In this document: positions 1 to 64,000 of the stretch, in pieces
How the letters are laid out: every line of letters starts with the position of its first letter
Position numbering within the stretch: the stretch's first letter is position 1
NCBI GenBank assembly: GCA_965219095.1
Contig: CBDCMT010000001.1
Coordinates: 1,184,001 to 1,248,000 of the forward strand
Length of the DNA: 64,000 nucleotides
Origin: Bdellovibrionales bacterium
GTDB lineage: Bacteria > Bdellovibrionota > Bdellovibrionia > Bdellovibrionales > UBA1609
Direction of reading: 5' to 3'
Notes under the pieces: generated by a model
Told to the model about the DNA's origin: nothing
Seen by the model: the letters and a program-made list of their open reading frames with translations, nothing else
Databases searched by the model: none
Translations under genes and position numbers: made by a program

Positions 1-501
1 ATTAATAAGCTTTTAAAAAGTAGTTTGAGGCTACGCCCTGACCGAATCATAGTAGGCGAGGTAAGAGGTGCTGAAGTTTTAGATCTTATACAAGCTATGA
101 ACACAGGTCATAAGGGTTGTATGGGGACCATTCACGCAAACACAGCTTTAGACGCTCTTTTTAGAATGGAAGCTCTAGCTCAAGAAGCAAAAAACTCCTT
201 AAGCAAAGAAGTTTTAAGACATCAAATTTCAGAAGCATGCGATTTAATCATTCAACTGTCTCGATTCTCAGATGGTAAGAGAAGAGTTGTAGAGATAGTT
301 GAAGTTTTGAACTCACAATTTAGAGAAGGTTCATCAGTTTATAAAGTGAGAACTCTATTTAAGAGATCATCTTTAAAGAGAACAAAAGAAGGATCGCTTG
401 AGTCACAACTTGAACCCACAGGCGAGATTCCTTCTTTTATGCAAGAAATTAAAGACTTGAAAGCTTATTTTTCAGAAAAGTACTTCAAAAAAGCTTCTTA
501 A
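1..501 (+). CDS. cpaF: Tad/Flp pilus assembly ATPase CpaF/TadA, C-terminal part (5' truncated by window edge)
   Basis: LRLRPDRIIVGEVRGAE (Walker B/Asp box) and MNTGHKGCMGTIHAN (His box), typical of the CpaF family. Confidence 0.9.
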   Translation: MNKLLKSSLRLRPDRIIVGEVRGAEVLDLIQAMNTGHKGCMGTIHANTALDALFRMEALAQEAKNSLSKEVLRHQISEACDLIIQLSRFSDGKRRVVEIVEVLNSQFREGSSVYKVRTLFKRSSLKRTKEGSLESQLEPTGEIPSFMQEIKDLKAYFSEKYFKKAS

Positions 502-514
502 GTTATCTTGAACC

Positions 515-1642
515 TTAAAAAATTAACTGATAATAAGTTGATGAACCTTGTCCATAACGGGCTATAAAATTTTTATCCACTAAAGTTTTCAAGTTTGCTT
601 TGATTGTTCTTTCTGAGAAACCTGTTTCCCTAATAACATCTTTAGTTTGAATTTTTTCTTCTGCTTTTTCTTTAAAACATGTCAGAATTTTTACTGCTTT
701 ATAGGATAGCTTCTTAAAATCTTTAGCTTTTTTTGCATAAAAATCGATGTCAGCCATAGATTCCTTTAAGATTTTTATCATGTATTTAAGAAGGTGTTGA
801 AGATTATATTCTTTAGAATTTGATTTATACACCCCTCCTGAACACTGATTGAGAACAATATAATATTCTTCTTTATGTTTTTCTATATGTCGATCTATTG
901 CTAAATAAAAAGCAACTTTAGATAGTTTTTTATCTGGGCAATGAAGAAGAGACATTAAGAATAAAGCTCTCCCTAATCTTCCATTTCCATCTTGAAAGGG
1001 ATGAATGGCTAAAAAACGATAGACAAACTCTACTGCAACAGCTAAAGACCATGGTTCTTCTATAATAGCTTTATTGTACCATTGAATAAGCTCTTTCATT
1101 GCCATGCTTGTTTCTGTTCCCGGGGTTGCTGTCTTAAAAATATCTTTTTTTTCGCCAGTTTTATGATATTCAGCTATCACTGAGTTTGGTTTATCTTTGT
1201 AGGTGCCTTTTTTCATTCCTAATCTCTCGTCATATTGTAATAATTCTTGGTGTAAACCTCTAATTGTATGCTCTGTTAAAGGAAAATAGCTCTTAGCTTG
1301 TTCATAAATAAGTAACAGAACAGTTCTGCACCCAACTACTTCTTCTATGCTTCTTTGTCGATCTTTAGAAAGTTTATTTTCTATTTCTAACCTATGAGCT
1401 TCAAAGGCCGTCTTTTTACCATCTTTTCCAAGTATGGAATCCAACCAATCCACTTCACTGTCCGTTAAAATTGCATTTTCAATTCTTGTTGAAGCCCCCA
1501 CCATGCTAATCCAAGCATACCTATGAATAGACTCCTGTTCGTCTTTTGGTAAAAACTTTAAAAAGGTGAATTTCTCGGACATCAGCTCTTTAAGAGATAA
1601 AAGTTGCTTCACAGTTGGGTTATCTATTTGAAATGACAGCAT
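515..1642 (-). CDS. Fic-domain protein (class II-like) with C-terminal winged HTH
   Basis: Canonical HPFQDGNGRLGR motif; N-terminal STRIEN inhibitory motif; C-terminal wHTH ending GQGSSTYY. Confidence 0.92.
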   Translation of the reverse strand: MLSFQIDNPTVKQLLSLKELMSEKFTFLKFLPKDEQESIHRYAWISMVGASTRIENAILTDSEVDWLDSILGKDGKKTAFEAHRLEIENKLSKDRQRSIEEVVGCRTVLLLIYEQAKSYFPLTEHTIRGLHQELLQYDERLGMKKGTYKDKPNSVIAEYHKTGEKKDIFKTATPGTETSMAMKELIQWYNKAIIEEPWSLAVAVEFVYRFLAIHPFQDGNGRLGRALFLMSLLHCPDKKLSKVAFYLAIDRHIEKHKEEYYIVLNQCSGGVYKSNSKEYNLQHLLKYMIKILKESMADIDFYAKKAKDFKKLSYKAVKILTCFKEKAEEKIQTKDVIRETGFSERTIKANLKTLVDKNFIARYGQGSSTYYQLIF

Positions 1643-1656
1643 ATTTTCTATTATCT

Positions 1657-1717
1657 CATATCAGGCAATATCAGGCAATAAAATTTATAAATTTATTGCT
1701 CGATATTGCCTGATATG
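1657..1717. promoter_or_regulatory. Putative operator upstream of fic: tandem TCAGGCAATA repeats plus inverted copies
   Basis: CATATCAGGCAATATC (1657-1672) is the exact reverse complement of 1702-1717; 10-mer TCAGGCAATA at 1661 and 1671. Confidence 0.6.
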
Positions 1718-1793
1718 GATTAGAATGAGACTGTTATGGCGTTGTTGCGTAATTCTTCTTGAGAGCAGTTCTATTTTCATGATTTTTTAAGTT

Positions 1794-1839
1794 TTTTAAT
1801 ACCAATTACAGAAATTAATTTCTGTAATTGGTATTAAAA
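1794..1839. repeat. 46-bp perfect palindrome made of two fused IS630 terminal inverted repeats
   Basis: Perfect palindrome; arm TACCAATTACAGAAATTAATT is identical to the IS630 end at 27023. Confidence 0.85.
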
Positions 1840-1994
1840 CGTAATTATTGATATCCGTACAGGCTTTCTTGAATAACTCATCTCAAGTGGTTTTAAATTT
1901 GATTTAAGAATTTTATTCCTTTTCAAATCAAATTAAATTTGAGACATTTATTTAACAAAACCCATAACAACTATCGAAAGAAGTTTGTACGTTG

Positions 1995-2075
1995 TGGACT
2001 TTACTAAAAAAGTGGGGTCAAAATTAAAATATATGCTATGCGTTAATTTTAGCCCCGCTTTTTCAACACAGTCCA
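1995..2075. mobile_element. ~81-bp MITE with IS3-like TG...CA ends
   Basis: TGGACTTTACTAAAAAAGTGGGG / CCCCGCTTTTTCAACACAGTCCA imperfect IRs; related ends at ~21505, 57043-57067 and 63370. Confidence 0.55.
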
Positions 2076-2239
2076 TGGAGTTGATTGTTTTTACATCGAA
2101 CTTTAATAAATCATCTACAGTTAGGTTTTTTCTCAATGATTTACTTTTCTTGCTTGACTGCCTGGTCATCCATATGAGTTTTTTCATTAAATTTTCCAGT
2201 AAATCCCTTAAATAAAAGCCGAAAGAAAATAAGAAAGCT

Positions 2240-3292
2240 TCACTGTTTTATCAGAGAAGCTAATTTTTTATGCTTCTTACATCCAATAACAGAAAAGTCT
2301 CTCTTGTAAGGGTTTTTAATTTTTTTGAAGAAGTCTCTCTTGACTCTATAAATCATTTTTAAAGATTCTTCAACTTTATGAAAAATTTCTTTATTTTTTA
2401 AACTCTCTTCTACAGATGAAAAAACTTCTAGGGGGAACTTATCATCACAATAAAGTAAGAGATTGCAGCCAGCCTTCAAAGCTCTTAAAGGAATTTCTCT
2501 AAGCGGATAGTATAGACGAAGGGCTTTCATATTAAGGTCATCGGAGATTATAAGATCTTTGTACTCAAGGCTTTCTCTTAAAATATTTTTTAGAAATCGA
2601 GAAGAGAAAGTTACAGGGTTACAAGAGTCCACATTTTGAAATAAAATATGAGCTGTCATGATCATTTGAGAAAGTGGTTTCTTATAACAGAGAAGCTCTC
2701 TTTTTTTTAAATTTTCTAACCTCCTATTCTCTTTAGGAAGATTTTCATGACTATCAACTAAAGTATCTCCGTGTCCTGGGAAGTGTTTTGTACAACAAAA
2801 GATTTCAGCTTCCTTGTAGCCGTTTATAAGATTTTCAGCTAAAGAAAGCACTTTCTCGGGATTTTCTCCTAAAGAACGATCGCCAATGACTGTGTTCTGA
2901 GGATTGGTTCTCAGATCAAGACAAGGGGTGAAATTAAGGTTTAAACCTACAGACTGCATTTCTTTACCCATGAAAAAAGCCATCTCATAAGCTAGAGACT
3001 TGTCTTTTTTTTCAAGATGACTTAAAGATGGCCACTGGGTAAAGGGTTGTTTTAAACGATGAACTCTTCCCCCCTCCATATCCACACCGATCCAAAGGGG
3101 TTCAGAGGTAAGAGTTTTGAGTTTGCAGGAAAGTTTATAAATTTGTTCAGGGCTTTTAAGATTTCTTGAAAAAAGAATTACCCCTCCTATTTGTTTTTCT
3201 TCAATAAACTTTTCTTCTGAAGATTTAAGTTCATAGCCTTGAAGACCTGTAAAAAAAATTTGTCCCAGCTTATTGTTTTTTATCCAGGACAT
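2240..3292 (-). CDS. nagZ: Beta-N-acetylhexosaminidase (GH3, NagZ)
   Basis: GGVILFSRN, VDMEGGRV, KHFPGHGDT..DSH and SDDLNMKAL motifs. Confidence 0.92.
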   Translation of the reverse strand: MSWIKNNKLGQIFFTGLQGYELKSSEEKFIEEKQIGGVILFSRNLKSPEQIYKLSCKLKTLTSEPLWIGVDMEGGRVHRLKQPFTQWPSLSHLEKKDKSLAYEMAFFMGKEMQSVGLNLNFTPCLDLRTNPQNTVIGDRSLGENPEKVLSLAENLINGYKEAEIFCCTKHFPGHGDTLVDSHENLPKENRRLENLKKRELLCYKKPLSQMIMTAHILFQNVDSCNPVTFSSRFLKNILRESLEYKDLIISDDLNMKALRLYYPLREIPLRALKAGCNLLLYCDDKFPLEVFSSVEESLKNKEIFHKVEESLKMIYRVKRDFFKKIKNPYKRDFSVIGCKKHKKLASLIKQ

Positions 3293-4064
3293 CTCTCAAG
3301 CCCTCCCCCAACAAATTAAATCCCAAAACCAAAATCAAAATGGCTAATCCAGGAAAAAGACTGATATGAGGAGCTTCTAATAAAAATTCTCTTCCTGAAC
3401 TAAGAAGGTTCCCCCAGCTAGCCACTGTATCAGGAACTCCTAAACCTAAAAAACTTAAACTTGATTCCGCCACTACGATACCTCCTAGAGCTAAAGCCAT
3501 CTGAATCACCAAAAGCCCCATTAAATTAGGCCAAATGTGTTTTACTAAAGTCCTAAAAGGATGAAAGCCTAAAGCCACAGTACTTTGAACATACTCTTTT
3601 TCTTTTAAATGCAAAACTTCACCTCTCATCAGCCTTGCAAAACCAGCCCAAGAAGTCAGACACAAAGCTATGATGATATTCTTTGCAGAAGGTTCCAAAA
3701 CAGCCATGATAGCTAAAGCTAAGAGAAATCCTGGAAAAGCATAAAAAATATCAACTAAAATCATCAATATACGATCGCAATAACCTCCAAAATAGCCTGA
3801 TAGAGAGCCTAAAATAAGACCCAAAAAAGCTGTCAAAAAAACCACCATAAGAGAGATGCTTAAACTGGTACGTGCTCCATAAACAACTTGTGAGAAAACA
3901 TCTTTACCTTGTTCATCTTGTCCAAAAAAATGCTGTAAAGAAGGAGGGCGGTACCTTTCAGAAAGATTAATATCTTGAGGGTTGTGGTAAGTTAGAAGAG
4001 GAGCACATAAAGCGGCTAGAACGATAAAGCACACTAAAACTCCTCCTAACTTAAGTTTGTACAT
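3270..4064 (-). CDS. Peptide ABC transporter permease (DppC/OppC family)
   Basis: HFFGQDEQGKDVFSQVVYGARTSL and AESSLSFLGLG motifs; hydrophobic. Confidence 0.9.
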   Translation of the reverse strand: MYKLKLGGVLVCFIVLAALCAPLLTYHNPQDINLSERYRPPSLQHFFGQDEQGKDVFSQVVYGARTSLSISLMVVFLTAFLGLILGSLSGYFGGYCDRILMILVDIFYAFPGFLLALAIMAVLEPSAKNIIIALCLTSWAGFARLMRGEVLHLKEKEYVQSTVALGFHPFRTLVKHIWPNLMGLLVIQMALALGGIVVAESSLSFLGLGVPDTVASWGNLLSSGREFLLEAPHISLFPGLAILILVLGFNLLGEGLRDVLDKKQ

Positions 4065-4986
4065 TCTTGACTCCTACTTTTACACTAGGATTGATAAAAC
4101 CGTAGCTCAAATCTGTAATCAAATTAACGACTATATACAAAACTGAAATAAAAAGAACACAGCCTTGAACCAAAGGATAATCTCTTTGTTCAATACCTTC
4201 GAGTAAAAGAGTTCCTATACCCGGCCAATCAAAAATAGTTTCTGTAATTACAGTTCCTGTGATGAGAGCTGCGAGTTGGAGACCGAAAATGGTCACAATA
4301 GGAATGAGTGCATTTTTAAGAGCATGGCGAAAATAGATGCGAAAAAAAGGAAGTCCTTTAGCATAAGATGTTCTGATGTACTGTTCATTCAGTACATTTA
4401 AAAGAGAGATGCGAGTTACTCTCATCATCACAGCTCCTAAAGGGAGAGCTAAACTCAAAGTCGGTAAAATCAAATGTTCTAAACCTCCTCTTTCACTCAC
4501 AGGAAGAAGGTTTAATTTTATAGAAAAAAACCAAATCAGAACAGGAGCTAAAAAAATTCCCGGTATAGAAAGAACTAACATACTGTAAACCATTAAGATA
4601 TGATCGATGAAATGACCTTTTTTCACAGCACTCATAACTCCTAGAGGGATTCCTATTAACAAAGTAAGAAAAAGAGCTGCTAAACTGAGTTCTAATGTGG
4701 CTGGAAAGCGAGTGCGAATTTTTTCAGAAATTCTAGCACGACTGTATAGGGAGCGTCCTAAATCAAGATGAACTAATTTTTTTAAAAAACTTCCATACTG
4801 TTTGTAAAGAGGTAAATCCAAGCCAAACTCTTTTTGAAAAGCCTCTTTTTCTAAACTGCTAGTTCTATCCCCTAAAATAAGATCTGTAGGATCTCCTGGA
4901 ATCAAATGAATCACAAAAAAACAAATAGTCACAATTCCTAAAGTAACAGGGATGACAGACAACAGTCTTTTAAGCCAATAGTTCAA
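4051..4986 (-). CDS. Peptide ABC transporter permease (DppB/OppB family)
   Basis: IPGDP, LDLGRS, FPATLEL, HALKNALIP and RDYPLVQG motifs. Confidence 0.9.
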   Translation of the reverse strand: MNYWLKRLLSVIPVTLGIVTICFFVIHLIPGDPTDLILGDRTSSLEKEAFQKEFGLDLPLYKQYGSFLKKLVHLDLGRSLYSRARISEKIRTRFPATLELSLAALFLTLLIGIPLGVMSAVKKGHFIDHILMVYSMLVLSIPGIFLAPVLIWFFSIKLNLLPVSERGGLEHLILPTLSLALPLGAVMMRVTRISLLNVLNEQYIRTSYAKGLPFFRIYFRHALKNALIPIVTIFGLQLAALITGTVITETIFDWPGIGTLLLEGIEQRDYPLVQGCVLFISVLYIVVNLITDLSYGFINPSVKVGVKNVQT

Positions 4987-5744
4987 AAACGATCCTCCTC
5001 CTCCCTAGAGAGCAGGTGAAGGGAATGAATGTGGCCTGAGGGTATGTTTTTGAAGACTTTCTTGAGTTCTCTCATAGGAAGTTTTTCTTTCACAAAATCA
5101 AGAGAAGAAAGAAGTTGGAGTTTGAGATCAAAGACAGAAAATTTCACCTCTAAGACCTCTCCTAAGGGAGTAAGTTTAAGCTTTTGGCTTAAACTTTCTG
5201 AACTTTTGATCCAAAAAAAAGGCCTTGTAGGCTTTAATTGTCCTTTGATTATTTTTGCTTTTCTTTCTGAAAAAACTTCGTATTCATACATTGTAGATAA
5301 GGAAGAGTTTTTATGTTGTTCTACCCAAGAGTTTATGACAAAAGAACTCAAAAGAAGCGGTTTAGAGAAAACTTTTGACAAAAATTTTTTTTCTCCTTCC
5401 TTTCTTCCTTGAAATCCTTTAAAATGCCACTTTTTTTTCTTCAAAAAAAATTGTCCTTGAGATAAGAATACCTTTTGACCTTGCTTTCTTATGTCTTCAT
5501 AAGAGAGGGCTTGTAAAAGCTTATTTGAACGGGACTTTAAGATTTCTGTGAAAGGTTTTTTCCCAGGAAAATGAAGCTTTGAATAAGTAGTCCATTGAAA
5601 GCCGTAGCTTTTCTTTTCATAGCGACTTACACTAAAGCCTATGGGTTTTTGGTCTAAAAGGATGTGATAGTAAGCTTCAAAAAGAACCTCTGAAAAAGAG
5701 GACGTAGAAAATATAAAAATAACCCAAAAGATCAAGACTTTCAT
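4983..5744 (-). CDS. Hypothetical exported protein, first gene of the dppBC-nagZ unit
   Basis: Signal-peptide-like N-terminus; 4-nt overlap with the permease gene. Confidence 0.65.
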   Translation of the reverse strand: MKVLIFWVIFIFSTSSFSEVLFEAYYHILLDQKPIGFSVSRYEKKSYGFQWTTYSKLHFPGKKPFTEILKSRSNKLLQALSYEDIRKQGQKVFLSQGQFFLKKKKWHFKGFQGRKEGEKKFLSKVFSKPLLLSSFVINSWVEQHKNSSLSTMYEYEVFSERKAKIIKGQLKPTRPFFWIKSSESLSQKLKLTPLGEVLEVKFSVFDLKLQLLSSLDFVKEKLPMRELKKVFKNIPSGHIHSLHLLSREEEDRF

Positions 5745-5812
5745 CTTTACTTTAGTATGCTTGAAGCCTAGAGATCTGTCAAATAAGGTAAAAAAAAGAT
5801 AAAATAAACTTA

Positions 5813-7915
5813 ATGAATATCAAAAAATCAAAAGGTCAACTGAGTATATTCGTGGTTCTTATTTTTCAAATTATCTTTGTTTTATTTGCTATGACCGTTA
5901 ACATAAGTCTTGTAATCTATGATAAGATCAATTTACAAAATGCTGTGGATCTTTCAGCCTATTATGTGGCTCAGAAGCAAGCTGAAATTTTAAATGTTGT
6001 TGCTCATCAAAATTATCAAATCCGTCAAGCTTGGAAGCTTTTGTCTTTTCGCTATAGAGTTTTAGGAACTTTAGGTCTCAATGATCATCCCGTAGAATTC
6101 CCCAATATCAATTATCTTGAAGAACCATTTGATCCTGTACCTACAATTTGTATTTCTAATTCGTATTGGAATAATACTAAAGATGGTGCCAGCGAAGAAT
6201 GTCAAAAAGTTCTATTCAAACTTCCTCCCCTCCCTAGGCTTGTCCCTATAGCACCTACACCCTATGTTATAGCCGCTCAACTCATAAACGAACGGAATTT
6301 ACAAAACTATGAAGATGCTTGTAAAAGGACAAAAGGGCTTAATTGGTATTTTATGGCTCGTATTCTGTCTTCTTTTCGCATAGATCAAAGAAACAGACGA
6401 AGGGTCATTAACAGTATGGCAGAACTTTTAAAAAACAATCATTTCACAGAACTTGAAGGAGTCTCTGTTTTAGAGGGAGCAAGAAAAACATTTTTAAAAA
6501 ATTTAAGTGAAAAAAATAGAGAAGGTTTTGAAACAACTGAGACTTTGCAAGGAACGGAAAAATTTGTCATTTTAAATTCCCTTCAGGGCTTAGAGCCTCA
6601 TGAGTGGCTTGTCCCTATTAAAGTAGAACCCCTTGTTTATTTCAGTGAACTTAGTAAAGTTACCCGAAATGTAGGTGTTGCTTGTGATACGTACCTTAAA
6701 AACAATAATGACAATTTTTCTTTAGATGAAGATGTAAGAGACGATCTTAATCTTACTCAAGCAGATGTTAACTCTCTTAAAGAATGGTCTCTCACACATG
6801 TATCAAATAATTCTAATATAGGTTTTTTAGATTTCACTTTAGGTGTGGAAAAAAACCCTTGGCTTGTGGTCTATTCAGCAACAGCAGCTCTTTTTAAATC
6901 ACGTCCTATTTTCACTCCTTTTGGAGAAAAACAAATCACTTTGAGAGCACGTGGTTTTGCTAAACCTTTTGGAGGAAGAATAGGGCCTTGGGCCTATACG
7001 GCTTGGCCTACTTATAGTCAAGAATCTCAAGGAGGGAACCCTACAGAAAGTGTGATTAAAGTAAGAACTGATATTGGTGCAGCAGGTACTTTCGATCCTA
7101 ACGATAGGAACAACTATCAAGCCTTTTTACCTAACTTTTCACGTTATCCAGGAGACCGGTTAGGACTTCGATCAAAAAAGGCTCTCTCTGATTTTAAGAT
7201 AGAATCAAGGGATTTGTTTTTATCTCACTACAGCTTTACGCACTTTCAAGAAAACATTGCTAATGATTTAATAGCACATCAGGTGAGACTACCTAACAGA
7301 TCCCCTGTTAACATACCCTTAGGAGAACTTACAAATAACAGAAAGTTAGAGATCGCAGCTATCCGCCCTAATCTTTTTGACATTTATTATTATTCTATTA
7401 TGAATAACTTTGGGCAGTCTTATTTGCAGAAAATGAGAAAAAACAGAGATATTTTAAATTTAGGAGGAATTCCTTTAAGAGGTGACCTTATAGCAAGAGA
7501 CTTGACTTTTGAGGAGGTCTTAAGTGTTAAAGATCAACTTCATCTTTTGTATACAAAAGTTATTCATAAACCTGATAGAATTTCTTATATGATCAATGAT
7601 GGTGACTGGACTAAGTTACTCACTGACTGGACTTCTTCTCAATTCAATCAGTATAAAACAGCATCCCAAGAAGAAGGTTTTATGAGATGTGATCATAGAG
7701 AGCTTGAAGAAAGAAGGGGAAATCTCGTTCTTTTCCATAGAAATGAAAACATCACATTACCTCATAGCTGTATCGGACCTGGTCGCTCTGGTTACTCCGT
7801 TAAATTTGTATCAAAGCATTTTCTTAATTCTAACCAACATAGCTTAGGGGGGGATTACCTTGGACAAGGTACTCTTCTTAATCCTCCGCAGAAGTTCAAA
7901 CATCTCGGATTTTGA
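5813..7915 (+). CDS. Tad/Flp pilus-associated protein (TadG/TadE-like N-terminus)
   Basis: KSKGQLSIF prepilin-like site, TM helix, then INLQNAVDLSAY Tad motif. Confidence 0.8.
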   Translation: MNIKKSKGQLSIFVVLIFQIIFVLFAMTVNISLVIYDKINLQNAVDLSAYYVAQKQAEILNVVAHQNYQIRQAWKLLSFRYRVLGTLGLNDHPVEFPNINYLEEPFDPVPTICISNSYWNNTKDGASEECQKVLFKLPPLPRLVPIAPTPYVIAAQLINERNLQNYEDACKRTKGLNWYFMARILSSFRIDQRNRRRVINSMAELLKNNHFTELEGVSVLEGARKTFLKNLSEKNREGFETTETLQGTEKFVILNSLQGLEPHEWLVPIKVEPLVYFSELSKVTRNVGVACDTYLKNNNDNFSLDEDVRDDLNLTQADVNSLKEWSLTHVSNNSNIGFLDFTLGVEKNPWLVVYSATAALFKSRPIFTPFGEKQITLRARGFAKPFGGRIGPWAYTAWPTYSQESQGGNPTESVIKVRTDIGAAGTFDPNDRNNYQAFLPNFSRYPGDRLGLRSKKALSDFKIESRDLFLSHYSFTHFQENIANDLIAHQVRLPNRSPVNIPLGELTNNRKLEIAAIRPNLFDIYYYSIMNNFGQSYLQKMRKNRDILNLGGIPLRGDLIARDLTFEEVLSVKDQLHLLYTKVIHKPDRISYMINDGDWTKLLTDWTSSQFNQYKTASQEEGFMRCDHRELEERRGNLVLFHRNENITLPHSCIGPGRSGYSVKFVSKHFLNSNQHSLGGDYLGQGTLLNPPQKFKHLGF

Positions 7916-7941
7916 AGGAGTTAAGATCTTTTTCTAAATTA

Positions 7942-8820
7942 GTCGAATGTGAAAAATGCACAAACAGCTAAAAACACTTGTTTTTTTGTAATTTTTGCAT
8001 AAAAATAATTGCAAGGAAGTGGAAAAACAGATAAAAAACCTTGCAAAACAGAAAGGAAAAAAGATGAGGCCAAAAGACATGTTCAGCACACAAAAGAGAA
8101 GCCCTCTTAATTTTAGAGTAAACGACATTGTTCATAAGAACCATCCGCTTGTCATTTTAGCTAATAACCCGAGTTTCGACTTTTTTCAAGACTAAAGGCT
8201 AGCTGATATAAACAAACATCAAATTAAATATAGAAAATAAATTGATTCCCTTAATTGATTCCCTTATTTGACAAGTTGATGTTAAAAAACGTTCTGTTGT
8301 GGAGGTCAGTGATTGGAGTGTTAAAAGGAGAGTTTCATCTTGAGCATTCTCGCCATCGTAGCCCACAAAACTTTGTCATCAATCTTTTAGGTACTCTCAT
8401 CTCGTACTTACTTAAAACCTAAAAAACCCTCCATTCAACTTAGAACTCAAGAACAGAGGCCTCTGAAAAATATATAAAAGTCAAAACTCGGGTTAATAAA
8501 ATAGACTGGGATCGTTTTGATAAAGTTTTTGGTTCGAAGTATGATGAAAAAAAAGGTCGTCCAGGTCTTTCAACTCGTTTAATGGTGGGACTTCAGTGCT
8601 TGAAATACATTTATAATTTAAGTGACGAGAAGACAATAGAAATGTTCAAAGAGAGTCCTCAATGGCAGTATTTTTGTGGCCAGCCTTTTTATTCTTATGA
8701 AGATCCCTGTGATAGAAGTTCATTGACTAACTGGAGAAAGAGGATGGGGGCTGAGAAGATAGAAGTTCTCTTAGAGGAAACCATTGATTTAGCTTTGAGA
8801 GAGGGTTTTGTAAAAAAAAA
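7942..8820 (+). mobile_element. IS5-family element, 5' half; interrupted by an IS982 MITE and truncated by an ISL3 end
   Basis: Near-identical to the reverse complement of 22663-24221; end GTCGAATGTGAAAAA. Confidence 0.85.
8167..8493 (+). mobile_element. IS982-derived internally deleted element (MITE)
   Basis: IRs ACCCGAGTTT/AAACTCGGGT; TAATA duplicated on both flanks; encodes remnant EHSRHRSPQNFVINLL..KPKKPSI (IS982 C-terminus). Confidence 0.8.
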
Positions 8821-8903
8821 GGCTCCTCCCGGGAATCTGTGGGTGAAAAGTAGCTAGAAATCCCCCAAAAAGGCTCATATTAATCAAAGCAAGAGTAAGA
8901 CAT
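8821..8903 (+). mobile_element. ISL3 left-end fragment
   Basis: GGCTCCTCCCGGGAATCTGTGGG matches the ISL3 ends at 34342 and 61644. Confidence 0.85.
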
Positions 8904-9270
8904 AGCTTTGCAACTCAAGCCCTCATTGTGACAAGAGACTTATCAGCTGTACAAGCCAGTCTTGGCCATACAGATCAACAAGTAACTCAAAAATATGCAA
9001 AAACTGTGGCTTTGCTAGAGAGTAATACTGTGAAAAGGTAGCAGATTTTCTCAAAATCAAATAAAGGCTGTGCAATCACGAATCAATCACAAACAACCTT
9101 TGTTTATTTTGTTCTGAGAAAAAAAGAAAACTTTTACTGATTTTGTCTCTCAAAAAATCACGAACACATCGTAAAAAGCCTCTAAAGAAATTTATCAGGA
9201 AGAGTTAAGTTACTGAAAAAAAAGACTTTTTTCGTCTTGAAAAAAGTCTTTCTGGAAAGATTGGTAGAGA
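8896..9270 (+). mobile_element. Partial copy C of the integrase-ankyrin element (integrase 3' end plus element terminus)
   Basis: Reverse complement of ~49951-50338; encodes HSFATQAL..LGHTDQQVTQKY. Confidence 0.88.
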
Positions 9271-9474
9271 CAAGTCAGAACTATCACAGTTTATCAATGA
9301 ATCTCTAGACCTTAGTTGATCTCAGAGGATCAGCGTGCAACAAAGCCCTCCTCAACAATAAATTATCATTTTTCTATGTCGCATCTTCTCATAAATTTCC
9401 ATTTCTAAAGTTAACTAATAGTCAATTTCTCATAGTAGCTTACTTGATAGATTAGAGATTGACAAGGAGGCAGT

Positions 9475-9687
9475 ATGAAAAATGATCCCTATAGGATGTT
9501 TAAATTAAAATTAAAAAAAGCGATTTCAAAAGAGTACCCTACTATTGAAAAGTTTTGTTTTGAAAATGATATCCATAAATCAACTATTTCAAGGCTTTTG
9601 TCTGGTAAAAGGACAGAGTTTAAAATTAAGACTCTTCAAAAAATTGCAAAGGCTATTAAGAAAAAACTTGTGATTAATGTAAAGTAG
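9475..9687 (+). CDS. XRE-family HTH transcriptional regulator
   Basis: IHKSTISRLLSG..LQKIAKAI; AAGGAGG Shine-Dalgarno. Confidence 0.8.
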   Translation: MKNDPYRMFKLKLKKAISKEYPTIEKFCFENDIHKSTISRLLSGKRTEFKIKTLQKIAKAIKKKLVINVK

Positions 9688-9934
9688 AGTTTTTTTAAAC
9701 TCTAGAACAAGATTGCTTGCGGTCTTTTTATACTAAGGGTCTTTAAATTTTTCCCTTCCTCTTTTGATACTAGTCGTTCGTGAAAAATGGCCGTGAAAAA
9801 GTTAGCTAGTAATGACTTGCTTTTTGTGATCCCTTACTGGAAATAGTTGTAAGAAAAGAAAAACTTTTTTATTAAGATGAGTTCTCTATAAAAGAAGCCT
9901 AGAGATTTTTTTTTTAAATTTCAAATCTTTCTAG

Positions 9935-10803
9935 GGCGTGTCCTCATTTGCCCAGACCTTTTTCAAGACCTTAGGCGTGTTGAATATTTATAAAGATTGT
10001 AAAAAGCTCATAACAAAGGGAGGTATTATGTTAAGAAAAGTTTTAACAGATTCTATGTGGAAGGATCTGGAAGCTATTATAAGAGAGAAAGGCTGTTATC
10101 ATTCAGCAAACAATAGAAATGTTATGGAAGCAATTTTATGGAAATTACGTACAGGCAGTCCGTGGCGTGATATTCCTGAACAGTTCTGTCCTTGGAAGAG
10201 AGCATATAATCGCTTTAATAGGTGGGTACAAAAAGGGTTATGGAATGATTTTTTTTTACTTTACAAGAAGAAGTTGATACAGAGTGGGTGTCCATCGACG
10301 GAAGTTACGTATCGGTTCATCAGCATGCTAGTGGAGCTCGGCGTGGAGAAAGTCGTGCTGTGGGAAAATCTAGAGGTGGATCCACAACAAAAATACACAT
10401 GGCCTCCGATGCGCATGGAAATCCACTCTGTTTTAAAATCACTGGGGGTGAAGTACACGACAGTCAAGTTGCAGGTGATTTAATTGATGAGTTTCGTAGT
10501 GAGTATTTGATTGCTGACAAGGCCTATGACTCGGATGAGATACGAGATAAGGCTCGTAGTAAGAAGATAAAGCCTGTGATACCGAGACGAAAAAATAGCA
10601 AAAAGAAAAATAAAGATTTTGATCGTCATATCTATAAATCTCGACATCAGATAGAAAACCTTTTTGCTCGTCTTAAGCATTTTAGAGGTATTGCCACTCG
10701 ATTTGAAAAGCTTGCTAGAAATTTCAAAGCTATGCTATCTATAGCATGTATGTTTATTTGGCTTAAACTTCAAAGTAAAGGTCCAGTCAAATGAGGACAC
10801 GCC
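9935..10803 (+). mobile_element. IS5 family (IS427-like) element with two-ORF frameshifted transposase (~10028-10794)
   Basis: IRs GGCGTGTCCTCATTTG; CTAG on both flanks; WKLRTGSPWRDIP, SIDGS, ADKAYDS and R..IENLF motifs; T-run near 10250 at the frame change. Confidence 0.9.
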
Positions 10804-11153
10804 CTAGACAAGGCTTCTTACGAGAGTTTTTTAAAATTTTAAAAGACAAAATGAGAAATAGGTATGGCTTAGCGATTTGACAAGGCGAGTCTTAAAGTTT
10901 CTTCTTTTATGGCCTCAAATATCTTTAAAAAGTTTGTGGAAAAGGCTTAGAGAGAATGTGTTCCTTGTAAGAGGAGGCCGTTAGAGGAAGCCCTTGGTCT
11001 TAACTTGAAAGAAGAAGATTTTCATTATATGTTACAAACGCAAAAAAAATCTTTGGAGTTCAATGGAAAGACTCAAGACCCTTTGTTCATGATGAACAAA
11101 AAAACGAGCTTTTACCTTTTTTAAAGAACATAGGAACTCTTAGTGAAGGTTAA

Positions 11154-12686
11154 GTGGTAGATATAAATGTTGATATGAGTGTAAAATTTTCTGAACTAAA
11201 ATTAAATTCTTATTTGAAAGAAGGCATCGAACAACGAGATCTTATTCACTGTACAGATATACAAGAACGTAGTTTTGTGCCTGTTGTGATGGGTAAAGAT
11301 GTTGCTGGTTTAGCTCAGACAGGTACAGGAAAGACATTTGCTTTTCTCATACCGCTTATGGAACGTCTTTTAAGATCCTCAGATAAAAAAAAGGGCTTTA
11401 AAAACTTTTCACCCCATCATTGGATTTTAATTCTGGTCCCCACAAGAGAGTTAGGAGAACAGGTCTATGATCAGATCCATCTGTTAGATAGAAAAAATCG
11501 ATTTTCATCAGCTTTAATCTTAGGTGGCTTGTCTTATGAAAAACAGATAAAAGATTTGAAAAAGAAACCTCGTTTTGTAGTGGCGACTCCGGGAAGACTT
11601 GGTGATTTAGCTAAGGATAGTTATGTTCAGCTTTCACAAGTCAGAGCCATTGTCTTTGATGAAGCTGATAGGTTGTTTGATATGGGATTTCAACCACAGG
11701 TACGCTCTATCTTAGAACGAGTCCCTAAAGACAGGCAACTTCTTATCTACAGTGCGACTTTAAATTTTGAAGTGTTGGAAATGGCTTATGAATTTTTAGC
11801 TCACCCCATAGAAATTAATATTAGTCAAGATCATTTAAAAGCTCATAATGTAAGGGATTGTCTTTTTCATTTAGGAATGAATGAAAAACCAAATTATCTT
11901 ATTTCTATTTTAAAAAAATACAAGCCCTCTCAATCTATTGTTTTCACTAATTTTAAAAGAAATGTTGAAAAGTTGTCATACTTTTTGAATACAAATGGTT
12001 TTTCAGCACAAGGGATTTCAAGTCTTTTGAATCAGAGTCAGAGAAGACGTATTATGGATAACTTTAAAAATAAGAAAATCTACTCCATTTTAGTTGCTAC
12101 CGACGTGGCAGCTAGAGGTCTTGATATTAAAGGGATTGACTTGGTGATTAACTATGAGTTGCCTGAGTTTTCAGAAATATATGTTCATAGAATAGGTCGT
12201 ACAGGACGGGCGGATGAAAAAGGCTTAGCTTTTAGTTTTGTTTCTGATCGGGATGTGGAGGCTCTGCAACGTATTGAAAAATTTCTTAACTTATCAATTC
12301 CTGTGGAATGGCTTAATGATGGAGATCTGGTAACAGATCTGAAACCTTTTCCTAGAAGTGCTCCTTCTGAGCACATCAGATTACATAGAGTTTCTCATAA
12401 AACAAAAAAACCTAAAAATCTTTCAAAAAGGAAGGATAGACGAAAAATACAAAGGATTGAAAAAAAATCGGCCTCTAAAAATCCTTACAAGAGAAAATTT
12501 AAAACCAAAAATAAAGTTCAAGAAGTAACATTTAGGAAAAAAAGAAAATCTGGGAGTGTATCTTATAAGAAAAAATTTAATACAAAGAAAAGGAGAAAAG
12601 GCGACACTATGAAGAAAAGGTTTGCAAAAAATCAAAAAAAAACAAGCTTTTGGAAACGCTTGTCTTCTATTTTTAAAAATCGATAA
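11154..12686 (+). CDS. DEAD-box RNA helicase with Lys-rich C-terminal tail
   Basis: AQTGTGKT, PTREL, TPGR, DEAD, SAT, ARGLD and HRIGRTGR motifs. Confidence 0.95.
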   Translation: MVDINVDMSVKFSELKLNSYLKEGIEQRDLIHCTDIQERSFVPVVMGKDVAGLAQTGTGKTFAFLIPLMERLLRSSDKKKGFKNFSPHHWILILVPTRELGEQVYDQIHLLDRKNRFSSALILGGLSYEKQIKDLKKKPRFVVATPGRLGDLAKDSYVQLSQVRAIVFDEADRLFDMGFQPQVRSILERVPKDRQLLIYSATLNFEVLEMAYEFLAHPIEINISQDHLKAHNVRDCLFHLGMNEKPNYLISILKKYKPSQSIVFTNFKRNVEKLSYFLNTNGFSAQGISSLLNQSQRRRIMDNFKNKKIYSILVATDVAARGLDIKGIDLVINYELPEFSEIYVHRIGRTGRADEKGLAFSFVSDRDVEALQRIEKFLNLSIPVEWLNDGDLVTDLKPFPRSAPSEHIRLHRVSHKTKKPKNLSKRKDRRKIQRIEKKSASKNPYKRKFKTKNKVQEVTFRKKRKSGSVSYKKKFNTKKRRKGDTMKKRFAKNQKKTSFWKRLSSIFKNR

Positions 12687-12779
12687 AAATGGAGCCTAAA
12701 TTGTGTAATTGATTTTTCATTTGAAATTTTAACTCTCAGGGTTTTTTAATCAAACCTTACCACATGTTCAATAGCAAAT

Positions 12780-14924
12780 CTAAATGAATTTTTCAAATTC
12801 TTTCCAGTCTTTAATTTCAATACCTAATTCTAAAGCTTTATCTAGCTTAGAACCGGGAGCTTCACCCCTTAAAACAAAGCTTGTGTTTTTACTGACTTGA
12901 GAAGGACTCTTTCCTCCTAATTCCATAATAAAGTCTTTGATTTCATCTCGGCTCAGGGGGAATGTCCCTGTGATCACAATATTAAAACCCTTGAGACTTT
13001 TGTTCTTTCTTGATTTTTTTTCTTCAATTTTGATTTTTGTCTTAAGTTTTTGAATTTGAAGGATAAGCCTTTGCCTTTCATTGATGATAGATTCCGAAGC
13101 CATAGGACCTACAATGTTGGAAAGCTCGTCTCTTTCAGAACTAAGAAAGTTATCTAAAGTTCTAAAATAGGCAGCTAAGTCTTTGGCTTTGTACTCTCCT
13201 ATAAGAGGAATCCCTAAGGCAAAAATGAATCGACTAAGAGAGGTGTTAGAGCTTTTTTTAATACTTGCAAGAATGTTGTTTGTTGACTTTTGTTTTTTAT
13301 TTTCTAAAAGGAGGATTCTTTCTTTTGTCAAATTATAAATATCAGAAAAAGAGGATATGAGTTTTTTTTCAATAAGCTGGTCTACGGTTTTGCTCCCTAG
13401 GCCTTCAATGTTCATAGCTTTTTTAGAAACAAAATGTTTTATAGTTAAACTCAGCATGCAGTTTGGATTTTTGCAAAAGTATTTAGTTTGTCTTTTGAGA
13501 ACGTGTTTCTTATTTTGTTCTTGACATTGAGGGCAAAACTTTTCTTTTTTTGAAAGTCGTTTTCTTATAAGCTCCCATTCTAAATAAGAGCACTTAGAGT
13601 TTGAGCAAATAAGGCGAAAGTGAGCTTTTTTGTGACAGCTAGGACATGTTTGAGGGATTTGATAGCCTTTTTCTCTCTTTATGGGGTTTTTAAGAACACG
13701 AATCACTTCAGGGATTACATCCCCTGCACGATGGATTTCAACGGTATCACCTTTTTTTATTTTTTTTCTATCTATCTCTTCTTGGTTATGCAAGGTGGCG
13801 TGAGAGACTAAAACACCTCCTACTCTTACAGGCTTCATTTTAGCTACAGGGGTTAGGGCTCCTGTTCTTCCTACTTGTATTGTGATGTCTTTAATTTTTG
13901 TGATAGCAGTTTCTGGGGTGAACTTCAAAGCTGTAGCCCACCGAGGATTTCTTGCTATAAATCCTAATTCGTCTTGATATTTAAGTCCATTGACTTTGAC
14001 AACAACACCATCGATTTCAAAGGGGAGCTTATGTCTTTTTTCAAGAAGTTCTTGGTAATACTTTTTAGCTTTTTTGAGGTTTCCTTTTTTAGGTTCTACA
14101 GAGTATAAGAGAGGACTTTTTCTTTTAGAGACAAATTTAAAGATACTATTTTGTGTTCTGGGAGCTGTTTCAAATCGGCTCACTAAGTCATAGGGAAAGA
14201 AGATAAGAAGCTTTTTTTCTTTTTCTGTTAAGTCAAGCTTCCGTAAAAGACCTGAGGCTGCGTTTCTAGGGTTAGAAAATGTTTTAAGCCCTAAATTTTC
14301 AAGTTCTTCATTCATTGTTTTAAAATCGTTTTTTAAAATTAAGACTTCTCCTCTAATTTCAATTCTTTCTTTCTTGTGCTTGATGGTTTTGGGGATGTCT
14401 TTGATTCCCTTAGCATTTCTCAAAATGTCTTCTCCTATATATCCATCTCCTCGTGTTAGAGCATGTTTTAAGACGCCATTTTCATAGACAAGTTCTAAAC
14501 CAACTCCATCGTACTTAGGTTCAAAGAAATAATCTATTTTTTCAGTCTCTAATAGGTTGAGATTCTTTTTTACACGTTTATCGAAGTCTTCTAAGTCTTG
14601 TAAATTGTAACTATTTTGTAAAGAAAGCATAGGCTTTGTATGGGCTATTTTTTGAAAATGTAAGGACAGATTTTTAGAGATTTTTTGAGTCGGAGAGCTT
14701 TTTGTGAGGAATTCAGGATAGGCTTTTTCTAAAGCCTCAAGCTTTTTAAAAAGAAGGTCGTATTCAAGATCCTTTATAACAGGGGTGCTTTTTTCATAGT
14801 AGAATTTATCGTGGGTTCTAATTTTGGTTCTTAAATTTAGGATTTCTTTTCTGACAGTCTTTTTTTTTTCTAGAGCTTTCTTCTTTTTTAGAGTTTTTTT
14901 CATGAGTACAAAGTAGCAATTCAT
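12780..14924 (-). CDS. ligA: NAD-dependent DNA ligase
   Basis: PMLSL, EPKYDG, TRGDG, NPRNAASG, VGRTG and RAGDVIP motifs; C-terminal BRCT; start probably ~14903. Confidence 0.97.
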   Translation of the reverse strand: MNCYFVLMKKTLKKKKALEKKKTVRKEILNLRTKIRTHDKFYYEKSTPVIKDLEYDLLFKKLEALEKAYPEFLTKSSPTQKISKNLSLHFQKIAHTKPMLSLQNSYNLQDLEDFDKRVKKNLNLLETEKIDYFFEPKYDGVGLELVYENGVLKHALTRGDGYIGEDILRNAKGIKDIPKTIKHKKERIEIRGEVLILKNDFKTMNEELENLGLKTFSNPRNAASGLLRKLDLTEKEKKLLIFFPYDLVSRFETAPRTQNSIFKFVSKRKSPLLYSVEPKKGNLKKAKKYYQELLEKRHKLPFEIDGVVVKVNGLKYQDELGFIARNPRWATALKFTPETAITKIKDITIQVGRTGALTPVAKMKPVRVGGVLVSHATLHNQEEIDRKKIKKGDTVEIHRAGDVIPEVIRVLKNPIKREKGYQIPQTCPSCHKKAHFRLICSNSKCSYLEWELIRKRLSKKEKFCPQCQEQNKKHVLKRQTKYFCKNPNCMLSLTIKHFVSKKAMNIEGLGSKTVDQLIEKKLISSFSDIYNLTKERILLLENKKQKSTNNILASIKKSSNTSLSRFIFALGIPLIGEYKAKDLAAYFRTLDNFLSSERDELSNIVGPMASESIINERQRLILQIQKLKTKIKIEEKKSRKNKSLKGFNIVITGTFPLSRDEIKDFIMELGGKSPSQVSKNTSFVLRGEAPGSKLDKALELGIEIKDWKEFEKFI

Positions 14925-14960
14925 GCATCAAGGGGTCAATCTTTTTTAGAAGAGCTCTTA

Positions 14961-15035
14961 TATAGTGCTTCCGTTTAGGTTTCCAGTTTTTTCTCCTAGA
15001 GGGGATAGATGGGAAATCTAAGTATATTCACTATA
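14961..15035. mobile_element. ~75-bp MITE (TATAGTG...CACTATA), copy 1
   Basis: Homologous to 63293-63366; terminal IRs. Confidence 0.7.
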
Positions 15036-15090
15036 TAAGGGATTAAGGGTGGTTGATTTTAAGGGTGGTTTGATGGTATAGCTTTACTAT

Positions 15091-15363
15091 ATGAGAGAAA
15101 TAAAACAAATAGCCCGCTTAAGCCGGCTTTCTTTTTCTGAAAAAGAACTTAGTTTGTATGAAGATTTTTTTAAACGCCTCTTAGAGTTTGTGGATCAGGT
15201 AAGTGAAGTAGAAGTGGGCTCCGAAAAGCCTCTTGTGAATCCTTTTAGGGGAGCGACAAAGTTTCGAGGTGATGAAATAGAAGTGTGGAGTAAAGGTAAG
15301 TCCGTGGTGAAACAAGCCCCATCTTCTGAAGGAGCTTCTTTCAAAGTTCCTCCTGTTTTGTAG
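15091..15363 (+). CDS. gatC: Asp/Glu-tRNA amidotransferase subunit C
   Basis: IARLSRL...FKVPPVL; directly upstream of gatA. Confidence 0.9.
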   Translation: MREIKQIARLSRLSFSEKELSLYEDFFKRLLEFVDQVSEVEVGSEKPLVNPFRGATKFRGDEIEVWSKGKSVVKQAPSSEGASFKVPPVL

Positions 15364-15375
15364 AAAGAGATCGTT

Positions 15376-16845
15376 ATGAGTTTCTCACAAATGAGCCTTA
15401 CTGATTTAGCTGAAGGAATCCAGAAAAAGAATTTTTCTTCTAAAGAGCTTGTGTCTTACTTTTTGGATCGTGTTGAGAGCTATGATTCTAAGCTCAATTC
15501 TTTTATTAGTGTTAATGAAAGAGCTTTAGAGGAAGCTAAAGCTCAGGATGTAAAAAAAACGAACTCTCTTTTAGCAGGAGTTCCTATTTCTTTAAAAGAC
15601 AATTTTTGTACAGAAGGACTTAAAACTACGGCTGCGTCTAAAATTTTGTCTTCTTTTGTGCCTGCTTATGACAGCACTGTTGCAAAGAGATTAAAGAATC
15701 AAGGGATGATCATTTTAGGAAAAAATAACATGGATGAATTTGCTATGGGTTCTAGCACAGAGACTTCTTATTTTCAGCCTAGTTACAACCCTTGGAATAG
15801 GGAGCATACGCCTGGGGGATCAAGCGGAGGTTCTGCAGCTTCTGTAGCCGGTGGTTTAGTGCCTGCATCTATGGGGACAGATACAGGGGGTTCTGTTAGA
15901 CAACCGGCTTGTTTTTGTGGACTTGTGGGATTGAAACCCACCTACGGTCGTATCAGTCGCTACGGAATTATTGCCTATGCTTCTAGTCTTGACCAAGCAG
16001 GGACCTTAACAAAAACAGTGGAAGATAGTGCTTGTCTTTTACAGATTCTTTCTGGTTTTGATGAAAAAGACAGCACTTCATCCTTAGAGCCTGTATTGTC
16101 TTTTTCAAACAGCCTTAAAAGGGGTGTGAAGAATTTAAAAATAGGTGTTTTGAAATTGCCTTCTTCTGTTCACGTTGAAAGTGATGCTTTAGAGATTTTT
16201 GACAAAGCGGTGAAAGTTTTAAAAGACGAAGGATCTAAAATTATTTCTGTTGAGTTAAAATACATGGATTACTTTCCTTCTGTGTATTATATTATTGCTC
16301 CTTGCGAAGCTTCTAGTAATTTATCTCGTTACGATGGTGTTCGCTATGGTTTTCGTTCCAATTTTTCTGAAAGACCGGCTCAAAACTTAGAGGAGTTTTA
16401 CAGTCGCACACGAGGGGAGGGCTTCGGACAGGAAGTCAAAAGAAGAATTCTTATGGGGACTTATGCTCTTAGCTCAGGTTATTATGATGCTTATTATTTA
16501 AAAGCTTGCCGGGTGAGAAGTTTGATTCAAAAGGATTACCTAGAGAACTTTAAAACATGTGATGTAATTTTATCTCCTCCTTCTAGCTCTACAGCTCCTG
16601 TTCTCTACCGAGATCAAAATGATCCTATTAAAACGTACACGAATGATCTTTTTACATTGGGAGTTAATTTAGCGGGTCTACCGGCTTTAACTTGCCCCAT
16701 AGCTTTAAGTGCGAAAACAAACTTACCTTTTGGAGTCCAGATCATAGCTGCCCCTTTTAGGGAGGAAGTTTTGTTTCAAGTAGGACAGTTTTTAGAAGAT
16801 CATTTTGAATTTTATAAAACAAAACCTCAGGAATTTTTTTCATGA
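15376..16845 (+). CDS. gatA: Asp/Glu-tRNA amidotransferase subunit A
   Basis: Amidase signature GGSSGGSAA, GTDTGGSVRQPA, SSNLSRYDGVRYG. Confidence 0.97.
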   Translation: MSFSQMSLTDLAEGIQKKNFSSKELVSYFLDRVESYDSKLNSFISVNERALEEAKAQDVKKTNSLLAGVPISLKDNFCTEGLKTTAASKILSSFVPAYDSTVAKRLKNQGMIILGKNNMDEFAMGSSTETSYFQPSYNPWNREHTPGGSSGGSAASVAGGLVPASMGTDTGGSVRQPACFCGLVGLKPTYGRISRYGIIAYASSLDQAGTLTKTVEDSACLLQILSGFDEKDSTSSLEPVLSFSNSLKRGVKNLKIGVLKLPSSVHVESDALEIFDKAVKVLKDEGSKIISVELKYMDYFPSVYYIIAPCEASSNLSRYDGVRYGFRSNFSERPAQNLEEFYSRTRGEGFGQEVKRRILMGTYALSSGYYDAYYLKACRVRSLIQKDYLENFKTCDVILSPPSSSTAPVLYRDQNDPIKTYTNDLFTLGVNLAGLPALTCPIALSAKTNLPFGVQIIAAPFREEVLFQVGQFLEDHFEFYKTKPQEFFS

Positions 16846-18266
16846 ACTGGGAGTCTGTCATAGGAATTGAAATTCATGCTCAGCTTAAAACAAAGAGTAA
16901 ACTTTTTTGTTCTGATTCCACTCACTTTAAAGCTTTTGAAAATGAAAATACAAGTCCCATAAGCTTAGGGATGCCGGGAACTCTGCCTATGATCAATAAG
17001 CAGTCCGTATTTTGTGCTATAAAAGCAGGCCTTGCCTTAGGTTGTCGTATTCGTCATAAATCAGTTTTTTCTCGCAAAAATTACTTTTACCCTGATTTAC
17101 CTAAAGGGTATCAGATCTCTCAAAGTTCAGAACCTCTTTGCGAGAAAGGGGAGGTAGAGTTTTTATCGCAAGGAGAGCTTATGAAAGTAAGTATTGAAAG
17201 AGCTCATATGGAAGAGGATGCAGGGAAATCACAACATCAAGGCCATCAAACACTTTTAAATTTCAATCGAGCAGGTAATCCTTTGTTAGAAATTGTATCT
17301 TATCCTGATTTGAGAACACCGGAACAAGCTTCCGAATACTGCCGTACGGTTTGTAACATTTTAAAGACGGTGGATGTTTGTGATGGCAACTTAGAGGAAG
17401 GCTCTTTAAGATGTGATTGTAATGTGAGTGTTAGGAAAAAAGGTGAGACTAAATTAGGGACAAAAGTAGAGCTAAAGAATATTAATTCGTTTCGTTTTAT
17501 TTATAAAGCGATTTCCTATGAAATAACTCGTCAAATTGATGTTTTAAACTCAGGAGGTCAAATGGTTCAAGAAACAAGGCTCTATGACAGTACAAAAAAC
17601 AAAACCTTTTCTATGAGAAGAAAAGAAGAAGCTCATGATTATAGGTACTTTCCTGATCCCGATTTGCTTCCCTTAGAAGTAAGTGAGAAGTGGATTGAAA
17701 CTATAAGAAAAAATCTACCTGAGCTTCCTCTTCAAAGAGCTCTTAGATTTCAAAAGGAATATAAAATTCCTGAGTACGATGCACACTTGTTGAATCAGGA
17801 AAAAGAAATCGCTGATTTTTTTGAGCAAGTGGCCCAAAAAAGTAAAGAGCCGAAGTTAAGCTCTAATTGGATTATGGGTGATATGTTGCAGAAGTTGAAA
17901 GAGGAAAAAAAATCTGTAAATGATATGAAGATAACATCCGATCAGTTGTCACATATGATCAAATTGATTTGTAACAAAACTATTTCTGGAAAAATAGCAA
18001 AAACTGTGTTTTCTGAGATGTGGGGTACAGATAAAATGCCTGAAGTAATTGTAAAAGAAAAAAATCTTGTTCAAATTACAGATGAAACAGTAATTGAAGA
18101 GCTTGTTAACAAAATCATATCAAGCCATCCGGAACAACTTAAAGAGTACAGGAGAGGAAAGACAAAGATTTTTGGTTTTTTTGTAGGACAGTCTATGAAG
18201 GCCTCTAAAGGTCAAGTCAATCCTGAAATTTTGAATCAAATCTTAAAGAAAAATTTGGATTCTTAG
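16842..18266 (+). CDS. gatB: Asp/Glu-tRNA amidotransferase subunit B
   Basis: VIGIEIHAQL, YFYPDLPKGYQISQ and DYRYFPDPDL motifs. Confidence 0.97.
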   Translation: MNWESVIGIEIHAQLKTKSKLFCSDSTHFKAFENENTSPISLGMPGTLPMINKQSVFCAIKAGLALGCRIRHKSVFSRKNYFYPDLPKGYQISQSSEPLCEKGEVEFLSQGELMKVSIERAHMEEDAGKSQHQGHQTLLNFNRAGNPLLEIVSYPDLRTPEQASEYCRTVCNILKTVDVCDGNLEEGSLRCDCNVSVRKKGETKLGTKVELKNINSFRFIYKAISYEITRQIDVLNSGGQMVQETRLYDSTKNKTFSMRRKEEAHDYRYFPDPDLLPLEVSEKWIETIRKNLPELPLQRALRFQKEYKIPEYDAHLLNQEKEIADFFEQVAQKSKEPKLSSNWIMGDMLQKLKEEKKSVNDMKITSDQLSHMIKLICNKTISGKIAKTVFSEMWGTDKMPEVIVKEKNLVQITDETVIEELVNKIISSHPEQLKEYRRGKTKIFGFFVGQSMKASKGQVNPEILNQILKKNLDS

Positions 18267-19154
18267 ATGAAAGTCGCCGCCTTAGATCTAGGATCTAATA
18301 CGTTTTTACTTCTTATTGTGACTATAGAAAAAGGAAAGATCAAAAAAGTTCATAAAGATGTATCTGAGTATGTACGTCTCAGTGAGGGAGTCAATGAAAC
18401 AGGTCTTCTTTCAGATAAAGCTCTTCAAAGAGCTGAAAAATGTTTTATAAAATTTAGAAAAATAATTCAAAAAGAAAAGATCAAAAAAGTTTGTGCTGTA
18501 GCTACTTCTGCAGCGAGAGATGCGAAAAATAAAGATCAACTCAAAAGCTTGGCGAAACAATATGACATTCCCCTTAAAATTATAGATGGAAAAGAGGAGG
18601 CCTCATTGACTTTCTTAGGTTGTTTAGACGGACAAATAGAAAAAAGTCAGTTGGTTGTGGACGTGGGAGGCTATTCTACTGAGCTTACCTATTGTGTAGA
18701 AAAAAAAATTTATCCTACAAGTTTGAATGTGGGGGCTTTACGTTTGATGGAGATGTTTTCTCAAGAGATTTCGAATTCAGGAATCATTAAACTTCAAACT
18801 TTAAGTAATATGAGAGAGGAAATTATAAAAGAAAGTTTGCCTCCTCTAAAGTATATGCCGTCCTCTCTCCTTTGGTCTGAAGTGTGGGCTGTAGGAGGAA
18901 CTCCTCTATCCCTTCTTAATCTTTTGCAAAATGAAGCTGTGTTAACTGTAGAGAATTTATCCAGACTTACAAAGACTTTAGCCTCTCTTGAACTTGAACA
19001 AAGAAAAGCCTTTTTGGGAAAACAAGCTCCTAGGGCTGATATTCTTCCTTTAGGAGCCTTAATCTTAGAGACTCTTGCTTCTGTCTTAAATTTATGGGGC
19101 TACCGGGCTTCTCATAAAGGAGTTCGTTTTGGTCTTGTCTTTTGTCTAGATTGA
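18267..19154 (+). CDS. Ppx/GppA family phosphatase
   Basis: AALDLGSNT, VATSAARDAKN, IDGKEEA and VDVGG.STE motifs. Confidence 0.9.
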   Translation: MKVAALDLGSNTFLLLIVTIEKGKIKKVHKDVSEYVRLSEGVNETGLLSDKALQRAEKCFIKFRKIIQKEKIKKVCAVATSAARDAKNKDQLKSLAKQYDIPLKIIDGKEEASLTFLGCLDGQIEKSQLVVDVGGYSTELTYCVEKKIYPTSLNVGALRLMEMFSQEISNSGIIKLQTLSNMREEIIKESLPPLKYMPSSLLWSEVWAVGGTPLSLLNLLQNEAVLTVENLSRLTKTLASLELEQRKAFLGKQAPRADILPLGALILETLASVLNLWGYRASHKGVRFGLVFCLD

Positions 19155-19186
19155 AAATATTTGTTTTCTAAGAAATATTTGTATTT

Positions 19187-20935
19187 TTGGAAAAAAGTAG
19201 TAAGCTAAGGCTAAGTATGCTCTTTAGAGGACAGAATCTTATATTTTTCTTTATGGCGAGTTGTTTTCTAGTGCAGTGTAGTTCTGTAAAAGATAATACA
19301 GCAAAAAACCAATCGAATTATTCAGAATATGACACAGAGCTTTCATATGCTTTAGAAGACTTTGATCTTTCCGAAAAAGAAAAAACACATTCAGTTCAAC
19401 AGGAGAAGAAAGAAGATGAAGAAGACGATTTAGCTCACTCAGAAAGTGCTCTTGATTCTGATACAAGTTCTAGCACAAGTCTAGAGGAAGAATTTGAAAA
19501 GGAGCTTTCAGAACAAGAGAAGAATATTACTGACAATTCAGTAAAATCTGAAGAAGATTTAGTTTCTATTTTTGAAAAAGAATTAGCAGCAGAAGAAGAA
19601 TTAGAGAAAAAAATAGAACCAAAAGAGACACAAACAGACTTAGAAAAAGATTTCGAATCTTTAATGGCGGAAGATAAGACATTACAAGACGAAAAGAATG
19701 AAGAAACTGTGTCTCAAGATAGCTCTCAAGAAGGGATGCAAAAAAAAGTAGATTCTCATACAGATACAGAGTTATCTGATTCATCTGATAAAACAGAAGA
19801 GGAAGTAATTTCTTCAGATTCAGAAGCTTACACTGATAAAACAGAAGAAATTATTTCTGAAAAAGAAAAAGAAGATGGTTTTAAGAATTTAGCAGAAGAT
19901 AGTAGTCAAGATGAATCCTTTAAACCAGTGAGAACTTGGATTCCTGTTAAAAAAATGTCCTTGAAACCTTTTAGAAAAGGTGGCCAGTGGGTTAACTCTA
20001 TTTATTTTGCAAGACCTTATGACAATTTAGAAATTATTGCTACTAAAGTCTATGGGAATTCTGATACTTCCCGTTTGTTGAAGATCAACCCTCATTTTAA
20101 AAACAAAAGTTTAAAAGTAGGTGATAAGGTTTATTATAATTCTCCCACAAGGCCTCAGGATCAATCCCAAGTTCTAACTTACTATGAAGAGCTAGGTCTT
20201 TCACCTGAAACTTATGTTTCAAAAGATGCAGAGAACATTCGTGTCATTTCAAGAAAACTTTTAGGAGATAGTGGCAGTTGGAAAGAGGTTTGGGCTTATA
20301 ATCCACAAATAGAATCAAAAGACGTTTTGCCTTCAGGTACTGTGATTCGTTATTGGCCTCAACAAGCTCATAAAAAAGTTTTAACAGCAGTATCTTCTTA
20401 TAATTCTCAGATTGATGAACATAGGGAGGAGGATCTAGCCTCTGAAAATAGGACTTTTCGTAAAGAAAATCCAGTTCAAGTTGAAACAGAAGCTGTGATT
20501 CAGGAGGATTCATCACAACAGAAAAAGGAACCGAATCATTCTGCTTCCCTACAAAATAATCCTCAAACAGAAAAGAACACTCTTACATCTGAGTCCCATA
20601 TTCCACAACAACAACAGATGGCACAAAACAATTCTTCTGACATTCCAGTTGTTGAACCAGAAGAAGAGGTACCATCAGAGGAAGCCGAAGAAGACTCCAT
20701 TGATGGAAAAACCATGGCTTCAACTCAATCTCAAATGAGTAAAGGAGATGGGATTGAAACAAAAGAACAGAATCTTATTGATTATGCTTCTTATGGTGCT
20801 TTAGTTTTTGGTGTTTTAGGGCTTATTTTTGTCGTTGCAAGAAGAAGAAAATTAAAAGTTCATACATCACCTTTTAAAAGCTCACATAATCATAATCAAG
20901 ATACTCAAGTGACTCAAGTCACGCAGGTAGAGTAA
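19187..20935 (+). CDS. Acidic lipoprotein with central LysM-like domains and C-terminal TM anchor
   Basis: FLVQC lipobox (start probably 19217); D/E-rich linkers; LysM-like DNLEIIATKVYG..LKVGDKVYY; TM plus RRRK at the C-terminus. Confidence 0.6.
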   Translation: MEKSSKLRLSMLFRGQNLIFFFMASCFLVQCSSVKDNTAKNQSNYSEYDTELSYALEDFDLSEKEKTHSVQQEKKEDEEDDLAHSESALDSDTSSSTSLEEEFEKELSEQEKNITDNSVKSEEDLVSIFEKELAAEEELEKKIEPKETQTDLEKDFESLMAEDKTLQDEKNEETVSQDSSQEGMQKKVDSHTDTELSDSSDKTEEEVISSDSEAYTDKTEEIISEKEKEDGFKNLAEDSSQDESFKPVRTWIPVKKMSLKPFRKGGQWVNSIYFARPYDNLEIIATKVYGNSDTSRLLKINPHFKNKSLKVGDKVYYNSPTRPQDQSQVLTYYEELGLSPETYVSKDAENIRVISRKLLGDSGSWKEVWAYNPQIESKDVLPSGTVIRYWPQQAHKKVLTAVSSYNSQIDEHREEDLASENRTFRKENPVQVETEAVIQEDSSQQKKEPNHSASLQNNPQTEKNTLTSESHIPQQQQMAQNNSSDIPVVEPEEEVPSEEAEEDSIDGKTMASTQSQMSKGDGIETKEQNLIDYASYGALVFGVLGLIFVVARRRKLKVHTSPFKSSHNHNQDTQVTQVTQVE

Positions 20936-20991
20936 TTTTTCTTAAGCTTTCATGTATTGATGGATCTTTTATGAGATGCTAAGCTTAGAGA

Positions 20992-21465
20992 GTGATGTTA
21001 CTATGCTTTTTTCTTTTTTCTTTCACTTTTTCTTCATTATCTCACTTCGATCTATCGCCTCAGAAATTTTTATCTGAATCTTTTTCCATGTCAACAAAAG
21101 GATGGAAGCAGACTGCTCATTATGATCTTGATGAACAGGGACTGTTAGGAGAGTATTTTGTAAGCGAAAAAAACATGATAGGCTCTCTTACAATTAGAAA
21201 GGTTGTTTCTAAGCCATTATTTTTATCAATTTTAAAACAAGACTTTATTCATAGCGGATTTAAGGTTAACCGTGCACGTAAACTAAGGAAAGGTATTTTT
21301 GTTTTTGAATTGTACCATAAATTAACGAGAAAACATATGATACAACTATCCTTTGTTAAAGAAGATCATTTGATCGTTTTAACTTGTAAATCGCATCAAG
21401 ATTATTTTGAAAAGATAAAACCTCTTTGTTTTAGAACTTTAAGAAGTTTTCAGTGGATTCTCTAA
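20992..21465 (+). CDS. Hypothetical exported protein
   Basis: Signal-like N-terminus; co-oriented with the upstream operon. Confidence 0.55.
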   Translation: MMLLCFFLFSFTFSSLSHFDLSPQKFLSESFSMSTKGWKQTAHYDLDEQGLLGEYFVSEKNMIGSLTIRKVVSKPLFLSILKQDFIHSGFKVNRARKLRKGIFVFELYHKLTRKHMIQLSFVKEDHLIVLTCKSHQDYFEKIKPLCFRTLRSFQWIL

Positions 21466-21594
21466 ACCTCCTAACTTAGAGTTTATATTAAACTTAAAAA
21501 TTAACTCCACTTTTTAGTAGAGCAGTCTATTCATTTTTTAAGTGTTCTTAGGTTTATAAGGACATCTAATACCAATTATAGAAATTAATTCGAC

Positions 21595-22473
21595 GGTAAA
21601 TCAAAAAGACAGGTCACTGGTTTAAGCCATAATAGTGACCCTAAAGTACTTGCAGAAGGAGGTGAGCTTTTCGAGATAAATTCTAAACCCTTTAGCTGGC
21701 CTGGTTTTTAAGGCCTCAAAGGAAAAAGCAAAAAAAAGATGTAAAATAGGATTTCAAGACTTTATTTATAAATAAACCAACAAAGGAGGAAAATAAAATG
21801 TATGATCACTATATAGCCGTAGATTGGGCACAAAGTAACATGGCCATTTCAAGGATGACAGGCAAATCAAAAGATATTAAGACTATGGACACGATTTCAG
21901 ATCTTGGAAATCTTCGTGCCTATTTAAAAACTCTGAAAGGTAAGAAGATATTGACTATCGAAGAGACTACAACTTCGATAGTGGTTGTATTCAGAATTAA
22001 AGGATAGTGTTGATGAGCTCATAGTCTGTGATCCTCTTCGGAACAAACTTTTAAGTGAAGGGGCTAAAACTGATAAAATTGATGCTGAAAAACTTATTTT
22101 ATTGTTACGCTCTGGCCTTTTGAAACCAGTTTTTCACTCAGGTGATGAATTCATTTACCTTCGTAAGATTGTCAGTGGGTATGAAGATGTGGTTAAAAGA
22201 GGAGTTCGTGTTAAAAACCAAAGATCAGCTCTGTTTCGAGCTTCCCACCTTGATGCTAAGAAGCAGACTCAATTAAAACGGGCGGAAGAGATATATTTGT
22301 TCTAGAAGGCTTAGATAAAGCTATCAGTTCTTATGGGGAGGAGAAAGCACGTTATGAAGCAGAGTTTAAGAGGCTAAGTAAAAAACACAAAGATATTAGA
22401 AATCTTAATAGCATTCCAGGAATTGGTTCTATCAAGGCTATCAAGATTGTAGCCAGGGTTGTAGTGCCTCACC
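21595..22473 (+). mobile_element. IS110-family element (frameshifted recombinase from 21798), truncated by element copy B
   Basis: YIAVDWAQ, IEE, KTDKIDA and L.SIPGIG motifs across frames; ~200-bp non-coding leader. Confidence 0.85.
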
Positions 22474-22662
22474 GAACCGAGGGGTTATTTTATATAACCT
22501 CTTGAAAACACTAAAAAGAGAATAAAAACAATAACTAACACTTCCTTGTTTCAGGCCAAATGCACACACTTTTTCACAGTTTTGGATAGTTAATCACGAA
22601 CAAATCACGAACAAACTCCTCAAGAAAATGGTAGGGAGAATAAAAACCGACCCACATAACTA

Positions 22663-24221
22663 GTCGAACGTGAAAAATTGACAAAAGCCTAGAATTTTTA
22701 TGCTGTATTCTCTTTATCCCTGTTACTTTCTATTATAGAGGGTTAAATATTTTTTCATAACTTAAACAAAACAGTAGTTTTCAAGAAGGCGTACAGGCCT
22801 TCTAAGCCATTTCAGTGAAAAAAACGAAAAAAGACGCAACCTCTAGCATTAACTTTCTAAAATTTTGAGAAGCTCCTGATAAAAGACAATTAATAGCATC
22901 CCCTTCTGACCCCAATAGAAAGTTTCTTCCCATACGAGAATCTGTTTTCATATGACCAATGATTGCCTCAACTGAACTTCTTCTTCTGTGAAGTTTTCTT
23001 TTGTAGGGACTTAATGTTTTACTCATTCCCCCAATATGAACATTAACTTCCGAAGGATGATGGTCTTTGCCACGATAACCTTTATCTACATACACATTTT
23101 TTGCCTTAACCTTTGTTAAGGATTCAACTTGAGATAAGGCTGGCTTTAAACTGTGAACATCTGATACATTTTTTTCAAATGACTTTACCCCTAAAACAAA
23201 GCAGTTTTTTGATGAAGTTGTCACACTCACCTTATTGCCAAATTCATATTTTTTATGGGCTTTACCCTTCCCTATGCAATAAACCTCAGGAGCATGAACA
23301 CTATACACCTTGTTCTTATTTCCTCTTTTTTGGTTATAAATTACACATAAAGATAAACATCTTTTTAAAGGTGAATTCTCTTCCAAGAGCTTAGAACCTC
23401 CTTTTCTTGTAACATCTCTTATCACACGACCTCGATAAGTATGAAGCTTTCTTTGCTGTTTTCTTGCTAAACGTATTTTTCTTGCATGAGCGTAACGAGC
23501 ATTTTTAAACAAACACGCCTTGGCCTTTCTTTTGTAGCTTTGACGTAAAACTAAACCCTCTTTTTGAGCCCTTCTAACTAAAGTCTTCAAAGCTTTGTAA
23601 TAAAGACGGCTGTCTGTAGGAAAAGCTATTGCTTTCTCTTGAACAGTTGTATCAACAACTACATTCTCAAACTCTTTTTTTTTACAAAACCCTCTCTCAA
23701 AGCTAAATCAATGGTTTCCTCTAAGAGAACTTCTATCTTCTAAGCCCCCATCCTCTTTCTCCAGTTAGTCAATGAACTTCTATTACAGGGATCTTCATAA
23801 GAATAAAAAGGCTGACCACAAAAATACTGCCATTGAGGACTCTCTTTGAACATTTCTATTGTCTTCTCGTCACTTAAATTATAAATGTATTTCAAGCACT
23901 GAAGTCCCACCATTAAACGAGTTGAAAGACCTGGACGACCTTTTTTTTCATCATACTTCGAACCAAAATCTTTATCAAAACGATCCCAGTCTATTTTATT
24001 AGCTAAAATGACAAGCGGATGCTTCTTATGAACAATGTCGTTTACTCTAAAATTAAGAGGGCTTCTCTTTTGTGTGCTGAACATGTCTTTTGGCCTCATC
24101 TTTTTTCCTTTCTGTTTTGCAAGGTTTTTTATCTGTTTTTCCACTTCCTTGCAATTATTTTTATGCAAAAATTACAAAAAAACAAGTGTTTTTAGCTGTT
24201 TGTGCATTTTTCACGCTCGAC
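22663..24221 (-). mobile_element. IS5-family element; transposase disrupted by a premature TAG at 23740
   Basis: IRs GTCGA.CGTGAAAAA; TAACTA on both flanks; KVYSVHAPEVYCIGKGKAHKKYEFG motif. Confidence 0.9.
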
Positions 24222-24340
24222 TAACTATGTTATGCTGTACTAGGTTTATAAAAAAACAACCTTCAAAAGGATACATGGCTGTTTGTCAAGGAAGTGATAT
24301 TTAAAGTGAGAAAATCAGTTACACAATTTAATTTACAGGA

Positions 24341-25369
24341 TCATAATACAGTTTTCTGACTTTGCTTTTTCAACATTATTCTCTTGAGAAAGTTTACTAC
24401 ATCTGAATGTCCTTTTGCTGTCGCCCCCATAAATGCTGCCATTATTACTGTCGTTCTGTATTTATTAACTTTAGTATCTAGATTTAGATTTGAAACTTCA
24501 AAAAGAACTCTTACACTATCGAGATGTCCGTAACGTGCTGCATACATAAATGCTGTTATTCCGTTATTATCTTTAGCATTTACATTTGAAACTTCAGAAA
24601 GAAACTTTACACTATCGAGATGTCCGTAACGTGCTGCATACATAAGTGCTGTCGTTCCGTCATTATCTTTAGCATTTACATTTGAAACTTCAGAAAGAAA
24701 CTTTACACTATCGAGATGTCCGTAACGTGCTGCAGACATAAGTGCTGTCATTCCGTATTCATCTTTAGCATTTACATCTAAACCTTTAACTTTAAAAAGA
24801 AGCTCTAGAATATCGAGATGTCCGTAACGTGCTGCATACATAAATGCTGTCGTTCCGTATTCATCTTTAGCATTTACATTTATTACTGGAAATTCGAGAA
24901 GAGACTTTACAAGATTTGAATCTCCTTTCTTTGCTGCATCTATAAGTACACTTTCTAAATCAGCACCATTTTTATTAAGAACTCTTGCAAAACTTAAATC
25001 CCCATTTTTTATTGCTTTCGTAAGTGCATTTTGTAGTGATTTATTATTCGCATTGGCTTTGTATGACAAAAGAAGCTTCGCCATTTCTTTTTGACCAGAA
25101 TTAAGAGCATATTCCAACATAGTTTCATTTTTATAACTAATCCTATAATTCACAGGTACTTCAATTTGACACTGTTCTAATATTTTTCTAAAAAGATTAA
25201 TTCTTCCTTCGGAAATAACTTCTTTTAACTCTTTTCTAAAGTATTTAGAGCAATCCACATATTCAGGATCCACATCTTCAGAAAAAGCAGGAAAGCTTAA
25301 GCTTATTAAAGCTCCCATGGTAAATAAAGCTATTAAAGCCTTCCTTATATTATTGTTATTTGGTTTCAT
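24341..25369 (-). CDS. Secreted ankyrin-repeat protein, copy B
   Basis: Signal peptide (..FPAFS); tandem VNAKD..G.TA.M.AARYGHLD repeats of 93-99 bp. Confidence 0.92.
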   Translation of the reverse strand: MKPNNNNIRKALIALFTMGALISLSFPAFSEDVDPEYVDCSKYFRKELKEVISEGRINLFRKILEQCQIEVPVNYRISYKNETMLEYALNSGQKEMAKLLLSYKANANNKSLQNALTKAIKNGDLSFARVLNKNGADLESVLIDAAKKGDSNLVKSLLEFPVINVNAKDEYGTTAFMYAARYGHLDILELLFKVKGLDVNAKDEYGMTALMSAARYGHLDSVKFLSEVSNVNAKDNDGTTALMYAARYGHLDSVKFLSEVSNVNAKDNNGITAFMYAARYGHLDSVRVLFEVSNLNLDTKVNKYRTTVIMAAFMGATAKGHSDVVNFLKRIMLKKQSQKTVL

Positions 25370-25458
25370 AACATCCTCCTTTTATTTGTGAAAGATATTT
25401 ATTTCAAACAGCTATCTTTCATTTTTTTGTTTTTAAGTCCTATTTTCTTATATTATTA

Positions 25459-26701
25459 TACCATTTCCAAAAATTAATTCGACATTTTTTTAACTCATTG
25501 CGTCCTGGCTTTTTGATAAAACTCTGTTAAATTTTTAGAGTCATGTCGAAAAAAGATTTAGTTACACAGATTCAAGGGTATGATTTTCTGGCTACTTACA
25601 AAGTAGAAAGAAGTGCCAACATCAAGACAAAATTATTGGCTTTGCAGCATATGCAAGAAGGAAAATCGATTCAAGAAACAGCAAGTATAGTTTTCTATCA
25701 CCGTCACAGTATCAAATCCTGGTTACAGTCTTTTGTAGACTTTGATTACGAGGGATTGATAGATCGAGAAGGCAGAGGACGCAAGCCTCGTTTGCCAGTG
25801 ACAGAAGAAGAGAACTTCAAAATCAAGTTAGATGAAATTCAAGACAAAAGAGAGGGAGGAAGCATAGGAGCAAAGGAAATACAGAAACTTTTAGCAGATG
25901 AATTTGACTGTTGCTATTCTCTTTCTGGGGTTTATGTTTCTTTAGACCGCCTTAATATTGTATGGATCAGTGGTCGTTCTCTTCATCCTAAAAGTTCATT
26001 AAGAAGCTATGGAACAGTTTAAGGAACATTTTCCAGAAGAGGTGGAGAAAATAAAAGAAAAGATTCAGACTCATAAAATAGAGATTTGGTGGCAGGATGA
26101 ATGCAGAATAAGCTCAGCAAGGTTCTTTGAGTAGGATTTGGGCAAGAAAAGGCACACGGCCTAGAGTTGTGAGGCAAAGACAATTTTTATCCACTTATAT
26201 TTTTGGAGCAGTTTGTCCGGATAAAGATAAAGGCTGTGCTTGGATTTTACCGGAATGTAATTCAGGGATGATGCAAATTCACTTAGATGAGATATCTAAA
26301 AATATTCAAGAAAACTATCATGGAATTGTTTTAATGGACAGAGCCAGTTGGCATACCACAGAGACTTTGATAGTTCCTAAGAATTTATCCCTGATGCCTT
26401 TACCTCCTTATAGTCCAGAATTAAATCCCATGGAACAAGTCTGGCAACAATTACGAAGGATCAAATTATCGAATGCATGTTTTAAAAACTATGACCATAT
26501 ACTGAATACTTGTTGTGAGGCCTGGAATACTTTTTGCGATCAGGAGGGCAGGATTAAAAAATTATGCACTCGATCTTGGGCAAAACAACAAGATGAATCA
26601 AGCTTGTAAATTAATTTGAACCTATAAATTAAATTGTGTAACTGATTTTTTTCATTTTAAATTTGAACATGAAAATGTCGAATTAATTTCTGTAATTGGT
26701 A
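25459..26701 (+). mobile_element. IS630 element type A, frameshifted transposase (25543-26609)
   Basis: IRs TACCA..AATTAATTCGACATTTT; QDE, MDRASWH and LPPYSPELNPME motifs. Confidence 0.9.
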
Positions 26702-26711
26702 TAAATTACAA

Positions 26712-26745
26712 AATCTTTACCTTCCGATATCGGAAGGTAAAGATT
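26712..26745 (-). terminator. 34-bp perfect palindrome, probable terminator of the split secreted-protein gene
   Basis: AATCTTTACCTTCCGAT/ATCGGAAGGTAAAGATT about 25 bp past the stop at 26769. Confidence 0.55.
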
Positions 26746-26768
26746 CAAATTTTATTTTGTTTTAATAC

Positions 26769-28656
26769 TTACTGTACACACTTTTCAAGGGCTTTCGCTA
26801 TTTTTAAACTTCTCTGAGATACTTCTAGAACGCCTTCCGCATATATCTTGCCAGCCTCAGAAAATATTTCTTTATATGACAGAAATAATTCCCCATTAAT
26901 ACTATCATCACAACCTTCACCCTTTTTGCAAAGCTCTGATAGCTGTTGAAACCCATCTGCAAATGTATGAAATATCACTGAGGTCAAGTTCAAAGCTAAA
27001 ACAGTTTCTATCTGTAATGTAATACCAATTACAGAAATTAATTCGACATTTTTATGTTCAAATTTAAAATTTTAAAATTGACTTAAGGAAAAGTTTCAAT
27101 TAGGAGGCTTTAAAAAAGTTTTTTTTGAAGGGAGGTTGAGTTTTCATAAGATATGTTTATTTTATGTATATCTATTGTTGTGTGAATCGATTGATGGGTT
27201 AAAATAAGTGTAAAAAAGTGAGGTTAAGATGTAAAATGAAAAAAATCAGTTACGCAATTTAATTTATAGGTTCAAATTAATTTACAAGCTTGATTCATCT
27301 TGTTGTTTTGCCCAAGATCGAGTGCATAATTTTTTAATCCTGCCCTCCTGATCGCAAAAAGTATTCCAGGCCTCACAACAAGTATTCAGTATATGGTCAT
27401 AGTTTTTAAAACATGCATTCGATAATTTGATCCTTCGTAATTGTTGCCAGACTTGTTCCATGGGATTTAATTCTGGACTATAAGGAGGTAAAGGCATCAG
27501 GGATAAATTCTTAGGAACTATCAAAGTCTCTGTGGTATGCCAACTGGCTCTGTCCATTAAAACAATTCCATGATAGTTTTCTTGAATATTTTTAGATATC
27601 TCATCTAAGTGAATTTGCATCATCCCTGAATTACATTCCGGTAAAATCCAAGCACAGCCTTTATCTTTATCCGGACAAACTGCTCCAAAAATATAAGTGG
27701 ATAAAAATTGTCTTTGTCTCACAACTCTAGGTCGTGTGCCTTTTCTTGCCCAAATCCTGCTTAAAGAACCTTGCTGGCCTATTCTGCATTCATCCTGCCA
27801 CCAAATCTCTATTTTATGAGTCTGAATCTTTTCCTTTATTTTCTCCACCTCTTCTGGAAAATGTTCCTTAAACTGTTCCATAGCTTCTTGTGAAGTTTTA
27901 GGATGAAGAGAACGACCACTGATCCATACAATATTAAGACGGTCTAAAAGAGCATAAACCCCAGAAAGAGAATAGCAACAGTCAAATTCATTTGCTAAAA
28001 GTTCCTGTATTCCCTTTGCTCCTATGCTTCCTCCTTCTCTCTTGTCTTGAATTTCATCTAACTTGATTTTGAAGTTCTCTTCTTCTGTCACTGGTAAACG
28101 AGGCTTGCGCCCTCTGCCTTCTCGATCTATCAACCCCTCGTAATCAAAGTCTACAAAAGACTGTAACCAGGATTTGATACTGTGACGGTGATAGAAAACT
28201 ATACTTGCTGTTTCTTGAATCGATTTTCCTTCTTGCATATGCTGCAAAGCTTGGAGTTTTATCTTGATGTTGGCACTTCTTTCTACTTTGTAAGTAGCTA
28301 GAAAATCATACCCTTGAATTTGTGTAACTAAATCTTTTTTCGACACTCTAAAAATTTAACAGAGTTTGATCAAAAAGCCAGGACGCAATGCGTTAAAAGA
28401 ATGTCGAATTAATTTTTGGAAATGGTATAAGGTAGGTATTAGGAAGATTTTTACATGTTACTTCCTCCTCATTTGTTTTGATTCTTTCAAGGCTATCTCT
28501 TGATTCTTGAACCATATTTTTAAGATTTTCTTGTTGCTGTTTTACAAGATCACCAGAGCTAGGATGTGTCATGATTTGTGCCGGTGATATTATACTTAGA
28601 GTCATTACTGCTGAAACGAGTAATGAAGTGGTTAGTAGTTTTTTTGTTGTATTCAT
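26769..28656 (-). pseudogene. Secreted hypothetical protein split by IS630
   Basis: Removing 27023-28427 and one TAA rejoins ..PNTYL|TLQIETVLALNLTS.. in frame. Confidence 0.8.
27023..28427 (-). mobile_element. IS630 element type A, intact 354-aa transposase (27282-28346)
   Basis: Terminal IRs; TAA on both flanks; DDE motifs. Confidence 0.93.
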
Positions 28657-28796
28657 TTTGTTCTCCTTTTTGGTTGTTGCTTTCTCAGCTTTCCTTTTTC
28701 TTTTGAGCTGATTGGTTTTAGATTATCTTGAAAATTATATTTTTCAATTATTTTTTGTTGCAAATTTAAAGAAAGTATTATATTTTAAATATAATA

Positions 28797-29615
28797 ATGA
28801 GTGTTTTTCGTGAAACAAACTATAAAAAAGTGCTGAAAACTAGACTAAAGGAAGAGTCTCTTAAAAGGCCCAGCCTCAATCTTAAAAAAATAGCCAAGAC
28901 CATTCGCATCCAGTACACCTATCTTTCTAAAGTGATGAACAGTGACTACATTCATTTAAGCGAAGATCATCTTTATGAAATGGGAAATGTCCTTAACTTT
29001 TTAACCGATGAAATGGAATATGTTTTGCTTTTAAGAAATTATGAGGCTTCTCAAAGCATGAAACGGAAGGAGTACTTAAAAAGCAAAATTTTATATATGA
29101 GAAACAAGAAAGAAGTTTACGCTCAAATTGAAGAGCTTGAAATTTCACAGAAAGATATTGAATTTCTCCTCTCCCCTCTTCATTGGATCATTTATTTTAT
29201 CTTAGGTGTACCTTCTTACAGAGAGAACCCTAAAACAATAGCTCGAGTTTTAGGAATCAGTCAAAGTCAACTCGAAATAGGTTTACAGACTTTAAAAAAA
29301 CTTTCTTTAATTGAAGTAGAAAAAAACATTTATCACATCTTAAGAATTAATAAACATCACTTTCACTACAATGTACAGCACCCTCTTACAAGAGTTCATC
29401 AACAAATGCTCCGCAGTTTTTGTGATACACAGCTTCTGAAGCTGTCTGAAGAACAAAAAAAGAGATTTATGGTGACCTTCAACGCTGATGAAAAAATCTT
29501 TTTAGAAATTCAAGAAAAGTTTTCTTCTTTTTTAAGAAGTATCGAAAAAAGGGTTTTAGTGGCACCAAATTTAAAAACTTATCAAATGAATTTTGAGCTT
29601 TTTGAGTGGGGTTAG
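28797..29615 (+). CDS. TIGR02147/DUF4423-like HTH protein
   Basis: MSVF...Y..., N-terminal HTH (IQYTYLSKVMN), ..HQQM.. and C-terminal YQMNFELF pattern. Confidence 0.75.
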   Translation: MSVFRETNYKKVLKTRLKEESLKRPSLNLKKIAKTIRIQYTYLSKVMNSDYIHLSEDHLYEMGNVLNFLTDEMEYVLLLRNYEASQSMKRKEYLKSKILYMRNKKEVYAQIEELEISQKDIEFLLSPLHWIIYFILGVPSYRENPKTIARVLGISQSQLEIGLQTLKKLSLIEVEKNIYHILRINKHHFHYNVQHPLTRVHQQMLRSFCDTQLLKLSEEQKKRFMVTFNADEKIFLEIQEKFSSFLRSIEKRVLVAPNLKTYQMNFELFEWG

Positions 29616-29665
29616 CTCACTGCGATGTTGACTTTGTTTTAATCTTTTTGCTAAAAAGATTTGTT

Positions 29666-30772
29666 ATGTTCTTTTTTATTTTTCTCTTCTCTTTATGGTC
29701 TCAAGCCGGTACATGGGGTTCTTCTGGAGGAGAACTTTTCAAGGATGCCAACAACCCTTGGTTTTTAAAGAACACTTCGTCTGTCAACTACTGCATAGAA
29801 ATTGATCAAGAAGGGGTTTCTTTGGAAAAAACCGCTGTTCATGAGTTAATAAAACTAGCTATTGATTATTGGAAAGAAGAGTTAAAAGGAAAAGGTGAGA
29901 GTTTAGGTTTGGGCACACAAAAGTTTGTTTTCAACAATTCCTGCTCTGGAGAGGAAGATATAAAATTCCAGTTTGGTTATAATACTCTTACTGAAGAGCA
30001 GTTAGAGTTTTTTAAAAAATATGGAGAAAAACCACAAAATTATTTGGGACTAGCTTTAAAAACTCAATACGATAGAGTTAACCTAAAAGCAAAGGGATTT
30101 GTTTTTATATCTTCTGATAAGGGTGAAGATAATTATAATTATGGGAAACCACAAAGCCGTAGATTTGAGGAAAGCCTATGGAGTCATAAAGGAATTTTAT
30201 TTCGTTTACTTCAGCATGAAATAGGTCATGTTTTTGGAATTCATCATACACAAAATAGTTTTATGTCATCAGAATTTCCTGCTAATCTGCTAAAGAACTT
30301 CAGACAGTTCAGAGATCTAAAGTCAGCACAGAAAAATCACTTTTTTGAACTTAGAACAAATCGTAACATTTCTTGCGATGATTTCTTTTTTAAGGAGATT
30401 AAAAAAGAGTACAATCTTGACAAAACCATTAAATGTTCCTATTTGAATACAAAAGACAACTGGCTCACACTTGAAATTTTTCTATCTGACGAAGATCACC
30501 TTGAGAAATTCCTTTTAGGAACAGGGGTTAAAGGCAAGATAGTCAGTGTGGAACTTGAGTTTCCCATTAAAGTTTTCTTACCTGAAGGGCAAAAGGTTTT
30601 TTTAGATAGGGACTATGGAAATTTTTTAAATGGCCCTTCAAGAAAAAAAATAACAAGAATTTTCTCTTTTGAAGAAAAAAATAAAAAAAAGTATTCTATT
30701 TTATTAAGGTTTTCGCCTGATTCCTTGGAGTTATACTTTGGTCGTGGAGGAAAATTTGAAAAAGTTTACTGA
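29666..30772 (+). CDS. Secreted metzincin-like zinc metalloprotease
   Basis: HEIGHVFGIHH (HExxHxxGxxH) followed by SFM Met-turn; signal peptide MFFFIFLFSLWSQA. Confidence 0.65.
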   Translation: MFFFIFLFSLWSQAGTWGSSGGELFKDANNPWFLKNTSSVNYCIEIDQEGVSLEKTAVHELIKLAIDYWKEELKGKGESLGLGTQKFVFNNSCSGEEDIKFQFGYNTLTEEQLEFFKKYGEKPQNYLGLALKTQYDRVNLKAKGFVFISSDKGEDNYNYGKPQSRRFEESLWSHKGILFRLLQHEIGHVFGIHHTQNSFMSSEFPANLLKNFRQFRDLKSAQKNHFFELRTNRNISCDDFFFKEIKKEYNLDKTIKCSYLNTKDNWLTLEIFLSDEDHLEKFLLGTGVKGKIVSVELEFPIKVFLPEGQKVFLDRDYGNFLNGPSRKKITRIFSFEEKNKKKYSILLRFSPDSLELYFGRGGKFEKVY

Positions 30773-31346
30773 TACCTTAAAATTTGCTTTGTTGTCCCTA
30801 TCTTTATTTTTAATATCCTGCCTTCCTCTTGTTTCCTATAAAAAACCTGTTTGCAATACAGAAAACAGGATAGATTTTATTAATCTGGAGGGCTCTTATT
30901 ACTATCATATGAATTTAAATGAAGAAAGTAAGAATCATCTTTATACGTTTTTCTTTTTAAGAGAATCAAAAGGTTTATACAAAATAATCTCCCCCCATAC
31001 ATTAACAGACTTATCAGCATCTGGTTGCCTTTATAACGGTTATCCTTATCTTGAGGTGCTTTTTGATAAAACCTATATTCTTCATAGGTTGACACAAAGC
31101 CCTAAAGGAGACCTTACCCTCCTTCACTTTTTTGCTTATAAAAATTTATTAACAACAAATAAGATTCCTTATACCGAGCCGGATCTTAACGATTGGAAAG
31201 AGTTCGCACTAGGTGAATTGCCTTTAGATTTCTTATTGAAAATTGTATACGGTTTAAATATTGACAATCGTAAAATAGGTGTAGAGAAATTTTTTCAGAT
31301 TATTGATCCTAGCTCTTGGCAAATTGTTTTGTATAAAGAAGACTAA
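30738..31346 (+). CDS. Hypothetical lipoprotein
   Basis: LFLISC lipobox; overlaps the upstream gene. Confidence 0.55.
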   Translation: MVVEENLKKFTDTLKFALLSLSLFLISCLPLVSYKKPVCNTENRIDFINLEGSYYYHMNLNEESKNHLYTFFFLRESKGLYKIISPHTLTDLSASGCLYNGYPYLEVLFDKTYILHRLTQSPKGDLTLLHFFAYKNLLTTNKIPYTEPDLNDWKEFALGELPLDFLLKIVYGLNIDNRKIGVEKFFQIIDPSSWQIVLYKED

Positions 31347-31494
31347 ACTAAAATATAATTTGTTTGTTTGTTTTTTTGATATTTCTTCTAGTGATTGTCT
31401 TTAGTAGTACCAAATCAATGACAAGCACGTGGTTTCGTCTAAAGTCCCAGCTCACTCTCTTAAAACATTAGAAAAGGAGGGTCAAACTAACTAG

Positions 31495-32941
31495 TGTTCT
31501 GACCAGTAAATTTTTTCACAATTTTCAAGCCTTTAATCCAGGTCATTTTATTAAATTATTTTTATATTAAAAAGAATAAAAGTGAAATGTTTAGAGTTAT
31601 ACCAATTCCAAAAGTTAATTCTACATTTTCATGTATAAGTTTGGATTTTTACTTCTAGAAATTTATAACTTTTAAGTATGGGTAAAGAGTGTATCAAATT
31701 CATTGGAAAGATATGATTTTCTAATGTTTATATACAATTTAGTTTACAGGCTCTTACAGGCTCGTCTCATTTTTTATAATGGAACTTTTCTCTGGCTGAT
31801 TTTCTTGAAAAATTCCATTTTATTATAATCTTCCGTCTGTTCATAATATTCACCCAAGCCTTGGTTCTTTTTCTTAAAGTTTCTATGTCAGGTATTCTTG
31901 ATTTTCCTAAACATTGACGAGAGTACATATTGATTGCAATTTCTGCTTGATTTAACCAACTTCCATGACTCGGAGTATAATGAACCTCAAAGCGAGACCA
32001 TAGATGCAAACCTCGCTCTGTTCCATAAAAATCAGTAAGACTTTTTTTTCTATGAGTGTTCAAATTATCCATAACTAGAACAATCTTCTTGGAATCAGAA
32101 TAATGTCTCTCAACAGAAGATAAAAACTTAGCAAAATCCGGACCTATCCTTCTCTCTGTTACCTTATTCATATAAAAACCTCTCTTAGGCTCCACAGCAC
32201 AGAAAACATTTGCTGTACCCTCTCTTTTATACTCATAATCTACTTTTTTTACTTCCGAGGGACGACAACCCGATGGAGGACGAACATCATCAAGTAACTG
32301 AAGAGGCTTTTCATCAATACACACAACAGGCTTTCCTTTAATCGGAGGCTTCTCATACACTTTCAAAACATCCTCCATCCTCTCTATAAATTCATCATTA
32401 AGCTCTGGTACACACCAACTCTTCTGTTGCCAAGGTTTTAGATCATGTTCTAAAAGAATAATCCTAACTTTTTCTTTGCTAATAGAGTCTACAATCTTGT
32501 TTTTTTCTGCCCTCTCTTTAATGAGCTCTAAAGTCCATCGATCAAAGCCCTCCGGAGGATCTGAGCAGACCATAGCTATAATCTTTGACTTTATGCGATC
32601 ATCAAACTTTGGAGGCTTTCCAGGACGAGGATCATCTTCAAGAGCTTTTTTCAACCCAAAATCCTCATAGTTTTTTTGGATTTTGAAAACAGTTCTAGGA
32701 GTTATCTCTAAGTAATCTGCTGTCTCTACGGCAGTTAATCTTTTGTTCCTTAAGTTTAGAACATTGGCTCGATATATGGCTCTTGGATTTTTAGACTTCT
32801 TTATAATTTTAAGAATTTCTCTCTTATCTTTTGGCTTTAATAAATTTAACATATGAGTATTAAAACATAATAAAAAAAAATTAAATAAAATGACCTGGAT
32901 TAAAGGCTTGAAAATTGTGAAAAAAATTACTGGTCAGAACA
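31495..32941 (-). mobile_element. IS630 element type B, single-ORF transposase (31767-32852)
   Basis: ~58-bp terminal IRs; CTAG on both flanks; IDEKP, MDNLNTH and WLNQAE motifs. Confidence 0.92.
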
Positions 32942-32945
32942 CTAG

Positions 32946-34220
32946 TACAGCATAACATTAAATTTCAATATATTTGACTTGTATTTTTGTTGTTCCTATA
33001 ATATTTGTTGTAGTTTAATAAAAAGTCCAAGGAGGGGATATGAGATCAAAGATGAAATTAAAAACAAAGGCAAGAGCAAATCCAAAAGCAAAAAGAAAGC
33101 CAAAAGTAAGGATAAAGTTAAAGAGTTCAGAGAAGACAAAATTAGAGAAGATGTTGAAGAAGGGAGTGAATCAGTCTCGAGTTTTAACACGAGCCAGGGT
33201 TTTACTTTTAAGCCATCAAGGGAAGGGTTCCACAGAGGTTTGTGAGATTCTTGGAGTGAGAACTTTAGGGACTATTCAAAATATCAAAGAAGGGTACTTG
33301 AAGGGAGGATTAGGGAGAGCACTTTATGATGCTCCTCGTCCTGGAAAGCCTCCTAAGTTTACAGGGAAGCAAAGGACGAAGATTACGAGTTTAGCTTGTA
33401 CGAAAGCTCCTGAAGGTTATGGTCGATGGAGTTTACAGATGCTATCTGATAAGTTGGTTGAGTTAAATGTTGTAGACTCTATTTCTCACACCCATGTGGG
33501 TCGTATATTAAAAAAAACGAAGTCAAACCTCATTTAAAAAGACAGTGGTGTTTAAGCAAGATCGATTCTCATTTTATTTGCCAAATGGAGTCTGTTTTAG
33601 AAGTTTATGAAAGAAAGCTAGATTCTAATCGTCCTGTTCTTTGTTTTGATGAGCGTCCTTGTCAATTGATAGAAGATGTTTTGATGCCAGTTCCTGTAAG
33701 CCCTGGAAAAGAAAAAAGAGAGGATTATCATTACAAAAGAAATGGAACCTGTGTTGTGTTCTTAGCCATAGAGCCATTGAGTGGAAGAAGAATTGTAGAG
33801 GTAAGAAAGAGAAAAACAAAGAAAGATTATGCTCTTTTCATGAGAAAAACGTCCTTATATTATAAGGACGTAGACAAGATCACATTGATACAAGATAATT
33901 TAAACACTCACAATGGCTCTTCTTTTTATGAGAACATGCCAGCTCAAAAGGCCTTGGAGTTAAAAAATAGACTTGAGATGATTTATACTCCTAAAAAGGC
34001 CAGTTGGTTAAATATGGCAGAAATCGAGTTTTCGGCTCTTTCGAAGCAATGTTTAAACCGACGTATAGGAAGTTTTGAACAACTAAAAAAAGAAGTAGAA
34101 ACTTGGACCCGTAAGAGAAACAAAGACAGAATCAAAATCAATTGGCAGTTTACAAATAATAAGGCTAGAAATAAGTTTAAGAGGCATTATGAAAATATTA
34201 AAATTTAATGTTATGCTGTA
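32946..34220 (+). mobile_element. IS630 element type C, two ORFs (33040-33537, to 34208) joined by a probable -1 frameshift
   Basis: IRs TACAGCATAACATTAAATTT; CTAG flanks; A-run near 33510; FDERP, QDNLNTH and WLNMAEIE motifs. Confidence 0.9.
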
Positions 34221-34341
34221 CTAGTGTATATTTTTTGTCGGGAATTTAGGGAAATAGATTTAAATGGTTATTTTTATTTGCAGAGTTCTTGATCTACTTC
34301 CAACCCTCTGAGATAGATAGTTTAGAGATCTTTAAAAAATC

Positions 34342-35860
34342 GGCTCCTCCCGGGAATCTGTGGGTGAAAAGTAGTAGAAATCCCCCAAAAGAGCTCATAT
34401 TAATCAAAGTAAGAGTAAGACATTCTATCTTGTATTTTTGAGTTCTTTGAGGCCCTTACTGGCCTCTATCACCTCCGGTGATTGAACTCAAAAACATTCA
34501 TTTTATTTGCTTTTATTTGCTGTGTTACATTAAAATTTTAAAAAAGAAGCACCTACTTCCCAGATGCCTTAAAATGTTATTCAAAAAAAAAAAAAGGAGG
34601 GAAGAGATGCTTTTGAAGACTATACTAAATGATTGTTTAAGATGGAAGTCTTTTGTATACGGAGACATTTATTTTTCAAAAGATAGAAAGTCAATTAATG
34701 TTCCTATTAAGGCTCGTAAAAATGGCCAAGCTTTTTGTAGTGTTTGTAAGAAGCCCTGTTCAGTGTATGACAGCAGTAAATCATCACGGGACTTTGAATC
34801 CCTTCCTATTTTAAGTTACAGGGTGTTTTTTGTTTATTTTGTAAGAAGAGTTAATTGTTCTTGCTGTGGAGTAAAAGTTGAGTATTTACCTTGGGCAGAT
34901 GGGAAGAAAAACCTAACAATTTTTTACATGAAGTACTTAGCAGACTGGTGTCGTCACCTGTCTTGGAAAGAGGTTTCTTGTAAGTTTCATGTCAGTTGGA
35001 ATCAGGTCTATGCTTCGGTAGAATGGGTCGTAGAATATGGTTTAAAACAAAGGGTTTTAAAGGGAATACAAGCTATAGGTGTAGATGAAATACAATGGAA
35101 AAAGAACCATCAGTATCTCACCTTAGTCTATGAAATAAGCAAAGAAAGTGTTCGTTTGCTATGGATAGGAGAAAAAAGAACAGAAAAGAGTTTTAGAAAA
35201 TTCTTTGATTTACTAGGAGAGAAGTCAAAAGATATACAGTTTGTGTGTTCTGATATGTGGAAGCCCTATTTAAAAGTAATAAAGGAAAGGGCAAGTCAAG
35301 CTTTGAATATATTAGATCGGTTTCATATCGTAGCAAGACTCAATAAGGCTTTAGACGAAGTGAGAGCTTCAGAACACAAAAAAATGAAAGAAGATGGGTA
35401 TGAACCCCTTTTAACAAAAGCTAGATGGCCCTTGTTAAAAAATGCAGAAAATTTAAAATCTTATGAAAAAGTAAAATTAAGGCATTTAATACAGTACAAT
35501 TTAAAAAGTATCCGCTGTTATTTTTTAAAAGAAGACTTCCGACAGTTATGGACCTATGTTTCACCAACTTGGGCTGGTAAATTTATAGACAGTTGGACGA
35601 GACGAGTCATGCTTTCAAAAATTGAACCTATGAAAAGAGAAGCAAAAACCATACGAAGACATAAGCTACTTATTCTTAATTACTTCAAGGCTAAAAAAAC
35701 CTTCTCCTCAGGGATTGTAGAGGGTTTAAACAACAAAGTAAAACTCACTATGAAAAAATCTTACGGCTTTAGAACCTCTAAAGCTATAAAAATCGCCTTA
35801 TATCATAACCTTGGAAAACTGCCAGAACCTCCGGGAACCCACAGATTCTTTTGAGGAGGC
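34342..35860 (+). mobile_element. ISL3 element, transposase 34607-35854
   Basis: GGCTCCTC/GAGGAGGC ends; 8-bp duplication AAAAAATC; GVDE, SDMW, DRFH and EGLNN motifs. Confidence 0.93.
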
Positions 35861-36175
35861 AAAAAATCTAAAATCTTTTGAAAATGATCAAGACGATTTT
35901 TTCTTTTTGTAATACCATGACCCTCATCCTCATAAATGACAAGTTTTGTTTTTTTACCTGATTTTATGAGTTGATTGTAAATAGAAGTAGCTTCAGAAAG
36001 AGGAACACGAGGATCTTTAGCTCCTTGGATGATGAGAAGAGGAGCCTGAATCTTATCGATAAAATAAATAGGAGAACGTTCTTTCCAAAGTTCTATATGA
36101 GATCGATCTCCCATTTCATGTTCCAAATAATCCTTAAATTCTTTTTTAGTTGTGCTAAAAAAAGTTTCTAAATTA

Positions 36176-37874
36176 CCTAAATTCGTGACCAAAAATGTAC
36201 ACTACAAAGCTATAATTTCCCATTTTCCATAAAAATCTCAGTTTTCATAGGGGAATTTTCGATTTTTAGATAAAATCACAAAAAATAACTTGCCTTGCAT
36301 TTTCCTTTATAGTGTAATATATTACACTATAAGAGGGAGAAATATGAGCTTTATCAGAAGAATAAAAAGAGGAAAGGTAACATATCTTGCAGAAGTAGAG
36401 AACAAAAGGGTTGATGGAAAAGTTATCCAAAAGCATATTCGGTACATCGGGAAGGAAGAGAATGGTGAAACTGTAATTTCAATGAGTTCATCTGATCTTG
36501 AAATAGAAAAGGTCAAGGTTTATGGTCCTTTGCTTGTTTTAGATAAAATAGCTAGGGAAATAGATTTGCAAAAATCTCTTGGCCAATACTCCAATGAAAT
36601 ATTAAGCATGGTCTATGCTCACTGTTTAGATTACAAAAGCCTTAGAAAAATGCCAAAATGGTATGAGAGAACAGATTTAAACACTTTGCTAAATTTAGAG
36701 GATCTAACCGAAAGTCGTTTGCTTTCTGCTCTAGATTCTTTAGAGAGTGATCCAGAAAATTTACAGAAGAAAATATTTCAAGGTGTTCAGAAAAGGTACA
36801 ATCTTGAGCTAAAAGGGTTGGTGTACGATGTTACCAATACATACCTTTATGGTAGCAAATGTCAGCTTGGAAAATTAGGAAAGAGTAAGGATGGGAAACG
36901 TGGAAATCCTTTGATTCAAATTGGTTTGGTGACAACTCAAAAAGAAGGAATACCAGTGTTTCATAAAACTTTTAGTGGAAACATACACGATAGCAGGACT
37001 CTACTAAGTTTATCCGATGGATTTGCAAACTATGGACTAAGTGGAGGAATGTTTGTTTACGACAGAGGCATTTTTTCAGAGAGAAACCTCAATGAAATCA
37101 ATGATTTGGGCTGGAATACGCTTTGTGGGATTGCTCTCAGAAAAAAAGAGAAGGATTTGATTAGAAAAATGATAAGGCTAGACTCTATTGTTGATGTATC
37201 CCATCGCATCAGGTTATCAAGTGGTACCTTGTATGCTCAGAGCATTAATCACAATGTTGGAAAAATCAAAGGACGTTTAGTTGTTTGTTACAATCAAAGG
37301 AGAGCTTTAGATATAAGAGAATCTCGTTTGGACGAAATTGCAAACGCACAAATTCTTTTGTCTAAAAATAAAAATATAAAACCAGGTTTGGAAAAATACC
37401 TTACTCCAACAGGAAGATTAAGAAGAGATCGGTTGAATTTAGAATCTGAGTTTGATGGTTACTCTTGTATATTTTCTACAAAAAAGATCTCTACAAAAGA
37501 TATTGTTAATTTGTACTATAAGAAAGAGATAATTGAAAAATCTTTTAGGACCTTAAAGGGAATAACAAATTTGAGACCAATTCGTCATTGGCTTTACAAC
37601 AGAGTTCAATCACATGTCTTTATATGCTATTTATCTTGTCTGATACTTTCAATTCTAAAAATGAAGCTTGAAAAGATGCAGATGTCTCCAGAGGAAGCTC
37701 TTGAAGAACTCGGTAGCATGTATAATGTCTATCTTTATGACCGAAAAAATAAAACTAGACTTATCAAAACAGTAGCTTTGAATAAAGTTCAAGAAAAAAT
37801 ACTAAGATCTATTGGAAAAAGTCTTGTCAAAAAAACGTCCGTCTGTAGTGTACATTTTTGAGCACGAACTCAGG
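36176..37874 (+). mobile_element. IS1634-family element type A (transposase ~36344-37861)
   Basis: IRs CCT.A.TTCGTG..CAAAAATGTACACTACA; 7-bp duplication TAAATTA; YDVT, YDRG, IEKSFR and HVFICYLS motifs. Confidence 0.92.
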
Positions 37875-38133
37875 TAAATTAGAGGGACCAGCCACATCAA
37901 TACCAGCAGCCCAAACATTAGGCTGCTTTGTTAAAGCCATAAGCGTCATATAGCCACCGTAACTTCCTCCGTAAGCAATAACTTTTTTAGGGTCCACATA
38001 ACCTGTCTTTAAAAGAAACTTAACACCATATTTCAGGTCTTCTAAATCTCCGCCTCCCCAATCCATATTGTTTAAATCTTCATATTCTTTGCCATAGGAT
38101 GAAGAGCCTCTAATATTAGGAGCTAAAATAATA

Positions 38134-38181
38134 GCCTCCTCAAAAGAATCTGTGGGTTCCCGGAGGTTCTTTTGAGGAGCC
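38134..38181 (-). mobile_element. 48-bp mini-ISL3 (two ends only), in frame inside the peptidase
   Basis: GCCTCCTCAAAAGAA...TTCTTTTGAGGAGCC; matches the ISL3 right end. Confidence 0.8.
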
Positions 38182-39064
38182 TTATCTTTTAAATCAACTA
38201 TCTCTAGGGAGTAGGGAAGTGTTGCTGAAATCCTTTTGTAGAGAATTTTTTCGTTGTCTAAAAAAACAAGACCATAAATCCAGCCATTTAGAGTTACTGT
38301 TTGAAATACCTTAGACGCTTTCCCTTCATTTATGTCAGCTATAACAATATCCCTATTTCCATGAGAAAAGCATAAGAAAGCTATTTTAGAACCATTCTTA
38401 GAAAAGCGAGGAGAGAAACATTCTCTGTTTTGATGGATCCATTGGACTTTATCAGTCTCCATGTTTAAAAAACTTATTTCAGAGAAACCTCTCTTTTCTG
38501 GAATCTTAGTTAAAGGGAGGTATTTTTTATTCTTAGATAATCTGCCAGGATAAGCTAGAAAGTTATAACCTTTATAAGATTTTTCCTTAAGAGAATAAAT
38601 TCTTAAATTTCCTTTTGAAAAGTCATTAGTTGCGGAAAGAGCAATTTTATTTTCACTCACCCAAACAGGTCTTCTCTTTGAAACCTCATCAAAAGTAATT
38701 CGAGTTAAACTTTTATCTTTTAAAGATAAAGTATAGAGTTGTGGATGTTTTGGTGAGGCTTGATTTGAAATAAGAGCTATTTTATCTCCTTGGGGAGACC
38801 ACTTAGGAACTGAAAAATAAGCTTTTGGGTTTTTTGTAAGAGCTTTAAACTCTTTTGTTTTTAAGTTTAAAAGAAAGATTTGGTACATCTCATTTCTATT
38901 TTCATCTTTAAGAAACAACGCATACTTTCCATCAGGCGAGACAGAAGAGATTAAAAAACTTTCCTTTGTTTTAACTAAAAGGCTTCTCTTGTTTTCTTTT
39001 ATGGAATAAATAAAAATATGATTCTTCTTGCCATTCCATTCTTGAATAAGGATTTTATCTTTAT

Positions 39065-40584
39065 GCATCCTCGAAAGAATCTGTGGGTTCCCGGAGGTTC
39101 TGGCAGTTTTCCAAGGTTATGATATAAGGCGATTTTTATAGCTTTAGAGGTTCTAAAGCCGTAAGATTTTCTCATAGTGAGTTTTACTTTGTTGTTTAAA
39201 CCCTCTACAATCCCTGAGGAGAAGGTTTTTTTAGCCTTGAAGTAATTAAGAATAAGTAGCTTATGTCTTTGTATGGTTTTTGCTTTTCTTTTCATAGGTT
39301 CAATTTTTGAAAGCATGACTCGTCTCGTCCAACTGTCTATAAATTTACCAGCCCAAGTTGGTGGAACATAGGTCCATAACTGTCGGAAGTCTTCTTTTAA
39401 AAAATAACAGCGGATACTTTTTAAATTGTACTGTATTAAATGCCTTAATTTTACTTTTTCATAAGATTTTAAATTTTCTGCATTTTTTAACAAGGGCCAT
39501 CTAGCTTTTGTTAAAAGGGGTTCATACCCGTCTTCTTTCATTTTTTTGTGTTCTGAAGCTCTCACTTCGTCTAAAGCCTTATTGAGTCTTGCTACGATAT
39601 GAAACCGATCTAATATATTCAAAGCTTGACTTGCCCTTTCCTTTATTACTTTTAAATAGGGCTTCCACATATCAGAACACACAAACTGTATATCTTTTGA
39701 CTTCTCTCCTAGTAAATCAAAAAACTTGTTGAAACTCTCCTCTGTTCTTTTTTCTCCTATCCATAGCAAACGAACACTTTCTTTGCTTATTTCATAGACT
39801 AAGGTGAGATACTGATGGTTCTTTTTCCATTGTATTTCATCTACACCTATAGCTTGTATTCCCTTTAAAACCCTTTGTTTTAAACCATATTCTACGACCC
39901 ATTCTACCGAAGCATAGACCTGATTCCAACTGACATGAAACTTACAAGAAACCTCTTTCCAAGACAGGTGACGACACCAGTCTGCTAAATACTTCATGTA
40001 AAAGATCGTTAAACTCTTCTTACCATCGGCCCAAGGTAAATACTCAACTTTTACCCCACAGCAAGGACAATTAACTCTTCTTACAAAATAAACAAAAAAC
40101 ACCCTGTAACTTAAAATAGGAAGGGATTCAAAGTCCCGTGATGATTTACTGCTGTCATACACTGAACAGGGCTTCTTACAAACACTACAAAAAGCTTGGC
40201 CATTTTTACGAGCCTTAATAGGAACATTAATTGACTTTCTATCTTTTGAAAAATAAATGTCTCCGTATACAAAAGACTTCCATCTTAAACAATCATTTAG
40301 TATAGTCTTCAAAAGCATCTCTTCCCTCCTTTTTTTTTTTTTTGAATAACATTTTAAGGCATCTGGGAAGTAGGTGCTTCTTTTTTAAAATTTTAATGTA
40401 ACACAGCAAATAAAAGCAAATAAAATGAATGTTTTTGAGTTCAATCACCGGAGGTGATAGAGGCCAGTAAGGGCCTCAAAGAACTCAAAAATACAAGATA
40501 GAATGTCTTACTCTTACTTTGATTAATATGAGCTCTTTTGGGGGATTTCTACTACTTTTCACCCACAGATTCCCGGGAGGAGCC
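39065..40584 (-). mobile_element. ISL3 element copy 2 (stop codon lost, ORF reads out of the element)
   Basis: Near-identical to 34342-35860; no matching duplication seen. Confidence 0.92.
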
Positions 40585-40613
40585 AAAATTTTTTCATACA
40601 ATAACTCTTACTG

Positions 40614-42248
40614 CCTAAGTTTGAGACAATTTTTACTCACTAGGATTTAAGAAAGTATGGAAGTGCGATTTCTCAAAATTCCTAAATTTATGGAATTCAG
40701 TATTTTTTCTTGCTTCTTATTTAAAGTAACAGTTTTCATCAACCTTACTTTTTTCTTTTTATCAGAAAAATAAACATTATACATTGTTTCCAACTCCTCA
40801 ATGGCTTTTTGTGGAGATATTCCAACATTTTTATGATTTAATCTCATTTTTAAAATTGATAATAAAAGATAGGATAAATAACATATGAACACATGGGCTT
40901 TAACTTTTTTGTTTAGCCAAAATCTGATAGGTTGTATATTCGAGATACCTTTCAATACTTTAAAAGCTTGTTCTATAACATCCTTGTCAAAATAAATCCT
41001 TACCATTTCCTTTTCTGAAATGGATTTCTTTGTGCAGAAAAGACAAAAAAATCCATCCAACTCTTCCTCTCTTTTTAAAAGCTCTGTCCTGATTCTGCCA
41101 GTGGCTGTTAAATATCTTTCAAAACGTTCGTTTATCTTTTTCCCTTTTTTTCTTAATTCTTGAGCCTCAAGAAGGCCCAATCTTCTTGATTCTGTTTCCT
41201 CTAATTTTTTTAATGCATTATAACAAATTACCAATTTTCCACTAATTGAAGCTAATTTATAAGTAACTCCTCCCACATAAAAACTACTCTTATTGACTCG
41301 GACTATGCTTGATATGTTGTCCAGGAATTTTTTATTTGAAAACTTTCTTATAATAGCCTTTTCTTTCTCTCGAATGGGCAAGCCACATAAGGTATTTAAG
41401 CCTATTTCCCTAGAGGACATCAGATTTTTTTTAGAAACTACACCCCGATCATAAACAAACAGTTGAGGACGAATTTGACTTTTTCGTAAATACTCTAGAA
41501 CGCATGAAAGAGTTCTTGTGTTATGAATATTTCCATCAAATGTTTTGTGAAATACAGGAACTCCTTCATTTTGTGTTGTCACCAAAGCTATTTGAATAAG
41601 ATCATTTTGTCTTTGACCATCCTTACTTCTTCCTTGTTTTCCCATTGAGCAGGCCTTTCCATGAAAATAAGTGTTTGTAGTGTCATAAACTAGACCTTTG
41701 GTATCTAATTTATATGTTCTCTTGACCTTATTAAAGATGGTTTTCTGATAAGCTTCTATTTTCTCATCGTTAATACTGTCCATTGCAGAAACCAATCGAC
41801 TTTCTGTCAAAGAATCTAAGTTTAGAAGCAAATTTAAATCAGTTCTTTCATACCATTTTGGCATATTCCGTAAGCTTTTATAATTTATACAGTGAGCGTA
41901 AGTCATGCTTAGTATTTCGTTGGAGTATTCCCCTAAAATTTCTGGAAGATTTATTTTTTTTGCAATGCTGTGAAAGGCAAGCAAGGGACCATAGATTTTT
42001 ACACCATCCATTTGAATATCTTTTGATGAAAGAGAAATGACAGCCTCTTTATTAACTTCTTTTCCAATATGACGGATGTATTTCTGAACAACTTTACCTT
42101 TAACCCATCGATTTTCTACTTCTGCAAGATAAACGACACCACCCTTTTTGTATCTTCTAATAAAGCTCATGAACACCTCCTAGTGAGTATAATACTCACT
42201 ATAAACCTAAGAAAAGTCAAGGCTTATTTTTCTTTGGATTGAAAATTC
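40614..42248 (-). mobile_element. IS1634-family element type B (transposase 40647-42176)
   Basis: YDTT, YDRG, IEQAFK and HVFICYLS motifs; end CCTAAGTTTGAGAC repeated at ~61388. Confidence 0.88.
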
Positions 42249-43781
42249 GTAACTGCTCACTCTCGTAAGTTTTTATTTAAAGCCATAGAGATGGCTTCTA
42301 AAGAAGAATACCCTTTATTTCTCATTGTTTTAACATAGCTGGTAATGCGACAAAAATATTTCGCCATTTCTTCTGTTCTGAAACACCCTGACACTTTCTT
42401 TTTCACCTTAGTCATTCTTAGATCTCTTTCAGCTCTGTTGTTAGTAGGATCTACGTTCTTTCTTTTAGCAAAACACAGTATTTCTGCTTCATACTTTTTA
42501 AATCGCAGCCAAAGGTTTTGAGCTTGTGTATGCTTTATTCGTCCTTTCTTGCCATTTTTCTTAGGAAATTCTGGAAGCTCTTTTAAGCCTTTTGTAAGAA
42601 TACTCCTATACCTTCTCTGAAGAGTTTCGTACTCTTTTTGAGTCAGAACTCTTGACTCTTTTTTATGAACTAACTCCACAGTCTCTTTAAGAAGTTTTTT
42701 GAGATTTGTAGCCCATTTGAATCCATTGCTTTCTTCTATAAATTTAAGCTCTCTCAAAAGGTGAGCCACACACAAAGCATGAGTTATCTTATCATAACAA
42801 AAGTAAGGACTCCAACAATCATGCACAAGCACTCCTGCATATCTATCCAAGAGACCAATATCTTTTATGGCTTCCCTTCCACCTGAAAGGTGGAGAAACT
42901 GCAAGACTAATTCTCCTGAACTATAAGTATGAATCCAGTAGTTTTTACCCTTAACCCTCATAGAGGTCTCATCAACATGAATGACCTCTGATTCAAGTAT
43001 CTTTTCTTTCATCTGCTCTTCCCAACTTTTAAGAAACTCTCCTAATTCAGCAATGTATCTCAACATAACTGCAGGAGAAATCATTCGACCTATAAGCCCC
43101 ATGTAATGTTCCCCAACACGCTCTAAAAGACAGCATCTGAACTATAATGAAATTGATGATGGAAGCTCTAATGCCTATACCATACTGAAGAGGACCACTC
43201 ATACCTTTAGGGAATTGACCTTTATTTCTAGCTCCACATGAGGGACAATCCTTAACCTCAGAAGTTACAGTATGGGTCTGAATTTCATAAAAAATATCAA
43301 TCTTTTTACGCTTCTCAAGGCTTTTTACCTCTGCTGTCTTTAAAAACATCCCACACTGAGAACACTCTGAGGGAGAGACAGTCTCCTCACTGTTTGTATC
43401 TTTACTGTTATCAAGTCTAGAGCCCTTTTTCTGACTCCCACTAGCTTTCTTATTACGATTCCCTTGACGACTAAAATCTTGCGAAGGAGGAAGACCGCTG
43501 TTGCTGGAATTTTTTCGAACCTGTTTTTCTAAAAACACAACAATCAGAATGTTCACAACCTTAAAGAGAGATTCAAAAACCACAGAAATCTCAGTAGGCA
43601 CAGAACCTTTCTTTGCAAGCTTATCAAAGTCACTTCTTATATTTTCAATCTCATTTCTGATGGAGGTCTTATTTATTGTCATTTGAAAAGAGTATTTAAA
43701 AGAAAATCTGTAAGAGCAAGACTTTTATCTTAAAACAGGTCTAAAGTTAAGGATAACTGAACAATGTAGGTGAGCAGTTAC
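42249..43781 (-). mobile_element. IS66 family (single-ORF, ISBst12-like) element, frameshifted
   Basis: IRs GTAACTGCTCAC; KNSSNSGLPPS, HVDET, CVAHLLRE and TNNRAERDLR motifs. Confidence 0.9.
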
Positions 43782-44081
43782 AAATTTTTCTTATAAGTTT
43801 TTCTTATAAGTTTTTCTATAAAAGGAGGGATTTTATGGAAGAAGGGATTAATTTAAACTCAGATAGGGCGGTCAGATAACCGAGTTACGATGAGTCTAAC
43901 TCTTCTAATCAGAGTTTTTAAGTCCCAGCTTTTCAAAAAAAAGCTGATCATCCATATTTTCTTTTTGATAGACATTTTTATGTTCGAATTAATTTTTGTA
44001 ATTGGTATATGGTCTTGAGAAAGAGCTTTTTTAGTGAAAAAATGGTTGTGCTAGTAAATGTAGTTAGGTATCATAAAAAAT

Positions 44082-44723
44082 ATGAGATTTTTTAAGAAAT
44101 TTAGCTCTTTTTCGAACCTTTATGTGATTTTAGCGATAGGTTTGATTTTATTTTGCCTTGTAAATATTAGTATCTTAAGAAAAAACAATATAAAAAGAGA
44201 TATAGCTCAAATTACCGCAATAGATGAAACGGGACGATATCTAGGGAAAGAAAAGTTTCCTTTCAAACGACTATTAGGCCCTAAATGGAAAGTGCCAAAA
44301 GAGTTTCTCTGCTCTTTGTTGATGAGTTCAGATGGTAATGGAGCTTTTAAAGTGAAGGCTAGTTTTTCAGATATTGACATTAAACCCTTAACGTTAAAGA
44401 GTGATGATAAAGGCTTTTATTACTATGCTCACTTTGAGAGAGATCAAATAGAATTTAAAAAGGTAAGAGAAGGAGAGCTTTGTAAAGAATCTTTAAATGA
44501 ATTAAAGGATTACAATAAATCTTGGAGTCGTACGAAAACTCATAATTTTACTTTGATGTTGCAGCTTGTTTCGGGAGACATTCCTGCGGTTGTTGTTCTA
44601 AAAAAAAGGTCTTCTTTTAATACACGTAATTACATAAAAGAATGCCTTTTCACCTTAACAACTAGTGACAAGAATGCTCTACGAAAGGGGAAAAAGGACA
44701 AGAAAGTTTGTGTTCTTCAGTAA
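44082..44723 (+). CDS. Hypothetical protein with N-terminal membrane anchor
   Basis: 213-aa ORF with one hydrophobic N-terminal helix. Confidence 0.6.
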   Translation: MRFFKKFSSFSNLYVILAIGLILFCLVNISILRKNNIKRDIAQITAIDETGRYLGKEKFPFKRLLGPKWKVPKEFLCSLLMSSDGNGAFKVKASFSDIDIKPLTLKSDDKGFYYYAHFERDQIEFKKVREGELCKESLNELKDYNKSWSRTKTHNFTLMLQLVSGDIPAVVVLKKRSSFNTRNYIKECLFTLTTSDKNALRKGKKDKKVCVLQ

Positions 44724-44821
44724 AAGCAATCTTGTAAGCTAAATTGTAGAGCCTGTTAATCATGGCTATAAATTTAAGAGGTTTTTTTATTGACTTAGAG
44801 GAAGAACAGGTGTAAGGTTTT

Positions 44822-45265
44822 TTGTATATGGAAACATCTACTTCAGAAAAAAAAATACATTTTTTCGATAAATGGGGAATTTACCTTTCAGGAACTTGTG
44901 TTATTCATTGTATACTTGCTCCTATTTTTCTTATTTTTTATCCCACTTTTAGTTTGGTTTTTCTCTCTAATGAAGCACTTTTTCATTTTTTTATTTCTGT
45001 TTTTATTTTACCTAGTTTTCTTTTTGTGCTTTACTCCTATTTTAAAATTCACAAACAAAAAAAACCTTTAGTTTATCTCTTTTTAGGATTTTCTTTTATT
45101 CTTTTTTCTGCATTTTTAGCTCATGATGTTTTAGGCCACATTTCAGAATATCTTTTTTCTATTCTAGGAAGCCTTCTTATGATAAGAGGTCATTTTATCA
45201 ACCATAATCATTGCAAAGCATGTAGGACAAAACAACATTGCCTTGGAGAAAAAATCTTTAAATAA
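44822..45265 (+). CDS. MerC-family membrane protein
   Basis: DKWGIYLSGTCVIHC motif; about 4 TM helices; His/Cys-rich tail. Confidence 0.8.
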   Translation: MYMETSTSEKKIHFFDKWGIYLSGTCVIHCILAPIFLIFYPTFSLVFLSNEALFHFFISVFILPSFLFVLYSYFKIHKQKKPLVYLFLGFSFILFSAFLAHDVLGHISEYLFSILGSLLMIRGHFINHNHCKACRTKQHCLGEKIFK

Positions 45266-45267
45266 AA

Positions 45268-46308
45268 TTATTTACAATCACGAAGGTCCCCTCTAGAGCA
45301 AATCTTAGCTAGAACTTCATTTTGTACATCAATAATGCTTTCATTCACTCTGTCAGATACATCAGAAGGGTATCCTGGAATGTAATCAGATTTATGGGTT
45401 TTTTTCTTCTTCTTCCGAAAACTTTCAAGAAGACTAAAAAAACTATCTTTTCTTGTCCCATAAGATCCACCTTTTGCTTTAGAGTTTTTCTTAGAACTTC
45501 CACTTCCCATACCGCTAGTATAACCTTTTAGCTTTCCTGACTGATCGTCATATGTTTCTGACTGTTCGGAAGTTTTATCACTGTCTTCTCCTTTTTCGCT
45601 CTGAGAGTTTTGACTTGAACTTAATGGGTTTCTTAAAGAAGAGTCCAAACTTGAAACAGTAGAGCCTCCTTTTTTTTCATAGGCTTTTTGATAGGAGGGC
45701 GATTTAATATCGTCTGCTTTAGTAAGAGGTGGTGGATTTTGTATCCGAGGAAGTATTTCATATGGAGTGGTGGATCCATAGCCGCCGTCATTGCAGTCAT
45801 TACAAGGTAGTGGTAGTGGTAGTAGATCTTTATCATCTTTATCATCTTTATCATCTTTCAAAGCTATCGCACAGGCTGTGGATCCTGCTACATTGGCTAA
45901 AGCAAGTAACAATTGCCTGTTTAATTTTTCTAAGTTTTTTGTATCTGTAAGAAAAGAGCATTTATGTGGGCCTTTTCTTCTCTTCTCTGCTATCTGTTTT
46001 TGACAGGCTCTTTTGTGTTTATAACTCTTATGAGCTAGAAGAGCAGCAGGAACTGAGTTTGCAAGACAGGCATTTTTAATTGAGTCAGTCATGGCTCCTG
46101 TAACAGCAGAGATTCCTAAACCCCCCATAAAGAGAGTCACAAAACTAGCATCATTTATGGCATTTATATTTAGAAAGCCTGTTGCTTTTGGACAGTTAGC
46201 TATGGCAAAACTCTCAATCATACAACAAGGAAGGGGGGTACAGTCAGCGACGGAACTTTCATTTATTTGTATAAAGACCAGTAATAAAAGTATAGATAAA
46301 TGTTTCAT
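45268..46308 (-). CDS. Secreted Cys-rich protein with low-complexity Ser/Gly/Lys tail
   Basis: AAGGAGGA Shine-Dalgarno before MKHLSILLL; DKDDKDDKD and LPLPLP microsatellite-encoded tracts. Confidence 0.65.
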   Translation of the reverse strand: MKHLSILLLLVFIQINESSVADCTPLPCCMIESFAIANCPKATGFLNINAINDASFVTLFMGGLGISAVTGAMTDSIKNACLANSVPAALLAHKSYKHKRACQKQIAEKRRKGPHKCSFLTDTKNLEKLNRQLLLALANVAGSTACAIALKDDKDDKDDKDLLPLPLPCNDCNDGGYGSTTPYEILPRIQNPPPLTKADDIKSPSYQKAYEKKGGSTVSSLDSSLRNPLSSSQNSQSEKGEDSDKTSEQSETYDDQSGKLKGYTSGMGSGSSKKNSKAKGGSYGTRKDSFFSLLESFRKKKKKTHKSDYIPGYPSDVSDRVNESIIDVQNEVLAKICSRGDLRDCK

Positions 46309-46604
46309 TTCTCCTCCTTTTACTTTTTTCTTAAACCTTTTATCGGAGATCTCAGTATTAATCTTTAGTCCAGAGCGGTTCATTTTGAGACAAAAAAGAA
46401 AACTCCTGCGATTTAAAAAAAAACGCTCAAAACAGCCCTTTAATATGGCTTTAAGCTCAAATTTTTGTAAGAAAATAACAAAAAATCTTAAAAAAGGGCT
46501 TCACCTTTTAAATCGCTATGCGTTATTTTTTTTTCTTATTTTGCTCAAAGTGTATTAGAGTGAAGATGAAGTATAAGTATAATGAGGTCAACAAGGGAGG
46601 TGAT

Positions 46605-46799
46605 ATGGCAGATATACTCGTTGTAACAAGTAAGGTAAAAAAGGTCATCAAAGAAACTGGTGATTGCAACACTTCAGGTGAAACCATACAAATTTTAAGT
46701 AAAGCCGTAGAGGCTTTATGTCGTCGTGGAATTGAGAGTGCTAAAAATGATGGTCGTAAGACCGTTATGGCAAGAGATATTCCTATTGACCATATTTAG
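46605..46799 (+). CDS. Bacterial histone-fold protein (Bd0055-like), 64 aa
   Basis: MADILVVTSKVKKVIKE..NTSGETI..LSKAVE.LC.RGIESAK.DGRKTVMARDI with RKTV..RD histone L2/alpha3 motif; GGAGGTGA Shine-Dalgarno; TATAAT at 46578. Confidence 0.92.
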   Translation: MADILVVTSKVKKVIKETGDCNTSGETIQILSKAVEALCRRGIESAKNDGRKTVMARDIPIDHI

Positions 46800-46889
46800 G
46801 ATTTCTAAAGAAGAACTTTCCTCTTTGGGAGGCGAGGTGAAAAGGGGTCGAATAAAAATCTCGGCTCTTTTTTTCTAGGACTTTTCCTT

Positions 46890-47930
46890 TTAACCATGGC
46901 CTCCTCTTAAGAAGTTCTCATGGCTTGTGTCTTTTTGACAGGCTATGGGAAAGGAGGAAAAAAAATCTTTTGTATAGTTTTTGATCTCCTGTAAGGTCTT
47001 TATTTGAAAAGCTTTCTTTCTAAAACTTGCTGACTCAGGATAACCTGAAGAGTACCAACTAGCAAATTTTTTAATTTGAAGCCCTACTCTTTTTTCATCA
47101 TAATGCTTTTCTAAATGAAAAGCAAGTTTGTCAATAAGAGAGCTAATTGTATAAGGTAAATCCCATGCTTTATTTTTATAAAGACTGAGAGTTTGATGAA
47201 AAATAAGAGGGTTTTTTAAAGCTCCTCTACCTATCATTACAGCATCACAGTTTGATTGCTTTAAATATTTAAGAGCTTTTTGAGCACTAGTTAGATCACC
47301 ATTTCCAATAATAGGAAGTTTTGATGTTTCTTTGACATTTTGAATGTAATCCCAATCGGATAAGCCTAAGTAAGCTTGTGTTCTTGTTCTTCCATGGATA
47401 GTCATCCAAGAGATTCCTTCATTATAAGCAATATGGCTGACTGTGTGGGCATTTTTTCGCTCTTCGTTCCATCCTGTTCTTACCTTTATTGTCAGAGGAA
47501 TATGAATGGCTTTTTTTACTACTTTAAGAATTTGAGTCAGACGTCTTAAATCTTTAAGGACTCCTGCTCCTGCTCCTTTTTTCACAACCTTATTCACAGG
47601 GCAACCAAAATTAAGATCCACAAAATCAGCTCCCTTCTCTTCTACATGTTGAGCTAAGAGGGCTAAATGGTCTAAATTTTCACCAAAAATCTGAACCCCT
47701 ATAGGATGCTGATCTTCTGTGAACTTCATAAGCGTTTTTGTCTTAGGGCTGTTGAACTGAAAGCCTGTTGCTGACACTAACTCTGTGGTCATGATTCCAC
47801 ACCCCAGCTCCCTCATAAAAGAACGAAAAGCACAGTCTGTAATTCCAGCCATGGGAGCTAAAAAAAAGGGATTGTTTCGTAAATGTTTTATTAAATCCAT
47901 ACTTACTTTTAGCTTTTCTCTATGTGACAA
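46890..47930 (-). CDS. dusB: tRNA-dihydrouridine synthase B
   Basis: LAPMAGITD, DLNFGCP, HGRTR, IGNGD and VMIGRG motifs; start probably ~47900. Confidence 0.9.
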   Translation of the reverse strand: MSHREKLKVSMDLIKHLRNNPFFLAPMAGITDCAFRSFMRELGCGIMTTELVSATGFQFNSPKTKTLMKFTEDQHPIGVQIFGENLDHLALLAQHVEEKGADFVDLNFGCPVNKVVKKGAGAGVLKDLRRLTQILKVVKKAIHIPLTIKVRTGWNEERKNAHTVSHIAYNEGISWMTIHGRTRTQAYLGLSDWDYIQNVKETSKLPIIGNGDLTSAQKALKYLKQSNCDAVMIGRGALKNPLIFHQTLSLYKNKAWDLPYTISSLIDKLAFHLEKHYDEKRVGLQIKKFASWYSSGYPESASFRKKAFQIKTLQEIKNYTKDFFSSFPIACQKDTSHENFLRGGHG

Positions 47931-47982
47931 GCAAGTTTGAGATTGACAGAAGTCAGTTAAAGTAGGAATCTCTATCTTACAA

Positions 47983-48058
47983 GGCTCGGTAGCTCAGTTG
48001 GTAGAGCAGAAGACTGAAAATCTTTGTGTCGACGGTTCAATTCCGTTTCGAGCCACCA
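47983..48058 (+). tRNA. tRNA-Phe(GAA)
   Basis: Cloverleaf; anticodon loop CTGAAAA; GGTTCAATTCC; CCA end. Confidence 0.96.
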
Positions 48059-48304
48059 TTTCAGGAATTTCTCAAGATTTTTGGTTTTGTAAGTTTATAG
48101 AGCGGTTTTGCGTGAAGATATTGCAGATTTCGGTCTTTTAAAACAGGGTTCGATAATACAATTTTAGCAAGTCTTACTTTTTGTAAGAGAATTTTCGTTT
48201 AACTTCATAAAATCACAAGCTCTTCTAAGAGTTTGATAACCTTTTTTCTTTGATAAAAATACGAGTTTCTAGAGTAAAGAAGTTCATGGAGTTTCTTTAT
48301 CATG

Positions 48305-49463
48305 CCTAAAATCTCTCTTAGTTATAACTAGGTTTGAGTTTTTTCAACAATTTAAACGCCGAAAAAATTTCTTTTTGACATTTTGATACTTCGGCTAAAA
48401 TGATCTTATCATTTGCAAGATGGTAAACTTTAAGCTGATCAAGTGTTCTAAATAACTCTTTTTTAGTAACTTTTTTGTATAACTTTTCTTGATTCATAAT
48501 TTTATAAATATGAGAAATTAAAATCAAAGCTAAAAAGTTTATAAAAACACTTCCCTTCATTGAAGTGGATGATTTTACCCTACTTCTTTTTTCAAGAATA
48601 TTGTGCTTAAAAGATCTAAATAATCTTTCTATCCCATCTCTACTGCGATAAAGTGATAACACATCCTTCCGATCTAAGCCCCTTTCATTTGTAATAAAAA
48701 TAAACTTCCCCATTTCCATAACTGCCTCTTTGAGGAAAACTTCATCTCTTTCTATAGTAATAACCCTTTTATTTCTCTTCTTTACTTTAATATATTCTTC
48801 AGCACTTATTTCATCTTTAAAATCCTTCTCTGAAAAAATTGATTCCAAATATGACATTTTTCTTATCAACAAACTCTCCTCCCTTGCTCTTCTTTCTTTA
48901 TCTAAAAAAATATGCGCTACACACATAACTCCATTTATTTCTACCTTAGTCCTTACATAAGAATAAACATTTTCATTGTATAAAAAAGAGCAAATAGGTT
49001 TGCTGATTTCTTCATCAAAATCATAAACCAATTGTTTTGCTTTTCGTGTTGTAAAGACCAGTGGTAGGAGGAATTTTAGCCCTTTGTTATTCATTTCTCG
49101 TATATTTTCCTTGCTATAAAAGCTTCTATCCATAACAAAATAATTAACATTAAGTTTATAGTACTTAATCAGTTTAATTATGTTTTTTTAAAGTTACTAC
49201 ATCCGATATACTTCCAGGATATATTCTATAAGCTAAAGGTAGTTGAATAGAGTTTTTCTCACGTCTACTAATAATCCCTAAATTTGTTTGACCGAGATTC
49301 TTCTTGTCACGGTTATAGCTACGATCAACTAGTTCGTTATTTTTAGAATAAGAAAAAATGGATGAAATATCAAACATAACTGAATATTTATTGTCCTACT
49401 CATTAATCCAATTGCTAAAAAACACTTCAATTTGCTTTTTATTTTTTCCAATATCCAGAGCAT
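48305..49463 (-). mobile_element. IS1634-family remnant type C (frameshifted, 5' cut by IS256)
   Basis: FDISS, MDR.FYS and YRSRDGIERLFR motifs. Confidence 0.75.
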
Positions 49464-50055
49464 GAGGATGTCCCATTTCTCGGTGGAATTCTGTTCAAAA
49501 ATGGAGCAGATAAGAGGACTCCCTGGTGGATTTTTAAGTCCACCTAGGGTTTAATAAATATTTAGAATGAATTAAAAATTAAACAAAAGGAGTCCAAAAT
49601 GAAGAATACAAAAGAAAAAATATCAATTCAAGAACTATCGGATCACAAGGAGATTCAAGATGCTGTTCATAACTATATGAAGCATAGAATTCTTGACGTA
49701 ATCTACCGGATATTTAATGACGAAGTCACTAAGCTCTGTGGTCCACTATACGATCGAGAGGAAGAATGCATGCGAAATGGAAAAGCGATCCTGGGTCTGT
49801 TTATGCTCAAGGACAAAGAGTTTCGATTCGAAAGCCCAGAGTTAAAAAAGACGGAAAAGATGTCAAACTGCGAACATACTCTGCTTTGAGAAACTACGAT
49901 GTTTTCACTGAAAAGATTCAGAACCACCTTCTCCATGAAGTTTCAACAAGTCTCTACTAATCTTTTCAGCAAGACTTTTTTCAAGACGAAAAAAGTCTTT
50001 TTTTTCAGTAACTTAACTCTGCCTGATAGATTTCTTTAGAGACTTTTTTACGATG

Positions 50056-50159
50056 TGTTCGTGATTTGTTCGTGATTTTTTGAGAGACAAAATCAGTAAA
50101 AGTTTTCTTTTTTTCTCAGAACAAAATAAACAAAGGTTGTTCGTGATTTGTTCGTGATT
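50056..50159. repeat. Putative integrase arm sites: two TGTTCGTGATT doublets (third doublet at 55331-55352)
   Basis: 11-bp direct repeats at 50056/50067, 50138/50149 and 55331/55342; also in copies B and C. Confidence 0.7.
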
Positions 50160-50168
50160 GCACAACTT

Positions 50169-51296
50169 TCATTTGATTTTAAGAAAATCTGCTACCTTTT
50201 CACCAGTATTACTCTCTAGCAAAGCCACAGTTTTTGCATATTTTTGAGTTACTTGTTGATCTGTATGGCCAAGACTGGCTTGTACAGCTGATAAGTCTCT
50301 TGTCACAATGAGGGCTTGAGTTGCAAAGCTATGTCTTAAAATATGCGTTGAACGCCAAGGGAGCTTTAACGACTTAAAAGCCTTATTGTAACTTTCTTGA
50401 ACAGCATTATATTTGAGAAGGCCACCCTTTTTATTACAAAAAACAATACTGGAAGAATGGCTTTTAAATTTCCATTCAGTGAGTTTGTTTATAAGTACTT
50501 GAGGGAGCATGATCATTCTTGTAGATTCCTGTGTTTTTGTTGTTTCTGACATATAAGGGTCTTTAGTTTTATAGTCCCAGCTTACATTTCTTACAATTTT
50601 AGCTGTTTTTTTCTCAAAATCTATTTCACTCCATATAAGCCCACAAGATTCACCGATTCTAGCACCAGTTAAAATCATAAAATGAGCTAAGTACCAGTAC
50701 ACTGGATTACTGCCTTTTTTTAACTCTTCAAGCCAGTTTAAAATTTCCTCTTGTTTCATGTAATAGTCAGGACGTCTTGCTTTTAAAGGCTTATAAATGC
50801 ATTTTTCTCTATGTCTTTTTACAATAGGGACATTAAAATCAGCATCAATGTAATCACGCCACCATTGTAAGATAGAGCGAAGAAGCTTTATTTCTTTAAG
50901 CAGAGACTTTCTTCTTGGATTTTTTAATGTAGGATGTTTTAAAAACCAATCAAGCCATACATCAACAGCATGAGAAGAAAATTCGTTCATTTTGAATTTT
51001 GCAAGAGGGCTTTTTATGAAGTAATTAAATCGAAATTCATATCCTTGCCTTGTTGATTTTTTGAATTTTGGCAGACGTTCTTTCTTATATTTTTCAAGAG
51101 CCTCTAAAAAAGTAAAATCTACATAAGGATTTTTAGTTTTGTTTAGTCCTCTTTCAATTTCTGCTTTTTCTTTTTCATGCCAGAAAAAGGCATCTGATTT
51201 ATTTTCAAAGCTCTTGCTTTTAAATCTCTTTCCGTTGAGATAAATTTCAGCAACATAGAAAGCTTTGTTGTTTCTTTTACGTTTAGTTATCGACAT
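50169..51296 (-). CDS. Tyrosine recombinase/integrase
   Basis: TGARIGE (R), TKT (K), HILRH, LGH and QKY catalytic set; N-terminal arm-binding-like region. Confidence 0.95.
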   Translation of the reverse strand: MSITKRKRNNKAFYVAEIYLNGKRFKSKSFENKSDAFFWHEKEKAEIERGLNKTKNPYVDFTFLEALEKYKKERLPKFKKSTRQGYEFRFNYFIKSPLAKFKMNEFSSHAVDVWLDWFLKHPTLKNPRRKSLLKEIKLLRSILQWWRDYIDADFNVPIVKRHREKCIYKPLKARRPDYYMKQEEILNWLEELKKGSNPVYWYLAHFMILTGARIGESCGLIWSEIDFEKKTAKIVRNVSWDYKTKDPYMSETTKTQESTRMIMLPQVLINKLTEWKFKSHSSSIVFCNKKGGLLKYNAVQESYNKAFKSLKLPWRSTHILRHSFATQALIVTRDLSAVQASLGHTDQQVTQKYAKTVALLESNTGEKVADFLKIK

Positions 51297-51562
51297 GGTT
51301 TCTCCTTTCGGTTAATCCAAGCTTCAATGCTCTTTCGTCTAAAATAAGTTTTGCCTCTAATACGGCAAAAGGGTACTTCTCTTAAAGAAACCCAGTTTCT
51401 TATTGTACGAGGAGCAACACCAAACGCACACGCTAAGTCTTCCACAGTTATTAAATTGTCAAAGAACAGACTCTCATTTTTTTGAGAGCTAATAGTACTT
51501 TTTAGAGTACTATTTTGAGAATTATTTTTCAATGTTTTTTTCATTTTTTTAACTCCTTTCAA
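51287..51562 (-). CDS. Excisionase-like HTH protein
   Basis: LITVEDLA..FGVAPRTIRNWV...VPF.RI...F....IEAWI; overlaps the integrase start. Confidence 0.85.
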   Translation of the reverse strand: MKGVKKMKKTLKNNSQNSTLKSTISSQKNESLFFDNLITVEDLACAFGVAPRTIRNWVSLREVPFCRIRGKTYFRRKSIEAWINRKEKPCR

Positions 51563-51613
51563 AAAAAGCTAGAGAGCTTTTTAAAGCCCCCTAGCAGTTG
51601 ATTTTTTAGCCTT

Positions 51614-51842
51614 TTAAAAAGGCACTTCTTCTGTCTCGCTTTTTTTCTCTTTTTTTGACACTCTTCCTACAACCAAAAGCTCCCCTGAAACAGGCAAGCT
51701 TGAGAGCTTAAGAGAGAAGCCGTCTTTTGTTTTTAGAGGGAAGGCTACGCCCACCTTTAAAAACTCTGATTTTTCCTTACCGGATATGGTGAATTTACGC
51801 ACTCAAAAAAGCGTCGTAAATTTTACTTTTTTCGTTTTGCAT
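51614..51842 (-). pseudogene. Small protein with SSB-like acidic tail; 1-nt frameshift near 51803
   Basis: AAGGAG Shine-Dalgarno plus ATG at 51842; core KVGVAFP..DGFSLKL..LP; ends ETEEVPF. Confidence 0.55.
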
Positions 51843-52015
51843 TATGCTACTCCTTTCATAATTGATTTGTTATTTGTTTTTTGACCCTTTTTTACTCCTT
51901 TCTGAGCCATTAAAAAACTCAAGTTAAACTCAAAAAAAACAAGAATCTTTTAACCTGATAGAGAAAATTTTTAGCTTAAAAGTCCTAAAAATTTTCTCTA
52001 TTTTTTCTCCTCCCA

Positions 52016-52178
52016 CACCCCCTTTCCTCTTCCCACATCTATACACCCAACTCTGTGGTACCGTGACCACCCTCTCCCATACTAAAAAAAGTATGAGCGG
52101 GAGAGGGTGGTCACGGTGAAAACCTAAGGTTTTAGCAGAGTTGGGTGTGGGAAAACAAAGGGAAAAGGAAAGGGGGTG
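52016..52178. other. Long branched inverted-repeat structure
   Basis: Nested stems 52016-34/52160-78, 52043-55/52136-48 and 52060-78/52099-117. Confidence 0.8.
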
Positions 52179-52839
52179 CATGCAAGACATGTTTTTAGCA
52201 CTATAAGAAAATTCCAGAATTTTTTTAAAACCTTTCATAAAGCTCACTCCTTTAAGTTAAAAATTTGAAACAAATCTTGTGAGGTTTTGATCTTATCAAT
52301 GAGTACGGCTTGACCAACTTAACTGTCTTTCTTTTACTTGCAGGATTTTGTATCCAAAATAAAACAATATCTTTAAAAAGCTCGTTACATTCTTTTTACC
52401 TCCGATCTGTTTTTACAGAGTAGTTAAAAACGCTGAAGTTGGACCCATTCTTAAAAAGAAGTTCTCTGCTCTCCTTTTTGAAAGGTAAAAATTACATCAC
52501 TATAAAAAATTTATACAGTTTTTATAGTTTTAAAAAAAATAGTTTGTGTTTTAACTTCTTTATGATAGACTCACTTTAATGATTATGAAAACAAGGCCAG
52601 ACTGGAAGTCTAAAGTTAAGGGAGTAGGTGACAATTTTTGTCACCTTTTGAATTTTTTTTACAGTCTTAGAGGCTCAGCTTTAAATAATAAGGAGTTAAG
52701 CTTGGAATAGTTTTTGCTATATATAATTTTAGAAAGGTTAAAGCTCCTTACCTAGATATAAGAAAATAGGACTTAAAAACAAAAAAATGAAAGATAGCTA
52801 TTTGAAATAAATATCTTTCACAAATAGAAGGAGGATGTT

Positions 52840-53853
52840 ATGAAACCAAATAACAATAATATAAGGAAGGCTTTAATAGCTTTATTTACCATGGGAGCTT
52901 TAATAAGCTTAAGCTTTCCTGCTTTTTCTGAAGATGTGGATCCTGAATATGTGGATTGCTCTAAATACTTTAGAAAAGAGTTAAAAGAAGTTATTTCCGA
53001 AGGAAGAATTAATCTTTTTAGAAAAATATTAGAACAGTGTCAAATTGAAGTACCTGTGAATTATAGGATTAGTTATAAAAATGAAACTATGTTGGAATAT
53101 GCTCTTAATTCTGGTCAAAAAGAAATGGCGAAGCTTCTTTTGTCATACAAAGCCAATGCGAATAATAAATCACTACAAAATGCACTTACGAAAGCAATAA
53201 AAAATGGGGATTTAAGTTTTGCAAGAGTTCTTAATAAAAATGGTGCTGATTTAGAAAGTGTACTTATAGATGCAGCAAAGAAAGGAGATTCAAATCTTGT
53301 AAAGTCTCTTCTCGAATTTCCAGTAATAAATGTAAATGCTAAAGATGAATACGGAACGACAGCATTTATGTATGCAGCACGTTACGGACATCTCGATATT
53401 CTAGAGCTTCTTTTTAAAGTTAAAGGTTTAGATGTAAATGCTAAAGATGAATACGGAACGACAGCACTTATGTCTGCAGCACGTTACGGACATCTCGATA
53501 GTGTAAAGTTTCTTTCTGAAGTTTCAAATGTAAATGCTAAAGATAATGACGGAACGACAGCACTTATGTATGCAGCACTTTACGGACATCTCGATAGTGT
53601 AAAGTTTCTTTCTGAAGTTTCAAATGTAAATGCTAAAGATAATAACGGAATAACAGCATTTATGTATGCAGCACTTTACGGACATCTCGATAGTGTAAGA
53701 GTTCTTTTTGAAGTTTCAAATCTAAATCTAGATACTAAAGTTAATAAATACAGAACGACAGTAATAATAGCAGCATTTATGGGGGCGACATTAAAAGGAC
53801 ATTCAGATGTAGTAGACTTTCTCAAAGGAAAAGGACTGATATTGAAAAAGTAA
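52840..53853 (+). CDS. Secreted ankyrin-repeat protein, copy A
   Basis: As copy B; AAGGAGG Shine-Dalgarno. Confidence 0.92.
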   Translation: MKPNNNNIRKALIALFTMGALISLSFPAFSEDVDPEYVDCSKYFRKELKEVISEGRINLFRKILEQCQIEVPVNYRISYKNETMLEYALNSGQKEMAKLLLSYKANANNKSLQNALTKAIKNGDLSFARVLNKNGADLESVLIDAAKKGDSNLVKSLLEFPVINVNAKDEYGTTAFMYAARYGHLDILELLFKVKGLDVNAKDEYGTTALMSAARYGHLDSVKFLSEVSNVNAKDNDGTTALMYAALYGHLDSVKFLSEVSNVNAKDNNGITAFMYAALYGHLDSVRVLFEVSNLNLDTKVNKYRTTVIIAAFMGATLKGHSDVVDFLKGKGLILKK

Positions 53854-53975
53854 AGTCAGAAAACTGTATTATGAGCCTGTAAATTAAATTGTATAACTGA
53901 TTTTCTCATTTTAAATATCACTTCCTTGACAAACAGCCATGTATCCTTTTGAAGGTTGTTTTTTTATAAACCTAG

Positions 53976-55265
53976 TACACTGGAATTTTAATTTTTTCTA
54001 TGTTTAAGATTCATTTTCTTTTAATTTTAGCTATCCTTTTTTCTGTATATTGTCAATACAAGAGGCATTATGTTTTGCCATGAGGATTTTTTTTATGAAA
54101 GAAAAAACTAACCAAGGAGGGGTTATGAAAAGAAGAGTTAAAAAGAAAAGAGTCGAGATTCGATTAAAGAAGAAAGATGTAGAAGAGTTAAGTCATTTTG
54201 TAAAAAGAGCAAAAGCCAAAGCGAGAGAAATCATGAGGACCCATGTTTTACTTTTAAGCCACAAGGGTCGTTCTCCCACCGAGATATCAGAGTTTTTAGA
54301 CACGACTTTAAGAACAGTTCAAAACATAAAGGAGCGTTATAATTCAGGAGGAATCAAGAGAGCTCTTTATGATGCTCCTCGTCCTGGTCAGCCCAGAATT
54401 TTTAATGGGAAAGCCAGGGCTCATATAACAGCTTTAGCCTGTAGTAAGCCTGATGAAGGGTCTGGGGTTTGGAGTTTAAGGTTGTTGGCAGATAGGGCCG
54501 TGGAATTAGGTTATGTTGATAGTATTTCTCATACACAAGTTAGAAAGATTTTAAAAAAAAAATGAGCTCAGGCCCCATTTAAAACGTCAGTGGTGTCTGG
54601 GGAAACTTGATTCTAATTTTATTTGGCAGATGGAGAGGGTTTTAGATACTTATGAGAGAAAATACGATTTAAAAAATCCGGTTCTATGTTTTGATGAAAG
54701 GCCTTGTCAGTTGATTGATGATGTTTTGATTCCGGTTCCTGTCAGTCCTGGAAAAGAAAAAAGAGAGGATTATCATTATAAAAGAGAGGGGGTGTGTGTA
54801 GCTTTATTGGCCGTTGAGCCTTTGACAGGAAAGAGGATTGTGGAGGTGAGTCGTAGAAAGACGAAAGTAGATTATGCAAGGTTTATGAAAAAGGTGGCTG
54901 CAAAGTATAAAGGTTGTGAAAAGATCACATTGATACAAGATAATTTGAACACTCATAATCCCTCTTCATTTTATGAAAATATGAAAGCAGAGAGTGCTTT
55001 TGATTTAACAAATTGCTTTAAGATGATTTACACACCGAAGAAGGCGAGTTGGTTAAATATGGCAGAGATTGAGTTCTCAGCCCTTTCAAAGCAATGTTTA
55101 AATCGTCGTATAGGAAAATTCTCTAAGATGGAAAAAGAGATCACAGCTTGAGCAAAAAATAGAAATAAAAAAAGGATAAAAATAAACTGGCAATTTACGA
55201 ACACTAAAGCAAGAGAAAAATTTTCATCCTCATATAAGAATATGAAAAATTAAAATTCCAATGTA
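53976..55265 (+). mobile_element. IS630 element type D (frameshift at A-run ~54555; premature TGA at 55149)
   Basis: IRs TACA.TGGAATTTTAATTTTT; CTAG flanks; FDERP and QDNLNTH motifs. Confidence 0.9.
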
Positions 55266-56458
55266 CTAGTACAGCATAACATAGTTATGTGGGTCGGTTG
55301 CTATTCTCCCTACCATTTTCTTGAGGAGTTTGTTCGTGATTTGTTCGTGATTAACTATCCAAAACTGTGAAAAAGTGTGTGCATTTGGCCTGAAACAAGG
55401 AAGTGTTAGTTATTGTTTTTATTCTCTTTTTAGTGTTTTCAAGAGGTTATATAAAATAACCCCTCGGTTCAACAAGGGACTACGATCCTCTTTTAGAGGA
55501 GATCTCTGGTGGCACAGGAGTTAAGAAGAGCTCTGTTTCTAGAGCTTTTGTAAATTCCTCTAAGAAGGCTTTAGATGAGATGAACTCTAAGGGCTTGTCT
55601 GAGCATGAGTTTGTTTCAGTCATGATAGATGGGTAGGCTTTGGAGATCGTACAGTGGTGCTTGCTTTAGGCATCGACGTGACGGGCAAAAAACACATTAT
55701 AGGGTTACGAGAAGGAACTACAGAAAATTGCGAGCTGACAAAAGATCTTTTAGAGAACCTTGTTTCTAGAGGTATGGATTCAGATAAGGGCTATCTTTTT
55801 ATTATTGATGGTTCTAAAGCCCTAAGGAAGGCTATCAAGGCAGTTTGGGGAAAAAAGTCTGTTGTTCAACGTTGCATTCGTCACAAAGAAAGAAATATCC
55901 TCAATTATTTGCCAAAAGAAAGACATCAAGAGTTTCGCATTCGTTGGAAAAGACTTCATGGTTTAGTAGATTATGAATCGGCTTTGAAAGAGCATGAGGA
56001 GTTAGTTTGTTGGTTGAAACAGATCAACCATTCAGCTTTAGAATCTCTTGAAGAAGCTTGTAAGGAGACTTTGACTGTGATTCGTCTTAAATACCCCCTC
56101 CTTGAAAAAGACTTTACTGTCAATTCTATAGAGTCCATGTTTTCCTACACAAGGTATAGGACAAGGAGAGTTAAGAACTGGAAGAAAGGAGCAGACCAAG
56201 TGAGTCGTTGGGCTGCTGTTACTCTCTTTGATGCTGAGAAAAGATTTAAACGAATCAGAGGCTTTATGTATTTAAAAAACTTTAAAGAAAACTTAGAAAA
56301 AATGGTTGCAAAACAAAGAAAGGTCGCTTAAACATGAAATCGTCCTCTAGAATTCCACCGAGAAATGGGACATCCTCGTTTCCAGTCAAAGCTAAGAAAA
56401 ACAAAATACTTGATTTAAAACAAAAATCTTTCTATAAAGGAAGAAGAAAGTTTTTTGC

Positions 56459-56534
56459 AGGGGGTTAGCTCAGCTGGTAGAGCACCACCCTTACAAGGTG
56501 GATGTCATCGGTTCGATTCCGGTACTCCCTACCA
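56459..56534 (+). tRNA. tRNA-Val(TAC)
   Basis: Cloverleaf; CCACC-CTTACAA-GGTGG anticodon arm; CCA end. Confidence 0.96.
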
Positions 56535-56631
56535 ATCTTTCCAGCAAGACTTTTTTCAGTAAATTAACTCTGCCTGATATAGTGCTTAATGCAATCTAAA
56601 TTTTATCTATGAAAAGTTTAAAGGAGGCAAA

Positions 56632-57072
56632 ATGAAAAAAGGTAGTATTATTATTTTATCAATCTTACTTACTTTCAGTTTCCTTGAAAGTGTTTATGTA
56701 GGTGGTGGCTCTACTTTCAGAGTGTCTGTAAGTACAGAAAATCTTGACAATGGATACATAGAAAAAAAACTAAGTGACTTTTTTAAAAACTTTACTCTTC
56801 ATAAAGCTCAATACTCTGATAACGACTTTAATGAAATTATGTACTACAAAAGTTTATTTGAAAGAACATCTCGTTACGATAGAGCTATTTTTGAAAGGTT
56901 AAGAAGGAAGTTCTATGATTCTCAGGAAAAAATAGATGCCCCCGCACAAGTGCGGGGGCTTTACCTTACAGCTTCACTCGAAGCTGACCTGAACATGGTT
57001 TCCTTAGTACTCAACATAGCTTTTTATAACGGCTTGTATGTTGACTCCACTTTTTCAACACAGTCCAGTTAA
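56632..57072 (+). CDS. Hypothetical exported protein; 3' third probably replaced by mobile-element debris
   Basis: AAGGAGG Shine-Dalgarno and signal peptide; runs into hairpins and IS-like ends after 56934. Confidence 0.5.
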   Translation: MKKGSIIILSILLTFSFLESVYVGGGSTFRVSVSTENLDNGYIEKKLSDFFKNFTLHKAQYSDNDFNEIMYYKSLFERTSRYDRAIFERLRRKFYDSQEKIDAPAQVRGLYLTASLEADLNMVSLVLNIAFYNGLYVDSTFSTQSS

Positions 57073-57350
57073 GGAAGATTGTCGGTAAAATCGTTAGGAT
57101 TTGAAAAAGGGACTCCTCTGAGCTAAACTCAGGGTACAAAAAATGCCCTTTCTGAAAGTCTAACGGGATTACGGACATCCTCTCAAAGGCCTTTTAAGGC
57201 CTCATGGTTGATAGCTCCAAGCCCACGTCACAAGACAACGTATTCTTTTTTGGCATCTTTATAATACACCAAGAAGTTTCCGTGATTTTTTAACTTGCTC
57301 TTTGCTTTTTTTGACTGTAAAATGAGAATAGGTAAGGAGCGTTTTTATTT

Positions 57351-57557
57351 ATGGCCAAAAAGATTAAAGATAGGGTGAAACCAACACAAAAAACAAAAGA
57401 GAAAAAACAAAAATTAGGTTATGGAAACTGGCTTTTCCGTAAAAAAGGAACAGCAGCAGAACCTTGGCCAACAGCAGAAGAACTCTGGAATGATCCCGAA
57501 GTACAACAAGCAATTAGAGCTTATAACAAATTAGTTACAAAAAAACAAAGCTCATAA
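57351..57557 (+). CDS. Small basic hypothetical protein
   Basis: AAGGAG Shine-Dalgarno; 68 aa. Confidence 0.55.
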   Translation: MAKKIKDRVKPTQKTKEKKQKLGYGNWLFRKKGTAAEPWPTAEELWNDPEVQQAIRAYNKLVTKKQSS

Positions 57558-57586
57558 AACCAGATACTAGACTTTCATAATATTCT

Positions 57587-58219
57587 TTGGGCTATTCCCG
57601 GAATAGTTTTCATTCATTTTATAATAAACATAGGCCTGAAAGATTAGCAGCAACAGCTGTTAATCTTTCAGGCTGGCCTTATATTTTTACCCTTGTTTTG
57701 ATAGCGACTTTAACTTGGCTTCCTGCTGAATTAATTATGGAAACATGTAGTCTTGAGGGGCTAAAAAAGAAATTATTTATATTATTAATTGCATCATTAA
57801 TTTTTACGCCTGCTTTACTATTATTAGCTCAAATTGAATTCATTGCTAAGTGGATATTTCTACCAGTACAAGATAACTTTTATAAAAAATGTATTGAATG
57901 GGATAATAAAGAAGTTGTAATGACTCTTAAAAACGGAAAGACCTATCAAGGTCTTTTATGGAAATATCCGGAAAATCCAAAATCAAGACATGAGTCTCAA
58001 ACAATTTCTATAGTACCGTTTAAGAGTGGATACAGAAAAAAAGAAACAAAGGAGGTAGTCTGGAACACTTATTATCCTAAATATGAAAACCACTCTGATT
58101 TGATTGATATGGAAGTCATTATACCACGAACAGAAATCATTACTTTTAGAAAGTTTAGCCGTAAAACCTTTGAACATTTTGAGAACCAAAATAACTGTCA
58201 GCACAAAAAGAGGGACTAA
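57587..58219 (+). CDS. Membrane protein with C-terminal Sm-like motif
   Basis: Two TM segments, then VVMTLKNGKTYQGLL...EVIIPRTEI; start uncertain. Confidence 0.5.
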   Translation: MGYSRNSFHSFYNKHRPERLAATAVNLSGWPYIFTLVLIATLTWLPAELIMETCSLEGLKKKLFILLIASLIFTPALLLLAQIEFIAKWIFLPVQDNFYKKCIEWDNKEVVMTLKNGKTYQGLLWKYPENPKSRHESQTISIVPFKSGYRKKETKEVVWNTYYPKYENHSDLIDMEVIIPRTEIITFRKFSRKTFEHFENQNNCQHKKRD

Positions 58220-58336
58220 AAAAAGAGCTTGATGAGAGAGAAGATGGGTAATACCATTTCTAAAAATTATTTGTAATAGAGGTCTATCGAAAAGTAGTCA
58301 AGAAAAAATCAGTTACACAATTTAATTTACAGGCTC

Positions 58337-58747
58337 AATTTAAAATCTTATGAGAAAGTAAAATTAAGACATTTGATGAAGTACAATTTAAAAAGTATCC
58401 GCTGTTATTTTTTAAAAGAAGACTTCCGACAGTTATGGACCTATGTTTCACCAACTTGGTCTGGTAAATTTATAGACAGTTGGACGAGACGAGTCATGCT
58501 TTCAAAAATTGAACCTATGAAAAGAGAAGCAAAAACCATACGAAGACATAAACTACTTATTCTTAATTACTTCAAGGCTAAAAAAGTCTTCTCCTCAGGG
58601 ATTGTAGAGGGTTTAAACAACAAAGTAAAACTCACTATGAGAAAATCTTACGGCTTTAGAACCTCTAAAGCTATAAAAATCGCCTTATATCATAACATTG
58701 GAAAACTGCCAGAACCTCCGGGAACCCACAGATTCTTTTGAGGAGGC
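58337..58747 (+). mobile_element. ISL3 3' fragment
   Basis: Near-identical to the 3' end of the other ISL3 copies. Confidence 0.88.
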
Positions 58748-58758
58748 AAAAAAAATAA

Positions 58759-59065
58759 TATGGACATGACAGTTTGGCTTGAGTATTTTGTAAGAAGCTT
58801 CTTATCTCAAATGAGTGAAATTATGTCTGTTGGAAAAAAAGTCATTCGTAAAGATGCTTTCGTAGAGAAGTACAGCTTGTCGAAGCGATAGGGAATAATT
58901 ATTGAGCATATTTTAGAACATGAAAGTCTTGCTTCTAAAGACTTTGATAAGATTTGTATAAAGATGGGGTGTGTAGATAAAAATATGAAAAATAAGACAA
59001 TACCTAAGGTGACAAGAAGAATTCTACAAAAAGATCTGAAAGATTTGATTGACAAAAAAATTAGA
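58759..59065 (+). pseudogene. Probable C-terminal remnant of a second Fic-wHTH gene
   Basis: DMTVWLEYFV...RRILQKDLKDLIDKKI with an internal stop; cut by ISL3 ends on both sides. Confidence 0.55.
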
Positions 59066-59427
59066 GTCCTACCGGGAATTTGTGGGTAAAAACGCCTAAA
59101 GCAGCTCATAAAATTGATGATTTAGTGTGACAAAGAAGTAGGGCATCTTGTCTTTGAATGTTTGTAACTGCTTACGCCAATTACAAAAATTAATTTCGAC
59201 ATTTTTTTCTAAATCATTGAAATTTTGTGTGATGATCTAAGGAAATGTTTTGTTATGAAGGTTTTAAAACCTTCCTTGAGAGAGGTGTTTGAGTTTTCAT
59301 TAAGATATGTTCATTTCAGGTATTTTATTTATTGTGTGAATCGATTGATGGGTTAAAATAAGTATGAAAAAGTGAGGGTAAAATTTAAAATGAAAAAATC
59401 AGTTACACAATTTAATTTGCAGGCTCT

Positions 59428-59632
59428 CATTTGAGCATTCTCGCCATAGTAGTCCACAAAACTTTGTTGTCAGTCTTTTAGGTGCCCTCATTGCTTACTT
59501 GCTTAAAATCTAAAAACCCTCCATTCAACTTAAAAACTCAAGAACAGAGGCTTCTGAAAAGAAAATATGGATGACCAGCCTTTCAAAAGGGCTGGTCATC
59601 CATATGAGTAAATAAAAGTCAAAACTTCAGGT
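59428..59632 (+). mobile_element. IS982 3' fragment containing a 41-bp hairpin insert (59565-59605)
   Basis: Homologous to 8338-8493. Confidence 0.7.
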
Positions 59633-59637
59633 ATTTA

Positions 59638-61336
59638 CCTGAGTTCGTGCTCAAAAATGTACACTACAGACGGACGTTTTTTTGACAAGACTTTTTCCAA
59701 TAGATCTTAGTATTTTTTCTTGAACTTTATTCAAAGCTACTGTTTTGATAAGTCTAGTTTTATTTTTTCGGTCATAAAGATAGACATTATACATGCTACC
59801 GAGTTCTTCAAGAGCTTCCTCTGGAGACATCTGCATCTTTTCAAGCTTCATTTTTAGAATTGAAAGTATCAGACAAGATAAATAGCATATAAAGACATGT
59901 GATTGAACTCTGTTGTAAAGCCAATGACGAATTGGTCTCAAATTTGTTATTCCCTTTAAGGTCCTAAAAGATTTTTCAATTATCTCTTTCTTATAGTACA
60001 AATTAACAATATCTTTTGTAGAGATCTTTTTTGTAGAAAATATACAAGAGTAACCATCAAACTCAGATTCTAAATTCAACCGATCTCTTCTTAATCTTCC
60101 TGTTGGAGTAAGGTATTTTTCCAAACCTGGTTTTATATTTTTATTTTTAGACAAAAGAATTTGTGCGTTTGCAATTTCGTCCAAACGAGATTCTCTTATA
60201 TCTAAAGCTCTCCTTTGATTGTAACAAACAACTAAACGTCCTTTGATTTTTCCAACATTGTGATTAATGCTCTGAGCATACAAGGTACCACTTGATAACC
60301 TGATGCGATGGGATACATCAACAATAGAGTCTAGCCTTATCATTTTTCTAATCAAATCCTTCTCTTTCTTTCTGAGAGCAATCCCACAAAGCGTATTCCA
60401 GCCCAATTCATTGATTTCATTGAGGTTTCTCTCTGAGAAAATGCCTCTGTCGTAAACAAACATTCCTCCACTTAGTCCATAGTTTGCAAATCCATCGGAT
60501 AAACTTAGTAGAGTCCTGCTATCGTGTATGTTTCCACTAAAAGTTTTATGAAACACTGGTATTCCTTCTTTTTGAGTTGTCACCAAACCAATTTGAATCA
60601 AAGGATTTCCACGTTTCCCATCCTTACTCTTTCCTAATTTTCCAAGCTGACATTTGCTACCATAAAGGTATGTATTGGTAACATCGTACACCAACCCTTT
60701 TAGCTCAAGATTGTACCTTTTCTGAACACCTTGAAATATTTTCTTCTGTAAATTTTCTGGATCACTCTCTAAAGAATCTAGAGCAGAAAGCAAACGACTT
60801 TCGGTTAGATCCTCTAAATTTAGCAAAGTGTTTAAATCTGTTCTCTCATACCATTTTGGCATTTTTCTAAGGCTTTTGTAATCTAAACAGTGAGCATAGA
60901 CCATGCTTAATATTTCATTGGAGTATTGGCCAAGAGATTTTTGCAAATCTATTTCCCTAGCTATTTTATCTAAAACAAGCAAAGGACCATAAACCTTGAC
61001 CTTTTCTATTTCAAGATCAGATGAACTCATTGAAATTACAGTTTCACCATTCTCTTCCTTCCCGATGTACCGAATATGCTTTTGGATAACTTTTCCATCA
61101 ACCCTTTTGTTCTCTACTTCTGCAAGATATGTTACCTTTCCTCTTTTTATTCTTCTGATAAAGCTCATATTTCTCCCTCTTGTAGTGTAATATATTACAC
61201 TACAAAGGAAAATGCAAGGCAAGTTATTTTTTGTGATTTTATCTAAAAATCGAAAATTCCCCTATGAAAACTGAGATTTTTATGGAAAATGGGAAATTAT
61301 AGCTTTGTAGTGTACATTTTTGGTCACGAATTTAGG
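59638..61336 (-). mobile_element. IS1634-family element type A, copy 2
   Basis: Near-identical to 36176-37874; 7-bp duplication GTATTTA. Confidence 0.92.
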
Positions 61337-61388
61337 GTATTTAGTGTGCACATTGAAACCAGCCTGTATTAAGATCAAATCCTATTAC

Positions 61389-61643
61389 CTAAGTTTGAGA
61401 CAATTTTTACTCACTAGGATTTAAGAAAGTATGGAAGTGCGATTTCTCAAAATTCCTAAATCTATGGAATTCAGTATTTTTTCTTGCTTCTTATTTAAAG
61501 TAACAGTTTTCATCAACCTTACTTTTTTCTTTTTATCAGAAAAATAAACATTATACATTGTTTCCAACTCCTCAATGGCTTTTTGTGGAGATATTCCAAC
61601 ATTTTTATGATTTAATCTCATTTTTAAAATTGATAATAAAAGA
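61389..61643 (-). mobile_element. IS1634 type B 3' fragment
   Basis: Matches ~40614-40868; cut by ISL3. Confidence 0.85.
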
Positions 61644-63010
61644 GGCTCCTCCCGGGAATCTGTGGGTGAAAAGTAGCTAGAAATCCCCCAAAAAGGCTCA
61701 TATTAATCAAAGTAAGAGTAAGACATCCTATCTTGTATTTTTGAGTTCTTTGAGGCCTTACTGGCCTCTATCACCTCCGGTGATTGAACTCAAAAACATT
61801 CATTTTATTTGCTTTTATTTGCTGTGTTACATTAAAATTTTAAAAAAGAAGCACCTACTTCCCAGATGCCTTAAAATGTTATTCAAAAAAAAAAAAGGAG
61901 GGAAGAGATGCTTTTGAAGACTATACTAAATGATTGTTTAAGATGGAAGTCTTTTGTATACGGAGACATTTATTTTTCAAAAGATAGAAAGTCAATTAAT
62001 GTTCCTATTAAGGCTCGTAAAAATGGCCAAGCTTTTTGTAGTGTTTGTAAGAAGCCCTGTTCAGTGTATGACAGCAGTAAATCATCACGGGACTTTGAAT
62101 CCCTTCCTATTTTAAGTTACAGGGTGTTTTTTGTTTATTTTGTAAGAAGAGTTAATTGTTCTTGCTGTGGAGTAAAAGTTGAGTATTTACCTTGGGCCGA
62201 TGGTAAGAAGAGTTTAACGATCTTTTACATGAAGTATTTAGCAGACTGGTGTCGTCACCTGTCTTGGAAAGAGGTTTCTTGTAAGTTTCATGTCAGTTGG
62301 AATCAGGTCTATGCTTCGGTAGAATGGGTCGTAGAATATGGTTTAAAACAAAGGGTTTTAAAGGGAATACAAGCTATAGGTGTAGATGAAATACAATGGA
62401 AAAAGAACCATCAGTATCTCACCTTAGTCTATGAAATAAGCAAAACCCGTGTACGCTTGTTGTGGATAGGAGAAAAAAGAACAGAAAAGAGTTTTAGAAA
62501 ATTCTTTGATTTACTAAGAGAGAAGTCAAAAGAGATAAAGAAGATGGGTATGAACCCCTTTTAACAAAAGCTAGATGGCCCTTGTTAAAAAATGCAGAAA
62601 ATTTAAAATCTTATGAAAAAGTAAAATTAAGGCATTTAATACAGTACAATTTAAAAAGTATCCGCTGTTATTTTTTAAAAGAAGACTTCCGACAGTTATG
62701 GACCTATGTTCCACCAACTTGGGCTGGTAAATTTATAGACAGTTGGACGAGACGAGTCATGCTTTCAAAAATTGAACCTATGAAAAGAAAAGCAAAAACC
62801 ATACAAAGACATAAGCTACTTATTCTTAATTACTTCAAGGCTAAAAAAACCTTCTCCTCAGGGATTGTAGAGGGTTTAAACAACAAAGTAAAACTCACTA
62901 TGAGAAAATCTTACGGCTTTAGAACCTCTAAAGCTATAAAAATCGCCTTATATCATAACCTTGGAAAACTGCCAGAACCTCCGGGAACCCACAGATTCTT
63001 TTGAGGAGGC
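61644..63010 (+). mobile_element. ISL3 copy 3 with internal deletion and frameshift
   Basis: Both ends present; SDMW-DRFH segment missing near 62535. Confidence 0.9.
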
Positions 63011-63114
63011 CTTTTTTTTAAGTTTCATTTAGTTATAGTTTTTATTTGAGGCTGAAAAAAGGGGTTTTTATGATTCCAGCCTCTTTTACAAAACTGTAGG
63101 GTTGTTTAAGCTTT

Positions 63115-63297
63115 TTGTATATGTTCATTAGAGTTACAATGAAGTCCAATGGGAAAAAGACAGTAAGGATCATGGAGCCAGTTTGGATTCAAGGTAAGTG
63201 TGTTCAAAAGACAGTTCGGTCCATGGGAATTTTTGAAAATGACTATGAAATCAAAAAAGTTCAGAAGCTTGCAGAGGAGTTCATGGTCAATATATAG
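63115..63297 (+). pseudogene. IS1634-like transposase N-terminal fragment
   Basis: MFIRV....GK..V.I....W..GK.VQKTVR.MG pattern; cut by a MITE. Confidence 0.55.
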
Positions 63298-63366
63298 TGC
63301 TTCCGTTTAGATTTTCAGGTTTTTTCTCTAGAGAATCGACCGGAAAATCTAAGCGTATTCACTATA
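63293..63366. mobile_element. ~75-bp MITE, copy 2
   Basis: Homologous to 14961-15035. Confidence 0.7.
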
Positions 63367-63882
63367 GAATGAACTGCACTGAAAAAGTGGAGTTCAGTTT
63401 AAAGGAGTGGATGGAAAAGTCTGGTGGCAGAAAGTCTAAATATTTTGAGTTAATTTTTAAATTTGGTATTACTTATATTTTCCTTTTGATAGACATCTTA
63501 TAAGTGATAGTTTAGGCCGTCCTGTTTGTTTGAGCTTAACAAGAAAAGAAGCACATGATATCACTCAAGTTCCTGATTTAATAAGAGGTTTGAAATGTGG
63601 TTTTGTTATAGCTAATACCGAATCCAGAAATTAACTTGACATTTTTAGCACATAGAAGTCAGATTTTTTCATACAATCTTGTTAAATTCTTAGAGTGTTG
63701 AAAAAAGATTTGGTTATACAGATTCAAAGTATGATTTTCTAGCTACTTACAAAGTGGAAGGAGTAACTCGTTAAGATCACGTGTAGTTCTGAGTGATTCT
63801 TTTTAAAGATACCAGAGGATGTCTTTCTCATTTTAACTATGAGGATTTATTAAACTGTCTTTACGAAGGCTCTAATTAAAAT

Positions 63883-63959
<77 letters not shown>

Positions 63960-64000
63960 ACATCTGATGTGGTGTCTAAGATAACGCCCTAACACACTCT

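Follow-up and report, generated by a model that had tools for sequence, protein, structure and literature searches.

A small ankyrin-carrying element in a Bdellovibrionales genome: a probable relaxase-less derivative of a MobC-type ICE with a low-specificity tyrosine integrase

Introduction

In the 64,000-nucleotide stretch of Bdellovibrionales DNA analyzed here (the window), an IS256 transposase gene is interrupted by a segment encoding a tyrosine integrase and an ankyrin-repeat protein. The locus raises the question of what kind of element this is and how its ends came to lie at many places in one genome. A first-pass annotation took it for a minimal element that moves like a transposon and recognised no described family for it. 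Our analysis favors, with a probability of roughly 0.6, a relaxase-less integrative mobilizable element (IME) that was cut down from a MobC-type ICE and whose low-specificity integrase uses a 7-nt crossover.

Results

The mobile element occupies 49951-55469 and measures 4,225 bp after subtraction of a passenger IS630, which bears out the earlier estimate of about 4.2 kb. The break had likewise been placed correctly between EVST and RDY of the IS256 transposase, a site that is intact in 11 uninterrupted IS256 copies, and the 7-mer CAACAAG flanks both ends (Table 1). Both an integrase of its own and att-delimited ends are present. The gene list given previously holds for the integrase (PF00589), the HTH_17 excisionase-like protein and the Ank_2 protein, whereas the ORF described as SSB-tailed carries a +1 frameshift. 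An intact 75-aa form of this small acidic-tailed ORF resides in an ICE at tRNA-Pro of the same genome. It has no match in Pfam or NCBIfam, its nearest named Atlas cluster (DUF736 at 0.83) is a lead only, and a role in single-stranded DNA binding is a guess. A 105-aa ORF across the palindrome was dismissed as spurious because it has no Pfam match and is frameshifted in relatives.

Table 1. Features of the element, its target and related pieces in the window.
Feature	Position	Strand	Remarks
Truncated copy	8896..9288	-	Left end and integrase 3′ tip
Truncated copy	22468..25453	-	Intact 342-aa ankyrin gene, inserted IS, right end; left part lost
IS256 left half (target, outside element)	49464..49943	+	99.6% to uninterrupted copy C2 1623647-1624133
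Left 7-nt crossover CAACAAG	49944..49950	+	IS256 target sequence
Left core site TCTCTACTA	49951..49959	+	8 left ends aligned; other copies TC(C/T)CTACCA
Two pairs of 11-bp direct repeats TGTTCGTGATT	50056..50159 (50056-50077, 50138-50159)	+	Putative integrase arm sites
Tyrosine integrase, 375 aa	50169..51296	-	PF00589 1.6e-22; R-K-H-R-H-Y set intact
Excisionase-like HTH protein, 84 aa	51287..51541	-	PF12728 1.1e-10; TIGR01764 2e-4, below cut-off
Small acidic-tailed ORF of ICE backbone	51614..51842	-	+1 frameshift in window copy
Nested palindromes, candidate MOBC-type oriT	51958..52178	.	17-bp arms 51958-52001; long hairpin 52016-52178
Type IV coupling protein gene, last 24 codons	52244..52318	-	Marks deletion junction
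Ankyrin-repeat protein, 337 aa	52840..53853	+	PF12796 8e-55
Passenger IS630 with duplicated CTAG	53972..55269	+	IS630 itself 53976-55265; absent from other copies
Internal att-like site B, TCGGTT-GCTATTC-TCCCTACCA	55294..55315	+	10 copies
Right arm-repeat pair	55331..55352	+	
Right core end AACCCCTCGGTT	55458..55469	+	9 right ends stop here
Right 7-nt crossover CAACAAG	55470..55476	+	
IS256 right half	55477..56378	+	Transposase PF00872
tRNA-Val(TAC), then ~60 bp of element left end	56459..56587	+	Putative primary site, crossover CCGGTAC

Among the ORFs and Pfam matches of the element there is no primase or replicase, packaging or structural gene. An F-type tra cluster with multiple cargo families, as in RAGE, is also absent and, unlike Tn916- and Tn1549-like conjugative transposons, the element has no conjugation module of its own. 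Relaxase and mating-pore genes are missing, in keeping with the first-pass annotation as far as the relaxase is concerned, but a 24-codon coupling-protein stub and a transfer-origin-like palindrome are present. The stub shows 100% amino acid identity to residues 519-542 of the coupling protein of the tRNA-Pro ICE, which carries, in open frames, a MobC-like relaxase (NF041423 1e-8, below the curated cut-off), the coupling protein, and VirB4-, VirB8- and VirB2-like genes. In tblastn searches this relaxase matches at only two other loci. The palindrome is 92.8% identical to the relaxase-bearing ICE, and its CGTGACCAC stem lies in the same position in both other ICEs examined (those of G016 and G002). 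The backbone order is int, xis, small ORF, palindrome and coupling-protein stub, with the ankyrin gene in place of transfer genes. By sequence, the element is a deletion derivative of the resident MobC-type ICE and not a stand-alone family, and it can be accommodated in two classes already described, the relaxase-less mobilizable elements and the low-specificity IMEs. The earlier concern that it might be a deleted ICE or prophage with a single attB was thus half right: it is a deleted ICE derivative, but with many sites instead of one.

The ends of the element are lambda-type att sites, each with arm repeats and a core. The left core of the other copies equals the 3′ end of tRNA-Val (56526-56534), and the right core end resembles the R arm of a tRNA-Val element in G002. 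This layout of tRNA 3′ core, arm-repeat pair and integrase pointing at the core is shared with a Bdellovibrionota ICE/IME family that integrates at tRNA 3′ ends. Similar repeat pairs lie between tRNA and int in these relatives. Of 34 relative loci in other genomes, 20 place the int stop no more than 300 bp from a tRNA 3′ end, and the G002 relative keeps the tRNA crossover at attR in the same register. The integrase of the window copy, the sole intact allele in the genome, has a Tn916-subgroup-type β2-β3 insertion that aligns with PDB 3NKH (E 2.4e-9); the similarity of the protein to the Tn1549 Int chain 6EN0 is distant only (E 6.5e-5). The insertion also occurs in tRNA-specific relatives and therefore does not explain promiscuity. 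A special residue change was likewise rejected as the cause, as the protein differs at 5 of 88 conserved columns and its neighbours do as well. Quick trees, one of which left out three distant rows, gave no support for a direct origin from the tRNA-Val integrases of G002, G191 or G210. In the integrase tree the protein forms a long branch that groups with others from this genome rather than with the tRNA-Val relatives, a placement that counts against our preferred explanation.

Genome-wide, eight left and nine right ends break off at constant positions, nine of the 17 in IS481 and the others in IS256, two IS110 types, an IS-end repeat, tRNA-Val and the element's own site B. The proposal that integrase-type insertion had recurred at unrelated sites is thereby upheld (17 precise ends, seven target types, differing flanks). 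Nevertheless, the window copy alone is both complete and equipped with an intact integrase, and it is the one complete insertion with both flanks. This also counts against our explanation, as do the frameshift in the small backbone ORF and the relaxase scores below the curated cut-offs. The further copies reported in the window (22474-25452, 8896-9270 and after tRNA-Val) exist, but as truncated fragments rather than complete elements. One of them has its right end, with crossover CGGTGAG, inside an IS110 transposase (PF01548), and another is inserted 11+7 nt within an IS481-type inverted repeat. Site B has a spacer in which five of seven columns vary among nine copies, versus 2/17 and 4/24 in the flanking columns, and at C1 380373 it adjoins a second left end. 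The same site-B-to-left-end joint, matching the chromosomal arrangement, was found once in public contig set X3. The joint expected of a circle (55470 to 49951) was not among the 10 joints listed when four contig sets from one study were compared with 48000-57500 (X4, with only 0.20 of words present, was left out); contigs drop rare forms, and its absence is therefore no evidence against excision.

The crossover had been given as a 6-nt spacer. We revise it to 7 nt because the supposed last base of the right end, C in six of nine right ends and T in three, equals the target base wherever the target is known. At IS targets it reads YR-N3-YR, mostly with CTA(C/T) at +4 to +7 on one side; CTAC is present in 2/5 IS target types (P ~2e-4) and CTAY, a motif chosen post hoc, in 3/5. 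Both ends of the sole complete copy carry the target 7-mer (n=1), and the right ends with a known target outside IS481 match it at 7/7 (IS110), 7/7 (IS-end repeat) and 6/7 positions (second IS110 type). The tRNA crossover occurs at no junction outside the tRNA: CCGGTACTCCCTACCA has a single occurrence in the genome, 16 of the 17 junctions lie elsewhere, and the element does not show a single tRNA attB with the tRNA crossover at both ends. Nor does it show the traits of Tn916 and Tn1549, namely targets rich in AT and a coupling sequence from the donor at one end: its targets keep a CTAY half-site, and the 7-mer at both ends of the one complete copy is that of the target. The nine IS481 hits fall at one nucleotide of the repeat.

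The ankyrin gene has been amplified by the element, as was first proposed, with 10 of the 13 ankyrin loci of the genome belonging to it. Its 337-aa product probably has a Sec signal peptide, judging from a basic-hydrophobic N-terminus and a hydropathy scan, and the structure model (pLDDT 79) predicts helix pairs throughout with no second domain. Purifying selection on the N-terminus was not found among the three distinct alleles represented by five intact genes (dN 0.069-0.108, dS 0.062-0.132, dN/dS ~1), and the N-terminal 123 aa had one match among 102 candidates. Legionella Ank families (NCBIfam) were considered and rejected, their scores being far below cut-offs and reflecting generic repeats. 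That the protein is a host-interaction effector is something we only infer.

Discussion

In the explanation we prefer, the integrase would descend from one that targeted the tRNA-Val 3′ end. Int and Xis would excise a circle with the joint CCCTCGGTT-N7-TCYCTAC, and Int would re-integrate it at degenerate half-sites without the tRNA crossover. Insertions might persist mostly in IS copies because they are harmless there. Copy number could rise through excision from a replicated arm or, alternatively, through transfer between sibling cells, with relaxase and mating pore supplied by the co-resident ICE. Most copies would afterwards be broken up by IS insertions, deletions and duplications, and the ankyrin protein may be an exported cargo that diversifies through repeat gain and loss.

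It is unlikely that a larger, still conjugative ancestor was dispersed instead, leaving the scattered ends as its relics and the 4.2-kb form as a product of late decay. The C2 2051-2055k copy does retain coupling-protein residues 315-539, and a deletion series therefore exists; moreover, most copies are fragments and the left-end variants differ. However, the stub-to-cargo junction is identical in three copies at separate sites (window, C1 378k and C2 2065k), and thus the minimal form itself moved; the target junctions of the complete window copy are perfect. We regard it as very unlikely that, once one or two integrase events had taken place, most copies multiplied passively through duplication driven by IS or through composite transposition of IS481, although 36% of the genome is repeated at least three times. 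The first-pass annotation had recognized that long shared flanks would point this way, and one IS-mediated pair does have them (C2 225k and 241k, 2,278 bp at 99.96% including the IS). C1 7-10k and C2 2051-2054k likewise share 2,885 bp at 98.8%, the IS481 tip included. Precise ends also lie, however, in IS256, two IS110 types, the IS-end repeat, tRNA-Val and site B. The IS481 insertions occur in both orientations and in several repeat subtypes, and of the ~26-bp inverted repeat the split leaves just the outer 18 bp.

The 7-mers at the ends bear on a different alternative, in which the element is a replicative transposon that makes a true 7-bp target duplication by single-strand exchange resolved through replication, as in integrons and strand-biased elements. 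The matching 7-mers of the complete copy, those of the other right ends outside IS481 and the lack of the tRNA crossover at non-tRNA junctions would all agree with it. We consider it quite unlikely, as there is a single complete case, IS481 junctions do not separate donor from target, and arm sites with Xis are the anatomy of an ordinary two-strand heterobivalent integrase. Nevertheless, under the standard heteroduplex model the two ends should differ in their 7-mers (PMC3715440, PMC5871717), yet the one complete insertion carries that of the target at both, and under our preferred reading of a low-specificity IME repair or a second hop must therefore be assumed. It is conceivable, though rather doubtful, that the crossover acts as a rewritable address: an integrase that needs little core and prefers a matching 7-mer would be steered by a 7-mer from a multi-copy IS to sibling IS481, IS256 or IS110 copies. 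Such steering would account for the target 7-mer at the two ends as well as for the nine hits at one nucleotide of the IS481 repeat. If true, this would show a tRNA-specific ICE integrase turned, in nature, into an IS-hopping transposon by which a secreted ankyrin family is expanded and diversified.

The components and classes of this element are already known. Relaxase-less IMEs (the MGIs of SXT/R391 and ICEKp1, and iOriT) also have an integrase, a directionality factor and att sites but neither relaxase nor mating pore, and their reported lower size limit of roughly 4 kb is the size of the present element; they further carry a sequence like the oriT of a co-resident ICE, for which the palindrome is the candidate counterpart here (PMC5704250; bioRxiv 10.64898/2026.01.13.699239). 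They are described as mostly site-specific (PMC5704250; bioRxiv 10.64898/2026.01.13.699239), and iOriT elements as unrelated to the helper beyond oriT (bioRxiv 10.64898/2026.01.13.699239). In contrast, the present element derives directly from the backbone of the putative helper by deletion and sits at many sites. Tn5520, Tn4555 and MTnPi1-3 encode their own relaxase. These low-specificity IMEs (mobilizable transposons) resemble it in having a tyrosine integrase and several copies at different chromosomal places, their targets being AT-rich regions or one preferred locus (PMC5704250), whereas its own targets are located in IS and retain a half-site resembling the tRNA.

Among better-studied integrases, those of Tn916 and Tn1549 share arm binding, the β2-β3 insertion, Xis, direct-orientation arm repeats and crossover sequences that vary between sites, including 8-nt variants (PMC5871717, PMC8138268, PMC5812530). 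The present element differs in lacking A-tract ends, in its tRNA-derived core and in the target 7-mer at both ends of one complete copy. ICEBs1 and phage mv4 share tRNA-targeting integrases that work with degenerate cores and a crossover of 7 bp; a single site can receive ICEBs1 in either orientation, mv4 takes any 7-mer provided attP and attB match, and their secondary sites are low-frequency laboratory outcomes with poor excision (PMC3715440; bioRxiv 10.1101/2023.11.06.565760). Here, 16 of 17 junctions of a natural genome are outside the tRNA. For the cargo, descriptive parallels are RAGE of Orientia tsutsugamushi, an amplified, decaying ICE that multiplies ankyrin genes (PMC10732058), and the Ankyphage ANKp, with an ankyrin-only, signal-peptide-bearing protein (bioRxiv 10.1101/608950). 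RAGE is, however, a large F-type ICE whose integration sites in Orientia are described as not identifiable (PMC10732058), and ANKp is phage-borne (bioRxiv 10.1101/608950).

The locus would offer a natural, well-bracketed case of a site-specific tRNA integrase family gone promiscuous, for which 20 tRNA-bound relatives serve as controls. With one 375-aa protein and five short target sites, the way in which ICE site fidelity trades off against spread can be tested in vitro. As a miniature parallel to RAGE, a small hitchhiking element supplies most ankyrin loci of a probably host-associated Bdellovibrionota bacterium.

Among the papers listed by searches of the non-subscription literature, none matched the element, tyrosine-recombinase targeting of IS481 repeats or Bdellovibrionota ankyrin ICEs. 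In a collection of genome contigs, none of eight stretches was confirmed as a close relative. The arm-repeat pattern occurred at 13 metagenome, 0 genome and 2 viral loci, none of the 15 with an integrase or backbone gene. Ankyrin genes beside an integrase in G017 were dropped as a second such element because neither xis nor a backbone gene nor an arm pair turned up there. Another assembly does contain a second intact allele, as well as an ankyrin variant of 402 aa, both on 8,790-bp contigs that are probably the same contig.

Origin of the element

The element is real and has inserted repeatedly, and most of its copies are relics. The genome under study (G000; 3.11 Mb, 34% GC, contigs C1 and C2) has 36% of its length in repeats of three or more copies, and in the window the element splits IS256 precisely between EVST and RDY, as the first-pass annotation had described; 11 uninterrupted copies of IS256 carry the word CAACAAG once. 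Without an internal IS630, which is flanked by duplicated CTAG, it measures 4,225 bp, and its annotated tyrosine integrase (intact), HTH_17 protein and ankyrin protein are all present. This copy carries the only intact integrase of its kind in G000; the C1 allele is interrupted, and its 3′ end has changed. The further pieces reported from the window exist, each truncated, with no complete copy among them.

The earlier reading, in which the element was not recognised as a described family, is not supported. A segment (51452-52320) matches at 90% the resident integrative conjugative element (ICE) at tRNA-Pro (C2 1797-1811k), which carries genes for a coupling protein, a MobC-like relaxase (NF041423, 1e-8; PF13814, 0.009; both under cut-off) and VirB4-, VirB8- and VirB2-like proteins. 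Of the coupling-protein gene, precisely the 24 codons at the 3′ end survive (100% amino acid identity), after which the ankyrin leader begins; this junction is identical in three copies, and a fourth retains coupling-protein residues 315-539. A nested palindrome, 92.8% identical between element and ICE copy, is a candidate MOBC-type oriT that was examined for position and conservation; ICEs of two other genomes (G016 and G002) have a stem with CGTGACCAC at the equivalent position. Compared with the element, the ICE carries the first palindrome's 10-nt loop in inverted orientation. What had been called an SSB-tailed ORF is a small acidic-tailed ORF, frameshifted relative to the ICE. The element is a cut-down ICE of known classes, with putative activity and a putative effector role.

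Several other loci were also noted (see table). The genes after the tRNA-Val scar are probably residual ICE cargo, the tRNA-Arg locus is another decayed family member, and two further interruptions of IS256 suggest a hot spot.

Features of the element, its junction targets and associated loci (plain coordinates are window positions)
Feature	Location	Remarks
Mobile element	49951-55469	Splits IS256; CAACAAG on both flanks
Junction target: IS256		Both ends
Junction target: an IS110
Junction target: second IS110-like transposase		Recognised by eye
Junction target: IS-end repeat, 38 hits		Two junctions, possibly one event; presumably IS982
Junction target: tRNA-Val
Junction target: the element's own site B	55294-55315
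Interrupted IS256 copies	C2 613384; C1 238010	Broken 2-3 bp from the element's site by different sequence
First palindrome loop	51975-51984	ICE counterpart at C2 about 1799424-1799433
Genes after tRNA-Val scar	56632-58219	95% copy at C2 1031852-1033516, near second relaxase locus
tRNA-Arg locus	63883-64000 and just beyond (C2 1248320-1249259)	Truncated 36% integrase relative, xis, small ORF
Extra-base IS481-type end	C2 642255-642274 / C2 1011655-1011674	Otherwise normal end, one extra base after 7-mer; left junction with same 8-nt word
Solo 22-bp palindromes	C2 4040, 1532912, 2216166, 2384707	Two IS481-type outer 11-mers, head-to-head (TGTGATAGTTG/CAACTATCACA)
tRNA-like 3′ core without its tRNA	C1 607.9k	Adjoins 53% integrase
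Ankyrin upstream-leader pieces	C1 53737-54014; C2 206831-208355; C2 534646-534713; C1 678664-678867

Insertion sites and crossover

A genome BLAST of both termini bears out repeated insertion, with eight left and nine right junctions at constant positions (one right junction is a 17-bp match only, and two more right-hand copies that end short are not counted). Nine of the 17 fall at a single register, 11+7 nt within an IS481-type inverted repeat (NF033577): five left ends, and right ends twice in each orientation. The crossover is 7 nt long. Its words start with YR in 13 of 13 cases and end with YR in 11, in a tally that leaves out the words at the tRNA and at site B as well as a single 8-nt word, enters IS256 once and draws eight non-independent words from IS481. 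The element's own core motif, CTAC, stands at +4 to +7 in two of five IS target types (P about 2e-4), and CTAY, a motif chosen post hoc, in three.

The left end consists of the nine bases that close tRNA-Val(TAC), followed by about 50 bp still found 3′ of that tRNA, and paired 11-bp direct repeats flank both ends. Among the 17 junctions in G000, the tRNA crossover word is absent from every non-tRNA one. The tRNA-Val element in G002, whose R arm matches, retains the tRNA 7-mer CCGGCAC, and does so at the register deduced for the window element. It gives independent support for a crossover of 7 nt and displays the ancestral condition, in which homology is kept. Site B is a tRNA-like core that lies 163 bp inward of the right end; its spacer is more variable than its flanks, and at C1 380373 it has received a second left end, as in tandem accretion; our guess is that it serves as a built-in secondary attB.

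The annotation had named shared long flanks as evidence for duplication instead of insertion. This explanation fits one pair, C2 225k and 241k, which share 2,278 bp at 99.96% identity, IS included, and are a duplication. The loci at C1 7-10k and C2 2051-2054k (2,885 bp in common, 98.8%, IS481 tip included) may represent one or two events. Composite IS481 transposition is unlikely as a general cause of dispersal, because five target types are non-IS481 and the inner, conserved portion is missing from the split repeat.

The extra-base IS481-type end is possibly an imprecise excision scar. ARAGORN found 34 tRNAs in G000, with tmRNA and tRNA-Ala(GGC) not found.

Relatives of the integrase

At a threshold of E <= 1e-60, related integrases turn up in 18 of the order's 301 genomes, and the 17 other bearers all belong to the same family, in three genera; among the matches listed, the best from other lineages reach about 51% identity. 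At 20 of 34 loci in other genomes a tRNA 3′ end lies within 300 bp of the integrase stop, usually with the arm pair between. The left end of a related complete ICE (L057; G016 C1 about 871.7k) is not at a tRNA, and the site there forms an inverted core, nearly perfect, that encloses a YR-N3-YR 7-mer, so that leaving tRNA targets is not unique to the window element's lineage. Quick trees (SH-aLRT, no bootstrap) place the window integrase on a long branch (0.91 versus a median of 0.2), which calls for caution, in a group with four other G000 integrases (98% SH-aLRT), three of them beside pilin fragments; in these trees the tRNA-Val relatives fell outside that group. The β2-β3 insertion is also present in the best PDB match, 3NKH, and defines the IntTn916 subgroup, many of whose members target tRNA (PMC8138268).

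Proposed mode of movement

We favor, at a probability of roughly 0.6, a relaxase-less integrative mobilizable element (IME) with relaxed integration, which would be excised, mobilized by a helper and re-integrated. It is built like the MGI and iOriT elements (PMC5704250; 10.64898/2026.01.13.699239) and would work like the low-specificity IMEs Tn5520 and Tn4555, which have 2-6 copies per genome (PMC5704250); it belongs neither to the Tn916-type conjugative transposons nor to the RAGE elements. The literature searched yielded no element that combines a tRNA-derived core, targets dominated by IS and crossovers taken from the target.

Mismatched insertion of ICEBs1 and Tn1549 leaves different words at the two ends (PMC3715440; PMC5871717), whereas the sole complete copy here carries its target word, CAACAAG, at both. 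Repair could account for this, as could a true duplication or a second hop from one IS256 copy to another whose word matches; the last has a precedent in the mv4 integrase, which accepts any 7-mer provided both sites match (10.1101/2023.11.06.565760).

Ankyrin cargo

G000 has 13 ankyrin loci (45 Pfam matches, as grouped here), 10 of them of the element's family, with five intact ORFs of 337, 342, 368, 493 and 496 aa; another assembly holds a 402-aa variant. A single-sequence model predicts helical repeats throughout (pLDDT 79). In the N-terminus dN about equals dS, which fits drift or diversification and does not fit strong conservation. A putative host-interaction role draws on analogy with ANKp (10.1101/608950) and RAGE cargo (PMC10732058). 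Ankyrin genes also occur in four of five relatives searched, making ankyrin richness a clade trait. At one related integrase locus (L035; G017 C26 4046-8039), four ankyrin genes cluster 3-7 kb from the integrase, without element hallmarks. Pieces of the ankyrin upstream leader also lie near genes unrelated to it, several of whose products have export-like N-termini.

Follow-up and report, generated by a model that had tools for sequence, protein, structure and literature searches.

The element and its genomic setting

The window analysed here is a stretch of 64,000 nucleotides from the genome of a Bdellovibrionales bacterium (G000; positions prefixed C1 or C2 refer to its contigs, all others to the window). 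It contains a mobile element, copy A, which lies inside an insertion sequence of the IS256 family and is probably a small, mobilizable integrative element. Single ends of two further copies (B and C) and a tRNA-Val gene are found in the same window, and the features that matter for what follows are these:

8896..9288, minus strand: left end of copy C, with an IS481 tip (9278-9288), the 7-mer TGACTTG (9271-9277), the left arm and a 3' fragment of the integrase gene
22461..22662, minus strand: copy B, right end, within a transposase gene of the IS110 family, with the 7-mer CGGTGAG (22468-22474)
49464..49943, plus strand: left part of the host IS256-family copy (terminal repeat at C2:1233464; empty sister copies exist)
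49937..49957, plus strand: attL core of copy A, GAAG TTT [CAACAAG, 49944-49950] TCT CTAC
about 49951-55469: body of copy A, between attL and attR of the IS256 host
50055..50076, plus strand: arm-type direct-repeat pair 1, left arm, a putative integrase arm site
50137..50158, plus strand: arm-type direct-repeat pair 2, left arm, seen as a sequence repeat
50169..51296, minus strand: tyrosine integrase, 375 aa (PF00589, E=1.6e-22; model pLDDT 78.5)
51287..51544, minus strand: excisionase-like HTH protein, 85 aa (HTH_17, E=1.2e-10; phrog_66 excisionase, E=2.1e-8)
52060..52118, no strand: long palindrome with GACCACCCT, seen in the sequence, putatively oriT-like
52840..53853, plus strand: ankyrin-repeat cargo gene
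53972..55265 (approximate limits), plus strand: IS630-type insertion within the element (HTH_32 and DDE_3)
55293..55315, plus strand: internal att-like core in the right arm, GTCG GTT [GCTATTC] TCC CTAC CA
55330..55351, plus strand: arm-type direct-repeat pair, right arm, seen as a sequence repeat
55463..55483, plus strand: attR core of copy A, CTCG GTT [CAACAAG, 55470-55476] GGA CTAC
55477..56377, plus strand: right part of the host IS256 copy (Transposase_mut match)
56459..56580, plus strand: tRNA-Val(TAC), the primary target, with the 7-mer CCGGTAC at 56519-56525 and a short left-arm remnant after it

The left half of attL is IS256 sequence and its right half belongs to the element, as a copy of the tRNA-Val 3' end; attR has the element on its left and IS256 on its right. 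Paired direct repeats occur in both arms and are putative integrase arm sites. Residues R213, H318, R321, H344 and Y353 of the integrase are invariant in alignment A1, and the structure model predicts an N-terminal domain of three strands and a helix at residues 2-51, a region that had no match to the Pfam arm-domain. The predicted model also includes a beta-hairpin in the catalytic domain at 236-251 (strands 236-240 and 247-251) that aligns with the Tn1549 integrase (6EN0) and with PDB 3NKH, and the same hairpin is present in the aligned integrases of strictly tRNA-targeted relatives. No relaxase was found among the copy A reading frames, nor were conjugation genes found in this copy.

Most other copies of the element are fragments broken by insertion sequences, in a genome where about 32% of sampled 21-mers are repeated. 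The IS630-type insertion is missing from the other copies, which read straight across the joint 53971-55266. Nine copies carry the internal right-arm core, whose 7-mer is more variable, and at C1:380373 a left end is fused to this core with an additional A, an arrangement also present in run X3. A search for the element's right arm in 108 other family genomes gave no match, and a single-protein scan of genome contigs was likewise negative. Integrase paralogues of 44-47% identity are placed tail-to-tail with the ends of pilin-like genes at C1:412101, 424694, 450114, 468943, 481170, 499056 and 504889 and at C2:2315473, and four of these loci share the oriT-like region with element A. A MerC-family gene at 44822-45265 is unrelated to the element.

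The crossover and its tRNA origin

The repeat that flanks copy A is TTCAACAAG, and the crossover within it is the 7-mer CAACAAG. The original prediction had read the junctions as TTC-N6-NNN-CTAC with a variable 6-bp spacer, and the strings on which it relied are all in place (TTC at 49942-44, AACAAG at 49945-50 and 55471-76, the IS110 junction at 22461-76 and the tRNA-Val end at 56517-32). The spacer, though, is one base longer. Because the IS481 terminal repeat is targeted in both orientations, with symmetric junctions (ATAG-TTG-[7]-TCT-CTAC on the left, GTT-[7]-CAA-CTAT on the right), the overlap must be 7 bp within a symmetric core, RTAG-NNN-[7]-NNN-CTAY. This symmetry rules out a 6-bp spacer, as do five complete relatives that agree on the longer one.

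Related integrase loci point to where this core came from. Of 66 such loci, in records mostly from Bdellovibrionales or Oligoflexia, 17 lacked the integrase C-terminus or downstream DNA and were dropped; a tRNA 3' end, in some cases that of tRNA-Val(TAC), adjoins 35 of the 49 scorable ones. Relatives occur at the same tRNA-Val, and the left end of the element itself matches the end of this gene. Wherever both ends lie on one locus (5/5 relatives) they carry an identical 7-mer, which is that of the tRNA, and tRNA identity begins at the 7-mer or up to 3 bases before it. Judged from these sequence comparisons, the home site of the integrase is the 3' end of tRNA-Val(TAC). The tRNA-matched 7-mers of the relatives, together with the symmetry of the IS481 junctions, imply that the CTAC of the element is the tRNA-Val acceptor end that it carries along, and that TTC is made up of the element's T-loop-like end and the first base of the overlap.

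Targets across the genome

A BLAST search of the complete 3.11-Mb genome with both ends of the element yielded 7 left and 9 right junctions. The tRNA-Val target has the 7-mer CCGGTAC. The rebuilt IS256 site proved real, since all 12 empty copies scored read CAACAAG, the 7-mer of copy A. The IS110 target has CGGTGAG, which is also what empty IS110 copies read. IS481 ends supply YRACTTR in the forward orientation (5 left and 2 right junctions) and two further right junctions in reverse. An intergenic repeat with TGAGRTG accounts for 2 right junctions and a relic, and was hit or copied about three times. The 7-mer TGACTCG belongs to a second IS110-like fragment, which we take from its peptide to be of that family. 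Every secondary target has empty sister copies, and all 15 non-tRNA junctions break at one nucleotide register. In 5/7 targets one half-site agrees with CTAC at 3-4 of its 4 bases; the intergenic repeat and a low-copy site have no such half-site.

Against this collection the proposed shared motif did not hold. Only 4/16 junctions fit TTC-N6-NNN-CTAC, and these are the four in-window junctions from which it had been built; as a target consensus it fits just 2/7 rebuilt targets (IS256 and the tRNA). The bare string is common, with 344 matches in the genome and 10 in the window. Copy C had been described as a partial fit, and its TTC is indeed one base out of register. The suggestion that the element supplies half of the motif at the IS110 site was borne out: empty copies read ...TTTAAAT-CGGTGAG-GCA-CTAC, and since they have AAT-C at this place the TT of the junction comes from the element. 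The right half of the motif at the tRNA target may likewise be element-supplied.

Copy C lies in an IS481-type terminal inverted repeat. A dif/xrs site and the att site of a second integrase were considered as the origin of the TGTGATAGTTG flanks and rejected, as the flanks are IS481-type terminal repeats. At C2:4040, 1532917, 2216166 and 2384707 pairs of fused IS481 tips form 22-bp palindromes, which are probably remnants of nearly precise excision. At C2:2050836-2069513, two right halves of the element face outward around some 10 kb of host genes, and their outer flanks, with 7-mers that differ by one base, jointly rebuild a single IS481 end.

The shared register has a bearing on how far the integrase was involved at all. 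On one account the enzyme is strictly homology-dependent, and the 7-mer was altered only by rare events of other kinds, such as transposition of insertion sequences next to the element's ends, deletion at microhomologies or recombination between copies; most junctions would then be relics of rearrangement. The repeated state of about a third of the genome, the broken copies, the possibly hybrid IS256 host described below and a deletion from the element interior to a repeat at C1:678872 are all of a piece with this account. It is nevertheless very unlikely, the least likely of the readings weighed here, given that the 15 non-tRNA junctions share a register, use IS481 ends in both orientations and have a CTAY half-site at the spacing proper to the integrase, which is not what deletions or transposase insertions would yield.

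Which 7-mer sits at each junction

Each junction can be asked whether it carries the 7-mer of its target or one brought in by the element. Thirteen of the 16 carry the 7-mer of their own target family, one of them being the tRNA itself. The other three deviate, C2:1011674 by one extra G, C2:1317516 by one mismatch and C2:110568 through the loss of about 36 bp of flank. None of the 16 has a clearly foreign 7-mer, and the tRNA 7-mer or that of another class was found at no secondary junction among them. Nor were footprint 7-mers of past excision seen in empty copies of IS256 (12/12), IS110 (14/14) or the intergenic repeat (23/23).

This lack of foreign 7-mers is a real anomaly, though weaker than it looks. 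Donor and target are indistinguishable at nine of the 16 junctions, those in IS481 ends; the single junctions that do inform belong to four right-end classes; and both outer ends exist in copy A alone. A second copy that is nearly complete (C1:374958-380436) stops at the internal core and so cannot speak to duplication, and left and right halves elsewhere cannot be paired by their IS flanks because the inner halves are truncated. Contigs of three runs from one study contain both the empty IS256 joint and the internal-core fusion; among the matches listed from these contigs, which drop rare forms, there was neither an outer attP joint nor a new site. Two junctions and one empty IS481 end (C2:1011674, C2:642274 and C1:380373) have an additional base on the right-hand edge of the 7-mer, which may mark slipped ligation.

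The pattern resembles a target-site duplication, as the original prediction noted of copy A. A tyrosine integrase could conceivably make a true 7-bp duplication at secondary sites if subunits on the strong core ligated the target strands while those on the weak half-site failed on the donor overhangs, so that nick or flap repair copied the target 7-mer to both sides in a single event. Besides the target-type 7-mers at 13/16 junctions and the absent footprints, this would account for copy A, which has the same 7-mer on both sides and whose two 200-bp flanks are both closest to the same sister IS256 copy. It would also suit an element in a related genome, G016, which has a tRNA-Ala-type left arm and CGACATA at both junctions, a 7-mer that departs from that of the tRNA at 4/7 bases and keeps both edge bases. 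The alignment of the integrase hairpin with that of Tn1549 is a further point in its favor.

Even so, such a duplication seems unlikely. Copy A is the only complete copy in this genome, and its IS256 host, having no matching target duplication of its own, may be a hybrid. (The right flank of the host, at window position 56377, matches the left flank of an IS256 end at C2:1264558, 24 kb downstream, which indicates a rearrangement that included tRNA-Val.) For both copy A and the G016 element sister sites with the same 7-mer exist, in G016 only 2.2 kb away. The 7-mers are homologous to one another, as set out below. Each of the four single junctions that inform on this is a right end, a result with a chance of 1/16 under coin-flip segregation. 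Finally, relatives do show donor-type junctions: right arms joined to the ancestral tRNA 7-mer beside a foreign flank occur twice in G058 and once in G107, and no partner left end turned up for any of these. In G112, by contrast, the 7-mer at a right end has changed. Duplication as a rule is thus not upheld. A fuller version is improbable to the same degree: the enzyme would be a transposase of the tyrosine-recombinase type, for which a single CTAY half-site and homology at the overlap edge are required, every jump would give attP a new overlap, and no footprint would stay behind.

Two further features of the relatives deserve mention. In G016, a 2.2-kb segment at C1:869490-871699, which lies upstream of a type IV pilin gene, has a palindromic att-like site at either end, with the 7-mers inverted, and is possibly invertible. 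Left arms in G016 and G111 (L234, L236 and L240-L242) are preceded by perfect hairpin cores with non-tRNA 7-mers, which in G016 are present in both orientations.

The 7-mers resemble one another

If the integrase were indifferent to homology, the 7-mers should be unrelated. Their mean pairwise distance is 4.05, compared with 5.21+-0.26 for random genome 7-mers (p=0.0002, post hoc), and a spanning-tree test gives p=0.038 (also post hoc). YRA, with which the IS481 spacers begin, opens the 7-mer in three of the four independent secondary classes (P=0.0015, post hoc), and G closes it in all four (P=0.0008, post hoc). The similarity and edge tests alike were chosen once the data had been seen. With that understood, the 7-mers appear not to be free, their mutual likeness being above chance (p about 2e-4, post hoc). 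There are exceptions: CGGTGAG of IS110 is an outlier with at least 4 mismatches to every other class, and the tRNA 7-mer ends in C.

The proposal that the element integrates independently of homology at a relaxed core must therefore be divided. Several targets, different crossovers and a relaxed core all stand; independence from homology does not, the 7-mers being alike (p=0.0002). Transposition in the manner of Tn916 or Tn1549, with coupling sequences brought in by the element and copy A derived from another IS256 copy, has in its favor that overlaps differ by as many as 6 of 7 bases, that the beta-hairpin called Tn916-typical (in the excerpted text of PMC5871717) is present, and that C2:110568 may carry a donor 7-mer on its displaced flank. 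It would lead one to expect foreign 7-mers at about half of the junctions, where none clearly is, and random 7-mers; the ends, moreover, are tRNA-derived and not inverted repeats with A/T tracts, and the hairpin is shared with strictly tRNA-targeted relatives and PDB 3NKH. This mode of movement is accordingly rated quite unlikely, a shade less probable than duplication.

A model for the change of target

The reading we prefer, with a probability of roughly 0.6, is lambda-like integration at secondary sites with partial overlap homology, followed by capture of the target 7-mer and hops between sister repeats. It looks like ordinary site-specific recombination that has been relaxed, and not like new chemistry. 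The enzyme would be a lambda-type, arm-binding tyrosine integrase at home at the tRNA-Val(TAC) 3' end, with the core RTAG-NNN-[7]-NNN-CTAY. A secondary site would need roughly one good core half-site and identity at the first three or so overlap bases, usually with the last base as well, and central mismatches would be tolerated. The first exchange would take place at the left edge and the mismatch would be resolved by replication, leaving the target 7-mer at attR and the donor 7-mer at attL. This rule of right for target and left for donor would follow from strand order, and was prompted by what Rutkai 2003 reportedly describes.

Later excision would then pass the target 7-mer to the circle, an overlap capture that turns the sister copies of the repeat into fully homologous targets and puts the same 7-mer on both sides, as in copy A. 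The apparent duplication there would be the normal overlap repeat of attL and attR. IS481 ends, with their 9 junctions, would have served as a hub from which the element reached IS256, the intergenic repeat and the second IS110-type site. This explanation is favored because 35/49 relatives lie at tRNA ends with equal 7-mers in 5/5, because the 7-mers resemble one another and share YRA and G edges, because the IS481 spacer C.....G is used both ways, and because donor-type junctions occur in the family (G058, G107).

Better-studied integrases lend the individual steps some precedent, as far as the available excerpts of these sources go. The first exchange of lambda requires homology in the first 3 bp, and CTnBST requires homology at one end only (PMC2297512). 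IntDOT requires edge identity only, and a symmetric overlap works in both orientations (PMC2817482). The mv4 integrase uses degenerate cores and requires overlap identity (bioRxiv 2023.11.06.565760), and secondary sites have been proposed as a route to specificity switching (PMC8371274, citing Rutkai 2006).

Some observations weigh against the preferred explanation. ICEBs1 at mismatched sites has different left and right crossovers and excises poorly (excerpt of PMC3715440), from which one would expect mixed copies to persist, and none is seen here. The empty copies are free of excision footprints, the IS110 7-mer CGGTGAG is an outlier, and the C at the end of the tRNA 7-mer breaks the edge rule. 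The donor-type right junctions of the relatives also run counter to a strict bias of target to the right.

Comparison with known systems

Islands and integrative mobilizable elements at tRNA 3' ends (SGI1-like elements; phage mv4 at tRNA-Ser) are a close match. They have arm repeats, a xis-like gene and a tRNA 3' fragment in common with the element, and also a 7-bp overlap between inverted cores with identical attL and attR overlaps in relatives (excerpts of PMC2297512 and bioRxiv 2023.11.06.565760). Copy A has intact catalytic residues, a tRNA-derived att core and equal 7-bp overlaps at attL and attR, as befits a tRNA element. What sets it apart from the islands is that a single lineage has fixed at least 5 different non-tRNA overlaps, each within a multi-copy repeat. 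The secondary sites of lambda and ICEBs1 are similar in their degenerate cores and in the homology kept at the left of the overlap. At mismatched sites ICEBs1, however, is left with crossovers that differ between its two sides, and it goes back to attB (PMC3715440, in excerpt), whereas here the ends are equal and the lineage stayed at secondary sites.

The CTnDOT integrase IntDOT and CTnBST share with this enzyme a 7-bp overlap with a conserved edge and variable center, and the use of a symmetric overlap in both orientations (PMC2817482, as excerpted), yet IntDOT carries 5-bp coupling sequences from site to site, and nothing at the 16 junctions is clearly a coupling sequence of the donor. The likeness to Tn916 and Tn1549 lies in the hairpin insertion in the catalytic domain and in multiple targets (PMC5871717, in part). 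Those elements have A/T-rich terminal inverted repeats and different couplings at their ends; here the termini are CTCG GTT and TCT CTAC, and the ends of copy A are equal. In the strand-biased circularizing integrative elements (SEs) too a short sequence derived from the flank travels with the circle, but these mark the right flank with a 6-bp footprint of the donor and need IntA, IntB, Tfp and Srap (excerpt of PMC10782965), whereas here there is one integrase and the right junctions are of target type. The element thus belongs neither to the Tn916 group nor to the SEs; it works as known tRNA-targeting integrative elements do at secondary sites.

Significance

What is unusual is that at least five new overlaps have been fixed, each of them in a multi-copy repeat, and that this genome retains no donor-type junction. 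In the literature searched, which fell short of most subscription papers and was in part available as excerpts, no bacterial tyrosine integrase was described as duplicating its target. Duplication, if true, would be an outcome new to tyrosine recombinases, and such elements would resemble DDE transposons in annotation. On the preferred reading, the element can be regarded as a natural record of a tRNA-specific integrase changing its target, for which multi-copy insertion sequences provide landing sites that are both safe and repeated. The switching of specificity at secondary sites becomes testable here with a single enzyme and its seven known targets.
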